Below, piece by piece: positions 1 through 59,097 of a DNA stretch of 59,097 bases; within the stretch, counting starts at the first letter, position 1; every line of letters begins with the position of its first letter. The translations under genes were made by a program, and so were the position numbers. Below the pieces are notes generated by a model that was not told the DNA's origin, did no database searches, and was given only the letters and a program-made list of their open reading frames with translations. Source of the stretch: Gemmatimonadota bacterium (GTDB taxonomy: Bacteria; Gemmatimonadota; Gemmatimonadetes; Palauibacterales; Palauibacteraceae). The stretch lies in contig JBGMQU010000001.1 of NCBI GenBank assembly GCA_048060725.1, forward strand, positions 55,996 through 115,092, read 5' to 3'.

Positions 1-258
1 ACGGGAACGGAAGTCTGGATGGTCGAGGGTGGGACGCCCAACGTCCTGCTTCGCCGAGGTCTTCATCGTGACTGCCTGACGCCGGGCACCGAGATCATCG
101 TCGACGGCTACCAGGCGAAGGATCACTCGCTCAAGCGCGCGAACGGCCGCGACGTCACGTTCACCGACGGCACGAAGATCTTCATGGGGTCGTCGGGCAC
201 GGGCGCGCCGGATGACGCGGAGCGTCTGCGGCAACGGCAGGCGAAGGGCCGTTGCTAG
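1..258 (+). CDS. DUF6152-family protein, 5' truncated by window edge
   Basis: Frame is open from base 1 (TGTEVWMVEGGTPNVLLRRG...IIVDGYQAKD...ANGRDVTFTDG). The W-x-x-E-G-x-x-P-x-x-L-x-R-R-G pattern resembles the DUF6152 C-terminal half. Confidence 0.7.
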   Translation, partial: TGTEVWMVEGGTPNVLLRRGLHRDCLTPGTEIIVDGYQAKDHSLKRANGRDVTFTDGTKIFMGSSGTGAPDDAERLRQRQAKGRC

Positions 259-300
259 ACTGGTGTGGAGCGGGGCCGTAGCCCGGGGGGCAACACCCTT

Positions 301-771
301 CTAGGAGAAGCCGATCCAGCGGCCCGCCGCCGCCACGGTGAACCAGAGCAGCAGCGAGGCCGCGCCGACCAGCCGGGTCTTCATCGTCGTGTCCGCGGTG
401 CCCGCGCGGACGATTCTGCGGCGCACCGTGAATGTGAAGATCAACGCGATCGGAAGCGTGATCATCTTCACCAGGAACGACGTGCTGAAGTAGAGCTTGA
501 TGGGCTCGCTGATGAAGAGCAGGAGCCCCGTCGTGAGCATGAATACGACCGCCCCGACCATCCACCGGTGCATGTTCTCGGCGACCTCCGCGATCGACTG
601 ATTCGTGAGGCCGAGCCCGAGCAATCGCAGGTCCCCGACCAGCAGCGTCCCGCCAAGCAAGGTGAGCCCGACGAGATGGGCCGCCTCGATCAGGGGAAAC
701 GCCCACAACGACTGGGCCAGCGCCGAGCCCACGGCGGTCGCCTCGAGCCACTCGAAGAAGGGAAAGAGCAT
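301..771 (-). CDS. DUF6644-family integral membrane protein
   Basis: 156 aa with 4 hydrophobic segments; FPLIEAAHLVG, DLRLLG, FLVKM and AGRWIGF motifs. Confidence 0.8.
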   Translation of the reverse strand: MLFPFFEWLEATAVGSALAQSLWAFPLIEAAHLVGLTLLGGTLLVGDLRLLGLGLTNQSIAEVAENMHRWMVGAVVFMLTTGLLLFISEPIKLYFSTSFLVKMITLPIALIFTFTVRRRIVRAGTADTTMKTRLVGAASLLLWFTVAAAGRWIGFS

Positions 772-783
772 CGCGCCGCCGGG

Positions 784-1338
784 CTACTGCACCACGAGGA
801 TGCAGCCCGAGACCCAGTTCACGAACGCGGGCTGAGGCTGCAGGTCGCAGGTGAACCAGTTGTACGCGACGAGACGTCCTGAGATGACGATGAAGCCCCA
901 CGCGATCAGCGACAGCAGGCCCGCGCGGCGAGCCGCCTTGGGCAGCACGTCGAGGTGGTCCCAGTCCTTCACGCTCTGGTGTATCCGTTTGTGGAAGAGG
1001 AATGCGTTCAGGCCGGCAAAGACGAGCAGGACCATCTTGAAGCGGAAAAACATGTTGTGGTAATAATAGACCGGATCGGAGTAGAAGAGCAGCACGCCGG
1101 TCACGACCATCACGACGAAGCCGCCCCGGGTCCAGGGCAGGATTCGTCCCGTCACCTCCGACACCGGTATACCCTTGAGCGACCAGCCGAGAAGGCGCAG
1201 GTCGTTGACGATGGCCGTCCCGACGAAGACGGCGAGAAAGAGGACGTGCGTCGACTCGAGGAGAGGCCACACCCAGTAGGACTCGAGAAGGGCGATGCTC
1301 CACGGCGTGTTGTCGACCCACACCAGGAAGTCGTGCAC
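784..1338 (-). CDS. DUF6644-family integral membrane protein (paralog)
   Basis: 184 aa; WPLLESTHVL, DLRLLG, FRFKM and SGRLVAY motifs; C-terminal Cys pair. Confidence 0.8.
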   Translation of the reverse strand: MHDFLVWVDNTPWSIALLESYWVWPLLESTHVLFLAVFVGTAIVNDLRLLGWSLKGIPVSEVTGRILPWTRGGFVVMVVTGVLLFYSDPVYYYHNMFFRFKMVLLVFAGLNAFLFHKRIHQSVKDWDHLDVLPKAARRAGLLSLIAWGFIVISGRLVAYNWFTCDLQPQPAFVNWVSGCILVVQ

Positions 1339-1349
1339 GCGGGAGGCCG

Positions 1350-1871
1350 CTAGCCGCCGGACTCGTTAGTGGGCGTGTCGTCCGGCGCGGTGTCCGTCCG
1401 GTCGTCGCTCGGCCGCAGTGTCTCGAGCGCGTACGAGGCATGGCACGCCGAGCAGACCGCGTACACCTCGGCTCCGGCATCGAATATCTGGTCGACGTCA
1501 CGCGACTCCGCGGCCGCGATCGCGACACGGCCGACGTCGACCATATCCTGCGAGAACCCCATCCAGGCGCTCCGATCGATCGCACGCCCGTCCATCATCA
1601 GCAGATTGCCGGACTCGGCGAGCACGTATGCGGCGTGGCGCACCTGCTCCCATTCCTCCTCCGTCTCGGGACGGAAGTCATGGACGCCGTCGAAATCGAT
1701 GATCGTCCCGACCGCGTCCCAATACGTCTCGGCCGCGGGCTCGAGGATGCCGTTCATCATCGTCTGGACGTCGGCGACGGGGTCGTACCGCGACGTGCGG
1801 GTACCGGATTCCTGCGTGCAGCCGCCAAGTGCCAGTGGAACCGCGATGGCGGCGAATCCGAGTGTTTTCAT
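1350..1871 (-). CDS. Lipoprotein with C-terminal heme c motif (cytochrome c'-like)
   Basis: Start MKTLG at 1871, lipobox-like LALGGC, helical body, CSACH near the C-terminus. Confidence 0.7.
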   Translation of the reverse strand: MKTLGFAAIAVPLALGGCTQESGTRTSRYDPVADVQTMMNGILEPAAETYWDAVGTIIDFDGVHDFRPETEEEWEQVRHAAYVLAESGNLLMMDGRAIDRSAWMGFSQDMVDVGRVAIAAAESRDVDQIFDAGAEVYAVCSACHASYALETLRPSDDRTDTAPDDTPTNESGG

Positions 1872-1896
1872 GACGGGCAAGCTATGTGGCCAGTTG

Positions 1897-3426
1897 CTAG
1901 GGGACCAAGCACTCGAAGCTCTCTGCCCGATTCGCGTCACCGGTACCGTCGTACACGGCCTTTCCGGGATAGGCACAGAGCGGACGCTGCATCTCGACTT
2001 CGCCCTGATTGATCTTCGTCGCGATCAGCCGCTCCGGGGCCTCGTCTTCCTCGACCCATTCCACGATCGCCGAGAGCCAGTCGACCGTGCCCGGTCCGGG
2101 GCCGCCCGTGCAGTGCAGGACACCGGGCAGCATGAACAACCGCACGTAGTCGGTGACCTCGGAGTCGCCGGCGGCGACTCCCTCGTAGTACCGAATCGTC
2201 CCGGTGGCGGGGATCGCCGGGTCGGAGAGCCCGTTCCAGAGGATCAGCTTCCCGCCGGCCGTCTTGAACGGGGTGAGATCCGTCTCGGTCGCGTTCAGGA
2301 TCCCGGCCGCCCGGCGCGTGTCCTCTTCCCACGCGAAGTAGTCGGAGAAATCGTAGGTGGAATAGTCGAACTCCGGATCGTCGAAAATGAGGTATTTGTG
2401 CATCTGCGTTCCAAATGCGTACTGCAGGCTCGGCGTGCCGGGGCCGAACTGGTTTCCGCCGCCCGTGATCCAGCTCCCCCAGCCTGCAGGGTCCGCCTCG
2501 GCGCCAAACGGGAACCCGGGATAGACCCGCCGATCGCCGACGAGCGCGCCGCCGTAGATCACCGCGACGGCCCGACTCTGCTCCGGCGTGAGCGACGCGA
2601 TGCTCTCGGGTCGGAAATCGCAGGCGAGCGGGTCGGTCATGATCCCGTCCTTTACGCCGTCCAGATTGTCGCAGGCCTCGAGGATCGCGTCCTCTACGAC
2701 CCTCGCCACCTCCGGCGTGATCACGGGTTCCGCGAGGTTCGATGGGTCGGGGTAGAGCGCCTGCTGCGTCTGGAGAAAGAGGGCGCCGAGACCCGTCCAG
2801 TCGTAGGCGGGTGCACCCGACACGATGCCGTCGAAATCGTCGGGGAAGCGCTGCGACGACATCATCCCCTGACCGCCACCGCGCGAACATCCGAGGAAGT
2901 AGGAGTAGTCGATGTCACGTCCGTAAAAGAGTCGGACGATGGTCTTTGCCGCCTCCGCCGTCACGTGTACCGCGCGGTGTCCGAAATTGATCTCACGGTC
3001 GGGCCGGTCGAGCGCCCAGCTCGCGTCGGTCGCGCTCGCCTGGTGGCCCGTGTCCGTGCCGACCGTCGCGAACCCGCGGCCGAGGATCGTGGCGCCGCCG
3101 AACACCTCGAGTGCCTGGTTCCGGACGCTGCCCGCGAACCCACCTCCCCCGCCCATGAGGAGGCGCCCGTTCCATCCGTCCGGTTGTGGGAGCAAAAGCT
3201 CGAAGTGGATCTCCGAATCGACGGTGCCCCGAACGACGCAGTGGGCAGGTACATCCCCCGCGGCCTCGAGTGCCTCGACCTCGTCGATCTGGAAGCCGCT
3301 CCAGTCCACCCCGGACAGCTCTGTGCAATCCAGGGACAGGGTCACGTCGGCTGTGGACGCGGGAAGGGCGATGGCGAGGAAGGGAAGCGCCGCGATTGAC
3401 AGAGACGCGCGTACGGCCTTGTTCAT
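1897..3426 (-). CDS. Tannase/feruloyl esterase family alpha/beta hydrolase, secreted
   Basis: Signal peptide; GGGGFAG, TDTGH, nucleophile GCSRGG, LHC, RPLCAYP. Confidence 0.93.
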   Translation of the reverse strand: MNKAVRASLSIAALPFLAIALPASTADVTLSLDCTELSGVDWSGFQIDEVEALEAAGDVPAHCVVRGTVDSEIHFELLLPQPDGWNGRLLMGGGGGFAGSVRNQALEVFGGATILGRGFATVGTDTGHQASATDASWALDRPDREINFGHRAVHVTAEAAKTIVRLFYGRDIDYSYFLGCSRGGGQGMMSSQRFPDDFDGIVSGAPAYDWTGLGALFLQTQQALYPDPSNLAEPVITPEVARVVEDAILEACDNLDGVKDGIMTDPLACDFRPESIASLTPEQSRAVAVIYGGALVGDRRVYPGFPFGAEADPAGWGSWITGGGNQFGPGTPSLQYAFGTQMHKYLIFDDPEFDYSTYDFSDYFAWEEDTRRAAGILNATETDLTPFKTAGGKLILWNGLSDPAIPATGTIRYYEGVAAGDSEVTDYVRLFMLPGVLHCTGGPGPGTVDWLSAIVEWVEEDEAPERLIATKINQGEVEMQRPLCAYPGKAVYDGTGDANRAESFECLVP

Positions 3427-3482
3427 CTTGATCCCCGTGTTTGAGACTGGGTCCGAAGTTACGGAGTACGACGATCACACAG

Positions 3483-3516
3483 TGTCGAGCACGACACACC
3501 GTTGTCGAGGGCGACA
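3483..3516. promoter_or_regulatory. Two tandem palindromes TGTCG-N4-CGACA (candidate operators)
   Basis: TGTCGagcaCGACA at 3483-3496 and TGTCGagggCGACA at 3503-3516, 20 bp period, upstream of the tannase start. Confidence 0.5.
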
Positions 3517-3528
3517 GTCCTGCGGACG

Positions 3529-4770
3529 CTACCCCGTCGGCTTGATCAGACGGTACTGACGTATGTATTCGACGCCCATCTCATCGCGCTGGACGCCCAG
3601 GACATAGTCGTCGCCGATCTCGAGCACCCGGAGAGATGGGAGCTCGACGCTCCCGAGCAATGTGCCCGACGGCGCGAAGACGAGGAATTGAACCGGGCCT
3701 GACGGGTCACGGTCGGGAGGAATCTGTTCGACCCATACGTTCCCGCGATGATCGAGCACGAGGTACCCGTACGTCGGTCGGGTCTCGGCGTGCACTACCT
3801 CCGAGAGCAGCCGCCGGGCCTCGTCGGTACCCATCTTCGCCGACCACAGATCGGCCGTCGAGTCGCGCCACGCGACGATCTCGGCCTCCGTGATCGGGGC
3901 CGCTCTCGCGGTCCAGCGCATGGATGTGCGAGACCCGTCGGGAGCGATGCAGGTCACCTCGGGCACTGCCTGTTCACCGAAGCAAACCGTCGCTTCGACC
4001 GGGTGCACGGCGATCACGGTTCGCTTCGCGAGGGCGGGTTGCACGGGAACCGAGCCCGCCGAAGGCGAAAGGGGTGTTTGCTCTGTGTCCGCGAACGTCA
4101 CTCTCGACTCGATCGTGGACAGATCGGTCGCGACGAAGACGGCCCCGGCCGCCCCCCGACTCACGCCGCTGACCGCGTTTGCTTCGGCCCTGCCGCCTCC
4201 CTTCCGGACCAGTCGAACCAGCATCCGCCCATCGGGTAACGGGCGGGCGGCGGCGGGGTAGAGCGGCGGCCTGATCGCCTTGCCCAGAGCCGCGAGGTCG
4301 AGGGCCCGCATCCCGGCGAACTCGCCGGCGGGACCGAATCGCGTGACGCGTGACAGCGTGACGTCCCCGACGTCGATCGAATCGCCGGGACCGATAAGCA
4401 GGTGGGCGGGTCCCCGAAACTCGCCCGGCCCCGCCCCTTCGCCACCGAATTCACCGATGAACGACCCATCCGATGCGTAGCGCCGGATCATCCGCGACTC
4501 GTCCACGAGGACGATCGTTCCGTCTGACTGACGCGCCGCCGCGACGACGCCGAACAGCTGATACTCCGCCGCGCCGTCCAGCACGCCGATGCTGACGGTG
4601 GGTGCGGGATCGATCGACCAGGCCGCTCCGGCGGCCCAGGCTGCGCCTCGATTCTCGACCAGCGTCACGCCCGCGCTGTCGGAGACGGTGGTGGCCGGGC
4701 GCGACCCGTCCGGGGGGCTGCACGCGGCACACGCCACCGCAGTTGTCGCTACCAGGGCGAGTCGGGCCAT
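3529..4770 (-). CDS. 6-bladed beta-propeller lipoprotein
   Basis: MARLALV...ACAAC lipobox; GGEGAGPGEF propeller motif; C-terminal VLGVQRDEMGVEYI. Start could be 4794. Confidence 0.75.
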   Translation of the reverse strand: MARLALVATTAVACAACSPPDGSRPATTVSDSAGVTLVENRGAAWAAGAAWSIDPAPTVSIGVLDGAAEYQLFGVVAAARQSDGTIVLVDESRMIRRYASDGSFIGEFGGEGAGPGEFRGPAHLLIGPGDSIDVGDVTLSRVTRFGPAGEFAGMRALDLAALGKAIRPPLYPAAARPLPDGRMLVRLVRKGGGRAEANAVSGVSRGAAGAVFVATDLSTIESRVTFADTEQTPLSPSAGSVPVQPALAKRTVIAVHPVEATVCFGEQAVPEVTCIAPDGSRTSMRWTARAAPITEAEIVAWRDSTADLWSAKMGTDEARRLLSEVVHAETRPTYGYLVLDHRGNVWVEQIPPDRDPSGPVQFLVFAPSGTLLGSVELPSLRVLEIGDDYVLGVQRDEMGVEYIRQYRLIKPTG

Positions 4771-4894
4771 CGTCGGAGGCGCGGCTACCCCCATAGCTCC
4801 GCCAGGTGCGTGTCGCACTCGTCGACGCCGTCGCGCCCGGCCCCCTCCCGGAGGCATGTCGACTATGCGGATGCCGTGGGCCGGGTTATGCGGG

Positions 4895-5539
4895 TTATGC
4901 AGCGTACCAGAGGACCGCGAAGAAATGGCACACCGAACCCGTCAGCACGAAGAGGTGCCATACGAAATGGCTGTAGGGACGACGCGCGACGTAGAAGACC
5001 ACCCCGCCCGTGTACGCGAGTCCTCCCGCGGCGAGCCACAGGATGCCGTCGATCGGCACGCTCGTGACCAGCGGTTTGAACGCGATGACGATCAACCAGC
5101 CCATCAAGAGATAGAGCGCAGTGGACAGGCGCGGATAACGCACCCCTGCGACGAGCTTGTGGATAACGCCGATCGCGGCCGCGGCCCAGACGATCCCGAA
5201 CAGGGTCCACCCCCACGTGCCGCCGAGCACCCCGAGGGTAAACGGCGTGTAGGTGCCGGCGATCAGCAGATAGATGGCCGCATGGTCGAGCCTGCGCAGG
5301 CGCTGCTTGAGCGGGCTCGATGGCACCGCGTGGTACCACATCGACGACAGGTAGAGCAGGATGAGCGACACCCCGAAGACGGTGGCCCCGACGACGTTCG
5401 CCGTGCTCCCGCGTCCGGCCGCCTGCACCACGAGGATGGGCGTGGCGGCGAGCGCGCTGACGAAGCCGATGCCGTGGCTCAGGCTGTTCGCGAGTTCTTC
5501 GCGCGGACTGCGTTCGGTCTTCGTGGTGCCAGGGCTCAC
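4895..5539 (-). CDS. Hemolysin III / PAQR family membrane protein
   Basis: EELANSLSHG, SxxYH, DHAAIYLLIAGTYTPF, HFVWHLFVL. Confidence 0.93.
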   Translation of the reverse strand: MSPGTTKTERSPREELANSLSHGIGFVSALAATPILVVQAAGRGSTANVVGATVFGVSLILLYLSSMWYHAVPSSPLKQRLRRLDHAAIYLLIAGTYTPFTLGVLGGTWGWTLFGIVWAAAAIGVIHKLVAGVRYPRLSTALYLLMGWLIVIAFKPLVTSVPIDGILWLAAGGLAYTGGVVFYVARRPYSHFVWHLFVLTGSVCHFFAVLWYAA

Positions 5540-6003
5540 GTCAACTCCGTCTTCGGGCCGAGATGGTCATCGAAGATTGTCCGATGGGCCCGGTACGACC
5601 AGTCTCCATCCCGAGTGTAGTACTCCTCCACCCATTTCTGAAGATCCGCAAGATACGAGTTCTGCTGCTCGAGCGACTCATACTTCGCGGGCTCCCACGG
5701 GCGAGCACGGTTGTGGGCCTGACACACGTCCAGGCCGGGGTTGAGAAAAACGAGCTCCGAGCAATGCGGGGCCGCCGCCTTCACGAGCTCTCCGTAGCAG
5801 CCCTCGATCACCCACTCCGTGTTCGCCGACAGGAACTCGTCGAGCGATTCGAGGATCGCGTCTGCCGCACGCTGGACCGCGATCCGGTCCGGTTCCCAGA
5901 CGATCGAGTCGAGGTCGAGGTGGGGGAGGCCGTGGTCGCGAACCAGGCCTCTCGCGTACGTGGTTTTCCCCGAGCCGGAGTTGCCGAATACGAGCAGCCT
6001 CAT
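5536..6003 (-). CDS. Adenylate/shikimate kinase-like P-loop protein (FlaR-like)
   Basis: MRLLVFGNSGSGKTT Walker A, LDLD, WVIEG. Confidence 0.8.
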   Translation of the reverse strand: MRLLVFGNSGSGKTTYARGLVRDHGLPHLDLDSIVWEPDRIAVQRAADAILESLDEFLSANTEWVIEGCYGELVKAAAPHCSELVFLNPGLDVCQAHNRARPWEPAKYESLEQQNSYLADLQKWVEEYYTRDGDWSYRAHRTIFDDHLGPKTELT

Positions 6004-6079
6004 CGGTCTGTGCCTCCGCGCGAGCATCTACATCGCCCCGACGCGATCACGACACCACTGCAAGATCACTCACGCGAGG

Positions 6080-6853
6080 TCACTCGTCTGCATCCGCGAG
6101 GCGCACCGCGAGGACACGCGACCACAGCTTCCCGGTCAACAGAAGGACGCCTGTCTCGGGGATGTACGCGATCCCGTTGAGGACCGCATCGACTCCGCCC
6201 GGACGGCCGCCCATCAGCGAAAGCCCCGAGCCGTCGATCTCACCCGTCACGTCGCCCGTCGCCTTGTCGATCCTGACGATCCGGTCTGTCTGGTACACGT
6301 TGGCATAGATCTCATCGTCCAGGCACTCGAGTTCGTTGAGCCGCGGCACCGCGCGTCCGCCTGCCGTCACCGACACCTCTTCCAGTACCTCGAACGTGGA
6401 CGGGTCCCGACGGGTGAGCGTGCTGGTTCCATTTGACATGTAGAGCGACGCCCCGTCGTAGCAGAGGCCCCAGCCCTCTCCCTCGTACTCGTACTCCCGC
6501 GTCCGCTCGAGGGTCTCGAGATCGTAGACGAGCACCAGGCCGTCCTTCCACGTCAGCTGGTACAGCTCCGCGTCGACGAGAGCGAGTCCCTCGGCGAACA
6601 GCGTCGAGTCGACGGCCGTCCGTGCGACCACGCGACCCGACTCGATATCGACTTTGCGGAGGCTCGACGAGCCGTACTGCCCCGTGCTCTCGAACAGGTA
6701 ACCGTCGTGAAACAACAGGCCCTGCGTGTAGGCGCCCGCATCGTGTGGGAAGGTCGTCAGGATCTCGTACTCGAGAGTCGGGACCCGCGTCGCGCAGGCA
6801 GACAGGCCGACCAACGCGAAGACGGCACAGGCGGCGGGTCGAACGCTCCTCAC
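6080..6853 (-). CDS. Glutaminyl-peptide cyclotransferase (beta-propeller type), lipoprotein
   Basis: YTQGL, ESTGQYG, FAEGL, QLTW, EGWGLC, LNELE, VLNGIAY, TGKLW. GTG at 6853 overlaps the upstream stop (GTGA). Confidence 0.92.
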   Translation of the reverse strand: MRSVRPAACAVFALVGLSACATRVPTLEYEILTTFPHDAGAYTQGLLFHDGYLFESTGQYGSSSLRKVDIESGRVVARTAVDSTLFAEGLALVDAELYQLTWKDGLVLVYDLETLERTREYEYEGEGWGLCYDGASLYMSNGTSTLTRRDPSTFEVLEEVSVTAGGRAVPRLNELECLDDEIYANVYQTDRIVRIDKATGDVTGEIDGSGLSLMGGRPGGVDAVLNGIAYIPETGVLLLTGKLWSRVLAVRLADADE

Positions 6854-7452
6854 GGCCGGAGTCCGTGCCGCCAGAGACGCGTCTCGAGATGCTTCTGCAC
6901 GCCGGGCCATTCCGCGAGCAGGATCGAGTACATGACGTCGTCCCGGACGCTGCCGTCGGCCCGCAGCGAGTGGTTCCTGATCACGCCGTCCTTCTTCGCA
7001 CCGATCGCCTCGATCGCCCGCTGCGAACGAAGGTTGAGCCCGTCGGTGCGCAGCCCCACGACTCCGCACCCGAGCGCGTCGAACGCATATCCGAGAAGAA
7101 GCAGCTTGCACGCCGTGTTCACGTGCGTGCGGTGATGGCTCGCCCCGTACCACGTGTACCCGATCTCGACCCGGTCGGCGGCCGGGACGATGTCGTGGTA
7201 GCGTGTCGATCCGATCAGGCGCCCGGACTCGGTCTCCCGGACCGCCCACGGCAGCATGTGCCCGGCGGTCTGCCCCGCAAGCGCGTCCTCGATGTACTTC
7301 TGCGTCGCGTCGGGCGCGGGCACGAACGTGAAGAACAGGTCCCACAACTCGCCGTCCGCGGCCGCGGCCTGGAGACCGTCGTGGTGGGCCTCAGCGAGCG
7401 GCTCGAGGCGAACGCTGTGGCCCTCGAGAGTACTCGGTCGTGGTTCGATCAT
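6850..7452 (-). CDS. GNAT family N-acetyltransferase (RimJ/RimL-like)
   Basis: IGSTRY, VEIGYTW, NTACKLLLL, NLRSQRAIEAIGA. Confidence 0.9.
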   Translation of the reverse strand: MIEPRPSTLEGHSVRLEPLAEAHHDGLQAAAADGELWDLFFTFVPAPDATQKYIEDALAGQTAGHMLPWAVRETESGRLIGSTRYHDIVPAADRVEIGYTWYGASHHRTHVNTACKLLLLGYAFDALGCGVVGLRTDGLNLRSQRAIEAIGAKKDGVIRNHSLRADGSVRDDVMYSILLAEWPGVQKHLETRLWRHGLRP

Positions 7453-7501
7453 CGATTTGGTTCTCCACTTCGGCCACGGCGGGCGTTTGTCAGCCACCTG
7501 G

Positions 7502-7529
7502 CGGGGGATGATACGGTTATCATCCCCCG
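7502..7529. promoter_or_regulatory. Perfect 12-bp inverted repeat in a divergent intergenic region
   Basis: CGGGGGATGATA-cggt-TATCATCCCCCG between the GNAT start (7452, -) and the YaiI start (7569, +). Confidence 0.5.
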
Positions 7530-7568
7530 TGCCACCAATTCGCCATGTGGAAGCGAAAGGAGTCAGCG

Positions 7569-8027
7569 GTGAAGATCTGGGTCGACGCGGACGCGGCTCC
7601 ACGCGACGTCAAGGACATCGTTGCCCGTGCGGCTCAACGACTGGAGGTCGAGACGAGCTACGTCGCGAACCAGTCGCTCTACACGCCCCGTCACAATCCC
7701 TTCGTCGACGCGGTGGTCGTACACGGCGGGCCCGACGCGGCGGACGACCACATCGCCGAGCACGCAGAGATCGGGGACCTGGCGATCACCGCCGACATCC
7801 CGCTGGCCGCCAGACTGGTGGAGAAGGGTGTCGTGACGATCGACCCGCGCGGCACCGAGTACACGGAGGAGACCATCGGCGAGCGGCTTTCGGTCCGCGA
7901 CTTCATGGATCAACTGCGCTCATCGGGGGTCGAGACTGGTGGCCCCCGTGCCTACGGAGCCAGTTCGAAACAGGCGTTCGCCTCGACATTCGATCGCGTT
8001 CTGACCCGTCTGCTGCGGGCTCGCTGA
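7569..8027 (+). CDS. YaiI/YqxD family (UPF0178) protein
   Basis: KIWVDADA, DAADDHI, ITADIPLAA, GGP near the C-terminus. Confidence 0.92.
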   Translation: MKIWVDADAAPRDVKDIVARAAQRLEVETSYVANQSLYTPRHNPFVDAVVVHGGPDAADDHIAEHAEIGDLAITADIPLAARLVEKGVVTIDPRGTEYTEETIGERLSVRDFMDQLRSSGVETGGPRAYGASSKQAFASTFDRVLTRLLRAR

Positions 8028-8075
8028 TCACCCGTCTGCGCCGGGCCTCACGAACATAGGAAATGCTTTCCGGAA

Positions 8076-8870
8076 CTACGGGTTGCGGCTCGGCTTCCTC
8101 GCACGCAGGTGGAAGAAGTACGCGACGACCGTCGCGTCCTGGGCGTCCGGCCAGCGCTCGAGCGCCTCGTCGGACGGGATCGGCTCGGCTGTCCGCTCGA
8201 TCTGGAAGCCGGCATCGATCACGCCGTTGAGCCACTCGCTCATCGTGCTGTTGAACCGCGCGACCCTGAAGGGCTGGAGATCTTTCGTGTCCTCCGCAGG
8301 CGCACGGAACATCCACTCGAAGATCTCCCCGCCCATCGGCCGAAAATAGTCGCCGACCTCGACCGCGTAGGTGCTTCCGGTCTCGTCACGGAGATTTTCT
8401 CGGTGAGGCGTGTCGAAACAAGGGTGACAGATCGAGAACTGGAGAAATCCGCCGGGCCTCACGATGCGGAACGCCTCGCGCAGCGTTGCCGTCTTGTCGG
8501 GGATGTCCATCAGGCTCATGAACGCCGTCGCGAAATCGAACGCTTCGTCGGCGAACGGCAGCGCCATGGCGTTCGCGACCCGATACTCGATCCCGAGGGG
8601 CGATCCCAACTCGGCGGAGAGAGCGTGTTCGACGAACCTCCGCGACACGTCGATCGCCGTCATGCGCGCGCCGCGCCCCGCGATCAGCCGCGTGTTCGAC
8701 CCCTCGCCGCACCCGATGTCGAGTCCGTGCAGCCCCTCCACGTCGGGGAGCATTTCGAGAAACGCCGGCGTGTTGAACGAGTCGCGGTAGACATCGTAGC
8801 CAGCGCGCGAGAGTTGCGTCCACGCGTCGGCGTTGTCGTCCCACAATAGCCCGGCCGCGTAGTGGTCCAT
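8076..8870 (-). CDS. Class I SAM-dependent methyltransferase
   Basis: LDIGCGEG motif I, AIDVS, LRPGG-like segment. Confidence 0.9.
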   Translation of the reverse strand: MDHYAAGLLWDDNADAWTQLSRAGYDVYRDSFNTPAFLEMLPDVEGLHGLDIGCGEGSNTRLIAGRGARMTAIDVSRRFVEHALSAELGSPLGIEYRVANAMALPFADEAFDFATAFMSLMDIPDKTATLREAFRIVRPGGFLQFSICHPCFDTPHRENLRDETGSTYAVEVGDYFRPMGGEIFEWMFRAPAEDTKDLQPFRVARFNSTMSEWLNGVIDAGFQIERTAEPIPSDEALERWPDAQDATVVAYFFHLRARKPSRNP

Positions 8871-8872
8871 CT

Positions 8873-9271
8873 TCAGCCGCAGAGGAGCGCGGCGGTTTCC
8901 TGCTGGGCAGTGCTGGGACTGGCCGGCATTGCCAGGACGATGCCGCGGATCTTCTGGTCGTCGGGCAAGTGCATCAGTAACGGGCCGAGCGGCGGTGGCG
9001 CGTCAACAGCGCTCGCGAGTCCTTCCTCGTTCACCGCCCTGAGCGTTCCCGCGGCGAGTCGAGGCGCGAGCCAGATTCCGTAGTCGACCCAGACTCGGAC
9101 CGGGTCGTCTGCGCCATCGGCCACGTCTTCGACCTCGTCCCTGTACCGGACTACGGCCTCTTCGTACCCGGCGGCGTCCTGAGACTTCAAGCGGAGGAGG
9201 AGCTGCCGATAGAGCGGCTGGACGTCAGCCAACCCGTGCTTCGCGAGCGAATCCGAGTACGCGTCGCTCAC
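8873..9271 (-). CDS. Hypothetical protein
   Basis: 132 aa, protein-like composition, start overlaps the upstream stop (GTGA). Confidence 0.7.
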   Translation of the reverse strand: MSDAYSDSLAKHGLADVQPLYRQLLLRLKSQDAAGYEEAVVRYRDEVEDVADGADDPVRVWVDYGIWLAPRLAAGTLRAVNEEGLASAVDAPPPLGPLLMHLPDDQKIRGIVLAMPASPSTAQQETAALLCG

Positions 9272-9687
9272 TCGACCGAGTGCTCGTCGACGTACTCGAC
9301 GGACGCGGCCACCAGCTTCTCGAGCACGTCCAGGTCGATGTCTTCGAGGTTCTTGATGTAGAGGCAGGACTTGCCGGTCGTGTACTTCCCGAGCCTCTCG
9401 TATAGCTCCTGGTTTTTCCCCGTCCCGGCCATCATGTAGAGCGTGAGCGCATGCTTGCGTGGGGAGAACCCTGCCTGGAACCAGTCCCCCTCACGTCCGC
9501 TGGCATACTTGTAATGGTAGCTACCGAACCCGACGATCGACCCGCCCCACATCGTGGGCCCCAGGCCAGTCACCCGTTTCATCAGATCGAGAATCACCCT
9601 CGCGTCCTCGCGCCGTTTCTCGTTTTCCACGCCGTCGAGAAAGGCATCGACGTCCGCATCGTTCTGCCGAGTCTTCAATTCCGCCAT
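9268..9687 (-). CDS. DUF1801 domain protein
   Basis: MWGGSIVGFGSYHYKYASGREGDW, GFSPRK, LGKYTTGKSCLY. Confidence 0.9.
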   Translation of the reverse strand: MAELKTRQNDADVDAFLDGVENEKRREDARVILDLMKRVTGLGPTMWGGSIVGFGSYHYKYASGREGDWFQAGFSPRKHALTLYMMAGTGKNQELYERLGKYTTGKSCLYIKNLEDIDLDVLEKLVAASVEYVDEHSVE

Positions 9688-9729
9688 CTCGTATCCTCCG
9701 GTCTCTCGCGTCGGCGCGCGCTGGACGCC

Positions 9730-11022
9730 CTACTCGCCGCCCGCCATCGAGTCCATGAACTCCTCATTGTTCTCGGTCCGGTTCAACCGCTCGATCATGA
9801 ACTGGATCGCCTCGGTCGTGGTCATATCCGACAGGAAGTTTCGCAACAGGTACATGCGGTTCAGTTCCACGTCGGTGAGCAGCAATTCTTCCTTGCGCGT
9901 GCTCGATCGGCCCAGGTCGACCGCGGGGTAGATCCGCTTGTCGGCGATCTGGCGGTCGAGCAGGACCTCGCTGTTGCCGGTCCCCTTGAATTCTTCGAAG
10001 ATGACCTCGTCCATCCGGCTACCCGTCTCGATCAGTGCCGTAGCGATGATCGTCAGGCTTCCGCCCTCCTCGATATTGCGCGCGGCGCCGAAGAAGCGCT
10101 TCGGCTTGTGGAGCGCGTTCGCGTCGACGCCTCCGGAGAGGATCTTCCCGGAGTGCGGGACGGTCGTGTTGTATGCACGGGCGAGGCGGGTGATCGAGTC
10201 GAGCAGGATCACGACGTCGTGCTTGTACTCGACGAGACGCTTGGCCTTCTCGAGTACCATCTCGGCCACCTGGGTGTGACGGTCGGCCGGCTCATCGAAC
10301 GTAGAGGAGATGATCTCCGCCGGGACGTTTTCCTCCATGTCGGTGACTTCCTCGGGCCGCTCGTCGATGAGCAGCACGATCACGGTCACGTCCGGCTGGT
10401 TCTCGATGATCGCGTTCGCGATCTTCTGGAGGATGATCGTCTTCCCGGCCTTCGGCGGCGAAACAATCAGGCTCCGCTGGCCCCGCCCGATCGGCGCGAT
10501 CAGATCGAGAATCCGCATCGACACGTCGCCGTCCGACGTCTCGAGATGGAGCTTGTCCTCAGGATACCGCGGTCGAAGATTGTCGAATGCGATCCGGTGC
10601 TTCGCCTTCTCGGGATCGTCGTCATTCACCGTCTCGACCTTGAGCAGCGCCAGATACCGCTCGCCCTCCTTGGGCGGCCGTACCTGACCCTGGACCGTAT
10701 CGCCCGTGCGCATGTCGAAGCGCTTGATCTGTGACGGGGACACGTAGATGTCGTCGGGGCCGTAGAGGTAGTTCCAGTCCTGGCTACGGAGGAAGCCGTA
10801 GCCTTCCGGCAGGATCTCGAGGACACCCTCGCCTCGAAGCACCGTATCGCCATCGAGAAGATTCTGCTCGATGCGAAAGATCAGATCCTGTTTTCGGAGG
10901 CCGGAAAAGTTGGCCAGGTCGAGGTCTTCGGCCAACTCGTGAAGTTCGCCGATGGATTTCGATTTTAGTTCGGCGATGTCCACTGCGGTCTGCTCCCGTG
11001 AAGGGTGGATGTGGGTCGACAC
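9730..11022 (-). CDS. rho: Transcription termination factor Rho
   Basis: [57 protein letters not shown]. Start may be GTG 10983. Confidence 0.99.
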
Positions 11023-11214
11023 CGGTCATGAGGATCGGGTCGGGTGGTGTAATTCAAGACGGTGAATAGAATCGGGCTATGCCTGTCGGGTTTCGCGGCT
11101 TCGACTGGCTGGTAGAAAAAGCTGCTTCTGGCAGTGCGGTTGGGTTGGACGGGGCGAGCATAACGGCTGCCACCAATACGGTCAAGAACGAATGAAGGGG
11201 TACAAAGAAGACAC

Positions 11215-11571
11215 ATGGCGCGACACAATCGCGAAGGACGCGGGCTCGATCAGCTGGGAAATCTGTGGCGGATCAGTTTTCAACCCGATTGGTTGAAGCA
11301 GGTGAAAGTCTCGCGCCAGCTTCCGGACGGACGCCGGCGGTCGTCGCTCACCATATTTCGGAACCCGGCCCGCGCGGCTCAGGGAGATGCCGGCCGCTCC
11401 ATCCGTACCCGCATCACGTCGGCGGACGGAAAGATCGACTTCGAGATCGCGCTGGAGGATCGCGATCTGGTCGTCGACCATGTCGTCCTCGGAATAAGGA
11501 GAAAGAAGGGGAGGAAAACGGAGCTGGTGAAGTTCATGATCCAGGGCGGCCTGCCCCGGCCGAAACGCTAG
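11215..11571 (+). CDS. Hypothetical protein
   Basis: 118 aa, divergent from rho, purine-rich upstream region, protein-like sequence. Confidence 0.7.
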   Translation: MARHNREGRGLDQLGNLWRISFQPDWLKQVKVSRQLPDGRRRSSLTIFRNPARAAQGDAGRSIRTRITSADGKIDFEIALEDRDLVVDHVVLGIRRKKGRKTELVKFMIQGGLPRPKR

Positions 11572-12527
11572 AAGACCTTCACCTTCAGCCAGCGCTCCGG
11601 ATATTTCGCGAACTCGACGGTCGCCGAGTCGAGGCGAGACCGCAGCAACGCGATCTGACGCGCGAGCGTACCGTCCTGGAGCGCCCTGCCCGCAGTCCCT
11701 TCTCCGGCGTCGAGCCGCTCTGCCAGGGCCGTGAGCCGGTCGTGAAACGTGGTCAGCGCCGCGGCGGTTTGCCTCATGCTCTCCGCTGCGTGCGTGCGAG
11801 TTCTCAGCGTGTCGAGTACGGTGAGCCGGTAGCGGATGCGCGCGAGGCGCGCCTCGACGATGGTGTCCCTGGCGAATCGGCCGATCGTACCGGTCTCGTA
11901 GTGTTCGGACACGAGACGCCTGACCTCGGACAACCGCTCCCCGGCCTCCCGAAGCACATCGGGGTCGTCTCGAAGGGCCCCGAGGGTTCCGCCCCCCCGC
12001 TGGATGGCTGTCGCGACCCTTCGGGCCTCCCCGCGGAGCCTGTCGCCGGACGCACGTAGTGTTTCGCCCATCTCCAGTAGCGCTTCGGGGCTGAGGGCCT
12101 GGTCTTCCGCCCGCAACGGCAGGTCGAAGTCTCTGGGCGGCTGGTCGGCGGACCCCGGGTGGATGAACAGGACGACCGGTGCCAGGAGCGCACCCGGCTG
12201 GATCGTGACGGCCGCGTCGGCCCGAACGAACGTCTCGACGCCTCGCTCGAGCACGGCGCGGATCATCACCCGATCGCGCCCATCGGTGGGTTCGCGGAAC
12301 TCGACGCTGACGACGCGTCCGACGCTCCGTCCCGCAACCCACACGTCGGTGCCCGGCTGTACCCCCGGCGCGAATCGAGTGGTGACCGTAATCATCGGGC
12401 CCTCCCTGGAGGCCCGGACCAACTCGTCGACGAAGAACACGGCGAGCGAGACGGCAGTCACGAGCGTGATGAGGAGCGCCCCAATACGGGCACGGTGCAA
12501 CTCGCGGTCATCGTACGTCTTCGTCAT
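11568..12527 (-). CDS. MlaD/MCE family protein
   Basis: N-terminal TM helix; GVQPGTDVWVAGRSVGRV MCE motif; helical tail with GTLG repeats; PERWLKVKVF end. Confidence 0.85.
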   Translation of the reverse strand: MTKTYDDRELHRARIGALLITLVTAVSLAVFFVDELVRASREGPMITVTTRFAPGVQPGTDVWVAGRSVGRVVSVEFREPTDGRDRVMIRAVLERGVETFVRADAAVTIQPGALLAPVVLFIHPGSADQPPRDFDLPLRAEDQALSPEALLEMGETLRASGDRLRGEARRVATAIQRGGGTLGALRDDPDVLREAGERLSEVRRLVSEHYETGTIGRFARDTIVEARLARIRYRLTVLDTLRTRTHAAESMRQTAAALTTFHDRLTALAERLDAGEGTAGRALQDGTLARQIALLRSRLDSATVEFAKYPERWLKVKVF

Positions 12528-12774
12528 TCGCTCCCCCGCGCGAGGAGGACCCCCTCCACGCTTCCGTCATTCTCGGGCCCGGTCGGTGTCGTGTCCAGCA
12601 CCGTCGTCTGCCCGTCAGTCATGGGACGGGCGAACGGCGGCCACGAGTACGACAAGCCGAGACCGACCAGTTCTCGAAGTGGTCGGCCCGGGGTACGGCG
12701 AATGGTGCCCGCCCCGGATTCTGTTGCACGACCCGGCACGGCCGGGGATGGAAACTCTCAGGAAAGGACTGGAC

Positions 12775-13140
12775 ATGTCGCGTACGGTGAACCGGGTGAT
12801 CCTGGTCGGGAACACGGGCAGCGATCCCGATCTGGGCGAGACCGCGAACGGAACGGCGGTGGCGCACGTTTCGCTGGCCACGAATCGGTTGTTCCGACGC
12901 AACGGCGAGTCGCAGGAGCGGACGGACTGGCACCGGCTGACCTTCTGGGGCCGGGCGGCGGAGACCGTCGACAAATTCGTCGAGAAGGGCAATCGGCTTT
13001 ATGTGGAGGGCCACCTCGAATACGGTTCGTTCGATCGCGACGGGGTGGCCATCCCGACGGTCGACGTCGTCGTCGAGAATTTCGTCATGCTGGACCCGAA
13101 GGGTGATCTGGCCGAAGAGCCCGAACTCGCCGCCGTCTGA
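12775..13140 (+). CDS. ssb: Single-stranded DNA-binding protein, short form
   Basis: VNRVILVGN, TDWH, KGNRLYVEG; SD-like GGAAAGGA upstream. Confidence 0.93.
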   Translation: MSRTVNRVILVGNTGSDPDLGETANGTAVAHVSLATNRLFRRNGESQERTDWHRLTFWGRAAETVDKFVEKGNRLYVEGHLEYGSFDRDGVAIPTVDVVVENFVMLDPKGDLAEEPELAAV

Positions 13141-13318
13141 TCGTCGGCTGTGGCCCGACCGGCCGGGGTCTACGCCGCTTGCGGCGGCCCCGCCGGTGTG
13201 GGTCGTGGGCGAGGCCGGTGCCGCGGGACGCCACACTAGAGTCCGCGGCAGTTCCTCTGCATCTTCCGTTGTCAGGACGGTGAAGCGACCACCCATCTTC
13301 CCGGTTCATCGGGGGCGC

Positions 13319-13861
13319 ATGCCTCAGCAGACACAGGACGCGGGCTTTCTCACGCTATCGAACCTGCTCTCGCTCGGGCGGATCCCGCTCGGTGTGGCGT
13401 TCGTCGCCGTCTCGGACCCGAACCTCATGGCCGGGCTGTTGTTCGCTGCGGCGGCGACGGATGCGCTCGATGGGTTCATCGCCCGGGTGAGTGGCACGGT
13501 ATCGCATATTGGCCTCCTCCTCGACCCGCTTTGTGACAAGCTGTTCGTGCTGTTCGCACTCGGAGGGTTCCTGGCGCGCGCCGAGTTGAGCCTCGCGGGG
13601 TTCGTGATTCTGATCCTCAGGGACCTCTTTACGGCCGGGTCGTATCTGATCGGACGCCTCGTCGGCGTGGTGATCCCGTTTCGGCCCCGTTGGGCCGGCA
13701 AGATCGCCACGGGTCTGCAGCTATTGACGCTGCTCGCCCTGATCTTCGAGCCCCGATATGTTCCGCTGCTCGTGCCCGTGGTCGGCGTGGTTTCGGTCTA
13801 CTCGATCATCGATTATGGCAACCGGGCTCTCAAGCGATCGTGGGATGGTCAGACGGCATGA
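13319..13861 (+). CDS. CDP-alcohol phosphatidyltransferase (PgsA-like)
   Basis: TDALDGFIAR...GLLLDPLCDK signature; GKIAT. Confidence 0.92.
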   Translation: MPQQTQDAGFLTLSNLLSLGRIPLGVAFVAVSDPNLMAGLLFAAAATDALDGFIARVSGTVSHIGLLLDPLCDKLFVLFALGGFLARAELSLAGFVILILRDLFTAGSYLIGRLVGVVIPFRPRWAGKIATGLQLLTLLALIFEPRYVPLLVPVVGVVSVYSIIDYGNRALKRSWDGQTA

Positions 13862-13917
13862 ACTCTTCAAGAGCGAGCGCCGCAGTGTGTGGTGGCGGCT
13901 GACGAGGTGACGGCGGT

Positions 13918-14919
13918 TTGAGTTCGGAAATCACGGACATCACGATCATCGGCGGGGGTCCGACGGGACTCTACGGCCTGTTCTACGCCGGAATGCGCGG
14001 GGTCTCCGCGCGGATTATCGACGTCCTGCCGGAGCTCGGCGGCCAGTTGACTGCGCTCTACCCCGAGAAGGACATCTTCGATGTGGCCGGATTCCCCCGG
14101 ATTCTCGCGAAAGATCTTGCCCGAGATCTCATCGAACAGGCTCTGCAGTTCGACGCCGAAGTCTGCCTCGAACGGCGGGTCAACTCGCTGAACCCCACCG
14201 GCGGCGTGTTCGAGCTCGAGACCGACGAGGGGGTGCTGCCGACACGATCCGTCGTGATCGCCGCGGGGAAGGGCGCCTTCAAGAGCCGTACGCTCAAGGT
14301 GGACCGGTGGGAGGAGTTCTGGAAGCGCGGGATCGTGACCCACGTGAAGGACCCCGAGGCGTTTCGAGACCGCCGCGTCCTGATCGTCGGAGGAGGCGAC
14401 TCCGCGTTCGACTGGAGCTGGGCGCTTCGGCACTACGCGAGCAAACTTACGCATATTCACCGGTCCGACCGGTTCCGCGCTCATGAGCGGACGGTCGAGC
14501 AGGTCGCGGGGGCCCACGAACGCGGCGAGTTGAGGTTGAGGACGTTCCACGAGGTGGGCGAAATCCACGGCGCGGATCGGATCGAAGGGGTTACTCTCGT
14601 CCAGACCAAGACGAAGGAGACCGAGCACCTCGAAGTCGACGACATTCTGGCGTTGATCGGGTTCGTGCCGAACATCGGCCCGATCGCCGAGTGGGGACTG
14701 GAGCTCGAGGGCAACGTGATCCGGGTCGACTCGCGCATGCGGACCAACATCCCCGGCGTGTACGCCGCAGGCGATATCGTGACGTATGAAGGTGCACTCG
14801 AACTGATCTCTACGGGATTCGGGGAGGCCGCGATCGCCGTGAACAACGCGGTGCATTTCATCGATCCGGATGCAAAAGTCGACCCGGGCCACTCTACGAG
14901 TTCGAAAGCTTTCAAGTAG
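13918..14919 (+). CDS. Ferredoxin-NADP(+) reductase / TrxB-like FAD oxidoreductase
   Basis: IGGGPTG, GGQLTALYPEK, GGGDSAFDW (no CxxC), YAAGDI. TTG start. Confidence 0.9.
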   Translation: MSSEITDITIIGGGPTGLYGLFYAGMRGVSARIIDVLPELGGQLTALYPEKDIFDVAGFPRILAKDLARDLIEQALQFDAEVCLERRVNSLNPTGGVFELETDEGVLPTRSVVIAAGKGAFKSRTLKVDRWEEFWKRGIVTHVKDPEAFRDRRVLIVGGGDSAFDWSWALRHYASKLTHIHRSDRFRAHERTVEQVAGAHERGELRLRTFHEVGEIHGADRIEGVTLVQTKTKETEHLEVDDILALIGFVPNIGPIAEWGLELEGNVIRVDSRMRTNIPGVYAAGDIVTYEGALELISTGFGEAAIAVNNAVHFIDPDAKVDPGHSTSSKAFK

Positions 14920-14966
14920 GAGGCTGAGCAGCCTCCCTGGCGTTCACAGCGTAAAGGCATCACCCG

Positions 14967-16091
14967 ATGTTCCGGCTTCTGCACCTCGCCGACGTTCACC
15001 TCGATGCTCCGTTCGGAGGGTTCGGGCGAGATGCGGACAGCCGTCGCGCCGAGGTGCTCGATGCCTTCCGCGCGATCTCCGACACCGCGATCGACCAATC
15101 GGTCGACGCGGTTCTCATTGCCGGTGATCTCTTCGACGGACCGCGTCCGGCCGAGACGACCGTCATTGCAGTTCGAGAAACCATCCGCCGACTGGTCGAG
15201 CGTGACATCGCGGTTTTCGCGGTGCCTGGAAATCACGACGCTCGCGCGCTGAATCCCTCACTGTACGCCGACGCACTCGATGGCGCGGTCGTCTTTCTCG
15301 AACCGCGTTTCGGCGAACCCGCCCGCGTGGCATGCGAGGCGGGTGATCTGCTCGTTTACGGGGTGGCGTATGACGCGGCGGAGGAACCCGATCCGCTCTC
15401 CACGTTCGAAGCGGGCCGGCTGGGGTCGCCGGACGGGGCGCACGTCGTTCTCCTCCACGGGTCGGTGCCGGGTGCTCCTCATTGGGATGGCGGCAGTTCG
15501 TTGCCGCTCACCTGGGACGCGCTCAGGTCGCTCGAGGTCGACTACGTGGCCCTCGGCGATCTCCATCGATTCCGTCCCCCTGAAGAGATGGAGGGGCTCG
15601 CCGCGTGCTATCCGGGCTCGTTTGCCGCGGTTGACCTGACCGAAGCGGAGCTTCACGGTCCGGTACTTGTCGAACTCGTCCCCCGGCTGTCCCCCACCAT
15701 CGAGCGTCTCTCGAGTGGTGTACGTGAGGTCGGCCCATCGACCGCGATCAACGTCGCCGACTGCCTGACTGATTTCGAAGTCTACGACGAGGCTGTCCAG
15801 GTGCTTCCGCCGGAGATGTACCCGTCGATCGATCTTGAAGGCGAACCCTCCTACCCGCTCGATCCGGAGGCTGTACGTGTGATGCTCGAAGAGCGCTTCG
15901 GCGCTGTGGCCCTCCGAGATCGCAGCCATTTCTTCGACGTGCACCGGTTGGAAGAACTCGCCGCCGGGAGCACGATCGCGGGGCACGTCGTCCGCATCGG
16001 TCTTGCCCGCATCGAGGGGGCACTCGACGACGCCGAGCGCACATCGCTCGAGCAGGGGCTTCGCATCGCGCTTCGCGTGATGGAGGTCTGA
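14967..16091 (+). CDS. Mre11/SbcD-like (YhaO-type) metallophosphoesterase nuclease
   Basis: HLADVHL, AGDLFD, GNHD, LLHG, ALGDLH, YPGS. Confidence 0.9.
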   Translation: MFRLLHLADVHLDAPFGGFGRDADSRRAEVLDAFRAISDTAIDQSVDAVLIAGDLFDGPRPAETTVIAVRETIRRLVERDIAVFAVPGNHDARALNPSLYADALDGAVVFLEPRFGEPARVACEAGDLLVYGVAYDAAEEPDPLSTFEAGRLGSPDGAHVVLLHGSVPGAPHWDGGSSLPLTWDALRSLEVDYVALGDLHRFRPPEEMEGLAACYPGSFAAVDLTEAELHGPVLVELVPRLSPTIERLSSGVREVGPSTAINVADCLTDFEVYDEAVQVLPPEMYPSIDLEGEPSYPLDPEAVRVMLEERFGAVALRDRSHFFDVHRLEELAAGSTIAGHVVRIGLARIEGALDDAERTSLEQGLRIALRVMEV

Positions 16092-17888
16092 TGACGGTAG
16101 AACCGATCGCGCCGGGAACGTCGCGGCGCCGCAAAGCCGGTCAGTTGGAGCGGCTGACCGCCGACATTGAAGCGCTCGAGATTCGCGTTGCCGAAGTTCG
16201 CGTTTCGGAGGAGCGACGCGCTCCGCTCGTACGAGCGAGAGAAGAGTGCGTCGTCGTGCTTACGCGGCTCGGCGAGGAGACGGAACGGCTCGAGACGGCG
16301 TTCGAGACTCTATCGGAGGGACGTCGCCGCGACACCGAGATCGAGGCGGTGCGGGCCAGGGTTCGAGGCCTCGAGCGCGCCGAGCATGAACTCGACGAGG
16401 CGCTGGCGGGGTTCAACCTCATCGTCGCGCGTGAGGGCGCTCTCGCCGCGTTGTACCCGCCGGATTTTGCCGAGCGGGCCCGCGCACTCGAGGAAGGTCT
16501 CTGGCCGCGCCGTGCTGACGTTCGTGAGGAATCGGCGCGCCTCCTCGAGGAAAGCGGGCGCGATGAGCCGGCCATGCCTCCGCGCGCACAGTTTGGCGTG
16601 GCTGCCGCGGCCGTACTCGCCGGCGGGGCTCTGGCCGTGACCGGCACGACGCTCATCGGGTTCGTGGGGCTGGTCGTCGGTCTGGTCGGCGGCGCGCTGT
16701 TGTACACACGACGGCGCGGGGCGCAGGTACGGGCCACGTTCAGGGCGAACCGACTCGGGGATCTGGCCGGGGAAGGATTCGATCTCGACGGGCGGATCGC
16801 ACGGTTGACCGCCGATGTCCCGGACGGGTCGACCCTCGAGCCCGAGACTCTGTCTGCGGCGCGCCGCGAGTTCGAGCGTGAGGAGGCGGACAGACGTCTG
16901 CGCGATGAGAGCGAACGGGCCCTCCGGCAGGCGATGGACGCGGCAACGCGAGCGATTCGGTTCCACGAAGACGGCAAGGACGAGCCCGCCGGCGAGTCGG
17001 AGTCGCACGGCGAGGAGAAGGGTCTGACCGACCGCGGGCGTGTCCGGCTGCGGGCCCTCCAGGAGGCGATCGCGACCGAACGGGACGATCATATGGCGCC
17101 ACTACGGCTCCGGCTCAACGAGATCGCGCGCGCGGTTCGATCTGCCCGACGACGTCGATCCGGACCTCGAGAGGGTCAGGATCGCGCGCCGTGCCCGCCT
17201 CGACCAGGCGAGGGAAATCCAGGCGAAACTCACCGAAGTCGAGCGCGACCTGGCGGTGGGTGGCCGCGTGACCGCGAGTGTTCCGTCGCTTGAACGGGAG
17301 TTGGCGAACCGGCGCGATCAGGCCGCCGTCGTGCGGGCGAGGGCGGAAGGCTACCGTCACGCGTATGCGATCGTGAATGACGCGTACGAGAATTTCAAAA
17401 CGACCGACGAGGAACGCCTGCTGGACGCGATCTCGGGTCACCTTGAAGCCCTCTCGGGCGGAACGCTGGGGCCCATCGAAGCCGAACATGGTCTGGACGA
17501 GGCCACGATCCGCTCGGGTGACCGGGCACTTCCCCTTACGTCTCCACCACTCAGCTATGGGCAGCTGCATGTGGCTCTTCTCTCGGTACGGCTGGGAGCG
17601 GCCGACTTCCTCGCCGGCCTCGGCGTCGGGCTGCCTTTGCTCATCGACGACCCGTTCGTCCATCTCGACGAGCGAAGTGTGGCCGACCTCTGGGCCGTGT
17701 TGCAGCGAATCTCCGAAGACCGTCAGGTCATCGTGGCGACTCAAGACCGACTTGTCCTCGACCACCTGGGGGTTTCGCCCGATCTCGAGCTGCTGGGTTC
17801 CGAGGCCGTAACCGGGACGAGCGCCGCGCCGGATGCCAGTCGGGTCGAGGACGGAATCCTCGACCTCTGGAGCGATCCCGCGGACTAG
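16091..17888 (+). pseudogene. Rad50/SbcC/YhaN-like coiled-coil protein, frameshifted near 17125-17134, no Walker A
   Basis: ORF 16091-17293 has coiled coil plus a TM hairpin. ORF 17040-17888 carries LSYGQ (ABC signature-like) and LLIDDPFVHLD (Walker B/D-loop). One extra CG in the (CG)5 tract joins them. Confidence 0.75.
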
Positions 17889-17903
17889 CAGGTTCGTACG
17901 ATA

Positions 17904-19043
17904 TCAGCCCTGCGGCGCGAGGAACGTCTCGATCTGCTGCCAGTTGTTCTCCGCGTCGGTCTCGCCGAGCTCGATCAACTCGGTGATATAGGCGCTGTCG
18001 AACAGAAGATAGCTCAGGAGATCGGCACTCCTCGTTTCAGAGGAGCCGAGGCCTCGCACGAGAAACCGCATCGCTCGAGGCAATCGCTCCTCGAACCCAG
18101 TGGCGATCAGTCCGATATCGCGCGAAGGGCGCTGGATCAGCAGGTCGACGTGTCGGAGTCCTTCGCCGGCCCGGGCCTCGGGCGTCAGACCCTCGAGAAG
18201 ACGGTTGATCCGGCGCAGGTTCGCGGCATCCCAATCGAGCGTGTCGAGGAACGCGGAGTTGAGCAGGATCCCCAGGACCCGTGCGGCGGGCGGATACCCG
18301 ACGTGCTCGGGTTGGCGAGCTTCGGGCTCGGAACGTCGGTACCGAGCCGAGATCGCGAGGATCCGGTTCGCCCCGAGCTCGATCGCCGGCCCCAGCGGGG
18401 CGGTCGATCGGAAGCTCCCGTCGCCGTAATACTGCTGTCCGATCTTGATCGCCGGAAACAGCAACGGAATGGCTGCCGACGCCATGATGTGGTCGACCGT
18501 CAGAGTCGCCCGGACCACTCGGTGATGCGCGCTCGATGGAGCGGTGCGCATCACCGCCGTACCCTCGACGAAGAGAACGGACCGTCCCGTCTGGTACGAG
18601 ACGGTCGTGAGCGCCACGGCCTCGAGGTCACCGCTCTCTAGTCGCTCGCGAATGGCACCCGGCGCCATGCTGCGCGCCAGGAATTCGTGGAGTGGCGACG
18701 TGTCGATCAAACTTCGGATCTTCGGGGCGAGGCGTGATCCTCCACCGATCAGGGCCGTTCCCACGCGCAGCCCGTTGAAGAAGAGCGACGAGGGGTTCGC
18801 CTTGAAGACCTCTTCACTGGAAAGCGAGAGCCAACGGCGACGGAGCGCCTTCGTGGCTTCGCCAAACGAACCGCGATAGGACGCGAGAAATCCGGTGTTG
18901 ATCGCGCCGGCCGAAACACCCGAGAGAATCGGTACGTGCAGGCGCGGACATCGACGCCCGATGTGGCACAGAACACCGGTCTGGTACGCGGCGCGTGCGC
19001 CCCCGCCCGAGAGCATGAACCCCATCTTTCCGGGGTCATTCAC
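17904..19043 (-). CDS. Patatin-like phospholipase
   Basis: LSGGGARAAYQ, GVSAG nucleophile, DGS. Start GTG 19043 or ATG 19025. Confidence 0.92.
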   Translation of the reverse strand: MNDPGKMGFMLSGGGARAAYQTGVLCHIGRRCPRLHVPILSGVSAGAINTGFLASYRGSFGEATKALRRRWLSLSSEEVFKANPSSLFFNGLRVGTALIGGGSRLAPKIRSLIDTSPLHEFLARSMAPGAIRERLESGDLEAVALTTVSYQTGRSVLFVEGTAVMRTAPSSAHHRVVRATLTVDHIMASAAIPLLFPAIKIGQQYYGDGSFRSTAPLGPAIELGANRILAISARYRRSEPEARQPEHVGYPPAARVLGILLNSAFLDTLDWDAANLRRINRLLEGLTPEARAGEGLRHVDLLIQRPSRDIGLIATGFEERLPRAMRFLVRGLGSSETRSADLLSYLLFDSAYITELIELGETDAENNWQQIETFLAPQG

Positions 19044-19072
19044 GCGGGAAGCCGGATCGTGTACCTGGTCGT

Positions 19073-19582
19073 TCAGAACGGGCCGGCGGCCTCGGTCGAG
19101 GAGAGCAGGCCCGCATGCCACGATTCTCCCGCAGGGCGCTCGAATTCGCCGCCCCGCAGCGCACCGAGCGTTTGGATCGTGGGGTCGAAGACTCGTGTGG
19201 CAGCGTCGATTTCGCCCTGTTCGGACCGGTTTTTGAACTCGGATCGTTCACAGGAGACGATATCTCCGCTCCGTCCTCGATACCAGACGAGGGCGCCGTC
19301 GAGCAGCTTCACATCCAGCTCGCGCTCCAACTCCCCGAGCCGGCGGGTCATCGCATCGATCGAACAGCCCGAGGCCCCGCGAAGGCTCTCGTCGACGGCG
19401 ATGACGAGGAACCTGTCCAACACGATGTCGTGGGCAGCCAGGAGTTGTGAACCGTGGGCGGCCCAGGAGCGGATGAACGTGCTCAAGTGAGCATCAAGGG
19501 CCGTTCGCTGCGTGTCGGTGAGTCGCTCGGTCGCCCCGAACACCCACACCCGCGCATGGTCGGGGAGAGCGGTGATCGTCAT
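19073..19582 (-). CDS. Conserved hypothetical protein
   Basis: LPDHARVWVF...WAAHG...SGCSID pattern, recalled from an uncharacterised family common in Bacteroidota. No P-loop. Confidence 0.75.
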   Translation of the reverse strand: MTITALPDHARVWVFGATERLTDTQRTALDAHLSTFIRSWAAHGSQLLAAHDIVLDRFLVIAVDESLRGASGCSIDAMTRRLGELERELDVKLLDGALVWYRGRSGDIVSCERSEFKNRSEQGEIDAATRVFDPTIQTLGALRGGEFERPAGESWHAGLLSSTEAAGPF

Positions 19583-19601
19583 GGGTGTGCAGTCACTCCT
19601 C

Positions 19602-20810
19602 CTACTCGTATCGCAATGCGACGATCGGATCGAGCCGCGCGGCCCTGCGCGCCGGCCATATCCCGAAGAACACTCCAACCACCCCGGCGAACAGGACGGC
19701 CATTCCGACGGCCTCGGGCGCGATCGCCATCTGCCACTGCGCGACATCGGACAGGATCTTCGCGGTGCCGTATGCCGCGGCCACACCGAGCAAGCCGCCG
19801 ACGAGGCACAGCGTCGTGGCCTCGAGTAGAAACTGCAAGAGAACCGCGTTCCTCGTAGCCCCCAGGGCCTTCCTGATGCCGATCTCCTTCGTTCGCTCCG
19901 TGACCGACACGAGCATGATGTTCATGATGCCGATACCGCCGACCAGAAGGCTCACCCCCGCGATCCCGGCGAGCAGCATCGTGAACGTCTGCGTCGTCTC
20001 CTGCTGCGTTTGCAGGAATTGCTGAGAGTCGGAGATGTTGAAGTCGTTGTCCTTCCCCAGCGTCAGACGGTGTTCGCGCCTCAGGATCTCCTCGACCTGG
20101 ACCATGGCCGTGGCGATCGCCGAACGGTCCGCCACCATGATCTTGATGCCGCCGAGCCGGTCGGTGCCGAGCAACCGAAACTGCGCGGTCTCTAGCGGCA
20201 CGTACAGCTGCTCGTCCGCGTTGAACCAGCCCTGTCCGCCCTTCTCCACGAGCACGCCAACCACTTCGAACGTGATGTTTCGGATCGTAATCGTCTGGCC
20301 GACAATCGAGGCCGCGTCGGTGCCGAGGATATCGGGCACCCCCCCGCCGAGGACCGCGACCCGCTTGCGCCCCGAATTCTCGCTCTCGTCGAAGAAGCGC
20401 CCGAGTTCCACGACGTAGTTGTTGATGCTCGCGTAGTTGGGGGTCGTCCCTATGACGCGCACGTTCCCGTTCGTGCGCCCAAACTGGATCTGAAGATTGC
20501 CGCGCATTTCCGGCGCGATCGCCACGAGCGCGTCCGCGCGCGTGAGGGCGGCCGCGTCTTCGACCGTGAGCCTCGCGTCCGCCCCGCCCCGGACCCCTCC
20601 GAACATTCCCTGCCCCGGCCGAATCGTCAGAACGTTGGTACCCAGTTGGGAAATCTGGGATTCGACGGCGCGCTGTGCGCCTTCACCCAGGGCCACCATC
20701 GTGATGACCGCGCCGACACCGATGACGATGCCCAGCATCGTGAGGAGCGAGCGCATCTTGTTGGCGCGAATCGCGTCCATCGCGACGCGCAGGATCTCGA
20801 AGAAGATCAT
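19602..20810 (-). CDS. MacB/FtsX-family ABC permease (no ATPase domain)
   Basis: RSLLTMLGIVIGV, VGGIGIMNIMLVSVTERTKEIGIRKALGA, PARRAARLDP. Confidence 0.95.
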   Translation of the reverse strand: MIFFEILRVAMDAIRANKMRSLLTMLGIVIGVGAVITMVALGEGAQRAVESQISQLGTNVLTIRPGQGMFGGVRGGADARLTVEDAAALTRADALVAIAPEMRGNLQIQFGRTNGNVRVIGTTPNYASINNYVVELGRFFDESENSGRKRVAVLGGGVPDILGTDAASIVGQTITIRNITFEVVGVLVEKGGQGWFNADEQLYVPLETAQFRLLGTDRLGGIKIMVADRSAIATAMVQVEEILRREHRLTLGKDNDFNISDSQQFLQTQQETTQTFTMLLAGIAGVSLLVGGIGIMNIMLVSVTERTKEIGIRKALGATRNAVLLQFLLEATTLCLVGGLLGVAAAYGTAKILSDVAQWQMAIAPEAVGMAVLFAGVVGVFFGIWPARRAARLDPIVALRYE

Positions 20811-20815
20811 TTCGG

Positions 20816-22297
20816 CTACCGCCCTCCGCCGATTCCCGGGAGCGACATGCGCTCGCGTATCCGGTTGATGAAGTCCTGCTGCTGGATGAGCGACATCGGA
20901 ATCGAAACGACGACCTCGCCCTCATCGAGCCCGCTGACCACCTGCGTATAGTCGAAATCGCTGAGGCCGATCATGACGGCCCGTACCGAAAGAACCCCCG
21001 CGGCGTCCTGCTGGAAGACGAAGGCGGGGCGAGGCTCGCTCGATCCGCTACTACCGTCTCCACCGCCCTCTCTCTGTTGCTGAAAGAGCTGCATTGCGCG
21101 GCCGCGCTCCGCCCCGGACAGGCCCTGGAACCACTCCATCCGCTCGCCCTGCGACATGGTCGCCACCTGGGACAGTGGGACGCCGTTGATGATCTCCTCA
21201 TCCTCGTCCTCGACCTCCGCCGCACCATCTCCAGCGCCCTGCCGGGCCTGCCTGGCGAGGGCCACAAGGTCGGCTTCGAGTCCGAAAGCCTCCAGGATGC
21301 GAGCGGCCTCTCGCTGAGCCTTGATCGCGCTGTTCGGGAGGGCAAGCACGTTGTCCTGTCTGCCGATCACGACTTCGACATCCGCGTTCATGCCGGGCCG
21401 AAGCAGGTCATCCTCATTCGAGATGCGGGTCAGGACAGCGAACATGGTCACGTTCTGTTCGACAACCGCCTGCGGTTCGATCTTCAGCACCTCCCCGCGG
21501 AACGTTCGCTCCCGGTACGCTTCCACCGTGATCTCGGCCGGCATGCCTGGCTTGAGACGACCGATGTCGGTCTCATCGACGAGCATTCGGACCTGGACTT
21601 CGCGGAGATCGGCCATCTTCATGAGCGCCGTCCCACCGGTAAGATCGCGCGTACCGGTGATAACCTGACCCACCTCGATCGCCCGTTCCACGATCGTACC
21701 GGTGATCGGAGCGCGCAGCGTCACGTCCTGGAGACGATCTGCGGCAAGCTCGAGATTGACCTGGGCCCGGACGAGTGCCGCCTTGGAGTTCGCGTTCTCG
21801 AGAATCGCGGCTTCGAGTTCCTCCTCGGTCACGATGTCGGAGTCGCGCAGTTGCTCCATCCGGCCGAGTTGCCGTTGGGCCACATCGAACCTCGCCACGG
21901 CGACGTCGAGGTCGGCCTGCGCCTGGTCGAACGCATTGCGCACATCTCGCGGATTGATCTGGACCAGCAGCGTGCCCTTAGGCACCTGATCGCCGAGTTC
22001 GACCGGCAGCTCGAGAATCTCGCCGCCGGCTTGCGACTTCACCTCGATGACACGGATCGGCTCGACCGTTCCGGTCGCCTCCACGCTGGACACGATGGTT
22101 TGCGGCTCGACCGTCGCGGACTGCAGGACGGTGTCGGCCTCGATCGCCTCACCGCGCGTGCATCCGCTGGCGCCCACCACAACCAGCAACGTCGCGGTGA
22201 CGAACCCGAAAGTTCGTGACGCCGGGTTACGACTGGGTCCGGTCTGTCTGTTTAGTGCCAACTTTCGAACCTCTCTTGAGAATCCTGCTTCCGTCAT
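20816..22297 (-). CDS. Efflux RND/MacA-type periplasmic adaptor (MFP)
   Basis: EVKSQAGGEI, APITGTI, VDETDIG, GMNADV. Start ATG 22297 chosen; ORF extends to 22429. Confidence 0.92.
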   Translation of the reverse strand: MTEAGFSREVRKLALNRQTGPSRNPASRTFGFVTATLLVVVGASGCTRGEAIEADTVLQSATVEPQTIVSSVEATGTVEPIRVIEVKSQAGGEILELPVELGDQVPKGTLLVQINPRDVRNAFDQAQADLDVAVARFDVAQRQLGRMEQLRDSDIVTEEELEAAILENANSKAALVRAQVNLELAADRLQDVTLRAPITGTIVERAIEVGQVITGTRDLTGGTALMKMADLREVQVRMLVDETDIGRLKPGMPAEITVEAYRERTFRGEVLKIEPQAVVEQNVTMFAVLTRISNEDDLLRPGMNADVEVVIGRQDNVLALPNSAIKAQREAARILEAFGLEADLVALARQARQGAGDGAAEVEDEDEEIINGVPLSQVATMSQGERMEWFQGLSGAERGRAMQLFQQQREGGGDGSSGSSEPRPAFVFQQDAAGVLSVRAVMIGLSDFDYTQVVSGLDEGEVVVSIPMSLIQQQDFINRIRERMSLPGIGGGR

Positions 22298-22306
22298 GCG
22301 GGTACA

Positions 22307-22334
22307 CGACACCCCGGGAGGGGCGGGCGTTGAA
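22307..22334 (-). promoter_or_regulatory. Candidate ECF promoter upstream of the MFP gene
   Basis: Minus strand TTCAAC-N16-GTGTCG, matching TGCAAC-N16-GTGTTG upstream of the ECF sigma gene. Confidence 0.5.
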
Positions 22335-22487
22335 GGCGAACGGTCTGTGAAAACGAGCCAACTCCGGGATGTCGCACGAGAAGGGCGACCCCGAACGAGT
22401 CGGCCCTTGACTCTGGACGCCGCGGACACGTTCTGGAAAGCTGGCGCAGGCCCAGGGTTCTTCAGTAGTCCACGTGAGACGACAAGG

Positions 22488-23804
22488 CTAGAAGTCCTCG
22501 ACCGCCAGCCCCAGCAGCGCCTCGATCGCGGCCAGCGCCAGTTGATAGTCGAACCGTCGGGAGACCAGGTCGACCTCGGCCTGGGTCAACGTGATTTGCG
22601 CGTCCTGAAGTTCCAGAATGGTCGCGAGCCCGAGCCGATAGCGCTCCTGAACGACGCGGAGACTCTCTGTGCTCAGGCCCACGTTTTGAGCGGCGAGATC
22701 GATCCCCGCCTGCGCGGCCTGAGCCGTGCTGTACGAGGCGTCCAGTTCGGAACTCAGGTTGAGCCGAGCCGCCCGCTCCTGCTGTTCTGCCAGGTCTTGC
22801 TGAGCCTGCGCCCTGTAGACCGCTGTCTCACGCTGGAAGCCGTTGAACAGGGGGTAGCTGCCGCGCAGTGAGAACGACCACGATCGGTTCTGCGGTGGGA
22901 ACTCGGTGTTCGCCCACGCCCACCCTCCGTTGAACGACAGGTTGGGCAGATACGCCGAACGGGCGCTCGAGACGGCCGACTCGGCCGCCCGGGTAGCCGC
23001 GTTCGCCGTCACCAGCGACGGCGCTGACTGCTCGGCGACCCCGAAGAGCTGGTTTCTCGAGAAGGCCAAAGGTTGCGCCACCAGAGTGGCTTCCTCGACC
23101 GGGCCGAGGCGCGTTTCCGACCCCACGACCTCGGTCAGGCGAAATGTCGTGGTGCGCTTGGCGTTCTCCGCGTTGAGGAGCGCGAGACGGGCGTTGTTTA
23201 CATCGACCTGCGACCGAAGCAGGTCGGAACGCGTCGCCCGCCCGAGATCGAGCTGTTGCTGCACGAAGTCGAGCTGATCCTCCTGCCGCTGGACCCGGCG
23301 CTCCTCGACGCCGACGAGATCACGAGCTGCGACTGCGTTGAAGTAGTTCTGCTTGACCAGCTGGATCGTCTGGAATTCGGTCTGGCGGTAGCGAGCGTGC
23401 TGTTCGTTCAGGCCGAGATTCGCACCCTTCAGATCGGTGAAACGACGCCAGCCGTCGAAGAGGTTGTAGCTGCCGCTGAGCTGTGTGGTGTAGCTCGTCG
23501 TGACGATGCCCTGACCTGTCGGATCGAGCCGCCCGCTCGACGCATTCGAGTACCCGTAGGTCAGATTGACCTGGGGGAGAAGCGCGCCAATGGCGCTGAG
23601 CTTGACGGTCTCAGCGCTTTCGATGTTTGTCCGGGCCTGGGAAAGCGTCGGGTTGCGCCGGAGCGCGATCTCGATCGCTTCATCGAGTGTGACCGGACGA
23701 AACCCCTGAGCTTCGGACTCGACCAACTGCCCGGCGAGGCCGCCGGGAACGAGGATGCCCGCGGCCAGAAAAGCCACCGCCACCCATCCATTGCTGCGTT
23801 TCAT
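22488..23804 (-). CDS. TolC family outer membrane efflux protein
   Basis: Signal peptide, TLDEAIEIAL, LLP and YLP repeat motifs, ERYRLG, AQITLTQAE. Confidence 0.92.
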   Translation of the reverse strand: MKRSNGWVAVAFLAAGILVPGGLAGQLVESEAQGFRPVTLDEAIEIALRRNPTLSQARTNIESAETVKLSAIGALLPQVNLTYGYSNASSGRLDPTGQGIVTTSYTTQLSGSYNLFDGWRRFTDLKGANLGLNEQHARYRQTEFQTIQLVKQNYFNAVAARDLVGVEERRVQRQEDQLDFVQQQLDLGRATRSDLLRSQVDVNNARLALLNAENAKRTTTFRLTEVVGSETRLGPVEEATLVAQPLAFSRNQLFGVAEQSAPSLVTANAATRAAESAVSSARSAYLPNLSFNGGWAWANTEFPPQNRSWSFSLRGSYPLFNGFQRETAVYRAQAQQDLAEQQERAARLNLSSELDASYSTAQAAQAGIDLAAQNVGLSTESLRVVQERYRLGLATILELQDAQITLTQAEVDLVSRRFDYQLALAAIEALLGLAVEDF

Positions 23805-23920
23805 CTGACCTCAGTTCGCTATCATCCCCAGAGGGGATGTAGGATACGTCGTCCGGCGCATGCCGGGCCCGTCAGAGGACAGCCCGGCCGGTCGATCCGT
23901 TAGCGCCTTTCTCTCGTCCG

Positions 23921-24379
23921 TTATCCGTCAGGATCCGACGCGGTTGCCGTCGATGAGTCACTCCCGGCGCCGTACCGCTCGTCTATCAGTGTGCGGTACT
24001 CCCCGCGTTGACCGTCATCGAGGACCGCCTCGATCTCGACCCGCACGGAGTCCATGAGAGCCTGGTACTGCGGTCGCACCGCATGTCGTAACTCCTTGAG
24101 CGATGCCGCGTAGTAGTCCAGCAGCAGATCGATCTCCATTCGCTGCCCGGACGAGAGGCCCAACTCGTCCGCGAACTCCTCGATGATGGTCTGGTTTTCC
24201 GCAGACTCCGTCGCGCCGTTCGGCGTCTCCGCCTCGGTTGCCTCCGCCGCCCGGGGTATCAAATCCAGACGGTCTCCTGCGATGCCTGCCGCGGCGCCCG
24301 CGACGAACACCAGCGCCAACGTCAAACCTGCCTTTGTTCTCGAACCGTTCATACGGAGGGGGCCTTTCGCACGTTTCAA
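23921..24379 (-). CDS. Periplasmic helical (Spy/CpxP-like) protein
   Basis: LALVFVAGAAAG TM/signal segment; ELGLSSGQ...VLDDGQ repeats. Start may be 24352. Confidence 0.65.
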   Translation of the reverse strand: MKRAKGPLRMNGSRTKAGLTLALVFVAGAAAGIAGDRLDLIPRAAEATEAETPNGATESAENQTIIEEFADELGLSSGQRMEIDLLLDYYAASLKELRHAVRPQYQALMDSVRVEIEAVLDDGQRGEYRTLIDERYGAGSDSSTATASDPDG

Positions 24380-24399
24380 ATGCCTCAGCGAGGTGTCAC

Positions 24400-24798
24400 T
24401 TAGCGTGACCCGAAGGCGGCAAGAAACACCGCTTCCCGATTCAACTCGTTTTCCTCGATGAGCAGTGCCGGCGGAGCGGAGTCTTCAGGGCCTAGCAGCG
24501 GCCGAATCTCATGGCTCTCGAGCGTGGCCGGCCCGGCATGAACGTCCACCTGAGCGAGGGTCTCGGGTTCTGGGGAAATCGATGCCCGGTAGGCGAGGAC
24601 TCCGAACGCAACCGCGAGCCCGGCGGCGAGTGGCGTGAGAACGGCGGACCACCCGGCCGTGACGTCATGCCAGGTCCGCTCCGGGAGCCGCAGCATCGAC
24701 TCCGCGCGCGCCATCACCTGTTTGTGCAGGCGACGGCTGGTCACCTCATCGGGCCTCAGGGCTTCCAACCATGACGGCCACTCCGACTTCCCGTTCAT
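24400..24798 (-). CDS. Putative anti-sigma factor (single TM)
   Basis: Start overlaps the sigma stop; one hydrophobic segment. Confidence 0.6.
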   Translation of the reverse strand: MNGKSEWPSWLEALRPDEVTSRRLHKQVMARAESMLRLPERTWHDVTAGWSAVLTPLAAGLAVAFGVLAYRASISPEPETLAQVDVHAGPATLESHEIRPLLGPEDSAPPALLIEENELNREAVFLAAFGSR

Positions 24799-25427
24799 TC
24801 CGCTTCTCCATCCTCTACCAGGATTCTCCGCAACGCCTGCCTGCCGTGGTGCAGGTTCGCGCGCGAAGTTCCCACCGCGATCTCGAGGATCGTCGCGATA
24901 TCCGCGTGGTCGTACCCCTCTAGATCGTACATCATCACTGCCGTTCGCTGCCGCTCCGGTAACTGATCGAGAGCCTGGAGCACCCGCTTCCTCGCCTCCC
25001 GCTGTTCAAACTCACGGTACGGGCTATGGCCTGACTGCGCCGTCTCCGGCACCTCGGAATGCGACCGAAGCAACTCTCGTCGACGCAGATTGAGGCATGT
25101 GCTTCGAAGCACCCGATAGAACCAGGGCCCGAACCGACTTCCCGGACGCAACTGCTCGATGCGCTCCAGGGCGCGTATGAACGCCGCCTGAACTGCATCT
25201 TCCGCGTCCTGTTCATGACGCAGGATCGACAACGAAACCGCGTATGCCGGATCCATATATCGTGCCACCAGCTTCGAAAACGCTCGCGAGTCGCCCTGCT
25301 GCACAGACGCGACCAGGTCCGGCTCGTCGGCCCCGCGGTCTTCGTGCCGCTCAGCCGACCGCCCGGGGCTCGACTCGGCCCGAGATTTCCTCGTAACTGT
25401 TGCGGGCGTTTTCGACGCCATGGACAT
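24795..25427 (-). CDS. ECF sigma-70 factor
   Basis: AEDAVQAAF, FGPWFYRV, LPERQR, GTSRANLHHGR. Start ATG 25427 or 25421; the ORF-track start at 25451 lies within the putative -10. Confidence 0.93.
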   Translation of the reverse strand: MSMASKTPATVTRKSRAESSPGRSAERHEDRGADEPDLVASVQQGDSRAFSKLVARYMDPAYAVSLSILRHEQDAEDAVQAAFIRALERIEQLRPGSRFGPWFYRVLRSTCLNLRRRELLRSHSEVPETAQSGHSPYREFEQREARKRVLQALDQLPERQRTAVMMYDLEGYDHADIATILEIAVGTSRANLHHGRQALRRILVEDGEAE

Positions 25428-25445
25428 TGTCCTCACGCAACTCGA

Positions 25446-25473
25446 CAACACTCCCTCGGGGCACGGCGTTGCA
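25446..25473 (-). promoter_or_regulatory. Candidate autoregulatory ECF promoter
   Basis: Minus strand TGCAAC-N16-GTGTTG just upstream of the sigma start. Confidence 0.5.
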
Positions 25474-25488
25474 CTCCCTGGGAGCCGA

Positions 25489-25517
25489 TTAACGTTCGCG
25501 CTGCCGCCGACGTCTTA
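25489..25517 (+). promoter_or_regulatory. Candidate ECF promoter
   Basis: TTAACG-N16-CGTCTTA upstream of the + strand sigma gene. Confidence 0.4.
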
Positions 25518-25595
25518 CCGTCGAGTCACCGCCGGAGGTTTGTCCGGCGCCGTCTCCGCGAGCGCGCTGATTCAAGATGTCTGATAACGACGAAA

Positions 25596-26168
25596 ATGCT
25601 AGACGATCGCTCGGCTGTCGAACAAGCACGGGACGGCGACGAGCGCGCCTGGCGAGAGTTGTACGAGCGGCATGTCGATCTGGTGTTTTGCCTCGCGTAC
25701 CGCGTGGTGAACGACCGTGATGTGGCGCTGGATGTCGTTCAGGAAGCCTACATCAAGGCTTCTCTGGCGATCGCGAATTTTCGCGGAGACTCGAGCTTCA
25801 AGGGCTGGATCGCGTCGATCACGCTCAATGAGGCCCGATCGTGGCTGCGAAAACGGGGTCGCGAACGGCAGGTCTCGCTGGATGCGGTCGGTGAGCCGGA
25901 ATCCGGCGCACGCCCCGCCGATGAGGTTGCTTCGGATGCGGAGCTCGCGGGGCGGGCGCTGGAGTTCATCGAGACGCTGCCCGCCCAGCAGCGCGATGCC
26001 GTGATGCTACGGACGACCGAGGGGCTGTCGTACAGGGAGATCGCTGCGGTCGTAGGCAGCAGCGAAGGGTCCGTGCGGGTGAGTTATCATCACGGGATGG
26101 CGAAGCTTCGCGAACACATGAAGAAGCTCATGGCTCCGCGCGGGGATGCGAGCTTGCCGAGAACATGA
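25596..26168 (+). CDS. ECF sigma-70 factor
   Basis: ARDGDERAW, ALDVVQEAY, FRGDSSFKGWI, LPAQQR, GSVRVSYHHG. Confidence 0.93.
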   Translation: MLDDRSAVEQARDGDERAWRELYERHVDLVFCLAYRVVNDRDVALDVVQEAYIKASLAIANFRGDSSFKGWIASITLNEARSWLRKRGRERQVSLDAVGEPESGARPADEVASDAELAGRALEFIETLPAQQRDAVMLRTTEGLSYREIAAVVGSSEGSVRVSYHHGMAKLREHMKKLMAPRGDASLPRT

Positions 26169-26193
26169 TCGCGCATGAGGTGTTGAAGAGAGT

Positions 26194-26727
26194 ATGAGCA
26201 GAATGAGCCTGCATACGGATCACCCGGTGGATGTGCTGCCGGACTACGTTCGCGGCGGCATCGCGAACGAGGCTGAGATCGAGCGCCATCTCGCCGAGTG
26301 CGAGACGTGCCGCGCGGAGGTGGAGGTTCTCCGGGTGTTGGCGCGGCCGATCACGACGCCGCTCTCGGACGTCGAGGCCGCGCGGGTGTACCGCGAGTTC
26401 GAATCGCGCCGCACCGGGCCCGACCCGGTGGCGCCGCCGCCACGGTGGCTACGGACGACGTGGCGGGCCGCCGCGGGGATCGCGGTCCTTCTCACCAGCG
26501 TCGGCGTGTGGCGAGTTGTTCAGGTCGGTTCGACCTCCGACTGGGACCCCGAGGCCGCCATCAAGGGTTGGGAGCAGGATCTCGCGGGTCTCGAGCTTTC
26601 GGCGGGCGATCTGAGGTTGGCTCTCGGGGTGGTGTTTGTCGACGACTTCGCCCCCGACCTCGGTTGGGATGGCCTCGAAGACGTGGATCTGGGGGAAATC
26701 GAGGTCCCCTGGGAGGACGGCAGATGA
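26194..26727 (+). CDS. Zinc-binding (zf-HC2) anti-sigma factor
   Basis: HLAECETC (HxxxCxxC) and a TM segment WRAAAGIAVLLTSVGVW. Confidence 0.85.
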   Translation: MSRMSLHTDHPVDVLPDYVRGGIANEAEIERHLAECETCRAEVEVLRVLARPITTPLSDVEAARVYREFESRRTGPDPVAPPPRWLRTTWRAAAGIAVLLTSVGVWRVVQVGSTSDWDPEAAIKGWEQDLAGLELSAGDLRLALGVVFVDDFAPDLGWDGLEDVDLGEIEVPWEDGR

Positions 26728-27290
26728 GGATAATGAAAGGGCTGCGGAACGACTTCTGTGTGTCGCGCCTCCCGATCGGGGTCTGCCTGCTTACGCTCGT
26801 GGTCGCCTCGCCAGTGACTGCGCAGGTTCGCGGAACGACTCAGCGCCAGAATCGGGCAACCCCGGGACAAAACGACGCGGCGAGGACGAACGCGCGGCGG
26901 GGCCGTCTGCTTCTCAATCGGTTTGCGGAGCGGGCGGGGAAAGCGCTCAGGCTGTCGCCCGATCAGACTCGTCGGTTACAGAGCGAGCTCCAGGCGTCGC
27001 GTGAGGCACGGGCACGGATTACGGCTCAGGCACGTGTCGTTCGACAGGAGCTCGCGCGGATGGTGAGAGAGTCGTCTACGGATGAGACGCGGATGGGAGA
27101 ATTGCTGAGCGAGGCGGTGCGACTCGAAGTGGCGATCGCGGAGGTGGCGGCCGACGAACAGGAACGTCTCGGCCGGTTCCTGACCCCGACACAGCGGGTC
27201 CGGATCATGTGGCTCCGACAGCGGATCGTTCAAGAAGCGCTTCGGCGGCGCGACACGATACCTGCAGACGACCCGTTCTCCGGCAATTGA
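26724..27290 (+). CDS. Periplasmic Spy/CpxP-like helical protein
   Basis: ATGA overlap with the anti-sigma stop, signal peptide, LRLSPDQ and LTPTQR motifs. Confidence 0.7.
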   Translation: MRIMKGLRNDFCVSRLPIGVCLLTLVVASPVTAQVRGTTQRQNRATPGQNDAARTNARRGRLLLNRFAERAGKALRLSPDQTRRLQSELQASREARARITAQARVVRQELARMVRESSTDETRMGELLSEAVRLEVAIAEVAADEQERLGRFLTPTQRVRIMWLRQRIVQEALRRRDTIPADDPFSGN

Positions 27291-27379
27291 GCCGGGGCCT
27301 CGGTGGCTGCTGAACCACCTGGGCGGGTCGTGTGGCGGCGTCCTTGTTCCCGCCCCGAACGCGGTGCATCTTCGGCACC

Positions 27380-27928
27380 GTGAATGATGAAACCAGGCCC
27401 ATTCAGGGCACCGCGCTGCACCCCGAAGGCGATCTCGGTCTCGCCGCCAGAATCCTCGTCCAGGAACGGATTCGCGGGATCCGGAAGTCTGTCGACCGGC
27501 GACTCGCGCCAGGCGATATCGTCATCCACCCGGCGAGCGCGGATGTTCGCGCGCACTTGTTCGAGGAGGCGTGCGAGCTCTACTGGAACGAGCTCTCATG
27601 GGAGGAGATCACCGAGGAGGAGTTGGTCGGAGATGACGAACTCACCGAGATGGTGTTCGCCGGCCTCCTGACCCTCATCGATGCGTTCCTTCCCAGGGCC
27701 GCGAACGGTGAGCCCGATCGCAGCCGCGAACACCGAGACGTCGCGCATGATTTTCTGACGTGGCTCGCGGCGCAGTTGATCGAACTGGGGTCTAAGACGC
27801 CCGATTCCGACGACGACCGACAGAGAATCTACCGTCGGAAGAACGTGACGGACGATCTGATCGACCTGATCGCGTTTCGGGTGTGTGGCCTGACGGAGGC
27901 CGAAATCGAGACCTACCAGAGTCACTGA
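27380..27928 (+). CDS. Hypothetical protein
   Basis: Acidic helical ORF (LYWNELSWEEIT). GTG 27380 is the plausible start. Confidence 0.7.
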   Translation: MNDETRPIQGTALHPEGDLGLAARILVQERIRGIRKSVDRRLAPGDIVIHPASADVRAHLFEEACELYWNELSWEEITEEELVGDDELTEMVFAGLLTLIDAFLPRAANGEPDRSREHRDVAHDFLTWLAAQLIELGSKTPDSDDDRQRIYRRKNVTDDLIDLIAFRVCGLTEAEIETYQSH

Positions 27929-27966
27929 TCCGCTACGGACAACGAACACGACAGAGAAGCCATCCT

Positions 27967-28716
27967 TTGAACACAATCGTATGCATAAAGCGCGTGCCCG
28001 ATTCAGCCTCGCGCGTGAAGGTCGGTCCCGGAGGATCGGAGCTCGATCCTGCCGGTGTGAAGTACGTCGTCAATCCGTATGACGAATTCGCCCTCGAGGA
28101 GGCGATCCGGCGGAGGGAGGCGGCCGGGTCCGGAACCGTCACCGTGATTTCGCTCGGCCCGGCGGCGACGACCGAAGCGCTGCGTCAGGCGCTCGCGATG
28201 GGCGCCGACGAAGCCGTCCACCTGAAGAGCGATGGATCGCACGACGGGCTCGCTGTCGCCAGGGCATTGGCCGCCGAGATTTCCGGACGCGAATACGACC
28301 TCGTGATGTTCGGTAAGCAGGCGATCGACCACGACAACATGCAGGTGCCGCAAATGGTCGCGGAGTTCCTCGGAGTTCCGTGTGCCGCGGTCGTAGTCGG
28401 GCTCGAGATCGCCGACGGCCGGGCGGTCGCGAGGCGCGAAGTGGAGGGCGGGCATGAGGTCCTGGAGTTTTCGCTGCCGGCGGTGGTCTCCGCCCAGAAG
28501 GGGCTCAACGAGCCACGATACGTGAATCTCAAGGGGATCATGGCGGCAAAGAAGAAGCCGCTCGAGGAGAAGGATGTCGCGCTCGAAGTATCGACGCTTG
28601 AACTCGTCTCGCTCGAGGAGCCTCCGTCTGCTGCGCCGGGCCGAATCATCGGCGAGGGTGCGGACGCGGTGCCCGAGCTGATTGCGGCGCTCCGCGACGA
28701 AGCGGGGGTGCTCTGA
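27967..28716 (+). CDS. etfB: Electron transfer flavoprotein beta subunit
   Basis: VCIKRVPD, NPYDEFALEEA, ALAMGAD, GKQAID, NEPRY. TTG start. Confidence 0.96.
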   Translation: MNTIVCIKRVPDSASRVKVGPGGSELDPAGVKYVVNPYDEFALEEAIRRREAAGSGTVTVISLGPAATTEALRQALAMGADEAVHLKSDGSHDGLAVARALAAEISGREYDLVMFGKQAIDHDNMQVPQMVAEFLGVPCAAVVVGLEIADGRAVARREVEGGHEVLEFSLPAVVSAQKGLNEPRYVNLKGIMAAKKKPLEEKDVALEVSTLELVSLEEPPSAAPGRIIGEGADAVPELIAALRDEAGVL

Positions 28717-29699
28717 TGGCTGACGTACTCGCGTTCGCGGAGATCCGGGACGGTCAGGCGGGAAAAGCGGCCCGGGAGACGGTGGCTGCCGCCCGCGACC
28801 TGGCGGAGGCGCTCGGCGGAGCCGTACACGTCGTCGTGGCGGGCGGGCCCGGAACCGGGGCGGCGGCGCCGGCTCTGGCCGCGGTCGGTGCGGACCGGAT
28901 CATGGTCGCGGAGGCCGACGGCCTGGCTCTTTATCAGCCGGATACGGTCACCGATGTGGTGGCACGCGCGGCCCACGCGGGGTCGTATGGGGCGGTCCTG
29001 TTCGCCGCGACGTCTCAGGGCAAGGATCTGGCGGCCCGGGTGGCCGCGCGTCTCGACCGGCCGCTCGCGACCGAGGTGATCGCGTTTTCGAGCGATGGTG
29101 AAACCATCACCGTTCGCCGGCCGATGTACGGCGGAAAGGTGATCGCGACGCTTCGTTTCTCGGCGGCGCCCGCCCTGATGACGCTGCGCGCGAATGTCTT
29201 CGGGGCGTCGCCCCGGGGGGGCGCAGGCGCCGTGGGGCCGATCGAAGTCGGGTCTGCCGAGGTGCGCGCCCGGGTCACTGCGTTCGAAGCGGGCGACCGC
29301 GAGCAACTCGATGTTTCAGAGGCCGGCATCGTCGTCGCGGGCGGACGGGGCATGCAGGACCCCGGAAACTGGAGCGTCCTCGAGGATCTCGTCGACGCGC
29401 TCGGCGCTGAAGCCACCCTCGGCGCGAGTCGAGCGGTCGTCGACGCCGGGTGGCGCCCGCACGCCGAGCAGGTCGGGCAGACCGGCAAGACCGTGTCGCC
29501 CAACCTCTATTTTGCCGTCGGCATCAGCGGGGCGATCCAGCACCTGGCCGGGATGCGCACCGCGAAGGTCATCGTCGCGATCAATCGCGACGCGGATGCG
29601 CCGATTTTCGGCGTGGCCGACTATGGTCTCGTCGGAGATCTGTTCGAGATTTTGCCGCGTCTCACCGAAGAGGTACGCAAGGTCCGGCAGGAAGCCTGA
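28716..29699 (+). CDS. etfA: Electron transfer flavoprotein alpha subunit
   Basis: [47 protein letters not shown]. Confidence 0.97.
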
Positions 29700-29741
29700 C
29701 CCCCGTTTTGCAGGAGCCGTCATGAGCCTGGCGGGAGCGAA

Positions 29742-30809
29742 ATGAGTTTGCGTGACGTCCGCGGAGCCCTCGAAACATGGGCCGATCTGGGCGACGCGGC
29801 CGCCGTCGCCACACTGATCGAGGTGCGGCGCTCCGCTCCACGCGCTCCGGGTGCTCGCTTCGCTCTCTCGGGGAGTGGCGAGCTCGCCGGCTCGATCTCC
29901 AGCGGTTGCGTGGAAGGAGACCTCCACGAGCACCTGGCTGCGATGATCGACGGGGGTCCGCCCAAGCTGTTGACCTATGGAATCACTGACGAGATGGCCG
30001 CCGACGTGGGGCTTTCGTGCGGTGGCGAGATCGACGTTCTCGTCGAGAAGTACCAGACGGGCGATCCGGTGTGGAGGCCGCTTTCCGAAGCGCCCGACCC
30101 GGGCACGCCGGCCGGTCTGGTGGCCGGCGTGGCCGAGTCGATCCGTGCCCGCCGGCTGCTCGTCACGGCCACCGGCGCCGGCCACGCGGCGGGCCTGACC
30201 GAGACCGCCGGGAGCCTGGGCCCCGGGGATATCGACCGCCGGGCGTGCCACGCGGCTCTCGACATGATCGGTCGCACGGGTGCTACGCGTCTCCGGCTAC
30301 GCGAAGACGATCCCGAAAGCGAGGTGTTCGCCGAGACCTTCGCGCCTCCACCGCGGCTGGTCATCGTCGGAGCGACCCCGATCGGAGAGGCGTTGTCTCG
30401 CTTCGCGTCCATCGTCGGATTCGACGTGATCGTGGTCGATCCACGCGAAGCATTCGCCCGCGAGGAGCGCTTCCCTGACGCGACTCGACTGATCGTCGAC
30501 TGGCCTGATACGGCCTTCGAGCGTCTCGGGATCGACCGCTTCACCAACATTGTTTTGCTCACGCACGACGCGAAGCTCGACGACCCGGCCCTGGCCGCGG
30601 CACTCGACGCGGGGTGCGAGTATGTGGGCCTCCTGGGTGGACGTCGGACCCAACGGCAACGGCGCGAGGCGCTCGCGATCGCCGGATACGGAGAAGAATC
30701 GATCGCCCGGGTCAGAGGGCCCGTGGGGCTCGACATCGGCGCGGCATCGCCCTCACAGATCGCGGTGTCGATTCTCGCGGAACTCATCGCGGAGGGCAGG
30801 GCGCCCTGA
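29742..30809 (+). CDS. xdhC: XdhC/CoxI family molybdoenzyme maturation factor
   Basis: SAPRAPGA, GSISSGCVE, GLSCGGEI, THDAKLD, YVGLLG, PVGLDIGA. Confidence 0.92.
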   Translation: MSLRDVRGALETWADLGDAAAVATLIEVRRSAPRAPGARFALSGSGELAGSISSGCVEGDLHEHLAAMIDGGPPKLLTYGITDEMAADVGLSCGGEIDVLVEKYQTGDPVWRPLSEAPDPGTPAGLVAGVAESIRARRLLVTATGAGHAAGLTETAGSLGPGDIDRRACHAALDMIGRTGATRLRLREDDPESEVFAETFAPPPRLVIVGATPIGEALSRFASIVGFDVIVVDPREAFAREERFPDATRLIVDWPDTAFERLGIDRFTNIVLLTHDAKLDDPALAAALDAGCEYVGLLGGRRTQRQRREALAIAGYGEESIARVRGPVGLDIGAASPSQIAVSILAELIAEGRAP

Positions 30810-31396
30810 CCGCCCACCGGCCGACCCTCGCGGCGGCGATTCTGGCGGCCGGGGCGTCGACTCGCATGGGTGACACCCACAAGCTCCTGCTTCCGTTCGA
30901 TGGCCGCCCCCTGGTTCGCCACTCGGTCGAGGCCGCCCTCGCCGCCGGAGTTGGTCGCGTCGCCGTGATCACGGGACGTGACGCGGAACACATAGCGGCC
31001 GTTCTCGACGATCTCCCCGTCGATCCGATAGAGAATCCGGACTTTGCGGACGGGCTCGCGACATCCGTGACGCGAGCCATCGAATGGGCCGAACCGATCG
31101 CGTCGGGGCTCCTGATACTTCTCGCTGACGAACCGGGCGTCGACCCCGGCGTGGTTCGGCGGGCGGTGGAGATCTGGAGGTCCCATCCATCCGAAGCGGT
31201 CCGGGTGCGCTACGCCGATCGACTCGGACACCCGGTCGTCATCCCCCTCGAGAGCACGATCGGGCGACCGTCGGGCGATTCGGGGATGCGTGAGCTGCTG
31301 GCCGGCGCCACCGAGGTGCCCGTCGATTCTCCCGCTCCGATCGATGTTGACACCGAAGCCGACTATCGACAGGCCCTGGCACGACTTCGGCAGTAA
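30806..31396 (+). CDS. mocA: Molybdenum cofactor cytidylyltransferase-like nucleotidyltransferase
   Basis: ILAAGASTRMG, KLLLPF, NPDFADGLATS, GHPV, GDSG, DVDT. Likely CTG start overlapping the xdhC stop. Confidence 0.85.
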   Translation: MTAHRPTLAAAILAAGASTRMGDTHKLLLPFDGRPLVRHSVEAALAAGVGRVAVITGRDAEHIAAVLDDLPVDPIENPDFADGLATSVTRAIEWAEPIASGLLILLADEPGVDPGVVRRAVEIWRSHPSEAVRVRYADRLGHPVVIPLESTIGRPSGDSGMRELLAGATEVPVDSPAPIDVDTEADYRQALARLRQ

Positions 31397-31457
31397 AGGC
31401 CGGGTTCGTGGAGCCCATGAGGGGGCTTCGTGGAGATGATGAACGATTCGGCGCGGA

Positions 31458-32393
31458 GTGCGGATGGCGAAGAGGGGTTGGCTGGCAGTGGCGATTCTGG
31501 CGGCCTGGGCGACCACGCTCGGCTTCAACGCGAAGCGACTGTACTTCCGGCCGATGTCGGAGTTGCTCGCCGACGCGGCACGTACAATCCCGCCGGGAAC
31601 GTCGTACTACGCCGTATTTCAGGGCGACCGGCAGATCGGTTGGGCGCAAACGGACATCGATACGCTGCCTGGCCACAGCGGATTCCTGCTCGAGGATCGG
31701 TTGATCCTCCGGGAGTCGCTTCTGCCGGGGATGGAGCCGATGCGCCTCACCGTCGAGGCGACCCTCGGCCCCACGTTTACGCTTCGGAGCTTTCAGGTCG
31801 TCGCCGAAGGCGTTCCGGGAATTCGCCAGGTCCAGGGCGAAGTGCAGGGCGACTCGGTGCTTAGCCTGCGGATGCGCGGCGACAGCGGCACTCGATCCGA
31901 GCGACTCCGGCTCGACGAGCCGATCGTGGTCGCGGCGGCCTGGCCGCTTCGGTTTGCCGCCGCCCGGGAAGTCGAGACGGGCGAGCAGTTCGAACTCGGC
32001 GTCTACGATCCGATCACGGGTGTCCAGAGGCCCATGCGCCTCACCGTTCTCGAGCAGCGAATGCGCTCGTTCCCGGACAGCGTGACGGTAGAGGACGGCC
32101 GCTGGGTAACCGCCCGAGAAGATACGGTGATGGCCTGGCGCGTCGAACACGACGTCTCGGGGATCAAGCTCGAGGCCTGGGTGGATGAAGATGGCCGACT
32201 GCTCGAGGCGGCCGCGCCCGGAGGCATTCGACTCGTTCGTACAGCATTCGAACTCGCATACTTCGGCGAGTTCGTCCCTGAACGAATGCGTCTACCGAAA
32301 GATCGGTCGTCCGGGGCAACGGAAGAGGGAGCACCGGTGGGCGGTGAGAGCGACGTGCGGCAGGATGACGCCGCGACGACTGGCAATCGATAG
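31458..32393 (+). CDS. Secreted/membrane-anchored hypothetical protein (resembles the N-terminal part of transglutaminase-like proteins)
   Basis: N-terminal TM; beta-rich body; EAWVDEDGRLL. No Cys-His-Asp catalytic domain seen. Confidence 0.7.
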   Translation: MRMAKRGWLAVAILAAWATTLGFNAKRLYFRPMSELLADAARTIPPGTSYYAVFQGDRQIGWAQTDIDTLPGHSGFLLEDRLILRESLLPGMEPMRLTVEATLGPTFTLRSFQVVAEGVPGIRQVQGEVQGDSVLSLRMRGDSGTRSERLRLDEPIVVAAAWPLRFAAAREVETGEQFELGVYDPITGVQRPMRLTVLEQRMRSFPDSVTVEDGRWVTAREDTVMAWRVEHDVSGIKLEAWVDEDGRLLEAAAPGGIRLVRTAFELAYFGEFVPERMRLPKDRSSGATEEGAPVGGESDVRQDDAATTGNR

Positions 32394-32409
32394 TGGGAGG
32401 GCGAACGAC

Positions 32410-33168
32410 ATGATCCGTCTCGAAGGACTGTCGAAGCGATACGGTTCGTTCACCGCGGTGGACGGCATAGATTTGCATGCCCCGAAGGGCGAGTTGTTCG
32501 GTCTTGTGGGCCCGAACGGCGCCGGAAAGACGTCGACCCTCCGCATGATCGCCGGGATACTCCAGCCCGACGGTGGGCGCATCCTGATCGACGGGTTCGA
32601 CGTCGTCGAGGACCCGTACCGTGCGAAAGCACGCCTCGGATACATTCCCGACCGACCGTTCGTCTACGAGAAGTTGACGGGTGCGGAACTGCTCCGGTTC
32701 GCGGCGGGTCTCTACGGTCAGCAGGGCGAGGAGATCGAAGAGAGAATCCGGGAACTCCTCGTGCTGTGGGATCTCGAGCGCTGGGCCGATGAGTTGGTCG
32801 AGTCGTACAGCCACGGGATGCGGCAGAAGCTGATCATCTCGTCGGCGCTGATCCACCGGCCCCGGGCGCTCGTCATCGACGAACCCATGGTCGGACTGGA
32901 TCCCCGGGCTGCACGGCTCCTGAAAGACTTGCTCAGGGCCTTCGCCGACAGCGGCGGGTGCGCCCTGATCTCGACGCACTCGCTCGAGTTCGCCGAGGTC
33001 CTCTGCGATCGCCTCGCGGTCATCAACGAGGGCAAAATCGTGGCTCAGGGAACGATGGACGAACTGCGCGGACAGGCCGAGTCACAGGGTAGCGGTCTCG
33101 AGGAGATCTTCCTCAAGCTCACGGGCGGAGAGTCACCGCGTGAACTCATGAAAGTTCTGGCGGGATGA
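32410..33168 (+). CDS. ABC transporter ATP-binding protein
   Basis: GPNGAGKTS, YSHGMRQK, LVIDEP, STH. Confidence 0.96.
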   Translation: MIRLEGLSKRYGSFTAVDGIDLHAPKGELFGLVGPNGAGKTSTLRMIAGILQPDGGRILIDGFDVVEDPYRAKARLGYIPDRPFVYEKLTGAELLRFAAGLYGQQGEEIEERIRELLVLWDLERWADELVESYSHGMRQKLIISSALIHRPRALVIDEPMVGLDPRAARLLKDLLRAFADSGGCALISTHSLEFAEVLCDRLAVINEGKIVAQGTMDELRGQAESQGSGLEEIFLKLTGGESPRELMKVLAG

Positions 33169-34898
33169 CGATGGATGCACGCTCGTTCGCCTCGCCCGAC
33201 CCGCTGCCGCCCTGGAAGGCGATCGTGGTCCTCATGCGTCCGAAGCTCCTTGGGGCCCTCGGCCGCGGCGCGAAAGGCCGCACGATAGGGAAGAGAATCC
33301 CGACACTGCTCTTTTCGAGCGCTGCCGCCTTCCTCTTCCTGTTCTGGGTGAGCACGAAACTTCTTCGCACGCTTCGGGAAGTGCCCGAGGTCGGACCGCT
33401 GCTGGCGTCGAAACTCCTGGGCCTCGCACTCCTGCTGTTTCTTGGGATACTGCTCCTCTCGAACCTGATCGCTGCGCTGTCGTCGTTCTTCCTCGCGAAG
33501 GACCTCCCGATGGTGCACGAGGCCCCCGTCGACTGGTTGGGATTCTACGGGGCACGGTTGCTCGAGACGCTCGGAAGCTCGTCGTGGATGGTGCTGTTGA
33601 TGGTCCTCCCGGTGCTGGCGGCCTATCAGTTCGTGTACGGCGGTACCCCGTGGTTCTACGGACTCGTCGTCCTGACGCTGTTCCCGTACCTGTTGATTCC
33701 CGCGGCGCTCGGGAGCGCGATCACCCTGATTCTCGTGCGTGTGTTCCCTGCGCGTCGCACGCGTGACATTCTCGCGTTCATCTCCCTGATCGCGGGCGCC
33801 CTTCTGGTAGTGGGACTGCGCGTCCTGCGCCCCGAGAGGCTGGTGAATCCGGAGGGCTTTCGTAATCTCGTCGACTTCCTCGAGGTGTTGCGAGGGCCGT
33901 CATCGCCGTGGCTCCCGTCGGAGTGGATGGCGCAAACGCTCATCGGTTATCTGGAAGGGTCGTTCGATCCGTTCTGGCTCTGGATCCTCTGGGTGACCGC
34001 GGCCGCGGTCGTTGCGCTGGGGGCGACGCTTCACTGGACGCTCTATGCCCGCGGGTTTACCCGGGCGCAGGAGGGTGCCGAGTCCGGCACGCACGGCGGC
34101 CGTGTATGGCAGGCGTACGCCTGGGCTTTGCGTCCGCTCGGTCTCGAGCGTCGCGAGATGGTTCTGAAGGACACGCGGATTTTCTTCCGTGACGCCACGC
34201 AGTGGTCGCAGTTGTTGGTCCTGGGTGTCCTGCTGTTCGTGTATGTCTACAACATCAGGGTTCTGCCCATACATTCCAGCGAAACGATGAGCCGGTTCCT
34301 GGTCTCCATGGTCGTGTTTCTGAACCTCGCGCTCGCCGGGTTTATCCTTGCCGCGGTCGCGGCCCGGTTCGTATTCCCGGCGTATAGCCTGGAGGGGCAC
34401 ACCCTGTGGCTCTTGCGGTCGTCCCCGCTCGATCCGGACATCTTCGTCTGGTCGAAGTACTGGTCGGGTGCCGTCCCGCTGTTGGTACTGGCCGTGGCTC
34501 TCACGGCGGTGACCAACCGGATCCTCGGAGTCGTCCCGGGCATCATGGCCCTGTCGGTGGTGAGCATCGTGGCGATCACTCTGGCGCTTGTCGCTCAGGC
34601 GTTGGCCTGGGGCGTCGCGATGCCCCGGTTCGAGACCGGAAACGCGGCGCAGATCCCCACGTCCGTCGGCGGGATGCTGTTCATGCTCAGCGCGCTCGTC
34701 ACGCTCGCCCTCGTGCTGATCTCGCAGTTCTGGTCGCTGAGAGGCTACGTACGTAGCGGGCTGCCGTGGCGGGAAACGCGTGATCCGACGGGGATGGAAC
34801 TCGGGATCGCCCTCGGCGCCACGCTCCTGATCACGGGCCTGGCGGGGATTCTCCCGTATCGGGTGGCCCGACGGAAGGTCCGGACGGGAACCGTCTGA
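33165..34898 (+). CDS. Putative ABC exporter permease
   Basis: Many TM segments; LSSFFLAKDL, PSEW, KDTRIFFRD, SLEG motifs; coupled to the ATPase gene. Confidence 0.85.
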   Translation: MTMDARSFASPDPLPPWKAIVVLMRPKLLGALGRGAKGRTIGKRIPTLLFSSAAAFLFLFWVSTKLLRTLREVPEVGPLLASKLLGLALLLFLGILLLSNLIAALSSFFLAKDLPMVHEAPVDWLGFYGARLLETLGSSSWMVLLMVLPVLAAYQFVYGGTPWFYGLVVLTLFPYLLIPAALGSAITLILVRVFPARRTRDILAFISLIAGALLVVGLRVLRPERLVNPEGFRNLVDFLEVLRGPSSPWLPSEWMAQTLIGYLEGSFDPFWLWILWVTAAAVVALGATLHWTLYARGFTRAQEGAESGTHGGRVWQAYAWALRPLGLERREMVLKDTRIFFRDATQWSQLLVLGVLLFVYVYNIRVLPIHSSETMSRFLVSMVVFLNLALAGFILAAVAARFVFPAYSLEGHTLWLLRSSPLDPDIFVWSKYWSGAVPLLVLAVALTAVTNRILGVVPGIMALSVVSIVAITLALVAQALAWGVAMPRFETGNAAQIPTSVGGMLFMLSALVTLALVLISQFWSLRGYVRSGLPWRETRDPTGMELGIALGATLLITGLAGILPYRVARRKVRTGTV

Positions 34899-34914
34899 TC
34901 CTTCAGTGGGGCTG

Positions 34915-34947
34915 GCGGGTCAGGCCGACTTGCGGGTCAGGCCGACT
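34915..34947. repeat. Tandem 16-bp direct repeat
   Basis: GCGGGTCAGGCCGACT at 34915-34930 and 34932-34947, covering a stop codon. Confidence 0.8.
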
Positions 34948-35806
34948 CGCGACGCTCAGACTCCAGGTGGTACGCCTGCAGGCGGGCACGCGTGTCGAGG
35001 ATCTCCTCGTCCGTGAATACCCCCTCTTCCTGGGCGGCGAGCAACTCTTCCAACTCGGACTCGCAGAGCAGTCCGAGCTGTACGGCGGCGTCGCCGAAGC
35101 GAAGTCGCGGATAGCGGTGCTGCTCGGCCAGGATATGCTCGACATCCCCGGGTTGAAGGAGATTGCGGAGAATCGCGACCGTCCCGAGTGCAAAACGCCG
35201 GGGCATCGGTATCTTGCTGCTCGGCTCCAGAACGTCGTTCAGTAGCCCCAGAAGCGAGCTGTCGGGCGGCGGTTCCCACAGAATCGTCAGCGGATCGCGG
35301 TCACTTCGCTCAACCGCTGGCGCCTTGCCCGACGCGTACGGCGGAAGGAAGGAAATGTCGCCCTCGGCCTCGAGGTTGGCGGTCAAGTGATCCACCACCT
35401 GCTCCGTGTCGCTCCGCTCGTCGTCTTCGGCTTCCTCGGCATCGTCCTCGGGGACGTCTTGCAAGAGCGCGTCATCTCCCTCGAATCCGTGGAATGCCAG
35501 CACTCCCGGCCTGCATGGAGGTGTCGATCGGTCGGGATCACGATCCGGGAACCCCGGAGTCGCGATCTCGAACGAGTGCCTGCCACGGCCGGCCGCAATG
35601 TGAATGGCAGCCGTCGCGGCGGCGAGTGCGGCGATCAGCGGGGCGTTCGCCGCTATCGCCACGACGGTCGCTCCTGCCGCGCTCACCACAACCATGTCTG
35701 TGCGTTGTCCGCGCATTGCCTGGGGTCCCATTCCGAGGAGGTTCGAACCGCGTTCGGACCGTCCAACTCGAACAAAAACCGTCGCTTCCAGCGTCTGTTG
35801 GGGCAA
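34937..35806 (-). CDS. Hypothetical membrane protein with C-terminal MshEN-like motifs
   Basis: Hydrophobic N-terminal segments, acidic linker, RFGDAAVQLGLLCESELEELLAAQ. Start uncertain. Confidence 0.6.
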   Translation of the reverse strand: MPQQTLEATVFVRVGRSERGSNLLGMGPQAMRGQRTDMVVVSAAGATVVAIAANAPLIAALAAATAAIHIAAGRGRHSFEIATPGFPDRDPDRSTPPCRPGVLAFHGFEGDDALLQDVPEDDAEEAEDDERSDTEQVVDHLTANLEAEGDISFLPPYASGKAPAVERSDRDPLTILWEPPPDSSLLGLLNDVLEPSSKIPMPRRFALGTVAILRNLLQPGDVEHILAEQHRYPRLRFGDAAVQLGLLCESELEELLAAQEEGVFTDEEILDTRARLQAYHLESERRESA

Positions 35807-35868
35807 TTACCGGACCACGAGACCGCCTGAAAAGAGCGAAGATGCTGGTGCTGCGGGAGTTGCGGCGT

Positions 35869-37002
35869 TCACAGGCGCCCTGGAGAGGTCCTGCGGGGGC
35901 CGCGATCACGCCAGATCTTCCACCTGTCCATGACTCTGCTTCCGCGTACCACCACGAAATGGTCGAATTGGGCCACGGTCAAACAGGAGTGGTTTGGCGC
36001 GATCCTGAGTCTGGTACCAACGGGCAGAGAGGCGGACAGTTTCGCGTGTTCCTGGCTCAGCGACACGATCCTCAGGTCGTCATCCAGCTTCCCGCCGGAA
36101 AGGCTCTCGTAAACGCGTCCGTAGTGAACCGGCCGGTCCTTCCCGGCGTCCTTCGACATGACGAGCGCGCCCGCGTCGGCGATGCACACGTCGCGTCCCG
36201 GCTGGGAGGAGACGACGGTGGCGAGCACCGATGTTGCCGAGCGCTCGATTCCGCACGAGCCCAACCGGGTCTGCGTGTAGTCGTAAAGCGCGTAGTTGCC
36301 GGGCCGCGCCTCGTCGATGCCGTCGAGCGACGAGACGAGCGACATACCGGGAGTGGATCCCACCGACAGTGTTCCCGGGTCGATCCCGAGATCGCGCAGA
36401 CGCTGGCCGAACTCGGTCATGACACGACGCTCGGTCTCGGCCACCGTCACGATCGCACCGCGCGACGTTTGATCGTACGTGTGGCCTGCGTGCGTTAGAC
36501 ACCCGCGAAGCTGGAGCGCGGAAGAGTCGGCCAGACGGCGGGCGACGTCGACGGCGGTGTCGGAAAGGGGTTCGACCCCCGCTCGTCCGTACCCGCAATC
36601 CACCTTGATCCAGACCGGCACGTCGATCCCGGACGCTTCCAGGGCCTCGATTGCGGAAATCGTGTCGACCGTGACCGCGAAGTCGGCGATACCGGACATC
36701 TCACGCACCTCGTCCAGACGGGACACGATCAGTGGGAAGGCCCAGGTGATGTCGTCGAACCCGGCGTTCGCGAAGGCCCTCGCCTCTTCGAGCGTCGAAA
36801 CGGTGATGCCACCGGCGCCCCGGTCGCGCTGGAGACGGGCGATCTCGACACATTTGTGGGTCTTGACGTGAGGGCGCAGTCGGACGCCCAACCGGTTCGC
36901 CCGGCTCTGCATGAAGTCGAGATTACTCTCGAGGATGTCCAGATCGAGAAGAAGTGATGGGGTTGGAAGATCCGGAATGCCGTATGGTATGGCGGGATTC
37001 AT
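35869..37002 (-). CDS. DSD1/D-threonine aldolase-type PLP enzyme (alanine racemase fold)
   Basis: TPSLLLD, LRPHVKTHK, GSTP, RPGNY, SQEH, PNHSC. Confidence 0.92.
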   Translation of the reverse strand: MNPAIPYGIPDLPTPSLLLDLDILESNLDFMQSRANRLGVRLRPHVKTHKCVEIARLQRDRGAGGITVSTLEEARAFANAGFDDITWAFPLIVSRLDEVREMSGIADFAVTVDTISAIEALEASGIDVPVWIKVDCGYGRAGVEPLSDTAVDVARRLADSSALQLRGCLTHAGHTYDQTSRGAIVTVAETERRVMTEFGQRLRDLGIDPGTLSVGSTPGMSLVSSLDGIDEARPGNYALYDYTQTRLGSCGIERSATSVLATVVSSQPGRDVCIADAGALVMSKDAGKDRPVHYGRVYESLSGGKLDDDLRIVSLSQEHAKLSASLPVGTRLRIAPNHSCLTVAQFDHFVVVRGSRVMDRWKIWRDRGPRRTSPGRL

Positions 37003-37098
37003 GCAGAAAGGTAGTCTTGGTGACAGGGTTCCGCTAAAATCAATCCGGGTACTTTTGTGGAGTTCTGAGAGGCTTTGGCGGGAGCGCCGAATCTCGAA

Positions 37099-37127
37099 GT
37101 GACCCCCGGCGGTCAGAGGTCGTCTTA
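37099..37127 (+). promoter_or_regulatory. Candidate ECF promoter
   Basis: GTGACC-N16-CGTCTTA; same -10 as 25511-25517. Confidence 0.45.
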
Positions 37128-37171
37128 TCCGCAGAGAAGCAGACATACCGGGGATCGGGCCGGAGGGCCGG

Positions 37172-37723
37172 GTTCCCAGTGATGAGCCGAGCGACGCAGA
37201 GATCGTCCGGGATGTACTTGCCGGCGATGAAGAGGCGTACGCGGTGCTCGTCCGTCGCTACAAGGATGCGCTCTACCGCTACGCGGAACGGATGACGGGG
37301 CGGCCGGACGATGCGGCCGACGTGGTCCAACTGGCGTTCATCAAGGGATACCGGAGCCTGGATCGGTGTCGGGATCCCGAACGCGTCGGAGGCTGGCTGT
37401 TCCGAATCGCCGTCAACCTCTGCAAGGATCAGTTGAAGGGCAGGCGAAAACGGGAAGTGCCTCTCGACGCGGTAGGGCCCATACGGGCGACGCGGGACCT
37501 CCCGGAAGAGGGGGCGGAACGGGCGGAGATTCGAGAGGAAATATACAAGGCTCTCCGGACCTTGAGTGACGAACAACGCGAAGCGTTCGTCCTCAAGCAT
37601 GTAGAGGGATGGTCATATGAAGAGATGGCGGAGAAGCTGGAGGTCTCCGTCCCCGCGTTGAAGATGCGTGTGCATCGGGCGCGGGAGCAGCTACAGGATC
37701 TACTCGAGCACTACCATGAATGA
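37172..37723 (+). CDS. ECF sigma-70 factor (SigW/RpoE-like)
   Basis: SDAEIVRDVLAGDEEAYAVLVRRY, AADVVQ, GWLFRIAVN, LSDEQR, LKMRVHRAR. The conserved N-terminus lies upstream of the first canonical start (GTG 37244). Confidence 0.9.
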   Translation, partial: VPSDEPSDAEIVRDVLAGDEEAYAVLVRRYKDALYRYAERMTGRPDDAADVVQLAFIKGYRSLDRCRDPERVGGWLFRIAVNLCKDQLKGRRKREVPLDAVGPIRATRDLPEEGAERAEIREEIYKALRTLSDEQREAFVLKHVEGWSYEEMAEKLEVSVPALKMRVHRAREQLQDLLEHYHE

Positions 37724-38369
37724 GTCACTGAAACGATATCTGGATGGCGAAGTCGAGGCCGAGAGCCTGACGCCGGAGGAACGGGGTGAGGCGGAGGCCT
37801 GGGAGGCCCTGTTCATTGAGGCGCGCCAGGCCGGGGCCCGGCATGCTCCTGTTGGTCTCGAGTCTCGGATCATGGACTCTGTCCGGGCAGAGAGCCGGAC
37901 GCCGCTCTCTCGCGCGGTCGACTGGTGGGTAAGTCCGAGGCCGATTCGTGTGCGGCCCCTCATCGGACTGGCCGCCGCTGCCGCGATCGGTGCGTTGTTG
38001 TTCCTGCCTTCCGGGCCGTTCGGTTCGAACGTCGTCGAAGACCCCATTGGGGCGACGACCACGATGATTGGCGAGCAGGCCGTGTACGTTCAGTTCGTGC
38101 TCGAGGCGCCCGACGCGTCGAGCGTGGCGGTTGCCGGCGACTTCAACGAGTGGCAGCCCGATGTGGCATTGGTCGATCCCGATGGAGATGGGATCTGGTC
38201 GGGTCGTCTTCTGCTTTCGCCGGGCGTCCACAAGTACATGTTTGTTGTGAACGGCACGGAGTGGATGCCGGATCCGCTCGCCGAGCAGTGGGTCGAAGAT
38301 GGCTTTGGAAACCGGAACTCGGTGCTCGCGATCACCGGGGGAGCCGGTTCGGGTTCGCTCGCACCCTGA
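37716..38369 (+). CDS. Putative anti-sigma factor with C-terminal glycogen-binding (CBM48/AMPK-beta-like) domain
   Basis: Overlaps the sigma stop; N-terminal RYLDGE; TM LIGLAAAAAIGALLFL; VAVAGDFNEW, GIWS, HKYMFVVNG, W-x-x-DP, DGFGNRNSVL. Confidence 0.85.
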   Translation: MNESLKRYLDGEVEAESLTPEERGEAEAWEALFIEARQAGARHAPVGLESRIMDSVRAESRTPLSRAVDWWVSPRPIRVRPLIGLAAAAAIGALLFLPSGPFGSNVVEDPIGATTTMIGEQAVYVQFVLEAPDASSVAVAGDFNEWQPDVALVDPDGDGIWSGRLLLSPGVHKYMFVVNGTEWMPDPLAEQWVEDGFGNRNSVLAITGGAGSGSLAP

Positions 38370-38391
38370 CCATGGGTCGCGAGTCGCGTCG

Positions 38392-39108
38392 ATGAAGTCC
38401 CGGGCGATGATCGGTTTGCTGGCGTCGGTGCTGTTCGTATCACCGCTGCACGCCCAGGACGATCTCGCCCGGGTTCGTTCGCGGTACGACGCGACGACGC
38501 TCGCCCAACTCGAGTTGATCATCAAAGACGCCGAGAACGATGGCGTCCCACGATCCCTCCTGGTCGAGAAGGCGCTCGAGGGGGTGGCCAAACGCATGCC
38601 CGAGGAGGTCGTGGTCGACGCGGTCGACGTATGGGCCGACGAGCTCCGGGCGGCTGTGGCCCTGCTGGGTCGAGGGACCGAGCCGGCGGGGCTCGCGAAG
38701 GTGGCCGAATCCATCCGTCATGGAGTCGACTCCGAGGTCATCCGCCGACTCGCCGGAGACTATCCGGCCGACTACCCGATCATGCTCCAGACCATCGACG
38801 ACTTCGTCCACGCGGGCGTCGAGTTCGAGGAGGCCGAGGCCATGGTGACGGATGCGGCCGAACGAGGATTCCGCGGAGAGGACGTCCTGACCATGTCGGC
38901 GATCCTCCGCCGACTCGTGCGCGAAGGCACGTCTCCGGTCGACGCGGCCGCCTCCATACGGTTGAACATGCGGCGCGGCGGTTTCCCAATTCCGCCTTCG
39001 CCGCCGCCGGGAGGATCGGAGTTTCCGACGAGGACCGGCGTCGGCCGGGTGATCCCGCCACCGCCGCCACCGCCGCCACTGCCGCCACTCCCAAGCGAGC
39101 CGACGTAG
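38392..39108 (+). CDS. Secreted helical hypothetical protein with Pro-rich tail
   Basis: Signal peptide ending LHA-Q; LVEKALEG; poly-Pro C-terminus. Confidence 0.75.
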   Translation: MKSRAMIGLLASVLFVSPLHAQDDLARVRSRYDATTLAQLELIIKDAENDGVPRSLLVEKALEGVAKRMPEEVVVDAVDVWADELRAAVALLGRGTEPAGLAKVAESIRHGVDSEVIRRLAGDYPADYPIMLQTIDDFVHAGVEFEEAEAMVTDAAERGFRGEDVLTMSAILRRLVREGTSPVDAAASIRLNMRRGGFPIPPSPPPGGSEFPTRTGVGRVIPPPPPPPPLPPLPSEPT

Positions 39109-39204
39109 CTGGCTGCAGGCCCGGGCTCCGGCGTATACTCCCGCCGCCCGTAGACCGCGAGCGACGCAGGCAAGCGAGCAGGCATTTCGTCAGGGAGCGC
39201 AGCG

Positions 39205-40269
39205 TTGTCCTCTCACACAACCGCCCGAATCGTCGGTACCGGCAGCTATTTGCCCGAGACGAGCATCGACAATTTTTCGCTGTACGCGAAGGACGAGTTA
39301 CGCGACTTCGATATTGACCGAGCCCGGGCGTCCATCCGAAAGGTCGACGGAGTGGACGCCCTCTCGGAGGAAGAGGTGTTCGATCGTTGGGTGCAGCAGG
39401 TGACCGGCATCCGGGCGCGTCGCGTGCTCGACCCCGAGAGCGGGTTCACCACGGAGGACATGTGCGCTCAGGCGTCGCTCCAGGCGCTCGATGCTGCGGG
39501 GATGGAGGCGACAGACCTGGACCTCGTCTACATGGCTTCGCTTACGTGCTCGGACGAAGTGCCCAACGGCGCGTGTACGGTGGCCCAACGGATCGGAGCT
39601 CCCGACCTCGGCGGCTACGTGCTGAACGCCGCGTGCGCCGGGTTTGTCTACGCGATGACGAGCGCGTGGGCCGCGATCGTGTCCGGCATCGCCGAGCACG
39701 TGCTCGTCGTATCGGGTGACGCGCTGTCACGCTACGTGGACTACGAGGACGCCCGGACGGCCGTCGTATTCGGAGACGGTGCGGGCGCCGTCGTGCTCTC
39801 GAAGACCAAGGGCGACCGCGGAGTGCTGGGTCGGCCCATCATGTCGGGGAAGTTCGATCGTGACCCCCTCTACATGGTTGGACAGGGGTGGGAGGAAGAG
39901 GACGAGCCGTTCCCGAAGCTCCACATGGAGGGGGGTCCGCGAATCCTCCGGCACGCGATCCACACCATGGCGAGGGCCGCGACGGATTCGATCGAAGCGG
40001 CCGGCCTCGGTTGGGACGATGTCGACATCGTGATCCCGCACCAGGCCAATCTCCGCATCACGATGGGTCTCGAGAAGCACCTCGACCTGGAGAGGGGACG
40101 GGTGGTACACAACATCCAGGAGCACGGGAACATGTCTGCGACTACCGTCTCGCTCACGCTCGACCAGATGATGCGGGGTCACCACGGCGAGGTGCCCGAC
40201 CCGGCAACGGTGGTGCTGACGGCGATTGGCGGCGGCTACACGGTGGCAGCGATGACACTCAGGGTCTGA
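39205..40269 (+). CDS. fabH: 3-oxoacyl-ACP synthase III family
   Basis: GTGSYLPE, NAACAG (Cys), FGDGAGA, PHQAN (His), HGNMS (Asn). Confidence 0.92.
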   Translation: MSSHTTARIVGTGSYLPETSIDNFSLYAKDELRDFDIDRARASIRKVDGVDALSEEEVFDRWVQQVTGIRARRVLDPESGFTTEDMCAQASLQALDAAGMEATDLDLVYMASLTCSDEVPNGACTVAQRIGAPDLGGYVLNAACAGFVYAMTSAWAAIVSGIAEHVLVVSGDALSRYVDYEDARTAVVFGDGAGAVVLSKTKGDRGVLGRPIMSGKFDRDPLYMVGQGWEEEDEPFPKLHMEGGPRILRHAIHTMARAATDSIEAAGLGWDDVDIVIPHQANLRITMGLEKHLDLERGRVVHNIQEHGNMSATTVSLTLDQMMRGHHGEVPDPATVVLTAIGGGYTVAAMTLRV

Positions 40270-41335
40270 TCGACACCGCCAGCACGGTCGGAAACAACCC
40301 GGGGAGCGTCTCCCAGCTAGAACCGTCCGGGCTCGCGTACACCTGACCGGTCGTCGTCCCGAAGACGACCCCGCTGGATGAGGCGGTCAGCCCATCGCGA
40401 AGGACCGAGACGTAGGCGTGCCGCTGCGGCAGACCGTCCGTTCGCGCGGTCCAGGACGCGCCGCCGTCGGTCGTTTCGTACACGCGAAGGCGGCCTTCGC
40501 AGACACACCGCATGTGGCTGCTCTCCTCCGGAATCACCCATGCGCGATTCGGGTCGTCGGGATCGAGTGCGACCCCGTACCCGAATTCGCTTGGCAGCCC
40601 TTCGGTGATTTCCGACCATGAGTTCCCCCGGTCTCGGCTCACATACACTCCGCAATGGTCCTGGCGATACAGCCGGTCGGGATCGGCGGGGTGAAGCCGA
40701 AGCGCGTGCGGGTTGTGTCCGGCGGGGCCCTCCGGGTCGGCGAGGTATCCGGCCCGAATCCCGTCGTTGATCGGGTGCCACGTCGCACCGCCGTCGTCGG
40801 TTCGGTAGCAACCGCCTGCCGAAACGGCAACAAACACCCGGTCGGCGTCGCGCGGGTCGATCTGGATCGAGTGGAGTGGTAGCCCCCCCCGTGCGACCTG
40901 CCAGGCCCGCCGTGTCGGATGGTGCTCGAGTCCAGGGACGAAGTCCCACCCGGCGACCGGATCGTCGGAGATGAACAGCGCGCCGGGGTCGGTTCCCAGG
41001 TGCCAGCGACGGGCGCCGGTGGCGGGGGCCGGACCAGGCGCGAGATGCCAGAGAGCGCGCACCTCGCGGTCGATCTCGTTCGGAAACCGGGGTGCGTCGA
41101 CCATCGACCACGTGGCGCCACGGTCGACCGTCCGGAACACGTGCGGTCCCCAGACGACGTGGTTCGCGGCCGCGTAGGCCGCCCCCTCATCGTCGGGGTC
41201 GAGAGCCACGTGATACACCTCGTACCCGGGCAGCCCCGGACCCTCGATTTGCCATTCTCCTCGGGGGTGGTCTCGCGTCACGATGAAAACGCCTTTTCGC
41301 GTCGCGATCCAGAGTTCGAGGGTACGGGCGTTCAT
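40259..41335 (-). CDS. BNR/YVTN-repeat beta-propeller protein
   Basis: ATRKG, repeated Asp-boxes (TVDRGATW, TDDGGATW, SRDRGNSW, TTDGGASW), QDHCG. Confidence 0.88.
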   Translation of the reverse strand: MNARTLELWIATRKGVFIVTRDHPRGEWQIEGPGLPGYEVYHVALDPDDEGAAYAAANHVVWGPHVFRTVDRGATWSMVDAPRFPNEIDREVRALWHLAPGPAPATGARRWHLGTDPGALFISDDPVAGWDFVPGLEHHPTRRAWQVARGGLPLHSIQIDPRDADRVFVAVSAGGCYRTDDGGATWHPINDGIRAGYLADPEGPAGHNPHALRLHPADPDRLYRQDHCGVYVSRDRGNSWSEITEGLPSEFGYGVALDPDDPNRAWVIPEESSHMRCVCEGRLRVYETTDGGASWTARTDGLPQRHAYVSVLRDGLTASSSGVVFGTTTGQVYASPDGSSWETLPGLFPTVLAVSIRP

Positions 41336-42591
41336 GCGCTTGCTTCGGGTCGAAAGAGCTCTCGTAGCGGAAGCATCTCGGCCATACCCCCGCGCTCGAC
41401 CCCCGACATGCCCTCAGGAAGGATCAGGAGCCCGTCGGCGATCATCGACGACAGCACGCCCGACCCCTGAGGGCCGGATAGTCGCACGGAGAGCACAGGG
41501 GGCGAATCGTCGACGAGTACGACGCGGAGGAACGAGACCACGTCGGCCGGACCCCGCACATCCTCCGCGACTCGACAAGGAATGGTGACCCGGCGGGTCG
41601 CCTGGAACCCCGCCATTCGGCGAATCGCGGGTCGCGCGAGGGCCTCGAAGGTCACCATGGCGGACACGGGGTTCCCGGGAACCCCCCAGAACGGTCGGCC
41701 GTCGAGCAGGCCGAAGAGCGTGGCGCTGCCCGGTCGCATCTTTACTCGCCAGAACGAGCGATCGAATCCGAGATCGTCGAGCACGCTCTTCACGTAATCG
41801 TGCTCGCCCACGCTTACGCCGGCCGCGGAGATGATGCCGTCGCATTCTGCTCCGGACTCGATGCGTCGACGCAGGCTTTCCGGATCATCGCGGGCGATGC
41901 CGAGCAGGACCGGCTCTCCGCCTGCCTCGATCACCTGGGCGGCCAATCCCGGACCGTTGGAGTTCGCGATCCGTCGGCCGGCGAGTACCTCGTCGAATTC
42001 GTGAGCGGCGGCGAGCTCGTCACCATTCGCCAGAATACCGATACGGGGTCGGCGGCCGACTCTCACGTCGTCTCTGCCGGTCATGGCGAGAAGCGCCACG
42101 GCCGCCGGCGTTATGGCCGAACCGCCGCTCAGTAGCGTGTCTCCGGACGCGATGTCCTCCGCCTTTGGGCGGATATGACGGGAGGCATCCGCATCGTCCA
42201 GGATCCTGACCTGTCCGCGGGATCCACCGTCGGTGTGCTCCACCCGCACGACCCCGGTCGCACCGTCGGGAACCGGCGCTCCGGTCATCACCCGCGCGGC
42301 CGTCCCGCGGCGGAGAGGACCGGCAGGGAATCGACCGGCCGCAATATCGTCGGAGATGGGAAGGATGACCGGGGCCGCCGGTGATGCCCCGGCGACATCG
42401 TCGGCGTGGACGGCGAAGCCATCCATCGCGCTGTTGTCCCACGGTGGATGATCGACTCGGGCCACGACCCGTTCGGCGAGTGCGCGCCCAAGGGCATCGG
42501 CGGCGGGAACGCGCTCCACGCCTGAGGGGCCCACGGTCGAGAGGATCGCCTCGAGCGCCGACTCGTAGGTGAGCCAGTCTGCATCGCCCAC
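41332..42591 (-). CDS. moeA: Molybdopterin molybdotransferase MoeA
   Basis: PPWDNSAMDGFA, MTGAPVP, NGDEL, GVSVG, PGNPVS, QGSG. Confidence 0.96.
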   Translation of the reverse strand: MGDADWLTYESALEAILSTVGPSGVERVPAADALGRALAERVVARVDHPPWDNSAMDGFAVHADDVAGASPAAPVILPISDDIAAGRFPAGPLRRGTAARVMTGAPVPDGATGVVRVEHTDGGSRGQVRILDDADASRHIRPKAEDIASGDTLLSGGSAITPAAVALLAMTGRDDVRVGRRPRIGILANGDELAAAHEFDEVLAGRRIANSNGPGLAAQVIEAGGEPVLLGIARDDPESLRRRIESGAECDGIISAAGVSVGEHDYVKSVLDDLGFDRSFWRVKMRPGSATLFGLLDGRPFWGVPGNPVSAMVTFEALARPAIRRMAGFQATRRVTIPCRVAEDVRGPADVVSFLRVVLVDDSPPVLSVRLSGPQGSGVLSSMIADGLLILPEGMSGVERGGMAEMLPLRELFRPEASA

Positions 42592-42599
42592 CAGGCCTT

Positions 42600-44126
42600 C
42601 TAGAATGGCGGCTCCCGTCCCTCGGGGTAGGCGGGTCCGTGGTACAACGACAGCTGCTCGACGAGAAGGTCCTCGAGCGCCGTGGCGACGCTGTTCGGCG
42701 AGTCGTATCCGTTGAGTAGCAGTGCGAACACGAGCGTCTCGCCGTCGCCGTCCTCGGCGTACCCCGCGAGTCCGCGCACGCCGGCCAGGGAGCCGGTCTT
42801 CGCCCGGACGGTTCGGCTGGCCGCCGTCGAGCGGAAGCGCCGAGACAGGGTCCCGTCTACGGATGCGATCGGGAGGGCGTCGAGATACACACGGAACCCG
42901 GGAAGCTGCGAGGTGCGGCGAAGGAGCCGCGCGAGTGCGGCCGGGGCGATTTCGCTGTACCGCGACATCCCCGACCCGTCCACGAGCGAGAAGGCGTCGG
43001 GTTCGATGCCCCAGGAGGAGAGCGTCGACTCGACGACGCTCAGGCCATCCTCAGCGGACCCGCGGCCCCCGATCGTTCCCAGAGTACGCAGCATCGTCTC
43101 GGCGATCTGGTTGTCCGAGAACTTCAACATGCGGCCGAGTGCCTCCGACAGCGGGGCCGAATTGAACGAGCGTTCCCAGGCGATGCGTCCCGGGTTCTCG
43201 AGTATGTCGGGTTGGCGCGTCGTCCCCGTGACCATGATTCCCGCGGCCTCCAGGGCGCGTTCGAGTTGGGCGAGGAAGTACCCGGTCGGGTGGGGCGGAG
43301 CCAGACCGAGCACGACCGGCCCGCCATCGACGGGAATCCAGCCGCGGAGCGCGACCTTGCCGCCCACCGCGTCGGGAACGTACTCGAGCTTCGCGTCGGA
43401 TCCGGGCGCCCCCGTTCGGACATCGTTTCGAATCGGGGGGGCGAGATCGGGTTCGGAAATCGACATCGACGCGGGATCGCCGACGACGGGTCCGGGCCGG
43501 ATCTCCGCGGCGATCCGGGCCGGGGAAAGCTGAAGAGCGCTCACGCCGGCGGCGGTCGAACCGTAGAGATCATCCCACATCCAGCCGCGACCCCAGGGTG
43601 CGCCCGCGAACGCGCGATCATCTCCGATCAGATCGCCAGCGATCCGGGTGATGCCGGCGGCCCGAATCGATCGGGCCACCGTCTCGAGCCTCTCGCGGCG
43701 AAACTGCGGATCGCCGGTGCCAACGACCCACAGATCTCCGTCGAGCGTGCCGTTGGCGATCGAACCCGCCGCCTGCACGACGGTTCGCCACCGGTAGTCC
43801 CCACCGAGTCGGCTGAGACCGACGGCGCCGGTCACGAGCTTGCTCGTGCTCGCGGCGGTAAACCGACGTTCCGCATTGTGCTCGAACAGAATCTCGCCGC
43901 TTTCCAACGCCAGGACGATCAGCCCGACGTGGGCCCGAAGCAACGCAGGGTCGCCGATGATTCGCGCCAGGTTCGTTCGCAGGGTGTTCAGATCTGCCGA
44001 AGCCGGCGGGCCGACAAACGACTCGGCCTCCGCCGGACGTTGCGCGAGCAGCGACGGCGCGGCGAACACGAGGGCCGTGAGCGCCCAGGCCCAGCGCGAC
44101 CCGGGTCGCCTCAGAAGTAGTACCAT
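42600..44126 (-). CDS. dacB: D-Ala-D-Ala carboxypeptidase/endopeptidase (PBP4, peptidase S13)
   Basis: ASTSK (SxxK), SDN, KTG; DGSGMSR. Confidence 0.95.
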   Translation of the reverse strand: MVLLLRRPGSRWAWALTALVFAAPSLLAQRPAEAESFVGPPASADLNTLRTNLARIIGDPALLRAHVGLIVLALESGEILFEHNAERRFTAASTSKLVTGAVGLSRLGGDYRWRTVVQAAGSIANGTLDGDLWVVGTGDPQFRRERLETVARSIRAAGITRIAGDLIGDDRAFAGAPWGRGWMWDDLYGSTAAGVSALQLSPARIAAEIRPGPVVGDPASMSISEPDLAPPIRNDVRTGAPGSDAKLEYVPDAVGGKVALRGWIPVDGGPVVLGLAPPHPTGYFLAQLERALEAAGIMVTGTTRQPDILENPGRIAWERSFNSAPLSEALGRMLKFSDNQIAETMLRTLGTIGGRGSAEDGLSVVESTLSSWGIEPDAFSLVDGSGMSRYSEIAPAALARLLRRTSQLPGFRVYLDALPIASVDGTLSRRFRSTAASRTVRAKTGSLAGVRGLAGYAEDGDGETLVFALLLNGYDSPNSVATALEDLLVEQLSLYHGPAYPEGREPPF

Positions 44127-44854
44127 AACGAGATGCCGAACTCGAAATTCATCAGCCACGCCTGGCTTTTCGGAGCCGGTGCCCCGGCCTCTTCGATGAT
44201 CTTGAGAATGGGAAGGAGCAGGAAGCCATCGGGTGCCGACTGGCGGATGAGGTGATCACGGACCTCGAACCCGATTCCGATCTTCTCTGATGCGAAGATC
44301 TCGGCCCCGAGGCCCACATACACCTGGGGGGCGGTCGCGATGTTGTATCGGAACGGCTCGAGCTGAGGGTCCGCGAAGACCTCCGAAGCTCCCTCGTTGA
44401 TGCCGAATACCCACCCCCCGCCGATCAACGCATAGGGGTGGATACCATGCCACGTTCGCGCCCCTGTAAGGCCGATTTGTGCTCCGAAATCCGCGCGCAA
44501 CCACCCGGCAGCCACGGTATCCACCACCGCGGGCCCGGTTTCGATGCGCGGGTCGACGACCCAGCGGTTCGCGAAACCGTAGGTGAGACCGGCATCGAAA
44601 CTCAGCGGGCTGCTGACCCGTGCGCGGAACTTGCCGCCCACCGCGTACGTCGGGCCCTGGCCAAATTGCAGATTCCCGCGATTCCCGGCGTGATACGCGT
44701 TCCACACGCTGATTCTCATGCCTCTTTCGCGCCAGCGGAACGGCGAATCGATGGTCTCCTGCTGGGCCGCCGCAGGCGAAGGGGCAAGCGTCAGAAGAAG
44801 GGGGAAGAGCAGTGCGAGTCGGACCCGGTATGCACGGGTCGCGCGGCTGATCAT
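44111..44854 (-). CDS. Outer membrane beta-barrel protein
   Basis: Signal peptide, alternating beta-strands, terminal aromatic (SLWYYF). Confidence 0.75.
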   Translation of the reverse strand: MISRATRAYRVRLALLFPLLLTLAPSPAAAQQETIDSPFRWRERGMRISVWNAYHAGNRGNLQFGQGPTYAVGGKFRARVSSPLSFDAGLTYGFANRWVVDPRIETGPAVVDTVAAGWLRADFGAQIGLTGARTWHGIHPYALIGGGWVFGINEGASEVFADPQLEPFRYNIATAPQVYVGLGAEIFASEKIGIGFEVRDHLIRQSAPDGFLLLPILKIIEEAGAPAPKSQAWLMNFEFGISLWYYF

Positions 44855-44948
44855 GCGGGGTTCGATTGACACTGGTTCCTGAGCGCTCCTATATATGCCC
44901 AATACGCGCTCCCGCAACGGATGCGGGACCGGGGCGGGGGGAATGTAG

Positions 44949-45998
44949 GTGGCGGACGGGGTCCTTTCCAGAAAAACGTTTTGCGCGACGCGATCGCGAC
45001 GCGCCGTGATCGCTGTCGGTGTGTTCGGGTTGCTCTCCGTCGTTTTCTCAACGACGACGCTCACAGCGCAGACTCATGAAGTCACCGTTGATGGCGAAAC
45101 GTTCCGAAAGACTGCCGACGGAAGACGTCTCGCCGACCTGGGACTAGGGCTGCAGGTGGAACTGGTTCGCTCGGCGGGGGCCTGGGTCGAGGTGTCGTTT
45201 GCGGGTTGGGTTCCCACGTCTGCGCTCGCGGCGACAAACCGGGAGGGCCATGACCGGATCATCACCCGTGTGGGCGGTCAGAATTTGCACGCGGCGCCGT
45301 CGGGCGGAGTGTCGGGCCGTCTGCTCCAGGGCCTTCTCCTCGATCATGTATCCGATCGCGACTCGTGGACTCAGGTGAGCAGATCCGGGTGGGTGAGGAT
45401 GAGTTCGCTCCGGCCGATTTCGGCTACCGACCGTTCGTTCGCTCGTCCCACGACGACCCCTGACGTCGAAAGACCGCCCGCGCTCGTCTCCTCTGGCCGC
45501 CGGTTGTTGATCGGCGAAGAGGCGATCGACGTGCTGGGGTCTCCGGATGGGGATACGGTCGCCGTCGTGCGATCCGGCACGCCGATAACGGTCGTAGAGC
45601 GGGGGAATTCGTGGACGCGCGTCCGCGTCGAGGGGTGGGTGCGCTCAGACCGACTCGTGACCACCGATCTGGATTCTGCCCTGGCCGAGGTGTCCGCCGC
45701 GAGTTTGCGCGCGAGTCCGGATGACTACGTCGGCCTCCGCCTGCGGTGGACCGTTCAGTTTGTGGCGTTGGAACGCGCGGAGCCGGAGCGCACGGATTTT
45801 TACGAGGGCGAGCCGTTCATCCTCGCGAGAGCGCCCGACCCGGCGGATGGGTTCGTCTACATGACGGTACCGCCGGACCTGCTCGCGGCAGTGGAGGGAC
45901 TGACGCCACTGGACATGATCGACGTGCTCGCCCTGGTGAGGACGGGCCGGTCGGCGTTGATGGGCGTTCCCGTGCTCGATCTTCTCGCGTTGTTTTGA
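44949..45998 (+). CDS. Secreted multi-SH3b domain protein
   Basis: Signal peptide; repeated W-x-x-V-x-x-x-GWV motifs. Start uncertain. Confidence 0.75.
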   Translation: MADGVLSRKTFCATRSRRAVIAVGVFGLLSVVFSTTTLTAQTHEVTVDGETFRKTADGRRLADLGLGLQVELVRSAGAWVEVSFAGWVPTSALAATNREGHDRIITRVGGQNLHAAPSGGVSGRLLQGLLLDHVSDRDSWTQVSRSGWVRMSSLRPISATDRSFARPTTTPDVERPPALVSSGRRLLIGEEAIDVLGSPDGDTVAVVRSGTPITVVERGNSWTRVRVEGWVRSDRLVTTDLDSALAEVSAASLRASPDDYVGLRLRWTVQFVALERAEPERTDFYEGEPFILARAPDPADGFVYMTVPPDLLAAVEGLTPLDMIDVLALVRTGRSALMGVPVLDLLALF

Positions 45999-46204
45999 TG
46001 AAGAGTCGGAAGAAGCGGACGAGACGTCCGATAACCGAGTCCGGCGTCGTTATGCCCGGGCCCCGCAAGACGACGGAATCACGAAAACGACGCATACGAA
46101 TCATCTGGGTCGTGACCGTGATCGTGATCATCGCGATCGGTTGGCTCGGATACCGGGAACTCGCGGGTTCCATCGATCGTACGGTGGAGTTCAGCGGCCC
46201 CTGA
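45998..46204 (+). CDS. Small single-TM protein
   Basis: TGATG coupling; basic N-terminus followed by IIWVVTVIVIIAIGWLGY. Confidence 0.65.
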   Translation: MKSRKKRTRRPITESGVVMPGPRKTTESRKRRIRIIWVVTVIVIIAIGWLGYRELAGSIDRTVEFSGP

Positions 46205-46230
46205 TACCGGGGCAGCCTCGCACGCCGCCC

Positions 46231-46270
46231 GGCGTTTACCCCCCACAGTCGGGCGTTTACCCCCACAGTC
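46231..46270. repeat. Tandem ~20-bp direct repeat
   Basis: GGCGTTTACCCCCCACAGTC followed by GGCGTTTACCCCCACAGTC (C6 vs C5). Confidence 0.85.
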
Positions 46271-46300
46271 TGTTGCGCGTCACAGCACGAAGGCTATGTT
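46270..46300 (+). promoter_or_regulatory. Candidate sigma70 promoter with overlapping CTGT-N8-ACAG (LexA-like) box
   Basis: CTGTtgcgcgtcACAG at 46270-46285; TTGCGC-N16-TATGTT. Confidence 0.5.
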
Positions 46301-46350
46301 CTCCGGCCCGACTTTCGGGGTTTATTCGGTTTCTGTTCTGGAGGGTCCTC

Positions 46351-47637
46351 ATGATCTCCCCCAAAATTCGACCTCGTGGCAGCCGGATGGCGCTGTGTAT
46401 CTGGTGGCCGGGGTTCGAGCTTCAACTCGAACGCGCACGGGCTCCCGACCTCGTTGGGCTCCCGCTCGCGTTGTCGGATGCCGGCGCGGGAACTCGACGC
46501 TTTATCGAGCAGGCATGCCCGATCGCCGCTGCCGAAGGCGTCCAGGCGGGGATCCCCGTCTCACAGGCGATCGCTCTGTGTCCCTCGATCGTCCTTCTCG
46601 AACAGGATCCGGATTTTTACGATGCCGCCCGCCAGCGCGTGCTCGATATTCTGAACGGGTGGAGCCCGGTCGTAGAACTTTCGGGCGACAGAGGACGACT
46701 GTTCGTCGGCGTCGACGGACTCGATCGGCTGTATGGTTCTCCAGAGAGACAACTCGACGATCTTCGTCGCCGTTTGAGAGAGCGGTTCCCCCCGCGGTTG
46801 CTCATCGACGTTCGGTTCGGCTATGCGCCGGGAAAGTTCGCCGCCTGGGTGGCGGCACGCGCAGCGCGCCCGGGAGATGACACGCTCATCATGCGCCAAC
46901 AACTCGCATCGTTTCTCTCGAGTCAGCCCGTCGACGTCCTCCCCGTATCGCCTCGCATGGTGCAGCGACTGAAGCGTCTCGGTGTCGAGCGGCTCGAGCG
47001 GCTGGTCCAGATTCCGGAGCCGGCGCTCGTAGCCCAGTTCGGCGCGGATGGACGGCGAGCGCTCGCGTGGGCTACCGGGGCGAGGGTCGATCCGGTCCAG
47101 CTTCAGCTGCCGGAGCGCCCGATCAAAATGTCGCTCGACTTCCCAGTACCCATCGGTCACCTCGAACTCCTGTATTCGGCGCTCGACCGGTTGTTGGGGA
47201 GGGCGCTCAAACGGTCGAGGAAGAGCGGCCGAAGCGTGCGGGGGGTCCGGCTCGGGGCCCGGCTGGAGGACGGCGGTTCCTGGGCGATTCGAGCGATTCT
47301 CAAGGATCCGACAAGCCGGATCGAAAGGTTGAGCGCATTTGTTCGTTCACGAATCTCGTTGTCGCCGCCCGGTAGAGCAGTCGAGGAGTTGACGCTGGAG
47401 TTCTTTCAATTTGGCCCCTCCGCATCTCAGTTCGATCTGTTCGATTCGAAGGGGAACGCGCCTCGCACCCGCGGATCGATCGAGACGAGCGAGGGCGACG
47501 TGCTTCCCGAGCTGCAGAGGGCGTCCCGTCTACTGAAGCTCCGTCTCGGTGAAGGGGTCCTCTTTCGTGTGCTCGAGCTCCAACCCGAGTCGAGAATTCC
47601 TGAGCGGCGACATGCCCTGATGGAACTCGCATCGTGA
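46351..47637 (+). CDS. imuB: ImuB-like inactive Y-family polymerase
   Basis: AAAEGVQAGIPVSQAIALCP, WSPVVE, VDGLDRLYG, LKRLGVERL, QFDLF clamp-binding-like motif. Confidence 0.88.
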   Translation: MISPKIRPRGSRMALCIWWPGFELQLERARAPDLVGLPLALSDAGAGTRRFIEQACPIAAAEGVQAGIPVSQAIALCPSIVLLEQDPDFYDAARQRVLDILNGWSPVVELSGDRGRLFVGVDGLDRLYGSPERQLDDLRRRLRERFPPRLLIDVRFGYAPGKFAAWVAARAARPGDDTLIMRQQLASFLSSQPVDVLPVSPRMVQRLKRLGVERLERLVQIPEPALVAQFGADGRRALAWATGARVDPVQLQLPERPIKMSLDFPVPIGHLELLYSALDRLLGRALKRSRKSGRSVRGVRLGARLEDGGSWAIRAILKDPTSRIERLSAFVRSRISLSPPGRAVEELTLEFFQFGPSASQFDLFDSKGNAPRTRGSIETSEGDVLPELQRASRLLKLRLGEGVLFRVLELQPESRIPERRHALMELAS

Positions 47638-47653
47638 CCCGCCTATTCGGGCG

Positions 47654-47923
47654 ATGACATCCGGAGCGTCGGGGAAGCTCAGGCCGCTCAACCGGCCGCG
47701 ACCCGTGCAGGTCGTGGCGGACGGTCACGGGGTGCCGACGAAGGTCCGCACCCGCGGTCGCATGAAGCAGGTGACCGCGATCCTCGAAACATGGCGAATC
47801 GATGATGAATGGTGGAGGAAAGTGATTTCGCGCGCCTATTTCTCGCTCCTTTTCGAGGACGGAGGCCACCTTACGGTCTACCACGATCTCGTCGAAGGTC
47901 GCTGGTATTGTCAGCCGGAATGA
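47654..47923 (+). CDS. Small DUF6504-like protein (resembles the ImuB C-terminal domain)
   Basis: LRPLNRPRPVQV, WRIDDEWW, R-x-YF, GRWY; ATGA overlap with dnaE2. Confidence 0.8.
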   Translation: MTSGASGKLRPLNRPRPVQVVADGHGVPTKVRTRGRMKQVTAILETWRIDDEWWRKVISRAYFSLLFEDGGHLTVYHDLVEGRWYCQPE

Positions 47924-50900
47924 ACGAGTACGTAGAGCTCCATGCCCACTCTGCCTACTCATTCCTCGATGGTGCATCTCGACCGGGGGAACTCGCGCTT
48001 CGTGCAGCGGAGTTCGGCTACCGGTCGTTCGCGCTGACCGACCACGACGGACTCTACGGTTCGCTGGAGTTCGCCCACGCTGCCCACTCGTTCGGGATCC
48101 ACCCGATCACCGGTGCCGAAGTGACGTTCGAGTCCCCCTTCGAGGACGAAGAGGAGTTCTTCCCGATGGCGGGGCGTGGTCGAATCGACGCGAGCACGAG
48201 ACCGGACGAGACGGGTCCGCGATACCACATGACGGTCCTGGCCGAAACTCCCGCCGGATACGCGAACCTGTGTCGCCTGATCACACGCGCGCACATGGAG
48301 AACGAGCGCGGAGATCCACGCGTCTCGATCGAGGCGTTACTCGCGCGTCCCGAAGGCCTGATCGTGCTGACAGGCTGTCGACGCAGCCCCCTGTTGGCGG
48401 CGATCGACCGTGGTACACGCGAGGCCGAGACGCTGCTCGGTCGACTGCAGGACGTATTCGGCCCGCGGAATCTCTTCGTCGAGCTTCAGCACAACTCCGT
48501 ACATGGCGACCGCGCCCGGATGAAGGCCCTCGGGGCGTTGGCTGACCGGTTTCGCGTCCCCGTCGTCGCGACCGGGAACGTCCACTATCACGATCGAGAT
48601 CGTCACCGTCTCCAGGATGTGTTCGTCGCGATCCGGAACCGGACGACCGTCGATGATTCACACGAGTTGAGGCGTCCGAACTCGTGCTTCCATCTCGCGA
48701 CGGCCAACGAGATGGCCTGGAGGTTCGAGACTCGTCCCGACGCGATTTCGAACTCGCTCGCCATTGCGGAGCGGTGCCTCGAGTTCGACCTGACTCGCGA
48801 TCTCGGGTACGAGTTTCCGGATTTCGTCGGACGCGGACGCGTGCCGGCGATCCGGGTGCTTGCGGAAGTCTGCCACGCCGCGCTCGACGTGCGATATCCG
48901 CCTGGTTGTCACGATCGAAAAGAAGCGGAAGCGAGGATCGAGGAGGAAATATCGCTCATCGATCGACACGATCTCGCGGGGTTCTTCCTCGTTTACCGTG
49001 ACATCCTCAACCTCGCCCGAGAGGTCGCGACCCGGGTTCGCGGCGGTTCCGAGCCTCGTTCACTCCTTCCTCCGGGGCGAGGACGCGGGTCATCGGTATC
49101 ATCGATCGTCTGCTACCTGATCGGTCTTTCGCACGTCGACCCGGTGCGCACGAACCTCTATCTCGGCCGTTTTCTCAACGATGCCATGGGGAGCGTCCCC
49201 GACATCGATATCGACTTTCCCCGGGACATCCGGGAGCAGTTGATCCTCGCGGTGTATGAACGCTACGGGCACGACCACGTGGGGCTCGTATGCACGTTTC
49301 CGACGTACCGCACGCGCTCGATCGTCCGGGAGATCGGAAAGGCGCTCGGTCTTCCCATGGGCGACATCGAGAAACTCGCGAAGCTGGCCGATCCGCAGGA
49401 AGACGGGATCGCGGGTGAGCTGGCCCGGCTCGTCGACTTTCGCACCCGCCTCGATGCCGCGCCGTGGCGTGCGTTTGCCGAGTTGACCGAAGAGATCAGG
49501 GGACTGCCTCGACACATCTCGCAGCATGTGGGCGGGATGATCATCTCGAGTCGGCCGCTCAATGAGCTGGTCCCGCTGGAGCCCGCGGCGTGGGAGGGGC
49601 GGATCCTGTGTCAGTGGGACAAGGATTCCTGTGATGATGCCGGGTTCATCAAGATCGATTTTCTCGCGCTCGGGATGTTGTCGCTCGTGGAAGAGGCGGT
49701 CGAGCTGATCGCAGACCGTCACGGTGAGGCGCCCGACCTCTCGCGGATCGATTATGAAGACGAAGAGATCTACGACCGGATCTGTTCGGGTGACACGGTC
49801 GGGCTATTTCAGGTGGAAAGCCGGGCGCAGATCCAGATGCTCCGCCGCGTGCGGCCCCGGAATCTGGCCGATCTGTCCGTCCAGGTCGCGATCGTTCGTC
49901 CGGGTCCAATCGTGGGTGGCGCGGTGAACCCGTATGTCCGCCGCCGGGAGCGGGTCCGGGAAGATCCGAACTACGTCATCCCCTACGATCACCCGTTGCT
50001 CGAAGAGGCGCTCGGAGAGACGCTCGGTGTGATCATCTTCCAGGACCAGGTCCTTCAGGTTTGCAGAGCGCTCGCCGGGTTTACCGATGGCCAGGCGGAG
50101 GGGCTGCGTCGTGCGATGAGCCGCAAGCGCTCGAAGGAGGCGCTCCTCGAATACTGGGAAGCGTTTCACAAGGGAGCCGGGGAGCGAGGCGTCGATCGCC
50201 CCACTGCGCAGAAGATCTTCCAACAGGTCGTCGCGTTTTCGGAGTTCGGTTTCCCGAAGTCGCACGCGGCAGCATTCGGGTTGCTCGCCTTCCAATCGGC
50301 GTGGCTCCGCGAACGCTACCCCACCGAGTACTACGTCTCGTTGTTCAATAACCAACCGATGGGGTTCTACTCGCTCGATGCGATCGGACGAGACGCGAGG
50401 CGGCACGACATCGGAGTTCGACTGCCGGATCTCAACCTTAGCGGCGTACGCTGCGTTGCCGAGGAGGAGGATCTCCGTGTGGGGTTGGGGTTCGTTCGGG
50501 AATGGGGGACGGACGTCGCCGAGCGGGTCGTGTGCGAGCGCGAAGAGCACGGGGCGTTTCTCTCGTTACCCGATTTTCTACGCCGGACGCCCGCGGCCCT
50601 GAAGAGAGGCGCGATCGAGAATCTGATCTGGGTCGGGGGGCTGGACTCGCTCGGGCTCGACCGCCGGGAGCTGCTATGGCAGACAGGCCTGTGGCTTGGC
50701 CCGGAGACCGAAACCGACACTCAGCGGCGGCGTCGCGAAATGGCGACCAGCAGTGTCGGGATCGTTCGGGAACGCGCTCCCATTCGAGGCCGGTCGTCGA
50801 CCGACCGTGCGGATCATTATCAGACGGAACTGCAGTTCGACGAACCGTACGCCGACATCGAGTTCGCCGGTACCAGCGATATGGAGCGACTCACCGCAGA

Positions 50901-51387
50901 GTACCGGATCCTCTCCTTCGCGGCGAAACACCACCCGTTCGCGCTCGTTCGTGACCGATTGCCGAGAGGGACCGTGTCATCGAGAACCTTTGCGGTATTG
51001 CCGAACAAGACCGGGGTACGAGTGGCCGGGATCGTGGTTGCCCGGCAACGGCCGCACACTGCGAAGGGCTACATTTTCATCCTCATGGAAGACGAGGCCG
51101 GACCGATCAACGCGATTGTACGCCCCGAGATCTACGAAAAATGTAAACGTGCCATTCGTCTCGAGCCGTTTCTCCAGATCGACGGGACGCTTCAAAAAGA
51201 TGGCGCGACCTTCAACGTGCTCGTGGCCTCGGTCCGCGCGTTACGGTTGGAGAGGGAGCGGGTGCCGGCGTTCCCGAATCCGGGTCGGGTCGGGTCGGTC
51301 GATGATGGCTCATTCGCCTACCTCGATACGCTTCGACAGTCCCCTCCTCCGACCATGAGTTGGGGAAGCGGCGCAGGTCGCGGATAG
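47920..51387 (+). CDS. dnaE2: Error-prone DNA polymerase III alpha DnaE2 (ImuC)
   Basis: ELHAHSAYSFLDGAS, ALTDH, GRGSSVSS, PDIDIDF, HISQHVGG, QVESRAQ, GFPKSHAA, NQPMGFYS. Confidence 0.97.
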   Translation: MNEYVELHAHSAYSFLDGASRPGELALRAAEFGYRSFALTDHDGLYGSLEFAHAAHSFGIHPITGAEVTFESPFEDEEEFFPMAGRGRIDASTRPDETGPRYHMTVLAETPAGYANLCRLITRAHMENERGDPRVSIEALLARPEGLIVLTGCRRSPLLAAIDRGTREAETLLGRLQDVFGPRNLFVELQHNSVHGDRARMKALGALADRFRVPVVATGNVHYHDRDRHRLQDVFVAIRNRTTVDDSHELRRPNSCFHLATANEMAWRFETRPDAISNSLAIAERCLEFDLTRDLGYEFPDFVGRGRVPAIRVLAEVCHAALDVRYPPGCHDRKEAEARIEEEISLIDRHDLAGFFLVYRDILNLAREVATRVRGGSEPRSLLPPGRGRGSSVSSIVCYLIGLSHVDPVRTNLYLGRFLNDAMGSVPDIDIDFPRDIREQLILAVYERYGHDHVGLVCTFPTYRTRSIVREIGKALGLPMGDIEKLAKLADPQEDGIAGELARLVDFRTRLDAAPWRAFAELTEEIRGLPRHISQHVGGMIISSRPLNELVPLEPAAWEGRILCQWDKDSCDDAGFIKIDFLALGMLSLVEEAVELIADRHGEAPDLSRIDYEDEEIYDRICSGDTVGLFQVESRAQIQMLRRVRPRNLADLSVQVAIVRPGPIVGGAVNPYVRRRERVREDPNYVIPYDHPLLEEALGETLGVIIFQDQVLQVCRALAGFTDGQAEGLRRAMSRKRSKEALLEYWEAFHKGAGERGVDRPTAQKIFQQVVAFSEFGFPKSHAAAFGLLAFQSAWLRERYPTEYYVSLFNNQPMGFYSLDAIGRDARRHDIGVRLPDLNLSGVRCVAEEEDLRVGLGFVREWGTDVAERVVCEREEHGAFLSLPDFLRRTPAALKRGAIENLIWVGGLDSLGLDRRELLWQTGLWLGPETETDTQRRRREMATSSVGIVRERAPIRGRSSTDRADHYQTELQFDEPYADIEFAGTSDMERLTAEYRILSFAAKHHPFALVRDRLPRGTVSSRTFAVLPNKTGVRVAGIVVARQRPHTAKGYIFILMEDEAGPINAIVRPEIYEKCKRAIRLEPFLQIDGTLQKDGATFNVLVASVRALRLERERVPAFPNPGRVGSVDDGSFAYLDTLRQSPPPTMSWGSGAGRG

Positions 51388-51612
51388 GCATCGTGGCCAG
51401 GAGGGTGCGGATAGGCACCCCCCTGCGGTGGCGTTCGACATCGACCGGGCCTATTACTCGGGAGATATCTGAGAGTTCTGGGGGGCGACCGCAGGCGCGC
51501 GGTCCCCACGCTGGCCTCCAGTTTGCAAGCCCGGGTCGTCGCCGGCGATTTGGAGTGCTTACACCGACGGAGAGCCAGTGCCCGGCGTCCGTTCACCCGT
51601 GGAGACGGAGAC

Positions 51613-51978
51613 ATGACGGAGCAAGCGCACCGCGGTGCACCGAAGATCGTGGACAAACCATGGGGCCGGGAGGTTTGGTACGCCCACACCGATCGTTATG
51701 CGGGCAAAATCCTCGAAGTGGATGCGGGCCACGTGCTCTCTCTTCAAAAGCATAACGTGAAGCACGAGACGATGTACCTGCAGACCGGCCGCATGAAGTT
51801 CACGCTCGGTGAGGCGATCTTCGAGTGGACCTCCGGCGAAGCGATCTCGATTCCGCCCGGAACGGTGCACCGAATGGAAGCTGTCGAAGACAGCGTCATC
51901 CTCGAAGTCAGCACGCCAGAGCTCGATGATCTCGTGCGTCTCGAGGACCGATACGGCCGCGACTCGGACGACACGTAG
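51613..51978 (+). CDS. Cupin domain protein
   Basis: KPWG, LSLQKH-x-x-K-x-E, IPPGTVHRM, EVSTPELDD; SD GGAG. Confidence 0.9.
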   Translation: MTEQAHRGAPKIVDKPWGREVWYAHTDRYAGKILEVDAGHVLSLQKHNVKHETMYLQTGRMKFTLGEAIFEWTSGEAISIPPGTVHRMEAVEDSVILEVSTPELDDLVRLEDRYGRDSDDT

Positions 51979-51989
51979 CCGGAGAGCCC

Positions 51990-52376
51990 ATGCGACCGCG
52001 ACAGACAGGTGACGATTCGGTTCTGAAGCTGATTCATGCCTCGATGCTGGGTGGCACGCTGGTCCTTTTCGCAGTCGCGTTTTTCCTCTATGGCGGCAGG
52101 GAACCCGGCGAAGTGGGTGCGGTAGTCCGCTGGGCCTGGCTTGCCGTCGCCGTCGCGGTCGTCTTCGCGGTCGGCGCGGTGCGGGGACGTTTGCACCGCA
52201 ATTCGGACGAGGCTCAGGTCCGGATGTCGGGGATCGTGATCTGGGCGCTCGCGGAGGGCGCCGCGCTGGTGGGGATCGTGTCGACCATCATGACAGGCCA
52301 TGTCGTGCCCGCGATCGGAGCTACCCTGATCGGGGTGTTCCTGATGTTGCACCACCGGCCTTCTCAGCTCGGCTGA
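51990..52376 (+). CDS. Hypothetical membrane protein (4 TM)
   Basis: Four hydrophobic segments, WALAEG. Confidence 0.7.
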   Translation: MRPRQTGDDSVLKLIHASMLGGTLVLFAVAFFLYGGREPGEVGAVVRWAWLAVAVAVVFAVGAVRGRLHRNSDEAQVRMSGIVIWALAEGAALVGIVSTIMTGHVVPAIGATLIGVFLMLHHRPSQLG

Positions 52377-52406
52377 TCACGCGTGCCGGTCGGCCCGATC
52401 GTCCGA

Positions 52407-52628
52407 TCAGCCATCGATGGCGGCAAACACCTCGTCGTGCTCAGCGTGCCGCCCGGTAGCCTTCTTGGAGTATACGAGTCGACCATCGGCGGTGACCTCG
52501 AATCTTCCGCCGAGCGACTCGATCAATTCCACGGACATGTCGTCGTACCGTTCCTCGAGTGCGGCCGCCAAACTGGCGGCTCGGGGTCGGTAGTTTCAGA
52601 CGACGCAGTATTCGATCGTAATGTTCAT
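52407..52628 (-). CDS. Selenoprotein W-like (Rdx/SelT/SelW/SelH family), 73 aa with Sec at codon 11
   Basis: Manual translation MNITIEYCVV-TGA-NYRPRAASLAAALEERYDDMSVELIESLGGRFEVTADGRLVYSKKATGRHAEHDEVFAAIDG. The Rdx-family sequence continues on both sides of the TGA at 52596-52598. Confidence 0.9.
52564..52580 (-). promoter_or_regulatory. Bacterial SECIS-like hairpin
   Basis: mRNA GCCGCCA-GUU-UGGCGGC begins 15 nt after the UGA; the apical loop starts with G followed by U. Confidence 0.7.
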
Positions 52629-52689
52629 GCGGACATGTTCGGGAATGGATCGCGATCGATCAAGTCCGCGCTCCGGTTCAGGGCGGCTG

Positions 52690-52717
52690 GAAGGCTGTTG
52701 AAGAAGTACAGTGGGTC
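52690..52717 (+). repeat. Dispersed 28-bp repeat, copy 1
   Basis: GAAGGCTGTTGAAGAAGTACAGTGGGTC; 25/28 identical to 58903-58930. Confidence 0.8.
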
Positions 52718-53581
52718 ATGACGTCGACGGTCCCGTCCGGCCCCGCCCACTCCGACGCGCTCGTGGTCCCGACCGCCGTCGCGCCCGTGCGGCGTGATCC
52801 GGCGCACGGTTCGGAACTGGTTTCGCAGTGGGTTCTCGGCGAGATCGTGCGCGTCGACGATATCGAAGGGGGGTGGGTCCGGGCGCGGGGGGCCGACGGG
52901 TACGCGGGCTGGACTCCGCGTGCTCCGTTTCGTCGAACGGTCTTCGCCACCGAGGATTGGGACGCGGCCGCGACACTCCTCTCGATGGGCACGTACGTGG
53001 ACGAGAAGGCGGACCCCGCCGGTGATGGGCACTGTCTCGAACGCTTGCCGTGGGGTGCCCGTCTGCGGCGCGCCGATTCGGGCGGTACGGGGGTCACCCT
53101 GCCTGATGGTCGAACGGTGACGCCACTGTCGCTCGAGCGTGTCGTTGCACAGCCCGGGTCGGCGAACCCCCCGCCGATCCCCCACGGGTTGGGGGAGACG
53201 GTTGCGCGCCTCGCCGGCCACTGGCCCGGCGTTCCCTATCTCTGGGGCGGGCGCACCGATCTGGGCGTGGATTGCTCGGGCTTCGTCCAGGCGGTGTTCG
53301 CGAGCGTCGGCATCCGGCTGCCTCGCGACAGCCACCAGCAGGCCGAGGCCCACCCCGATCTGCGAGGTTCCGGAGTGGCGACGGAGCCTGGCGACCTTCT
53401 GTTCTTCGCCCCGGACGAGGCTACGATCACGCACGTCGCGCTCGCGCTCGGTGGCTCACGGATCATTCATGCGGCGTCGAGCAACGGGTCGGTACGCGAG
53501 GATGATCTCGACACGGACACTTCGCTGAGCGCACTGTTGACACGCTCGATCGTCCGACACACCCGCCCGTGGGCCGGCTGA
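52718..53581 (+). CDS. SH3b + NlpC/P60 (C40) peptidase, YkfC-like
   Basis: SELVSQWVLGE, DGYAGW, PYLWGG, DCSG, LPRDSHQQ, GDLLFF, THVAL, IHA. Confidence 0.93.
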   Translation: MTSTVPSGPAHSDALVVPTAVAPVRRDPAHGSELVSQWVLGEIVRVDDIEGGWVRARGADGYAGWTPRAPFRRTVFATEDWDAAATLLSMGTYVDEKADPAGDGHCLERLPWGARLRRADSGGTGVTLPDGRTVTPLSLERVVAQPGSANPPPIPHGLGETVARLAGHWPGVPYLWGGRTDLGVDCSGFVQAVFASVGIRLPRDSHQQAEAHPDLRGSGVATEPGDLLFFAPDEATITHVALALGGSRIIHAASSNGSVREDDLDTDTSLSALLTRSIVRHTRPWAG

Positions 53582-53588
53582 TCCGTCG

Positions 53589-53969
53589 TCAGTCGGTCTG
53601 GATCAGCACTACGGCCGCGGCCATGCCCCCATCATGCGTGATCGAAACGCTGACCGTAGAGGCCCCCAGCGTCGCGAGCTGCCGGGCCGCAGCACCCGTC
53701 GTGTCGAGTTCCGGGCGTCCGTGCTCCCCGCTTCGAAGCGAGATGTCCGTCCAGCTGATTCCCTCGCGCAGGCCGGTGCCGAGCGCCTTGAGGAACGCCT
53801 CCTTGGCTGCGAACCGGCCGGCAAGGCACTCCGAAGGGTTCGACCGTCCGTCGCAATCCGCGAGTTCGGCGGTGGTAAACAGGCGGTTTGGTGCGCGCTC
53901 CGGGTGGCGCCCGAAGACGGCTTCGAGCCGTTCGACCTCGACAATATCGATCCCGAGTCCGACCACCAT
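53589..53969 (-). CDS. acpS: Holo-ACP synthase
   Basis: GLGIDIVE, AGRFAAKEAFLKALGTG, VSITHD. Confidence 0.97.
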   Translation of the reverse strand: MVVGLGIDIVEVERLEAVFGRHPERAPNRLFTTAELADCDGRSNPSECLAGRFAAKEAFLKALGTGLREGISWTDISLRSGEHGRPELDTTGAAARQLATLGASTVSVSITHDGGMAAAVVLIQTD

Positions 53970-54003
53970 TCGGGCCTGCTCCCCTTTTCACTAAATTCGT
54001 ACG

Positions 54004-54032
54004 TTGCTCACCGCGGAGCCAGAATCTATCCT
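54004..54032 (+). promoter_or_regulatory. Candidate sigma70 promoter of the glutamate dehydrogenase gene
   Basis: TTGCTC-N17-TATCCT about 50 nt upstream of ATG 54083. Confidence 0.45.
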
Positions 54033-54082
54033 CCCGCACTTCGCGTGTCCTGCAAGGGCCTACTGGAACCAGACAAAGACAG

Positions 54083-57000
54083 ATGCCACAGGCGCCGTTC
54101 GATAAGAGCACTCTCGACGAACTGATCGCGCTCCTCCAGGCAGCGCGCCCCGAGGCCTCGAGGGGCGCGATCGCGGAACTCACTCGTCGACTGATGTCGC
54201 GCGGCTCGGCAGAGTTCCTCGCGATGGAGACGCGCGAGGAGGTTGTGGACACCGTTTCACGGCTCTACGGTCTCGTGGACGGGACCGCACCGGGCGACGT
54301 CGGGGTCCGCACTGCGTGGGATCCCGCGGACCCCAACCGGGCGGTGCTGCAAACCGTGATGGACGATTGCCCGTTCATCGTCGACACCATCCGGGAGTAT
54401 GTGCACGCGCTGGGGCTCCACATCCCCCACCTGATGCACCCGGTGGTCGTGATCGAGCGCGGCGAAGACGGCCGCATCACCGAGGTGCGTGAGCGCGCCG
54501 CCGACGGCCTGAAAACGTCGATCGTCCACATGTCGATCGAGGGGCACCTCGAAAACTCCGTCCGCGCGAAGCTCGACGACGAACTCCGGGCCCGGCTGAG
54601 ACAGGTAACCGCCGTCACTCAGGACTTCTCCGCGATGGTCGAGCGGGCCCGGGCGGTCGTGGCTGAGCTGGCATCGCACCGGGATGAGACGGAGTGGCGG
54701 GCGGCCGAACTGGACGAAATCCAGGAGCTGCTGCGCTGGATGATCGACTCGGGATTCGTTTTCCTGGGCTACCGAGGGTATACGATCGAGCCCGACGCCT
54801 CGGGGATCGACCACATACGTGTCGACGCCGGCGCCGGGCTGGGTATTCTGCGCGACGACGAGAATTCACGGTACGCGACCCCCACGCCGGTGGACGACCT
54901 GCCTCCCGAACTTCGAGCGCGTTTGCTCGGCGGTCCCACCCTGATCTTTTCCAAGACGAACGCGGAGTCGCCGATCCGGCGTCGGGCGCAGATGGACTAC
55001 ATAGGAATCAAGCGACTCGGGCCCGACGGCACCGTCCGGGGAGAGCATCGCTTTCTCGGTCTTCTCACGGCGAAGGCGTTCAATCAAGACGCCTCCGCGA
55101 TCCCGATCCTCCGACGCAAATTCCGGGAGATCCTCGAGCTGGAAGGTGCTCCCCGCGGATCGCACGACTACAACATCATCCTGCAGACCTTCAACTCGAT
55201 GCCGAAGGAAGAGCTTTTCCTCTCCACCGTCGAGGAGATCCGGGCGGTCATCGACGCGGTCATGGAGACGGAAGGCGCGGACGACGTGCGGGTGACGTCG
55301 CGCCCGGATTCGCTCGGTCGCGGGTACAACGTGATGGTGATCCTGCCCAAGAACCGGTTTTCGGCCGCCGTGCGCAGGAAGCTCCAGCGAGCCCTCACCG
55401 AGACCTACGACGGGAAGCTTCTCAACTACCACCTCGCCCTGGGTCAGGGCGATCAGGCGCGTCTCCACTTCTACGTGTCGCACGACCCGAAACGTCCGGA
55501 GCCGGAACCGGCAGAACTCGAAGTGGTGGTTCGCGAGACCGTAAGGACGTGGGAGGAGAAACTCGACTACGCACTCATCGAGGCGCACGGTCCGATTCGG
55601 GCTCAGGAATTGGGAGACGGCTTCCGCGAGCGCTTCTCGAGCGAGTATCAGGCGGCCTTCCGCGTCTCGACTGCCGTCGACGACATCGACCACCTCGATG
55701 CGCTCGAGCGATCAGGGGCGCAGCAGGCGAGCGTACGGGCTCTCGGCGAGTTGCGACCGAAGGTCTACCGGCTCAAGATTTTCGCTCACAAGGGTCAGTT
55801 CGTTCTGAGCGATGTGATCCCGACCCTGGAGAATCTCGGCTTCCGAGTGCTCGATGCGTATCGGTTTACCATCGGTGAAGAGGCCGAGCCCCTGTCCCCG
55901 ATGACGATCCACGTGTTCGAGGTCGAGGTGGCGCGCGTTCTCGACGCCGATATCGAGGCCGCGGAAGCCCGGCTGGCCGACGCCCTGCGAGCGGTGCGCG
56001 AGGGGGAGGCTGAGGACGACCAACTCAACAGCCTCCTTCTCTCCGCGGACCTCACGTGGGAACAGATCGGCGTATTGAGGGCGTATTCGGGCTATGCATT
56101 TCGCATCGGCGCCGTCGTCTCCCGACAGGGGAGTATGCGACCGTTGACCTCGTACCCACGTTCGGCTCGGCTTCTGTTCGAGATGTTCGAGAGCAGGTTC
56201 GACCCGGCGTTCGAGGGCGACCGGGAGAAGGCGTGGCGGCGGCTGCACCGTCGGTTCGCGTCGTCGCTGCGGGTGGTCCGCGGGATCGAGGACGACCGCA
56301 CCCTCCGCCGCCTGATGACACTGGTGCACGCGACCCAACGGACCAACTACTATCGGGGCGACCTCCGCGCGTCGCCTACGATCTCGCTCAAGTTCGATTG
56401 CCGAGCGGTCGACTTCATGCCGGAACCGAGACCGAGACACGAGGTGTACCTTCGCGGTGCTCGCACCGAGGCGGCTCACCTGCGCATGGACGACGTGGCG
56501 CGCGGCGGAATTCGCTGGAGCGACCGGTACGAGGATTTCCGGGTCGAGGTGCTGGGCCTCGTGAAGACTCAGCGCGTCAAGAACGCGGTGATCGCCCCGG
56601 CCGGGGCAAAGGGCGCGTTTATCGCGAAACGGCTGCCGGCGGAGCGGGCAGCCCGTCTCGCCGCCGGCCTCGAGAGCTACAAGGAGTTCATCCGCGGCCT
56701 GCTCGAGATCAGCGACAACGTTGTCGAGGACGTGGTCATCCACCCGGAGCGAGTCGTCGTTCACGACGGTCCGGATCCGTACCTCGTGGTTGCGGCCGAC
56801 AAGGGGACCGCTAAGAACTCCGATACGGCCAACGCGCTCGCGGAAGAAGTGGGCTTTTGGCTAGACGATGCCTTCGCGTCCGGCGGGTCCAACGGGTATG
56901 ACCACAAGGCCGAGGGAATCACGGCCCGCGGCACGTGGGAGTGCGTGAAACGGCACTTCCGTGAGAGCGGTCTCGACTTCGAGAACGACACCTTCACCGT

Positions 57001-58903
57001 AGTCGGCATCGGAGACATGAGCGGCGATGTGTTCGGGAACGGAATGCTCCTCAGCAGGAAGCTCCGACTCCTCGCAGCGTTCGACCACCGGCACATCTTT
57101 CTCGATCCCGATCCCGATCCGACGTCCAGCTGGGAAGAGCGGGCGCGCTTGTTCGCCCTCCCTACCTCGTCCTGGTCGGACTACGATGCGGCGCTGATCA
57201 GCGAGGGTGGCGGGGTTTTCGAGCGCACGTCCAAGGAGATTCCCCTGGCCGATGAGGTCCGCACAGTTCTGGACGTGAAGGACGATGTGCTGAACGGGGA
57301 GGAACTCATCCGGGCGATCCTCCGCGCCCCTGTCGATTTGCTCTGGAATGGAGGAATCGGCACCTATGTGAAGGCCACGAACGAGGCCCACGCGGACGTC
57401 GGCGATCCCAGCAACGACGGCGTCCGCGTCGATGCCACGGAGGTCCGCGCCCGGGTGATCGGCGAAGGAGGCAATCTCGGCCTGACCCAACCCGCGAGAA
57501 TCGAGTACGCCCGCGGCGGTGGACGCGTGAACACCGACGCCCTCGACAACTCTGCGGGGGTGGACATGTCGGATCACGAGGTGAACCTGAAGATTCTACT
57601 CGGCGCCGCGCTGACCCGGGGGACGCTGGAGCGGGAGGCACGAAACGACGTGTTGCGGGCCTGCGCCGACGAAGTCTCCGCTGCCGTGTTGTCGAACAAC
57701 TACACGCAGAGCCTCGCGATCAGTCTCGACGAGCGGCGCTCACGGAGCTCGGTCGCGCAGTTCCGTGCAGCCATCGATCGGATGGAGCGCGAGGAAGTCC
57801 TGGACCCTGTCCTCGAGCACCTTCCCAATGGGGACGAGCTGATGGCACGGGACCCGGCGACACGGTTGACACGACCCGAGCTCGCCATCGTGCTGGCGCA
57901 TGCGAAGCTCCACCTGAAGACCCTGCTCCAGCGGTCCCGGATCCCGTCCGACCCCGCCATGCTCGAACTGCTGCGCGAATACTTCCCGGACCGCGCGCTC
58001 GAGGTGGTGACCGACGACGATCTGGAGAACCACCGTCTGCGGCCACACCTCGTCAGCACCCTGCTCGCCAATCGCTATGTGGATCGCATGGGCGCTGCGA
58101 GCCATATCGGTCTCATGGGGGAGACAGACCGGGCGGCGGCGACGGTCGCCCGAAGCTGGTTCGTGGCCAACGTGATCGCGGATGCGGACGATCTCTACTC
58201 CGCCATCCGGACCGTGGATGCGACGGTCCGAACGGGAACGCAGTATCAGTGGTATCTCGAGATGTCGGAGTCGCTCGAACGGGCGACGAGCTGGTTGCTC
58301 AACAGCAGTCTGACGACGGGGCCGATAGCGGCCTCGATCGATGCCCTGCGCACGCCTGTTCGCGAGGTGCGCGCGGCGTTGCCGCGGCTGCTCAGTGGCG
58401 AGCGCCTCGAAGCGTTCCAGAGCCAGTGCGCGCTGCACGAGATGGACGGGCTCGACCCCGAGACCGCGAGGTCACTCGCGACCTTCCTCTATCTTGACGA
58501 GTTGCTCCCGATCGCGAGTCTCGTCGGCCAGACCGGCGCCGATACGGAAGGAGTGGGCGGAATCTACCTGGGTCTCGCGGAGGAGATTGACTTTCCGTGG
58601 GTGCGTCGGCGCCTGGACGCCCTGACAAACGGCGACGTGTGGACGCAGCGGAGCGCCCGAATCCTCATCGGGCGCCTCGAGGGAGCGCGACTCCGGATCG
58701 CGGCGACGATCCTCGACGGGGCCCGAGACGACTCGGTCGACAGCGTGCTCGAGCGCTTCCGGCATGCTCACGCCGTCGATTTGACCCGGATTCACGCCGT
58801 AATCTCTGACATCCGATCGACGGAAGAGTGCCCGCAGTTGGCGTCCCTGCTCGTGGCAGTGGAAGCCGTCGCCGACGCGCGTCTCTCGGCCTCCAAACAA
58901 TAG
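54083..58903 (+). CDS. gdhB: Large NAD-specific glutamate dehydrogenase (Bac_GDH, about 1600 aa)
   Basis: DDCPFIVD, HRFLGL, ARGGIRWSDR, KTQRVKNAVI, YLVVAADKGTA, DAFASGGS, GDMSGDVFGNGML, NGGIGTY, EGGNLG, DNSAGVD. Confidence 0.97.
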   Translation: MPQAPFDKSTLDELIALLQAARPEASRGAIAELTRRLMSRGSAEFLAMETREEVVDTVSRLYGLVDGTAPGDVGVRTAWDPADPNRAVLQTVMDDCPFIVDTIREYVHALGLHIPHLMHPVVVIERGEDGRITEVRERAADGLKTSIVHMSIEGHLENSVRAKLDDELRARLRQVTAVTQDFSAMVERARAVVAELASHRDETEWRAAELDEIQELLRWMIDSGFVFLGYRGYTIEPDASGIDHIRVDAGAGLGILRDDENSRYATPTPVDDLPPELRARLLGGPTLIFSKTNAESPIRRRAQMDYIGIKRLGPDGTVRGEHRFLGLLTAKAFNQDASAIPILRRKFREILELEGAPRGSHDYNIILQTFNSMPKEELFLSTVEEIRAVIDAVMETEGADDVRVTSRPDSLGRGYNVMVILPKNRFSAAVRRKLQRALTETYDGKLLNYHLALGQGDQARLHFYVSHDPKRPEPEPAELEVVVRETVRTWEEKLDYALIEAHGPIRAQELGDGFRERFSSEYQAAFRVSTAVDDIDHLDALERSGAQQASVRALGELRPKVYRLKIFAHKGQFVLSDVIPTLENLGFRVLDAYRFTIGEEAEPLSPMTIHVFEVEVARVLDADIEAAEARLADALRAVREGEAEDDQLNSLLLSADLTWEQIGVLRAYSGYAFRIGAVVSRQGSMRPLTSYPRSARLLFEMFESRFDPAFEGDREKAWRRLHRRFASSLRVVRGIEDDRTLRRLMTLVHATQRTNYYRGDLRASPTISLKFDCRAVDFMPEPRPRHEVYLRGARTEAAHLRMDDVARGGIRWSDRYEDFRVEVLGLVKTQRVKNAVIAPAGAKGAFIAKRLPAERAARLAAGLESYKEFIRGLLEISDNVVEDVVIHPERVVVHDGPDPYLVVAADKGTAKNSDTANALAEEVGFWLDDAFASGGSNGYDHKAEGITARGTWECVKRHFRESGLDFENDTFTVVGIGDMSGDVFGNGMLLSRKLRLLAAFDHRHIFLDPDPDPTSSWEERARLFALPTSSWSDYDAALISEGGGVFERTSKEIPLADEVRTVLDVKDDVLNGEELIRAILRAPVDLLWNGGIGTYVKATNEAHADVGDPSNDGVRVDATEVRARVIGEGGNLGLTQPARIEYARGGGRVNTDALDNSAGVDMSDHEVNLKILLGAALTRGTLEREARNDVLRACADEVSAAVLSNNYTQSLAISLDERRSRSSVAQFRAAIDRMEREEVLDPVLEHLPNGDELMARDPATRLTRPELAIVLAHAKLHLKTLLQRSRIPSDPAMLELLREYFPDRALEVVTDDDLENHRLRPHLVSTLLANRYVDRMGAASHIGLMGETDRAAATVARSWFVANVIADADDLYSAIRTVDATVRTGTQYQWYLEMSESLERATSWLLNSSLTTGPIAASIDALRTPVREVRAALPRLLSGERLEAFQSQCALHEMDGLDPETARSLATFLYLDELLPIASLVGQTGADTEGVGGIYLGLAEEIDFPWVRRRLDALTNGDVWTQRSARILIGRLEGARLRIAATILDGARDDSVDSVLERFRHAHAVDLTRIHAVISDIRSTEECPQLASLLVAVEAVADARLSASKQ

Positions 58904-59034
58904 AAGGGTGTTGAAGAAGTACGGCGGGTCGCGTTACGGCGACACAGCCCCGGATCCGAGGCGATACGACGACCGCGTAGCCGTAGCTACTCGGAGGAGT
59001 GTCAACGATGGAGACGGGGCTGTGCCGCCGTAAC
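58903..59034. repeat. Structured MITE/REP-like element (28-bp repeat copy 2 plus nested inverted repeats)
   Basis: 58933-58952 pairs with 59015-59034 (19/20); inner TCCGAG/CTCGGA and GTAGC-cgta-GCTAC stems. Confidence 0.6.
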
Positions 59035-59097
59035 CGTCCAATTGCTTGCCCACGTCATTCATGGTGATCGGCGCAGGGGGGTCTCGGGGTTGATCCA

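Follow-up and report, generated by a model that had tools for sequence, protein, structure and literature searches.

The module described here lies in a 59,097-nucleotide stretch of DNA from a Gemmatimonadota bacterium (the window) and consists of three adjacent genes, all intact in this genome, which encode an ECF sigma factor, a membrane anti-sigma factor that carries a CBM48-type domain on the periplasmic side, and a secreted protein of helical structure. This architecture, put forward in the initial annotation, was borne out by domain, topology and fold predictions. The features of the locus, each with the evidence on which the assignment is based, are as follows:

37099..37125, plus strand: ECF-type promoter (boxes kept and spacer variable across relatives)
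37162..37174, plus strand: Shine-Dalgarno sequence GGAGG and conserved start position (comparison with the start codons of relatives)
37172..37723, plus strand: ECF sigma factor of the σE/SigW-like type, start uncertain (Pfam, NCBIfam and PDB sequence matches)
37716..37949, plus strand: cytoplasmic domain of the anti-sigma factor, residues 1–78 (AF2 helices, profile-PDB matches, gene overlap)
37950..38024, plus strand: single transmembrane helix of the anti-sigma factor, approximately residues 79–103 (Kyte-Doolittle, flank charges, AF2)
38076..38336, plus strand: periplasmic β-sandwich of the CBM48/AMPK1_CBM type, residues 121–207 (Pfam, AF2, structure match)
38392..39108, plus strand: secreted helical-repeat partner protein, 238 aa (signal peptide, AF2, locus comparison)

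In the sigma factor Pfam detects Sigma70_r2 (63 bits) and Sigma70_r4_2 (65 bits) and no other regions, while the NCBIfam model TIGR02937 scores 114 bits against a cut-off of 42.9 bits. With σ2 and σ4 domains only, in a protein of approximately 160–200 amino acids, it belongs to the ECF (group 4) sigma factors. By sequence, its best matches in the PDB are SigW (5wuq), σE (1or7), SigE of M. tuberculosis and 6in7, which is labelled sigma-H in the PDB and which we take to be AlgU.

Position 37099, given earlier as the start of the unit, belongs to the −35 hexamer of a promoter and not to the start codon of the sigma gene. Between the hexamer GTGACC (37099–37104) and GTCGTCT (37119–37125), which contains the −10 core CGTC (37121–37124), lie 14 nt of variable spacer. 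Both boxes of GTGACC-N16-CGTC are kept, with a variable spacer, upstream of sigma genes in loci L001 and L004, in about 30 genomes of the genus and in several loci of more distant relatives, so that the promoter proposed in the initial annotation is conserved across the genus and beyond it. Across 36 genomes of the genus the exact pattern has 52 occurrences and the reversed control pattern 2, and approximately 30 of the 52 sites precede a sigma gene. Among the others, 12 were inspected, and most of them precede genes of signal-peptide, lipoprotein or barrel-like proteins. The pattern is the putative recognition sequence of the module's own sigma factor.

The regulon was predicted from exact pattern matches, for which a base-composition estimate gives about 0.5 extra sites per genome by chance. 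The scan that had been suggested for this genome did recover three exact sites, but none of them lies before a glucan enzyme gene. One is the site described above, the only one in the window. The second, on contig C241, is located 47 nt upstream of a gene for a 262-aa signal-peptide protein, which has motif-bearing orthologues in four or five other species. This protein has no Pfam match and no PDB sequence match and resembles PorG only weakly (17.7 bits, cut-off 130); from its composition one might guess at an outer-membrane barrel. The third site (C77:5828–5854, minus strand) has no gene downstream on that strand and is therefore treated as a chance or antisense match. Orthologues of the motif-bearing targets of other species are present in this genome but lack the motif, with the exception of the C241 gene, which points to a small regulon that varies between species.

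The gene of the anti-sigma factor (37716–38369, 217 aa) begins with an ATG (context CCATGAATGA) and shares its first 8 nt with the end of the sigma gene, which confirms the overlap of the two genes noted earlier. Four N-terminal helices are predicted by AF2, at residues 3–9, 20–39, 48–59 and 63–72, with pLDDT values of 90–95 for residues 1–30 and 61–78 for residues 31–100. The two best PDB matches of the family profile, both weak, are RseA-N (1or7_C, E = 0.0095) and RsiW (5wuq_C, E = 0.026), and the NCBIfam model NF052375 'antisigma' reaches 23 bits, its cut-off being 100. The class I type represented by RseA, RsiW and ChrR carries, in its ZAS subgroup, an HxxxCxxC zinc motif; this motif is absent from the anti-sigma factor described here, whose residues 1–78 contain no Cys and only one His, so the domain, if of class I, must be a zinc-free one. 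Pfam zf-HC2 gives weak matches in 7 of 25 members of the anti-sigma family.

The protein contains one hydrophobic segment (approximately residues 79–103, Kyte-Doolittle maximum 2.05), within which AF2 places a helix at 81–95. Since the charges flanking this segment are +4/−1 on the N-terminal and 0/−3 on the C-terminal side, the N-terminus is predicted inside and the C-terminus outside. This agrees with the topology proposed before, i.e., a short cytoplasmic N-terminus, one transmembrane helix and a CBM48 domain that is predicted to lie outside and not in the cytoplasm. In the AF2 model only about 17 residues separate the CBM from the transmembrane helix.

Residues 121–207 pass the Pfam cut-offs of both AMPK1_CBM (PF16561; 36.4 vs. 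26.8 bits) and CBM_48 (PF02922; 23.4 vs. 22.4 bits). They are modelled as a β-sandwich with pLDDT 94–98, which superposes on the CBM of AMPK β1 (1z0m) with a target-normalised TM-score of 0.88 and an rmsd of 1.7 Å; Foldseek assigns a probability of 1.00 to the CBMs of AMPK β, SNF1 and SEX4. The assignment of a C-terminal CBM48/AMPK-like domain is in this way supported by both Pfam and the predicted fold. The canonical alpha-glucan site of AMPK β1 consists, as we take it, of W100, K126, W133, L146 and N150. According to the HMM alignment to 2f15 and the family alignment, W146, W183 and N201 correspond to AMPK W100, W133 and N150 and are invariant in 46 family members. The position of K126 is occupied by M175 (at least 90% of the family have Met there) and that of L146 by F197 (F or Y in the family).

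The third gene starts 22 nt past the stop codon of the anti-sigma gene. Its product has a signal-peptide-like N-terminus (MKSRAMIGLLASVLFVSPLHAQ; signal peptide residues 1–22), followed in the AF2 model by a fold of ten helices in all (mean pLDDT 88, pTM 0.73) and, from approximately residue 196, by a proline-rich tail. The tail is not conserved, being proline-rich here and cysteine-containing in many members of the genus. The protein matches no Pfam or NCBIfam family, and the fold search against the PDB gave nothing better than E = 0.05, the hits at this level being designed repeat proteins only. A homology search with this protein was swamped by the proline-rich tail (8000 candidates, only 20 close matches), and distant homologues were taken from neighbouring loci. 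In all 74 Gemmatimonadota loci with enough sequence the partner gene was found downstream of the anti-sigma gene.

A four-gene version of the module exists in other Gemmatimonadota (e.g., CP070722, locus L002), with the same sigma factor, CBM48 anti-sigma factor and helical partner and, in some loci, the same promoter type. It differs by an additional protein of approximately 370–420 aa encoded between the anti-sigma factor and the partner, a putative outer-membrane barrel that ends in a second CBM48; such a second CBM48 on a putative outer-membrane protein occurs in 40 of the 74 loci. The extra gene is absent here, since a barrel-CBM48 profile matched, in the whole genome, only the CBM of the anti-sigma factor itself. 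The C241 protein was also considered as a detached barrel of such a protein and rejected: against it the profile, constructed from 30 proteins of the barrel-CBM48 kind, scored no more than 7.9 bits.

The combination of sigma factor, CBM48 anti-sigma factor and helical partner is a real signalling unit, common across the phylum Gemmatimonadota. The family was found in 260 of 401 Gemmatimonadota genomes, i.e., in about two thirds of those sampled, often in several copies (up to 7 per genome). The sigma gene adjoins the anti-sigma gene in 78 of 79 loci, and the best 80 loci of the genome-collection scan all belong to Gemmatimonadota. The architecture, topology and fold of the module, the conservation of its promoter, its obligate partner and its distribution are established by this analysis. 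A literature search yielded no paper in which AMPK1_CBM or CBM48 is connected with an anti-sigma factor in the way seen here, nor any published description of such a system, as the initial annotation had supposed; the family is absent from the main text of the 2021 ECF reclassification, whose supplementary tables may list it as an ECF group.

Pairs of ECF sigma and anti-sigma factors form a major route of bacterial signalling, and the sensed signal is known for few types of sensor domains. The family described here joins a well-understood sugar-binding fold with an anti-sigma factor and adds an obligate partner whose fold is new. Knowing its ligand would establish a new type of ECF sensor domain, provide a first entry into the envelope biology of a largely uncultured phylum and equip synthetic circuits with a compact orthogonal set of promoter, sigma and anti-sigma factor.

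The closest known counterparts are the σE-RseA-RseB system of E. coli and SigW-RsiW of B. subtilis. Both share with the module an ECF sigma factor, in the module putatively autoregulated as well, and an overlapping gene of a single-pass anti-sigma factor with the N-terminus inside; SigW and σE are also closest to the module's sigma factor by sequence, RseA-N and RsiW are the best, though weak, matches of its anti-sigma N-terminus (E about 0.01–0.03), and the predicted targets are, as in these systems, envelope proteins. The E. coli system likewise encodes a third secreted protein next, RseB, but the all-helical partner shows no similarity to RseB/MucB or to another known co-regulator and the likeness is one of gene position only. 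Moreover, the periplasmic region of RseA and RsiW is replaced here by the CBM48 β-sandwich, and the HxxxCxxC zinc motif is absent.

Another parallel is found in the SigI/RsgI polysaccharide sensors of Clostridium thermocellum, in which a membrane anti-sigma factor carries an extracytoplasmic carbohydrate-binding module and the sigma factor is freed by intramembrane proteolysis (PMC10328401). However, the sigma factor of those systems is of the SigI type, whereas that of the module is a classical ECF factor, and Pfam finds no RsgI N-terminal domain in the module's anti-sigma factor. A linker of only 17 residues leaves no room for an autoproteolytic periplasmic domain of the RsgI type. RsgI systems control polysaccharide-degrading enzymes, in contrast to the apparent envelope proteins here, and are devoid of an obligate helical partner. 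As to the CBM itself, the glycogen-binding modules of AMPK β and SNF1 Sip2 and the CBM48 of GH13 enzymes have the same fold and share the two stacking Trp and the Asn, while Lys126 and Leu146 of AMPK β are replaced by Met and Phe. Those domains are placed on a kinase scaffold or a glycoside hydrolase, whereas this one is fused to an anti-sigma domain, anchored in the inner membrane and faces the periplasm.

The module looks more like a monitor of the cell envelope than like a starch sensor. We give roughly even weight to the reading that it is an autoregulated three-component envelope-signalling unit of the σE/SigW-like type with regulated proteolytic release of the sigma factor. For SigW, E. 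coli σE and AlgU, release is brought about by regulated intramembrane proteolysis of an anti-sigma factor that spans the membrane once, and the genome contains M50 protease genes. In such a unit the sigma factor would be held at the inner membrane through putative binding to residues 1–78 of the anti-sigma factor, its zinc-free, class-I-like cytoplasmic domain. The CBM48-type domain on the periplasmic side and the secreted helical-repeat protein, always encoded alongside, would jointly act as the sensor. A signal from the periplasm or the envelope, most likely an envelope-derived glycan or changed partner binding rather than dietary starch, would alter the state of the CBM48 domain and its partner; the anti-sigma factor would then be removed by regulated proteolysis, with a site-1 cut followed by that of an M50 site-2 protease. 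The freed sigma factor would transcribe its own operon from GTGACC-N16-CGTC as well as a small, species-variable set of envelope proteins, represented here by the single C241 gene (262 aa).

What, then, may the CBM48-type domain read? The initial annotation proposed that it binds a periplasmic alpha-glucan or maltodextrin and that the sigma factor turns on a starch or glycogen utilisation regulon located elsewhere. The Pfam cut-offs passed for AMPK1_CBM and CBM_48, the superposition of the model on glucan-binding AMPK β CBMs and on the starch phosphatase SEX4, and the Trp-Trp-Asn platform (W146, W183 and N201) invariant in the 46 members, which would suit genuine alpha-glucan binding too, all speak in favor of it. 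However, the equivalent of Lys126 is Met, and the only GH13 in the genome, which has no further gene of the alpha-amylase family, is a GlgB-like branching enzyme (CBM48 and alpha-amylase domains). The gene beside it is likely that of glycogen synthase (GlgA), as judged from its N-terminal sequence, and such a pair agrees with glycogen metabolism inside the cell, not with the uptake of starch. Furthermore, among the inspected sites of the 36 genus genomes no motif-bearing promoter precedes a glucan-active gene, and not every CBM48 binds starch, as exemplified by the CBM48 folds attached to CE1 esterases (PMC8040265). Palauibacterales were also reported to be poor in polysaccharide-uptake loci, with a potential for polysaccharide uptake below that of their sister orders (PMC10469786). 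With the envelope-type targets added to these points, nutrient sensing of alpha-glucans is disfavored and seems quite improbable.

The CBM48 might, alternatively, be purely a protein-binding module that holds the helical partner (and, in the four-gene relatives, also the outer-membrane CBM48 protein), so that loss or capture of the partner would be the signal, comparable to RseB on RseA, without participation of a glycan. The constant presence of the partner (74/74 loci), the 22-nt distance between the genes and the replacement of the canonical Lys by Met are consistent with such a role, and the CBM of AMPK β itself also contacts the kinase domain. On the other hand, sugar binding is what an invariant Trp-Trp-Asn platform of the solvent type usually signifies, and the tail of the partner is not conserved. 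We consider an exclusively protein-binding CBM48 rather unlikely, and the envelope-signalling unit outlined above, in which the signal may be either a glycan or partner binding, is the reading we retain.

Could the module instead be inactive or decaying in this genome, its sigma start codon lost by replacement of ATG or GTG with GTT? The sigma reading frame is open from 37103 to 37723 and preceded by an in-frame stop codon (37100–37102), and between this stop and 37244, where the first canonical start (GTG) is located, there is no in-frame ATG, GTG or TTG. The conserved N-terminus of the sigma factor is nevertheless encoded upstream of 37244, and NCBIfam profile matches begin at residue 1–3 of the translation from 37181. 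The sequence GGAGG (37162–37166) is followed by the conserved start position 37172–37174, which reads GTT, whereas in relatives the same codon is ATG, GTG, TTG or ATT. Both the missing canonical codon and the codons of the relatives would agree with decay. Yet GTT is found in 13 of 20 genus loci (GTC or GCT in others), all 13 with intact frames, Shine-Dalgarno sequence, promoter and conserved N-terminal peptide; the three genes are intact here, and a start at GTG 37244 would still yield complete Pfam regions 2 and 4. A GTT shared by so many loci with all other features kept indicates function, and decay is hardly credible.

A more far-reaching form of the envelope-signalling reading can be offered only tentatively, as possible rather than probable: the module may be an undescribed three-component envelope sensor characteristic of Gemmatimonadota, in which a starch-binding fold reads an envelope glycan or its own partner and the partner, a new helical fold, acts as an RseB-like gatekeeper. 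The Palauibacter form would then be a minimal one, which has shed the outer-membrane CBM48 and in which the output of the sigma factor is kept low by the GTT start. Should GTT prove to be the actual start, it would represent naturally occurring initiation of a strongly non-canonical kind that a genus has conserved.

The layout reported by the initial annotation, with three plus-strand genes coding for an ECF sigma factor, a membrane-anchored protein with a carbohydrate-binding-type domain and a secreted protein, was confirmed by Pfam domains, a hydrophobic segment and the signal-peptide-like third product. Position 37099, the first coordinate of that annotation, is no gene start but the first base of the promoter's −35 hexamer. 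The features of the module are:

37099-37125, plus strand, sigma promoter GTGACC-N14-GTCGTCT, starting with the −35 hexamer
37172-37174, plus strand, candidate sigma start position, which reads GTT and lies 5 nt past a conserved GGAGG
37716-38369, plus strand, anti-sigma gene (217 aa), its ATG within the last sigma codons
38392-39108, plus strand, helical partner gene, beginning 22 nt past the anti-sigma stop codon

The sigma ORF ending at 37723 carries Sigma70_r2 (63 bits) and Sigma70_r4_2 (65 bits) in Pfam and scores 114 bits against the general ECF model of NCBIfam, TIGR02937 (cut-off 42.9). Its nearest PDB sequences, at ~80 bits each, are SigW, σE, M. tuberculosis SigE and 6in7, which is labeled sigma-H in the PDB and which we take to be AlgU. 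The anti-sigma gene overlaps it by 8 nt (CCATGAATGA). The 217-aa product has one hydrophobic segment (approximately residues 79-103) with a basic N-side flank (+4/−1) and an acidic C-side flank (0/−3), and its N-terminus is therefore predicted to be cytoplasmic and its C-terminus, with the CBM48-type domain, periplasmic, as had been proposed. Four helices are predicted by AlphaFold2 in the first 80 residues of the family, and when a profile of this region was run against all PDB sequences the two best matches were 1or7_C (E=0.0095) and 5wuq_C (E=0.026), i.e., the RseA N-terminal domain complexed with σE and RsiW complexed with SigW. As judged from this profile, the N-terminal domain is probably anti-sigma-like; it lacks the HxxxCxxC motif, and the protein would bind the sigma factor.

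The module belongs to a widespread family. Of 401 Gemmatimonadota genomes sampled, 260 (102 of 147 genera) encode full-length relatives of the anti-sigma factor, with up to 7 copies per genome; these include every one of the 20 genomes sampled from the genus. Species-representative genomes contain at least 519 loci, and in public annotation the proteins are "glycogen-binding domain-containing" or "isoamylase early set domain-containing" proteins. Among the best 80 of the at least 519 loci, an ECF sigma gene immediately precedes the anti-sigma gene in 78 of the 79 cases that could be tested, and a homologue of the helical partner follows on the same strand in all 74 loci with enough sequence; in the six loci without a partner the sequence ends within ~1.2 kb. 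The helical partner is thus obligate in this phylum-wide family. The three-gene layout of the window is found in 34 of these 74 loci, and in the other 40 a ~370-420-aa protein with a C-terminal second CBM48 is encoded between anti-sigma and partner. This inserted protein (loci L082-L141; 6668-7768 in L002, the four-gene locus of CP070722) has a signal peptide and barrel-like composition, and no such barrel-CBM48 gene is present in the window's genome.

The partner itself consists of a signal-peptide-like N-terminus, ten confident helices and a proline-rich tail (pLDDT 88, pTM 0.73). It matched no family in Pfam or NCBIfam and no PDB fold below E=0.05, the matches that appeared being designed helical repeats. 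Within the genus its tail is of two types (window 38977-39105 compared with L009-L024): the proline-rich IPPxPPP... of the window, L004 and L002, and the cysteine-containing ECGDGQP.SCW...C..MPTRPCPTR of many Palauibacter genomes.

Residues 121-207 of the anti-sigma factor exceed the Pfam cut-offs for AMPK1_CBM (36.4 vs. 26.8 bits) and CBM_48 (23.4 vs. 22.4 bits), and in the AlphaFold2 model, based on 46 homologues, this domain has a pLDDT of 94-98. Its structural relatives in Foldseek are the AMPK β and SNF1 glycogen-binding modules, the starch phosphatase SEX4 and CBM48-CE1 esterases; against 1z0m the target-normalized TM-score is 0.88 and the rmsd 1.7 Å. According to the HMM alignment to AMPK β2 and the family alignment, W146, W183 and N201, the equivalents of the AMPK glucan-site residues W100, W133 and N150, are invariant, the K126 equivalent is Met in at least 90% of family members and the L146 equivalent is Phe or Tyr. 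The subtype is very common, matching 14,212 cluster representatives (E≤0.001); the anti-sigma factor carries the sole AMPK1_CBM domain of the window's genome. Very large proteins of public metagenomes (1400-2100 aa; P0146, P0147, P0202, P0220, P0248) carry tandem arrays of the subtype, up to 18 copies.

The unit may act as an envelope switch of the σE/SigW style, comprising a CBM48-partner sensor, anti-sigma proteolysis and sigma output, a reading to which we give about an even chance. The periplasmic sensor would consist of the CBM48 domain together with the helical partner, and CBM48 would read either a glycan of the envelope or the partner, or both of them; the signal would lead to proteolytic removal of the anti-sigma factor, and the sigma factor so released would amplify its own operon and induce a few envelope proteins. 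Regulated intramembrane proteolysis frees SigW, E. coli σE and AlgU, and several M50 site-2 protease genes are present in the window's genome. The invariance of W146, W183 and N201 speaks for sugar binding by the sensor. A purely protein-binding CBM48 is rather unlikely, and decay of the module is very improbable.

The initial annotation had proposed a switch sensing alpha-glucan or maltodextrin. The ECF/anti-sigma/CBM architecture and the invariant Trp-Trp-Asn set agree with it, but alpha-glucan as a nutrient signal is improbable. Replacement of K126 by Met and of L146 by Phe or Tyr argues against it, as does the lack of starch binding by the CBM48 modules of CE1 esterases (PMC8040265). The single GH13 protein of the window's genome is GlgB-like, with its own CBM48, and the adjoining gene was read, from N-terminal sequence only, as a glycogen synthase, a pair that fits internal glycogen metabolism and not starch uptake; moreover, Palauibacterales are reported to have fewer polysaccharide-uptake loci than sister orders (PMC10469786).

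The proposed promoter, written earlier as GTGACC-N16-CGTC, held up well: both boxes are invariant and the spacer variable when the window is aligned with two relatives. The strict pattern precedes the sigma gene in all genus loci but one (L026, where the spacer is one base shorter), and the arrangement recurs at several more distant loci. Across 36 genus genomes 52 exact sites were found against 2 for the reversed control, ~30 of them, by our count, autoregulatory. The window's genome has three, with ~0.5 extra expected by chance from base composition: the sigma factor's own promoter, a site on contig C77 with no downstream gene and, on contig C241 (1913-2772, minus strand), a site 47 nt upstream of a gene for a 262-aa signal-peptide protein. 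In four or five other species the orthologues of this gene also carry these boxes, with spacers that differ. Of 12 further genus sites inspected, most precede lipoproteins, barrel-like or other exported proteins, and none precedes a glucan-active enzyme. The predicted regulon is small and variable, since orthologues of the genus targets in the window's genome lack the motif. The 262-aa protein is Gly- and aromatic-rich and barrel-like, with a weak match to PorG, and two further exported proteins of no known family are encoded 3′ of it.

The sigma start is unusual. Downstream of the stop codon at 37100-37102, the first in-frame ATG, GTG or TTG of the window sequence is the GTG at 37244, yet the 24 residues encoded 5′ of 37244 (DEPSDAEIVRDVLAGDEEAYA...) are conserved and matched by ECF profiles; hence there is either a strongly non-canonical start codon, or an upstream in-frame ATH start, or a protein shorter than its relatives. 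Of 20 genus loci, 13, the window's among them, have GTT at the candidate start position and others GTC or GCT; relatives have ATG, GTG, TTG or ATT there. An in-frame ATH codon nine codons upstream (ATA, 37145-37147) is kept in nearly all genus members. Assembly error is unlikely, because the identical GTT recurs in many independent assemblies.

In logic the module is closest to rpoE-rseA-rseB or sigW-rsiW, although neither its sensor domain nor its third protein is related to RseA, RsiW or RseB. SigI/RsgI of C. thermocellum likewise places a CBM on an anti-sigma factor (PMC10328401) but its sigma factor is of another type, and its N-terminal domain, autoproteolytic module and regulon differ as well. 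No paper on an anti-sigma factor with a CBM48/AMPK1_CBM domain was found in the literature searched, which included the main text of the 2021 ECF reclassification.

A short C-terminal tail of the anti-sigma factor, GGAG(S/A)GSLAP (residues 208-217; window 38337-38366), is conserved across the genus and nearest relatives and not in more distant family members; it might serve as a recognition tag for a protease or the partner. Divergent from the sigma promoter, on the minus strand (35869-37146), lies a gene with Ala_racemase_N and D-serine-dehydratase-like domains. The order of this gene type, the sigma module and a FabH-like gene probably reflects synteny rather than a functional link, as it is kept across the genus and not in more distant relatives.

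Follow-up and report, generated by a model that had tools for sequence, protein, structure and literature searches.

Does the TGA triplet that interrupts a short minus-strand frame in this Gemmatimonadota DNA end a gene, or does it encode a selenocysteine (Sec) within one? A sequence-only reading of the window (the whole 59-kb stretch of DNA that was analysed) had proposed that the frame, MNITIEYCVV-TGA-NYRPRA..., is a hidden gene for a selenoprotein W (SelW)-like protein, and that a 7-bp GCCGCCA/UGGCGGC stem with a GUU loop, placed 15 nt past the TGA, resembles a SECIS. The frame proved exact to the base at 52407-52628 on the minus strand, and the stem with its loop is present at 52564-52580. 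Translation gives MNITIEYCVV*NYRPRAASLAAALEERYDDMSVELIESLGGRFEVTADGRLVYSKKATGRHAEHDEVFAAIDG*, with the in-frame TGA at 52596-52598, and the 15 nt between this TGA and the hairpin are AACUACCGACCCCGA. When the TGA is read through as Sec, the product is MNITIEYCVVUNYRPRAASLAAALEERYDDMSVELIESLGGRFEVTADGRLVYSKKATGRHAEHDEVFAAIDG. We consider it very probable that 52407-52628 is a functional 73-residue SelW-like selenoprotein gene with a SECIS, and comparison with related sequences indicates that the in-frame TGA most likely encodes Sec. The anatomy of the gene is read directly from the DNA and comprises the following features.

52407..52628, minus strand: complete coding sequence of the SelW-like (Rdx family) selenoprotein, from translation; 73 codons plus stop
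52626..52628, minus strand: ATG start codon; Met lies at the same column in the relatives L001, L002, L003 and L005
52605..52607, minus strand: TGC codon of Cys8, which opens the C-x-x-U redox motif; from translation, invariant column
52596..52598, minus strand: in-frame TGA, proposed selenocysteine codon 11; aligns with Cys of homologs
52564..52580, minus strand: bSECIS-type hairpin GCCGCCA-GUU-UGGCGGC; 7-bp stem, encoding A17-A-S-L-A-A22
52407..52571, minus strand: 54-aa ORF with a TTG start, an annotation artefact reported by gene callers instead of the full gene
52407..52409, minus strand: terminal TGA stop of the SelW-like gene, from translation

Upstream of the ATG, the frame is unconserved among the relatives compared, and a stop is present there in L002. 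The Cys8 column shows no variation in the homolog alignment, nor in the Rdx-like metagenome ORFs among the matches listed.

For this locus, the mechanical ORF list contains nothing but the 54-aa remnant, whose TTG start falls inside the hairpin. The same fate has befallen the related genes. The closest database relatives (P0001-P0003, P0008, and P0010) are deposited as fragments of 53-54 aa, and P0005 and P0006 are deposited with W at the TGA column, although the underlying DNA is TGA. The expectation that automatic annotation would drop or truncate such a gene was thus borne out by the stored forms of its relatives. At this locus, the SelW-like gene is an annotation repair, not a discovery, and nothing known about selenoproteins changes with it. 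Nevertheless, catalogues of redox proteins or of selenium use in this lineage are wrong at the SelW-like locus.

Membership of the Rdx family is directly supported by profile-HMM scoring, for which the Sec position was written as Cys. The sequence-only reading had suggested running the Rdx HMM on the read-through translation, and Pfam Rdx (PF10262) matched at 75.5 bits (E 3.9e-21; cut-off 22.6) over profile positions 1-73 of 74, i.e., over nearly the whole profile and spanning the TGA. The 54-aa fragment, which is without strand β1 and without the CxxU motif, scored only 42.3 bits. Since the downstream 54 aa alone reach this value, and adding the ten codons that precede the TGA lifts it to 75.5 bits, these ten codons carry real family signal. 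Two further models also scored above their cut-offs: NCBIfam NF041051, the SelT/SelW/SelH family (seleno)protein equivalog (97.8 bits, cut-off 88), and TIGR02174 CXXU_selWTH (66.7 bits, cut-off 34.2).

Sequence matches in the PDB were 2FA8, 2OBK, 2OKA, 3DEX, 2P0G, MIEN1, and mouse SelW (2NPB). The TGA column corresponds to the second Cys of the CxxC motif in the PDB relatives, including 2FA8, 2OBK, and 2LJK, and the C8-V-V-U11 redox motif, which directly follows strand β1, aligns with the CxxC of the Cys-form homologs. We read the fold by proxy, using a structure model of P0004, a Cys-form homolog that is 57% identical to the window protein. This model (pLDDT 95.3) consists of β1 (2-8), the CxxC, α1 (14-27), β2, β3, β4, and a further α-helix. 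It superimposes on 2FA8 with a TM of 0.90, and the group formed by 2FA8 and its relatives gave TM values of 0.89-0.93 at an rmsd of about 1.2 A; mouse SelW and thioredoxins came next after this group. By way of the P0004 proxy, the window protein is predicted to have a thioredoxin-like β-α-β-β-β-α fold.

A UGA codon can also be read as a standard amino acid, either where the code has been reassigned (Trp in table 4, Gly in table 25) or where near-cognate suppression inserts Cys or Trp, and the two database entries that give W for the TGA codon (P0005, P0006) would agree with this. However, a gene map of the window based on codon usage contains 64 genes, of which 38 stop at TGA, 22 at TAG, and 4 at TAA. 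The SelW-like gene also ends in TGA, and full-length genes verified with Pfam that do so encode the ETF alpha-subunit, XdhC, MoeA, and FabH. TGA is directly observed here as the normal and main stop codon, and a recoded genetic code is therefore excluded. The W in P0005 and P0006 was introduced by the gene caller: the DNA of the locus has TGA at this codon, and its translation under table 11 differs from the stored protein. Furthermore, the conserved G-U loop, which is of the SelB type, would be left without a role if UGA stood for a standard amino acid. In view of this, we regard the insertion of a standard amino acid as highly improbable, and we retain Sec as the most likely product of the codon.

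The relatives bear directly on the identity of residue 11. In every one of the loci L001-L008, an in-frame TGA lies at the same column, preceded by M-x-x-[TSA]-I-E-[YF]-C-V-V and followed by N-Y. The syntenic relatives (L001, L002, L003/L004, and L005) have all kept the TGA, the I-E-[YF]-C-V-V before it, and the hairpin, and so has the non-syntenic homolog L006-L008. Gene order is common to the window, L001, L002, L003, and L005 as far as the contigs reach, and runs glutamate dehydrogenase, ACPS, NlpC/P60, SelW-like, membrane protein, cupin, DnaE2, ImuB. In other homologs, the TGA column is occupied by Cys: the codon is TGT in L009 and TGC in L012, one or the other across L009 and L012-L016, and a Cys is aligned with the TGA in P0004, P0013, and the Nitrospirota homologs. 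It had been suggested that homologs should be examined for Cys or Sec at this column; Cys (TGT/TGC) or TGA is indeed found there, so the equivalence of Cys and TGA is directly observed.

Two scans extended this comparison, each with a defined reach. A contig scan with an Rdx alignment that carried Cys at the Sec column was able to find only Cys and Arg forms; its matches were four Nitrospirota Cys homologs, which served as no-hairpin controls. A metagenome scan was run with I-E-[YF]-C-x-x-TGA-N-Y, a pattern in which the TGA is built in, and yielded at least 120 loci with the TGA-form pattern, nearly all with a full Rdx-type reading frame downstream. These loci also speak to the proposal that the true codon is TGC or TGT, misread as TGA during sequencing or assembly, and that the gene encodes an ordinary CxxC Rdx protein. 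Both codons are one substitution away from TGA, and Cys forms do exist (L009, L012-L016). Against this, assemblies made independently from different samples agree in having TGA at this column, namely those of L001-L008 together with the at least 120 TGA-pattern loci, and an error of this kind seems extremely improbable to us.

If the TGA is decoded as Sec, the hairpin that follows it would be the signal for doing so. The published bSECIS consensus has a loop of 3-9 nt, an upper stem of 4-16 bp, an MFE of -7.5 kcal/mol or lower, and a UGA-to-loop distance of 16-37 nt (PMC13188914). In this model, a G lies in the first two positions of the loop, usually as N-G-[G/U]-N-N with the outer bases paired (PMC13188914). 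The window hairpin, with its GUU loop at 52571-52573, a UGA-to-loop distance of 22 nt, a folding energy of -12.0 kcal/mol, and a folding z-score of -2.75, lies within all four published ranges, and its loop can be read as GUU or as A-GUU-U. On its own, however, the hairpin is weak evidence of a SECIS in DNA of 65% G+C: 8.8% of the 1346 TGA trinucleotides in the window pass loose bSECIS criteria, and this hairpin ranks 24th. It is significant because of its conservation and covariation in relatives.

Both properties are directly observed. The hairpin contains five third-codon positions, and these show 100% identity across nine close homologs, vs 46-54% elsewhere; the loop is built of codons that are rare in this genome (AGT, 4.3% of Ser codons; TTG, 9.2% of Leu codons). 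Covariation was assessed in 118 distinct TGA-form sequences among the matches listed, aligned gap-free over 54 nt from the UGA. In this set, 88.3% of the cells of the helix formed by columns 19-25 with 29-35 are paired, compared to 73.7% in shuffled alignments, and double-change (compensatory) cells number 104 vs 29; none of 500 shuffles reached the observed value for pairing or for double changes. Double changes occur in six of the seven hairpin pairs. When the register was slid, pairing was at most 52%, indicating that the register of the hairpin is fixed across the 118 sequences. RNAalifold, run without an input structure, returned as its only consensus helix a 5-bp core (columns 20-24 with 30-34). 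The loop residues G26 and U27 are each more than 90% conserved in the same set. Stem variants seen include GCCACCA/UGGUGGC, GCCUCCG/UGGAGGC, and GCGGCCG/UGGCCGC.

One could suppose that the hairpin arises incidentally from the need to encode the start of an Ala-rich helix (A-A-S-L-A-A), or that it has some other role as RNA, and that it is not a SECIS. GCN codons for Ala that flank a short spacer pair readily, such hairpins are common in G+C-rich DNA, and the Cys and Arg forms keep the hairpin. Pairing nevertheless persists where the peptide has changed completely. It is retained with the peptide ALRARA (stem GCCCUCC-GUG-CGAGGGC), with EFDRVS in low-G+C marine sequences (stem UUUGAYC-GUG-URUCAAA), and with ATSLVE at the hairpin position. 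Covariation lies far above both the shuffled and the slid controls, synonymous sites do not change, and the loop draws on rare codons. The position, the size of the loop, and its G-U all fit the published SECIS model (PMC13188914). Finally, the more distant Cys forms from four Nitrospirota genomes have no such hairpin at the same register. Taken together, these observations make a coding by-product or another RNA role very improbable, and the claim of a SECIS-like hairpin, first made from the letters of one sequence, is upheld by agreement with the bSECIS consensus and by covariation in the 118 sequences.

The hairpin is still present in close homologs whose Sec column reads TGT, AGA, or CGA, and its presence is thus no proof of current Sec decoding. 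Rfam gave no match at the gathering threshold in the window, and no SECIS family at E<=10 in 52350-52750. The missing match reflects the coverage of bacterial SECIS in the library, not absence of function, and the 118-sequence alignment, which represents a register-fixed SelW-specific SECIS with covariation, could seed an Rfam model.

The sequence-only reading had also stated that no sel machinery is visible in the window, and three lines of analysis confirmed this. ARAGORN found no tRNA gene of any kind in the 59 kb, and hence no tRNA-Sec; tblastn with the E. coli proteins found no SelA, SelB, or SelD; and a Pfam search of 20 large ORFs of the window found no protein of the Sec machinery. The roughly 10-kb flanks of the closest relatives likewise contain no selA, selB, selD, or tRNA-Sec. 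A link to the machinery is seen at the level of the family: in at least 19 of the TGA-form metagenome loci, a tRNA-Sec gene adjoins the SelW-like gene, and most of these loci also carry selD, plus selA/selB where the contig reaches. The selD genes of the four loci that were read have an in-frame TGA of their own, at the column of E. coli Cys17. These tRNA-Sec-adjacent loci have about 52-65% G+C and come from lineages other than that of the window. Both this link and the purifying selection on the SelW-like gene among its relatives lend indirect support to Sec decoding in the organism of the window. One clade has a cluster with the CxxU SelW-like gene at its head, in the order SelW-like, tRNA-Sec, selD, selA, selB.

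Could the SelW-like gene be decaying after the loss of Sec decoding, such that translation stops at the TGA after 10 residues and at most the 54-aa fragment starting at TTG is made? Such a reading draws on the lack of Sec machinery in the window, on the choice of the 54-aa ORF by gene callers, and on related lineages that have swapped the TGA for TGT, AGA, or CGA while keeping the hairpin; these replacements indicate that loss of Sec does occur in the SelW-like family. Yet five syntenic relatives with pS values of 0.35-0.63, i.e., Gemmatimonadota in which about half of the synonymous sites have changed, retain the TGA, the ten codons upstream of it, and the hairpin. The pN/pS ratios against these relatives are 0.08-0.45, with no frameshifts, and in the ten codons before the TGA, the window and L002 differ by 2 synonymous and 0 non-synonymous changes. 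Moreover, the 54-aa fragment would be without strand β1 and without the redox motif. We therefore judge decay to be very unlikely and return to the intact selenoprotein gene as the preferred explanation.

A mechanism can be proposed for how this gene would be expressed. A ribosome that arrives at UGA, codon 11, would find the 17-nt hairpin (52564-52580) 15 nt downstream, where it would present its apical G-U loop 22 nt from the UGA and act as a bacterial SECIS. The C-terminal domain of SelB recognises the apical-loop G-U of characterised bacterial SECIS elements. The hairpin would tether SelB-GTP-Sec-tRNA(Sec), so that Sec would be inserted and no termination would occur. The product would be a thioredoxin-like protein with C8-V-V-U11 between strand β1 and helix α1, and this motif is predicted to cycle between the selenolate/thiol and the selenenylsulfide, as in a small thiol-dependent oxidoreductase. 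Because the same RNA would serve as the SECIS and also encode the start of helix α1 (AASLAA), RNA structure and protein sequence would constrain each other. In this scheme, Sec insertion, SelB binding, and a redox function with a physiological substrate are the parts that we infer. We know of no established function for the bacterial Rdx/SelW-like members.

The surroundings of the gene were also inspected, and two features adjoin its start.

52629..52717, no strand: divergent intergenic region of 89 bp between the SelW-like gene and the NlpC/P60 gene, presumed promoter
52718-53581, plus strand: NlpC/P60 gene, divergent neighbour of the SelW-like gene

No sigma-70-type promoter consensus and no intrinsic terminator were found around the SelW-like gene. 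Next to the start codon lies a near-palindrome, CGGACATGTTCG, at 52630-52641. We considered it as a LexA-type operator that would link the gene to the dnaE2-imuB cassette and rejected this, since the rest of the window shows no enrichment of the motif and the region upstream of the cassette lacks it. No functional clue comes from the neighbours, which are NlpC/P60, a small membrane protein, a cupin, and dnaE2-imuB. A thioredoxin-reductase-like gene lies at 13918-14919, 38 kb from the SelW-like gene. A scan for in-frame TGA codons flanked on either side by coding signal, which might mark a second selenoprotein gene in the window, gave only adjacent genes in the same frame or antisense shadows, and no such candidate was kept.

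The lineage of the window was placed through its Rho, which is 90-95% identical to the Rho of Gemmatimonadota MAGs and of Candidatus Palauibacter; the nearest named SelW-like relative, P0010, likewise belongs to a Gemmatimonadetes MAG. The literature searched contained nothing specific on selenium use in Gemmatimonadota or Palauibacterales, and the ecogenomic papers on the group that were searched are silent on it. The SelW-like gene is probably the first indication that a Palauibacterales-like lineage uses selenocysteine. It would imply a need for selenium, together with Sec machinery, in a Palauibacterales-like marine Gemmatimonadota lineage. It is also conceivable, if rather unlikely, that SelW-like proteins are tied to the handling of selenium for the Sec pathway itself, and are not generic redox proteins. 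This idea derives from the sel cluster headed by a SelW-like gene and from a SECIS that is held in one register across phyla and dictates the first turn of α1.

How does the locus compare with known systems? Like the SECIS of the E. coli fdhF type, the window hairpin forms a stem-loop directly 3' of the UGA, within the ORF, and with an apical G-U; it differs in its primary sequence, which is unrelated, and in that no bulged U is evident. Eukaryotic SECIS elements lie in the 3' UTR and have a different structure, whereas the window hairpin lies inside the coding sequence. With mammalian SelW (2NPB) and MIEN1/C17orf37 (2LJK), the window protein shares the Rdx superfamily and the fold, and SelW has its CxxU at the same column; the identity of these proteins to the modelled P0004 is about 21-22%. 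Glutathione and 14-3-3 proteins are reported partners of mammalian SelW only. The solved CxxC proteins related to SelW, which match the window protein at E values of 2e-7 to 1e-3, have the redox motif at the same place (2FA8 (Atu0228), 2OBK, 2OKA, 2P0G, 3DEX, and 2OJL). Proteins of this 2FA8 type have Cys instead of Sec at the second position of the motif and are 20-30 residues longer.

The closest resemblance is to the bacterial SELENOW-like selenoproteins, with which the window gene has in common a length of ~70-80 aa, an N-terminal I-E-Y-C-x-x-U followed by G-G-x-F-E-V and S-K, the thioredoxin-like fold, and a SECIS hairpin in the coding sequence just past the UGA. A 2026 review lists SELENOW-like (PF10262, CxxU) as a prokaryotic family "predicted with high confidence" (PMC13188914), and SelW-like exceeded every other selenoprotein family in abundance in the GOS marine metagenomes, at 427 Sec forms vs 56 Cys forms (PMC2398784). 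The SelW-like CxxU proteins are thus a long-known and abundant bacterial selenoprotein family, to which this locus adds a new member. It does not lie beside sel genes or other selenoprotein genes. There is no difference in kind between it and the bacterial SELENOW-like selenoproteins; what distinguishes this copy is that it belongs to a Palauibacterales-like member of the Gemmatimonadota.

The Sec column (the position of the in-frame TGA) of the SelW-like family has been replaced in three close homologs. Loci L009 (488-715), L010 (434-661) and L011 (362-604) have there the codon TGT (Cys), AGA (Arg) or CGA (Arg). Each of these codons is one substitution from TGA, and the SECIS hairpin remains intact in all three despite the Cys or Arg codon. 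L009 and L010 share 89% protein identity, yet their codons at this column differ at two of three bases, a difference that fits independent descent from TGA. The Arg forms cannot retain CxxU/CxxC redox chemistry.

One clade among the TGA-form SelW-like genes has a tRNA-Sec gene directly downstream. Among the matches listed, this was observed at 19 metagenome loci (L028, L020, L021, L023, L024, L032, L043, L051, L056, L063, L079, L096, L102, L103, L110, L116, L118, L123 and L127). Members of this clade have a G-[DE]-W/F-P-D motif at the C-terminus and a G+C content of about 52-65%. At one of these loci (L028:4572-9456), the SelW-like gene is followed, on the same strand throughout, by four genes of the Sec pathway:

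L028:4958-5050, same strand as the SelW-like gene, tRNA-Sec
L028:5148-6173, same strand, selD
L028:6224-7513, same strand, selA
L028:7570-9456, same strand, selB

The selD gene itself contains an in-frame TGA, in the context SSCAG-TGA-ASK, in all four loci read (L021, L028, L103 and L123). The arrangement suggests that SelW-like proteins are functionally linked to the Sec pathway.

Mis-annotation of the SelW-like family in public protein collections is systematic. The genes of the five syntenic Gemmatimonadota relatives (L001-L005) are deposited as fragments of 53-54 aa (P0001-P0003, P0008 and P0010) that start at a TTG or ATG within the SECIS, and the non-syntenic homolog (L006-L008) is deposited at full length with Trp in place of the TGA (P0005 and P0006). 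Misannotated entries include an NCBI MAG record titled 'Rdx family protein'. As to lineage, Rho (window 9730-10983) is 90-95% identical to Rho of Gemmatimonadota MAGs and Candidatus Palauibacter, which places the organism among Palauibacterales-like Gemmatimonadota; the contig that contains the window is 115,092 bp long. Selenium is mentioned neither in the Palauibacterales ecogenomics paper (PMC10469786) nor in the Gemmatimonadota comparative-genomics paper (PMC11596202).

A near-palindrome, CGGACATGTTCG (window 52630-52641), adjoins the start codon of the SelW-like gene. It is also found at this start in L001 and is a perfect CGAACATGTTCG in L002; it is missing from L003 and L005. There was no enrichment elsewhere in the window (7 matches with at most two mismatches versus 3.6 expected), and the element could have arisen by chance or serve as an operator confined to this lineage. 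Two further genes lie in the window:

Window 47920-51387, DnaE2, with PHP and DNA_pol3_alpha domains
Window 13918-14919, pyridine nucleotide-disulphide oxidoreductase of 333 aa, matching thioredoxin reductase in size and domain type

DnaE2 belongs to an error-prone polymerase cassette (window about 45000-51387). The cassette lies two genes away from the SelW-like gene, and its synteny extends to L001, L003 and L005. Small ORFs precede DnaE2, as does an ImuB-like IMS-domain gene in syntenic relatives; domain assignments for the cassette are precomputed Pfam hits of the relatives. The oxidoreductase, whose gene is unlinked to the SelW-like gene and lies at a distance of 38 kb, could supply electrons to small thioredoxin-fold proteins.

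The minimum-free-energy fold of window 52545-52592 adds outer helices to the SECIS, as it does in L001-L003, through a UACCG/CGGUA pairing that codes Tyr-Arg ... Arg-Tyr. Because this extension is missing from L005 and from most of the 118 distinct TGA-form sequences, it looks lineage-specific or fortuitous. A 113-aa SelW-like variant with an insertion of roughly 40 residues (L082:2648-2990, L098, L106 and L135), reading IEYCEK-TGA-NYLPRVKMLIDKADAAYPGKF... around the TGA, pairs at just 3-4 of 7 positions at the family SECIS register. A longer-range alternative helix, CCGCGUU...GACGCGG, is predicted, and this variant may use another SECIS geometry. In low-G+C marine SelW-like genes (L025, L067, L070, L091, L093, L108, L117 and L126; IE[YF]C[IVE]K-TGA-NY.PEF[DE]RVS), the register is unchanged and the stem is all-A/U-rich, UUUGAYC-GUG-URUCAAA. 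Its predicted stability, only -2 to -4 kcal/mol, falls short of the -7.5 kcal/mol that the published bSECIS model (PMC13188914) requires, and these genes would escape any search using that model.
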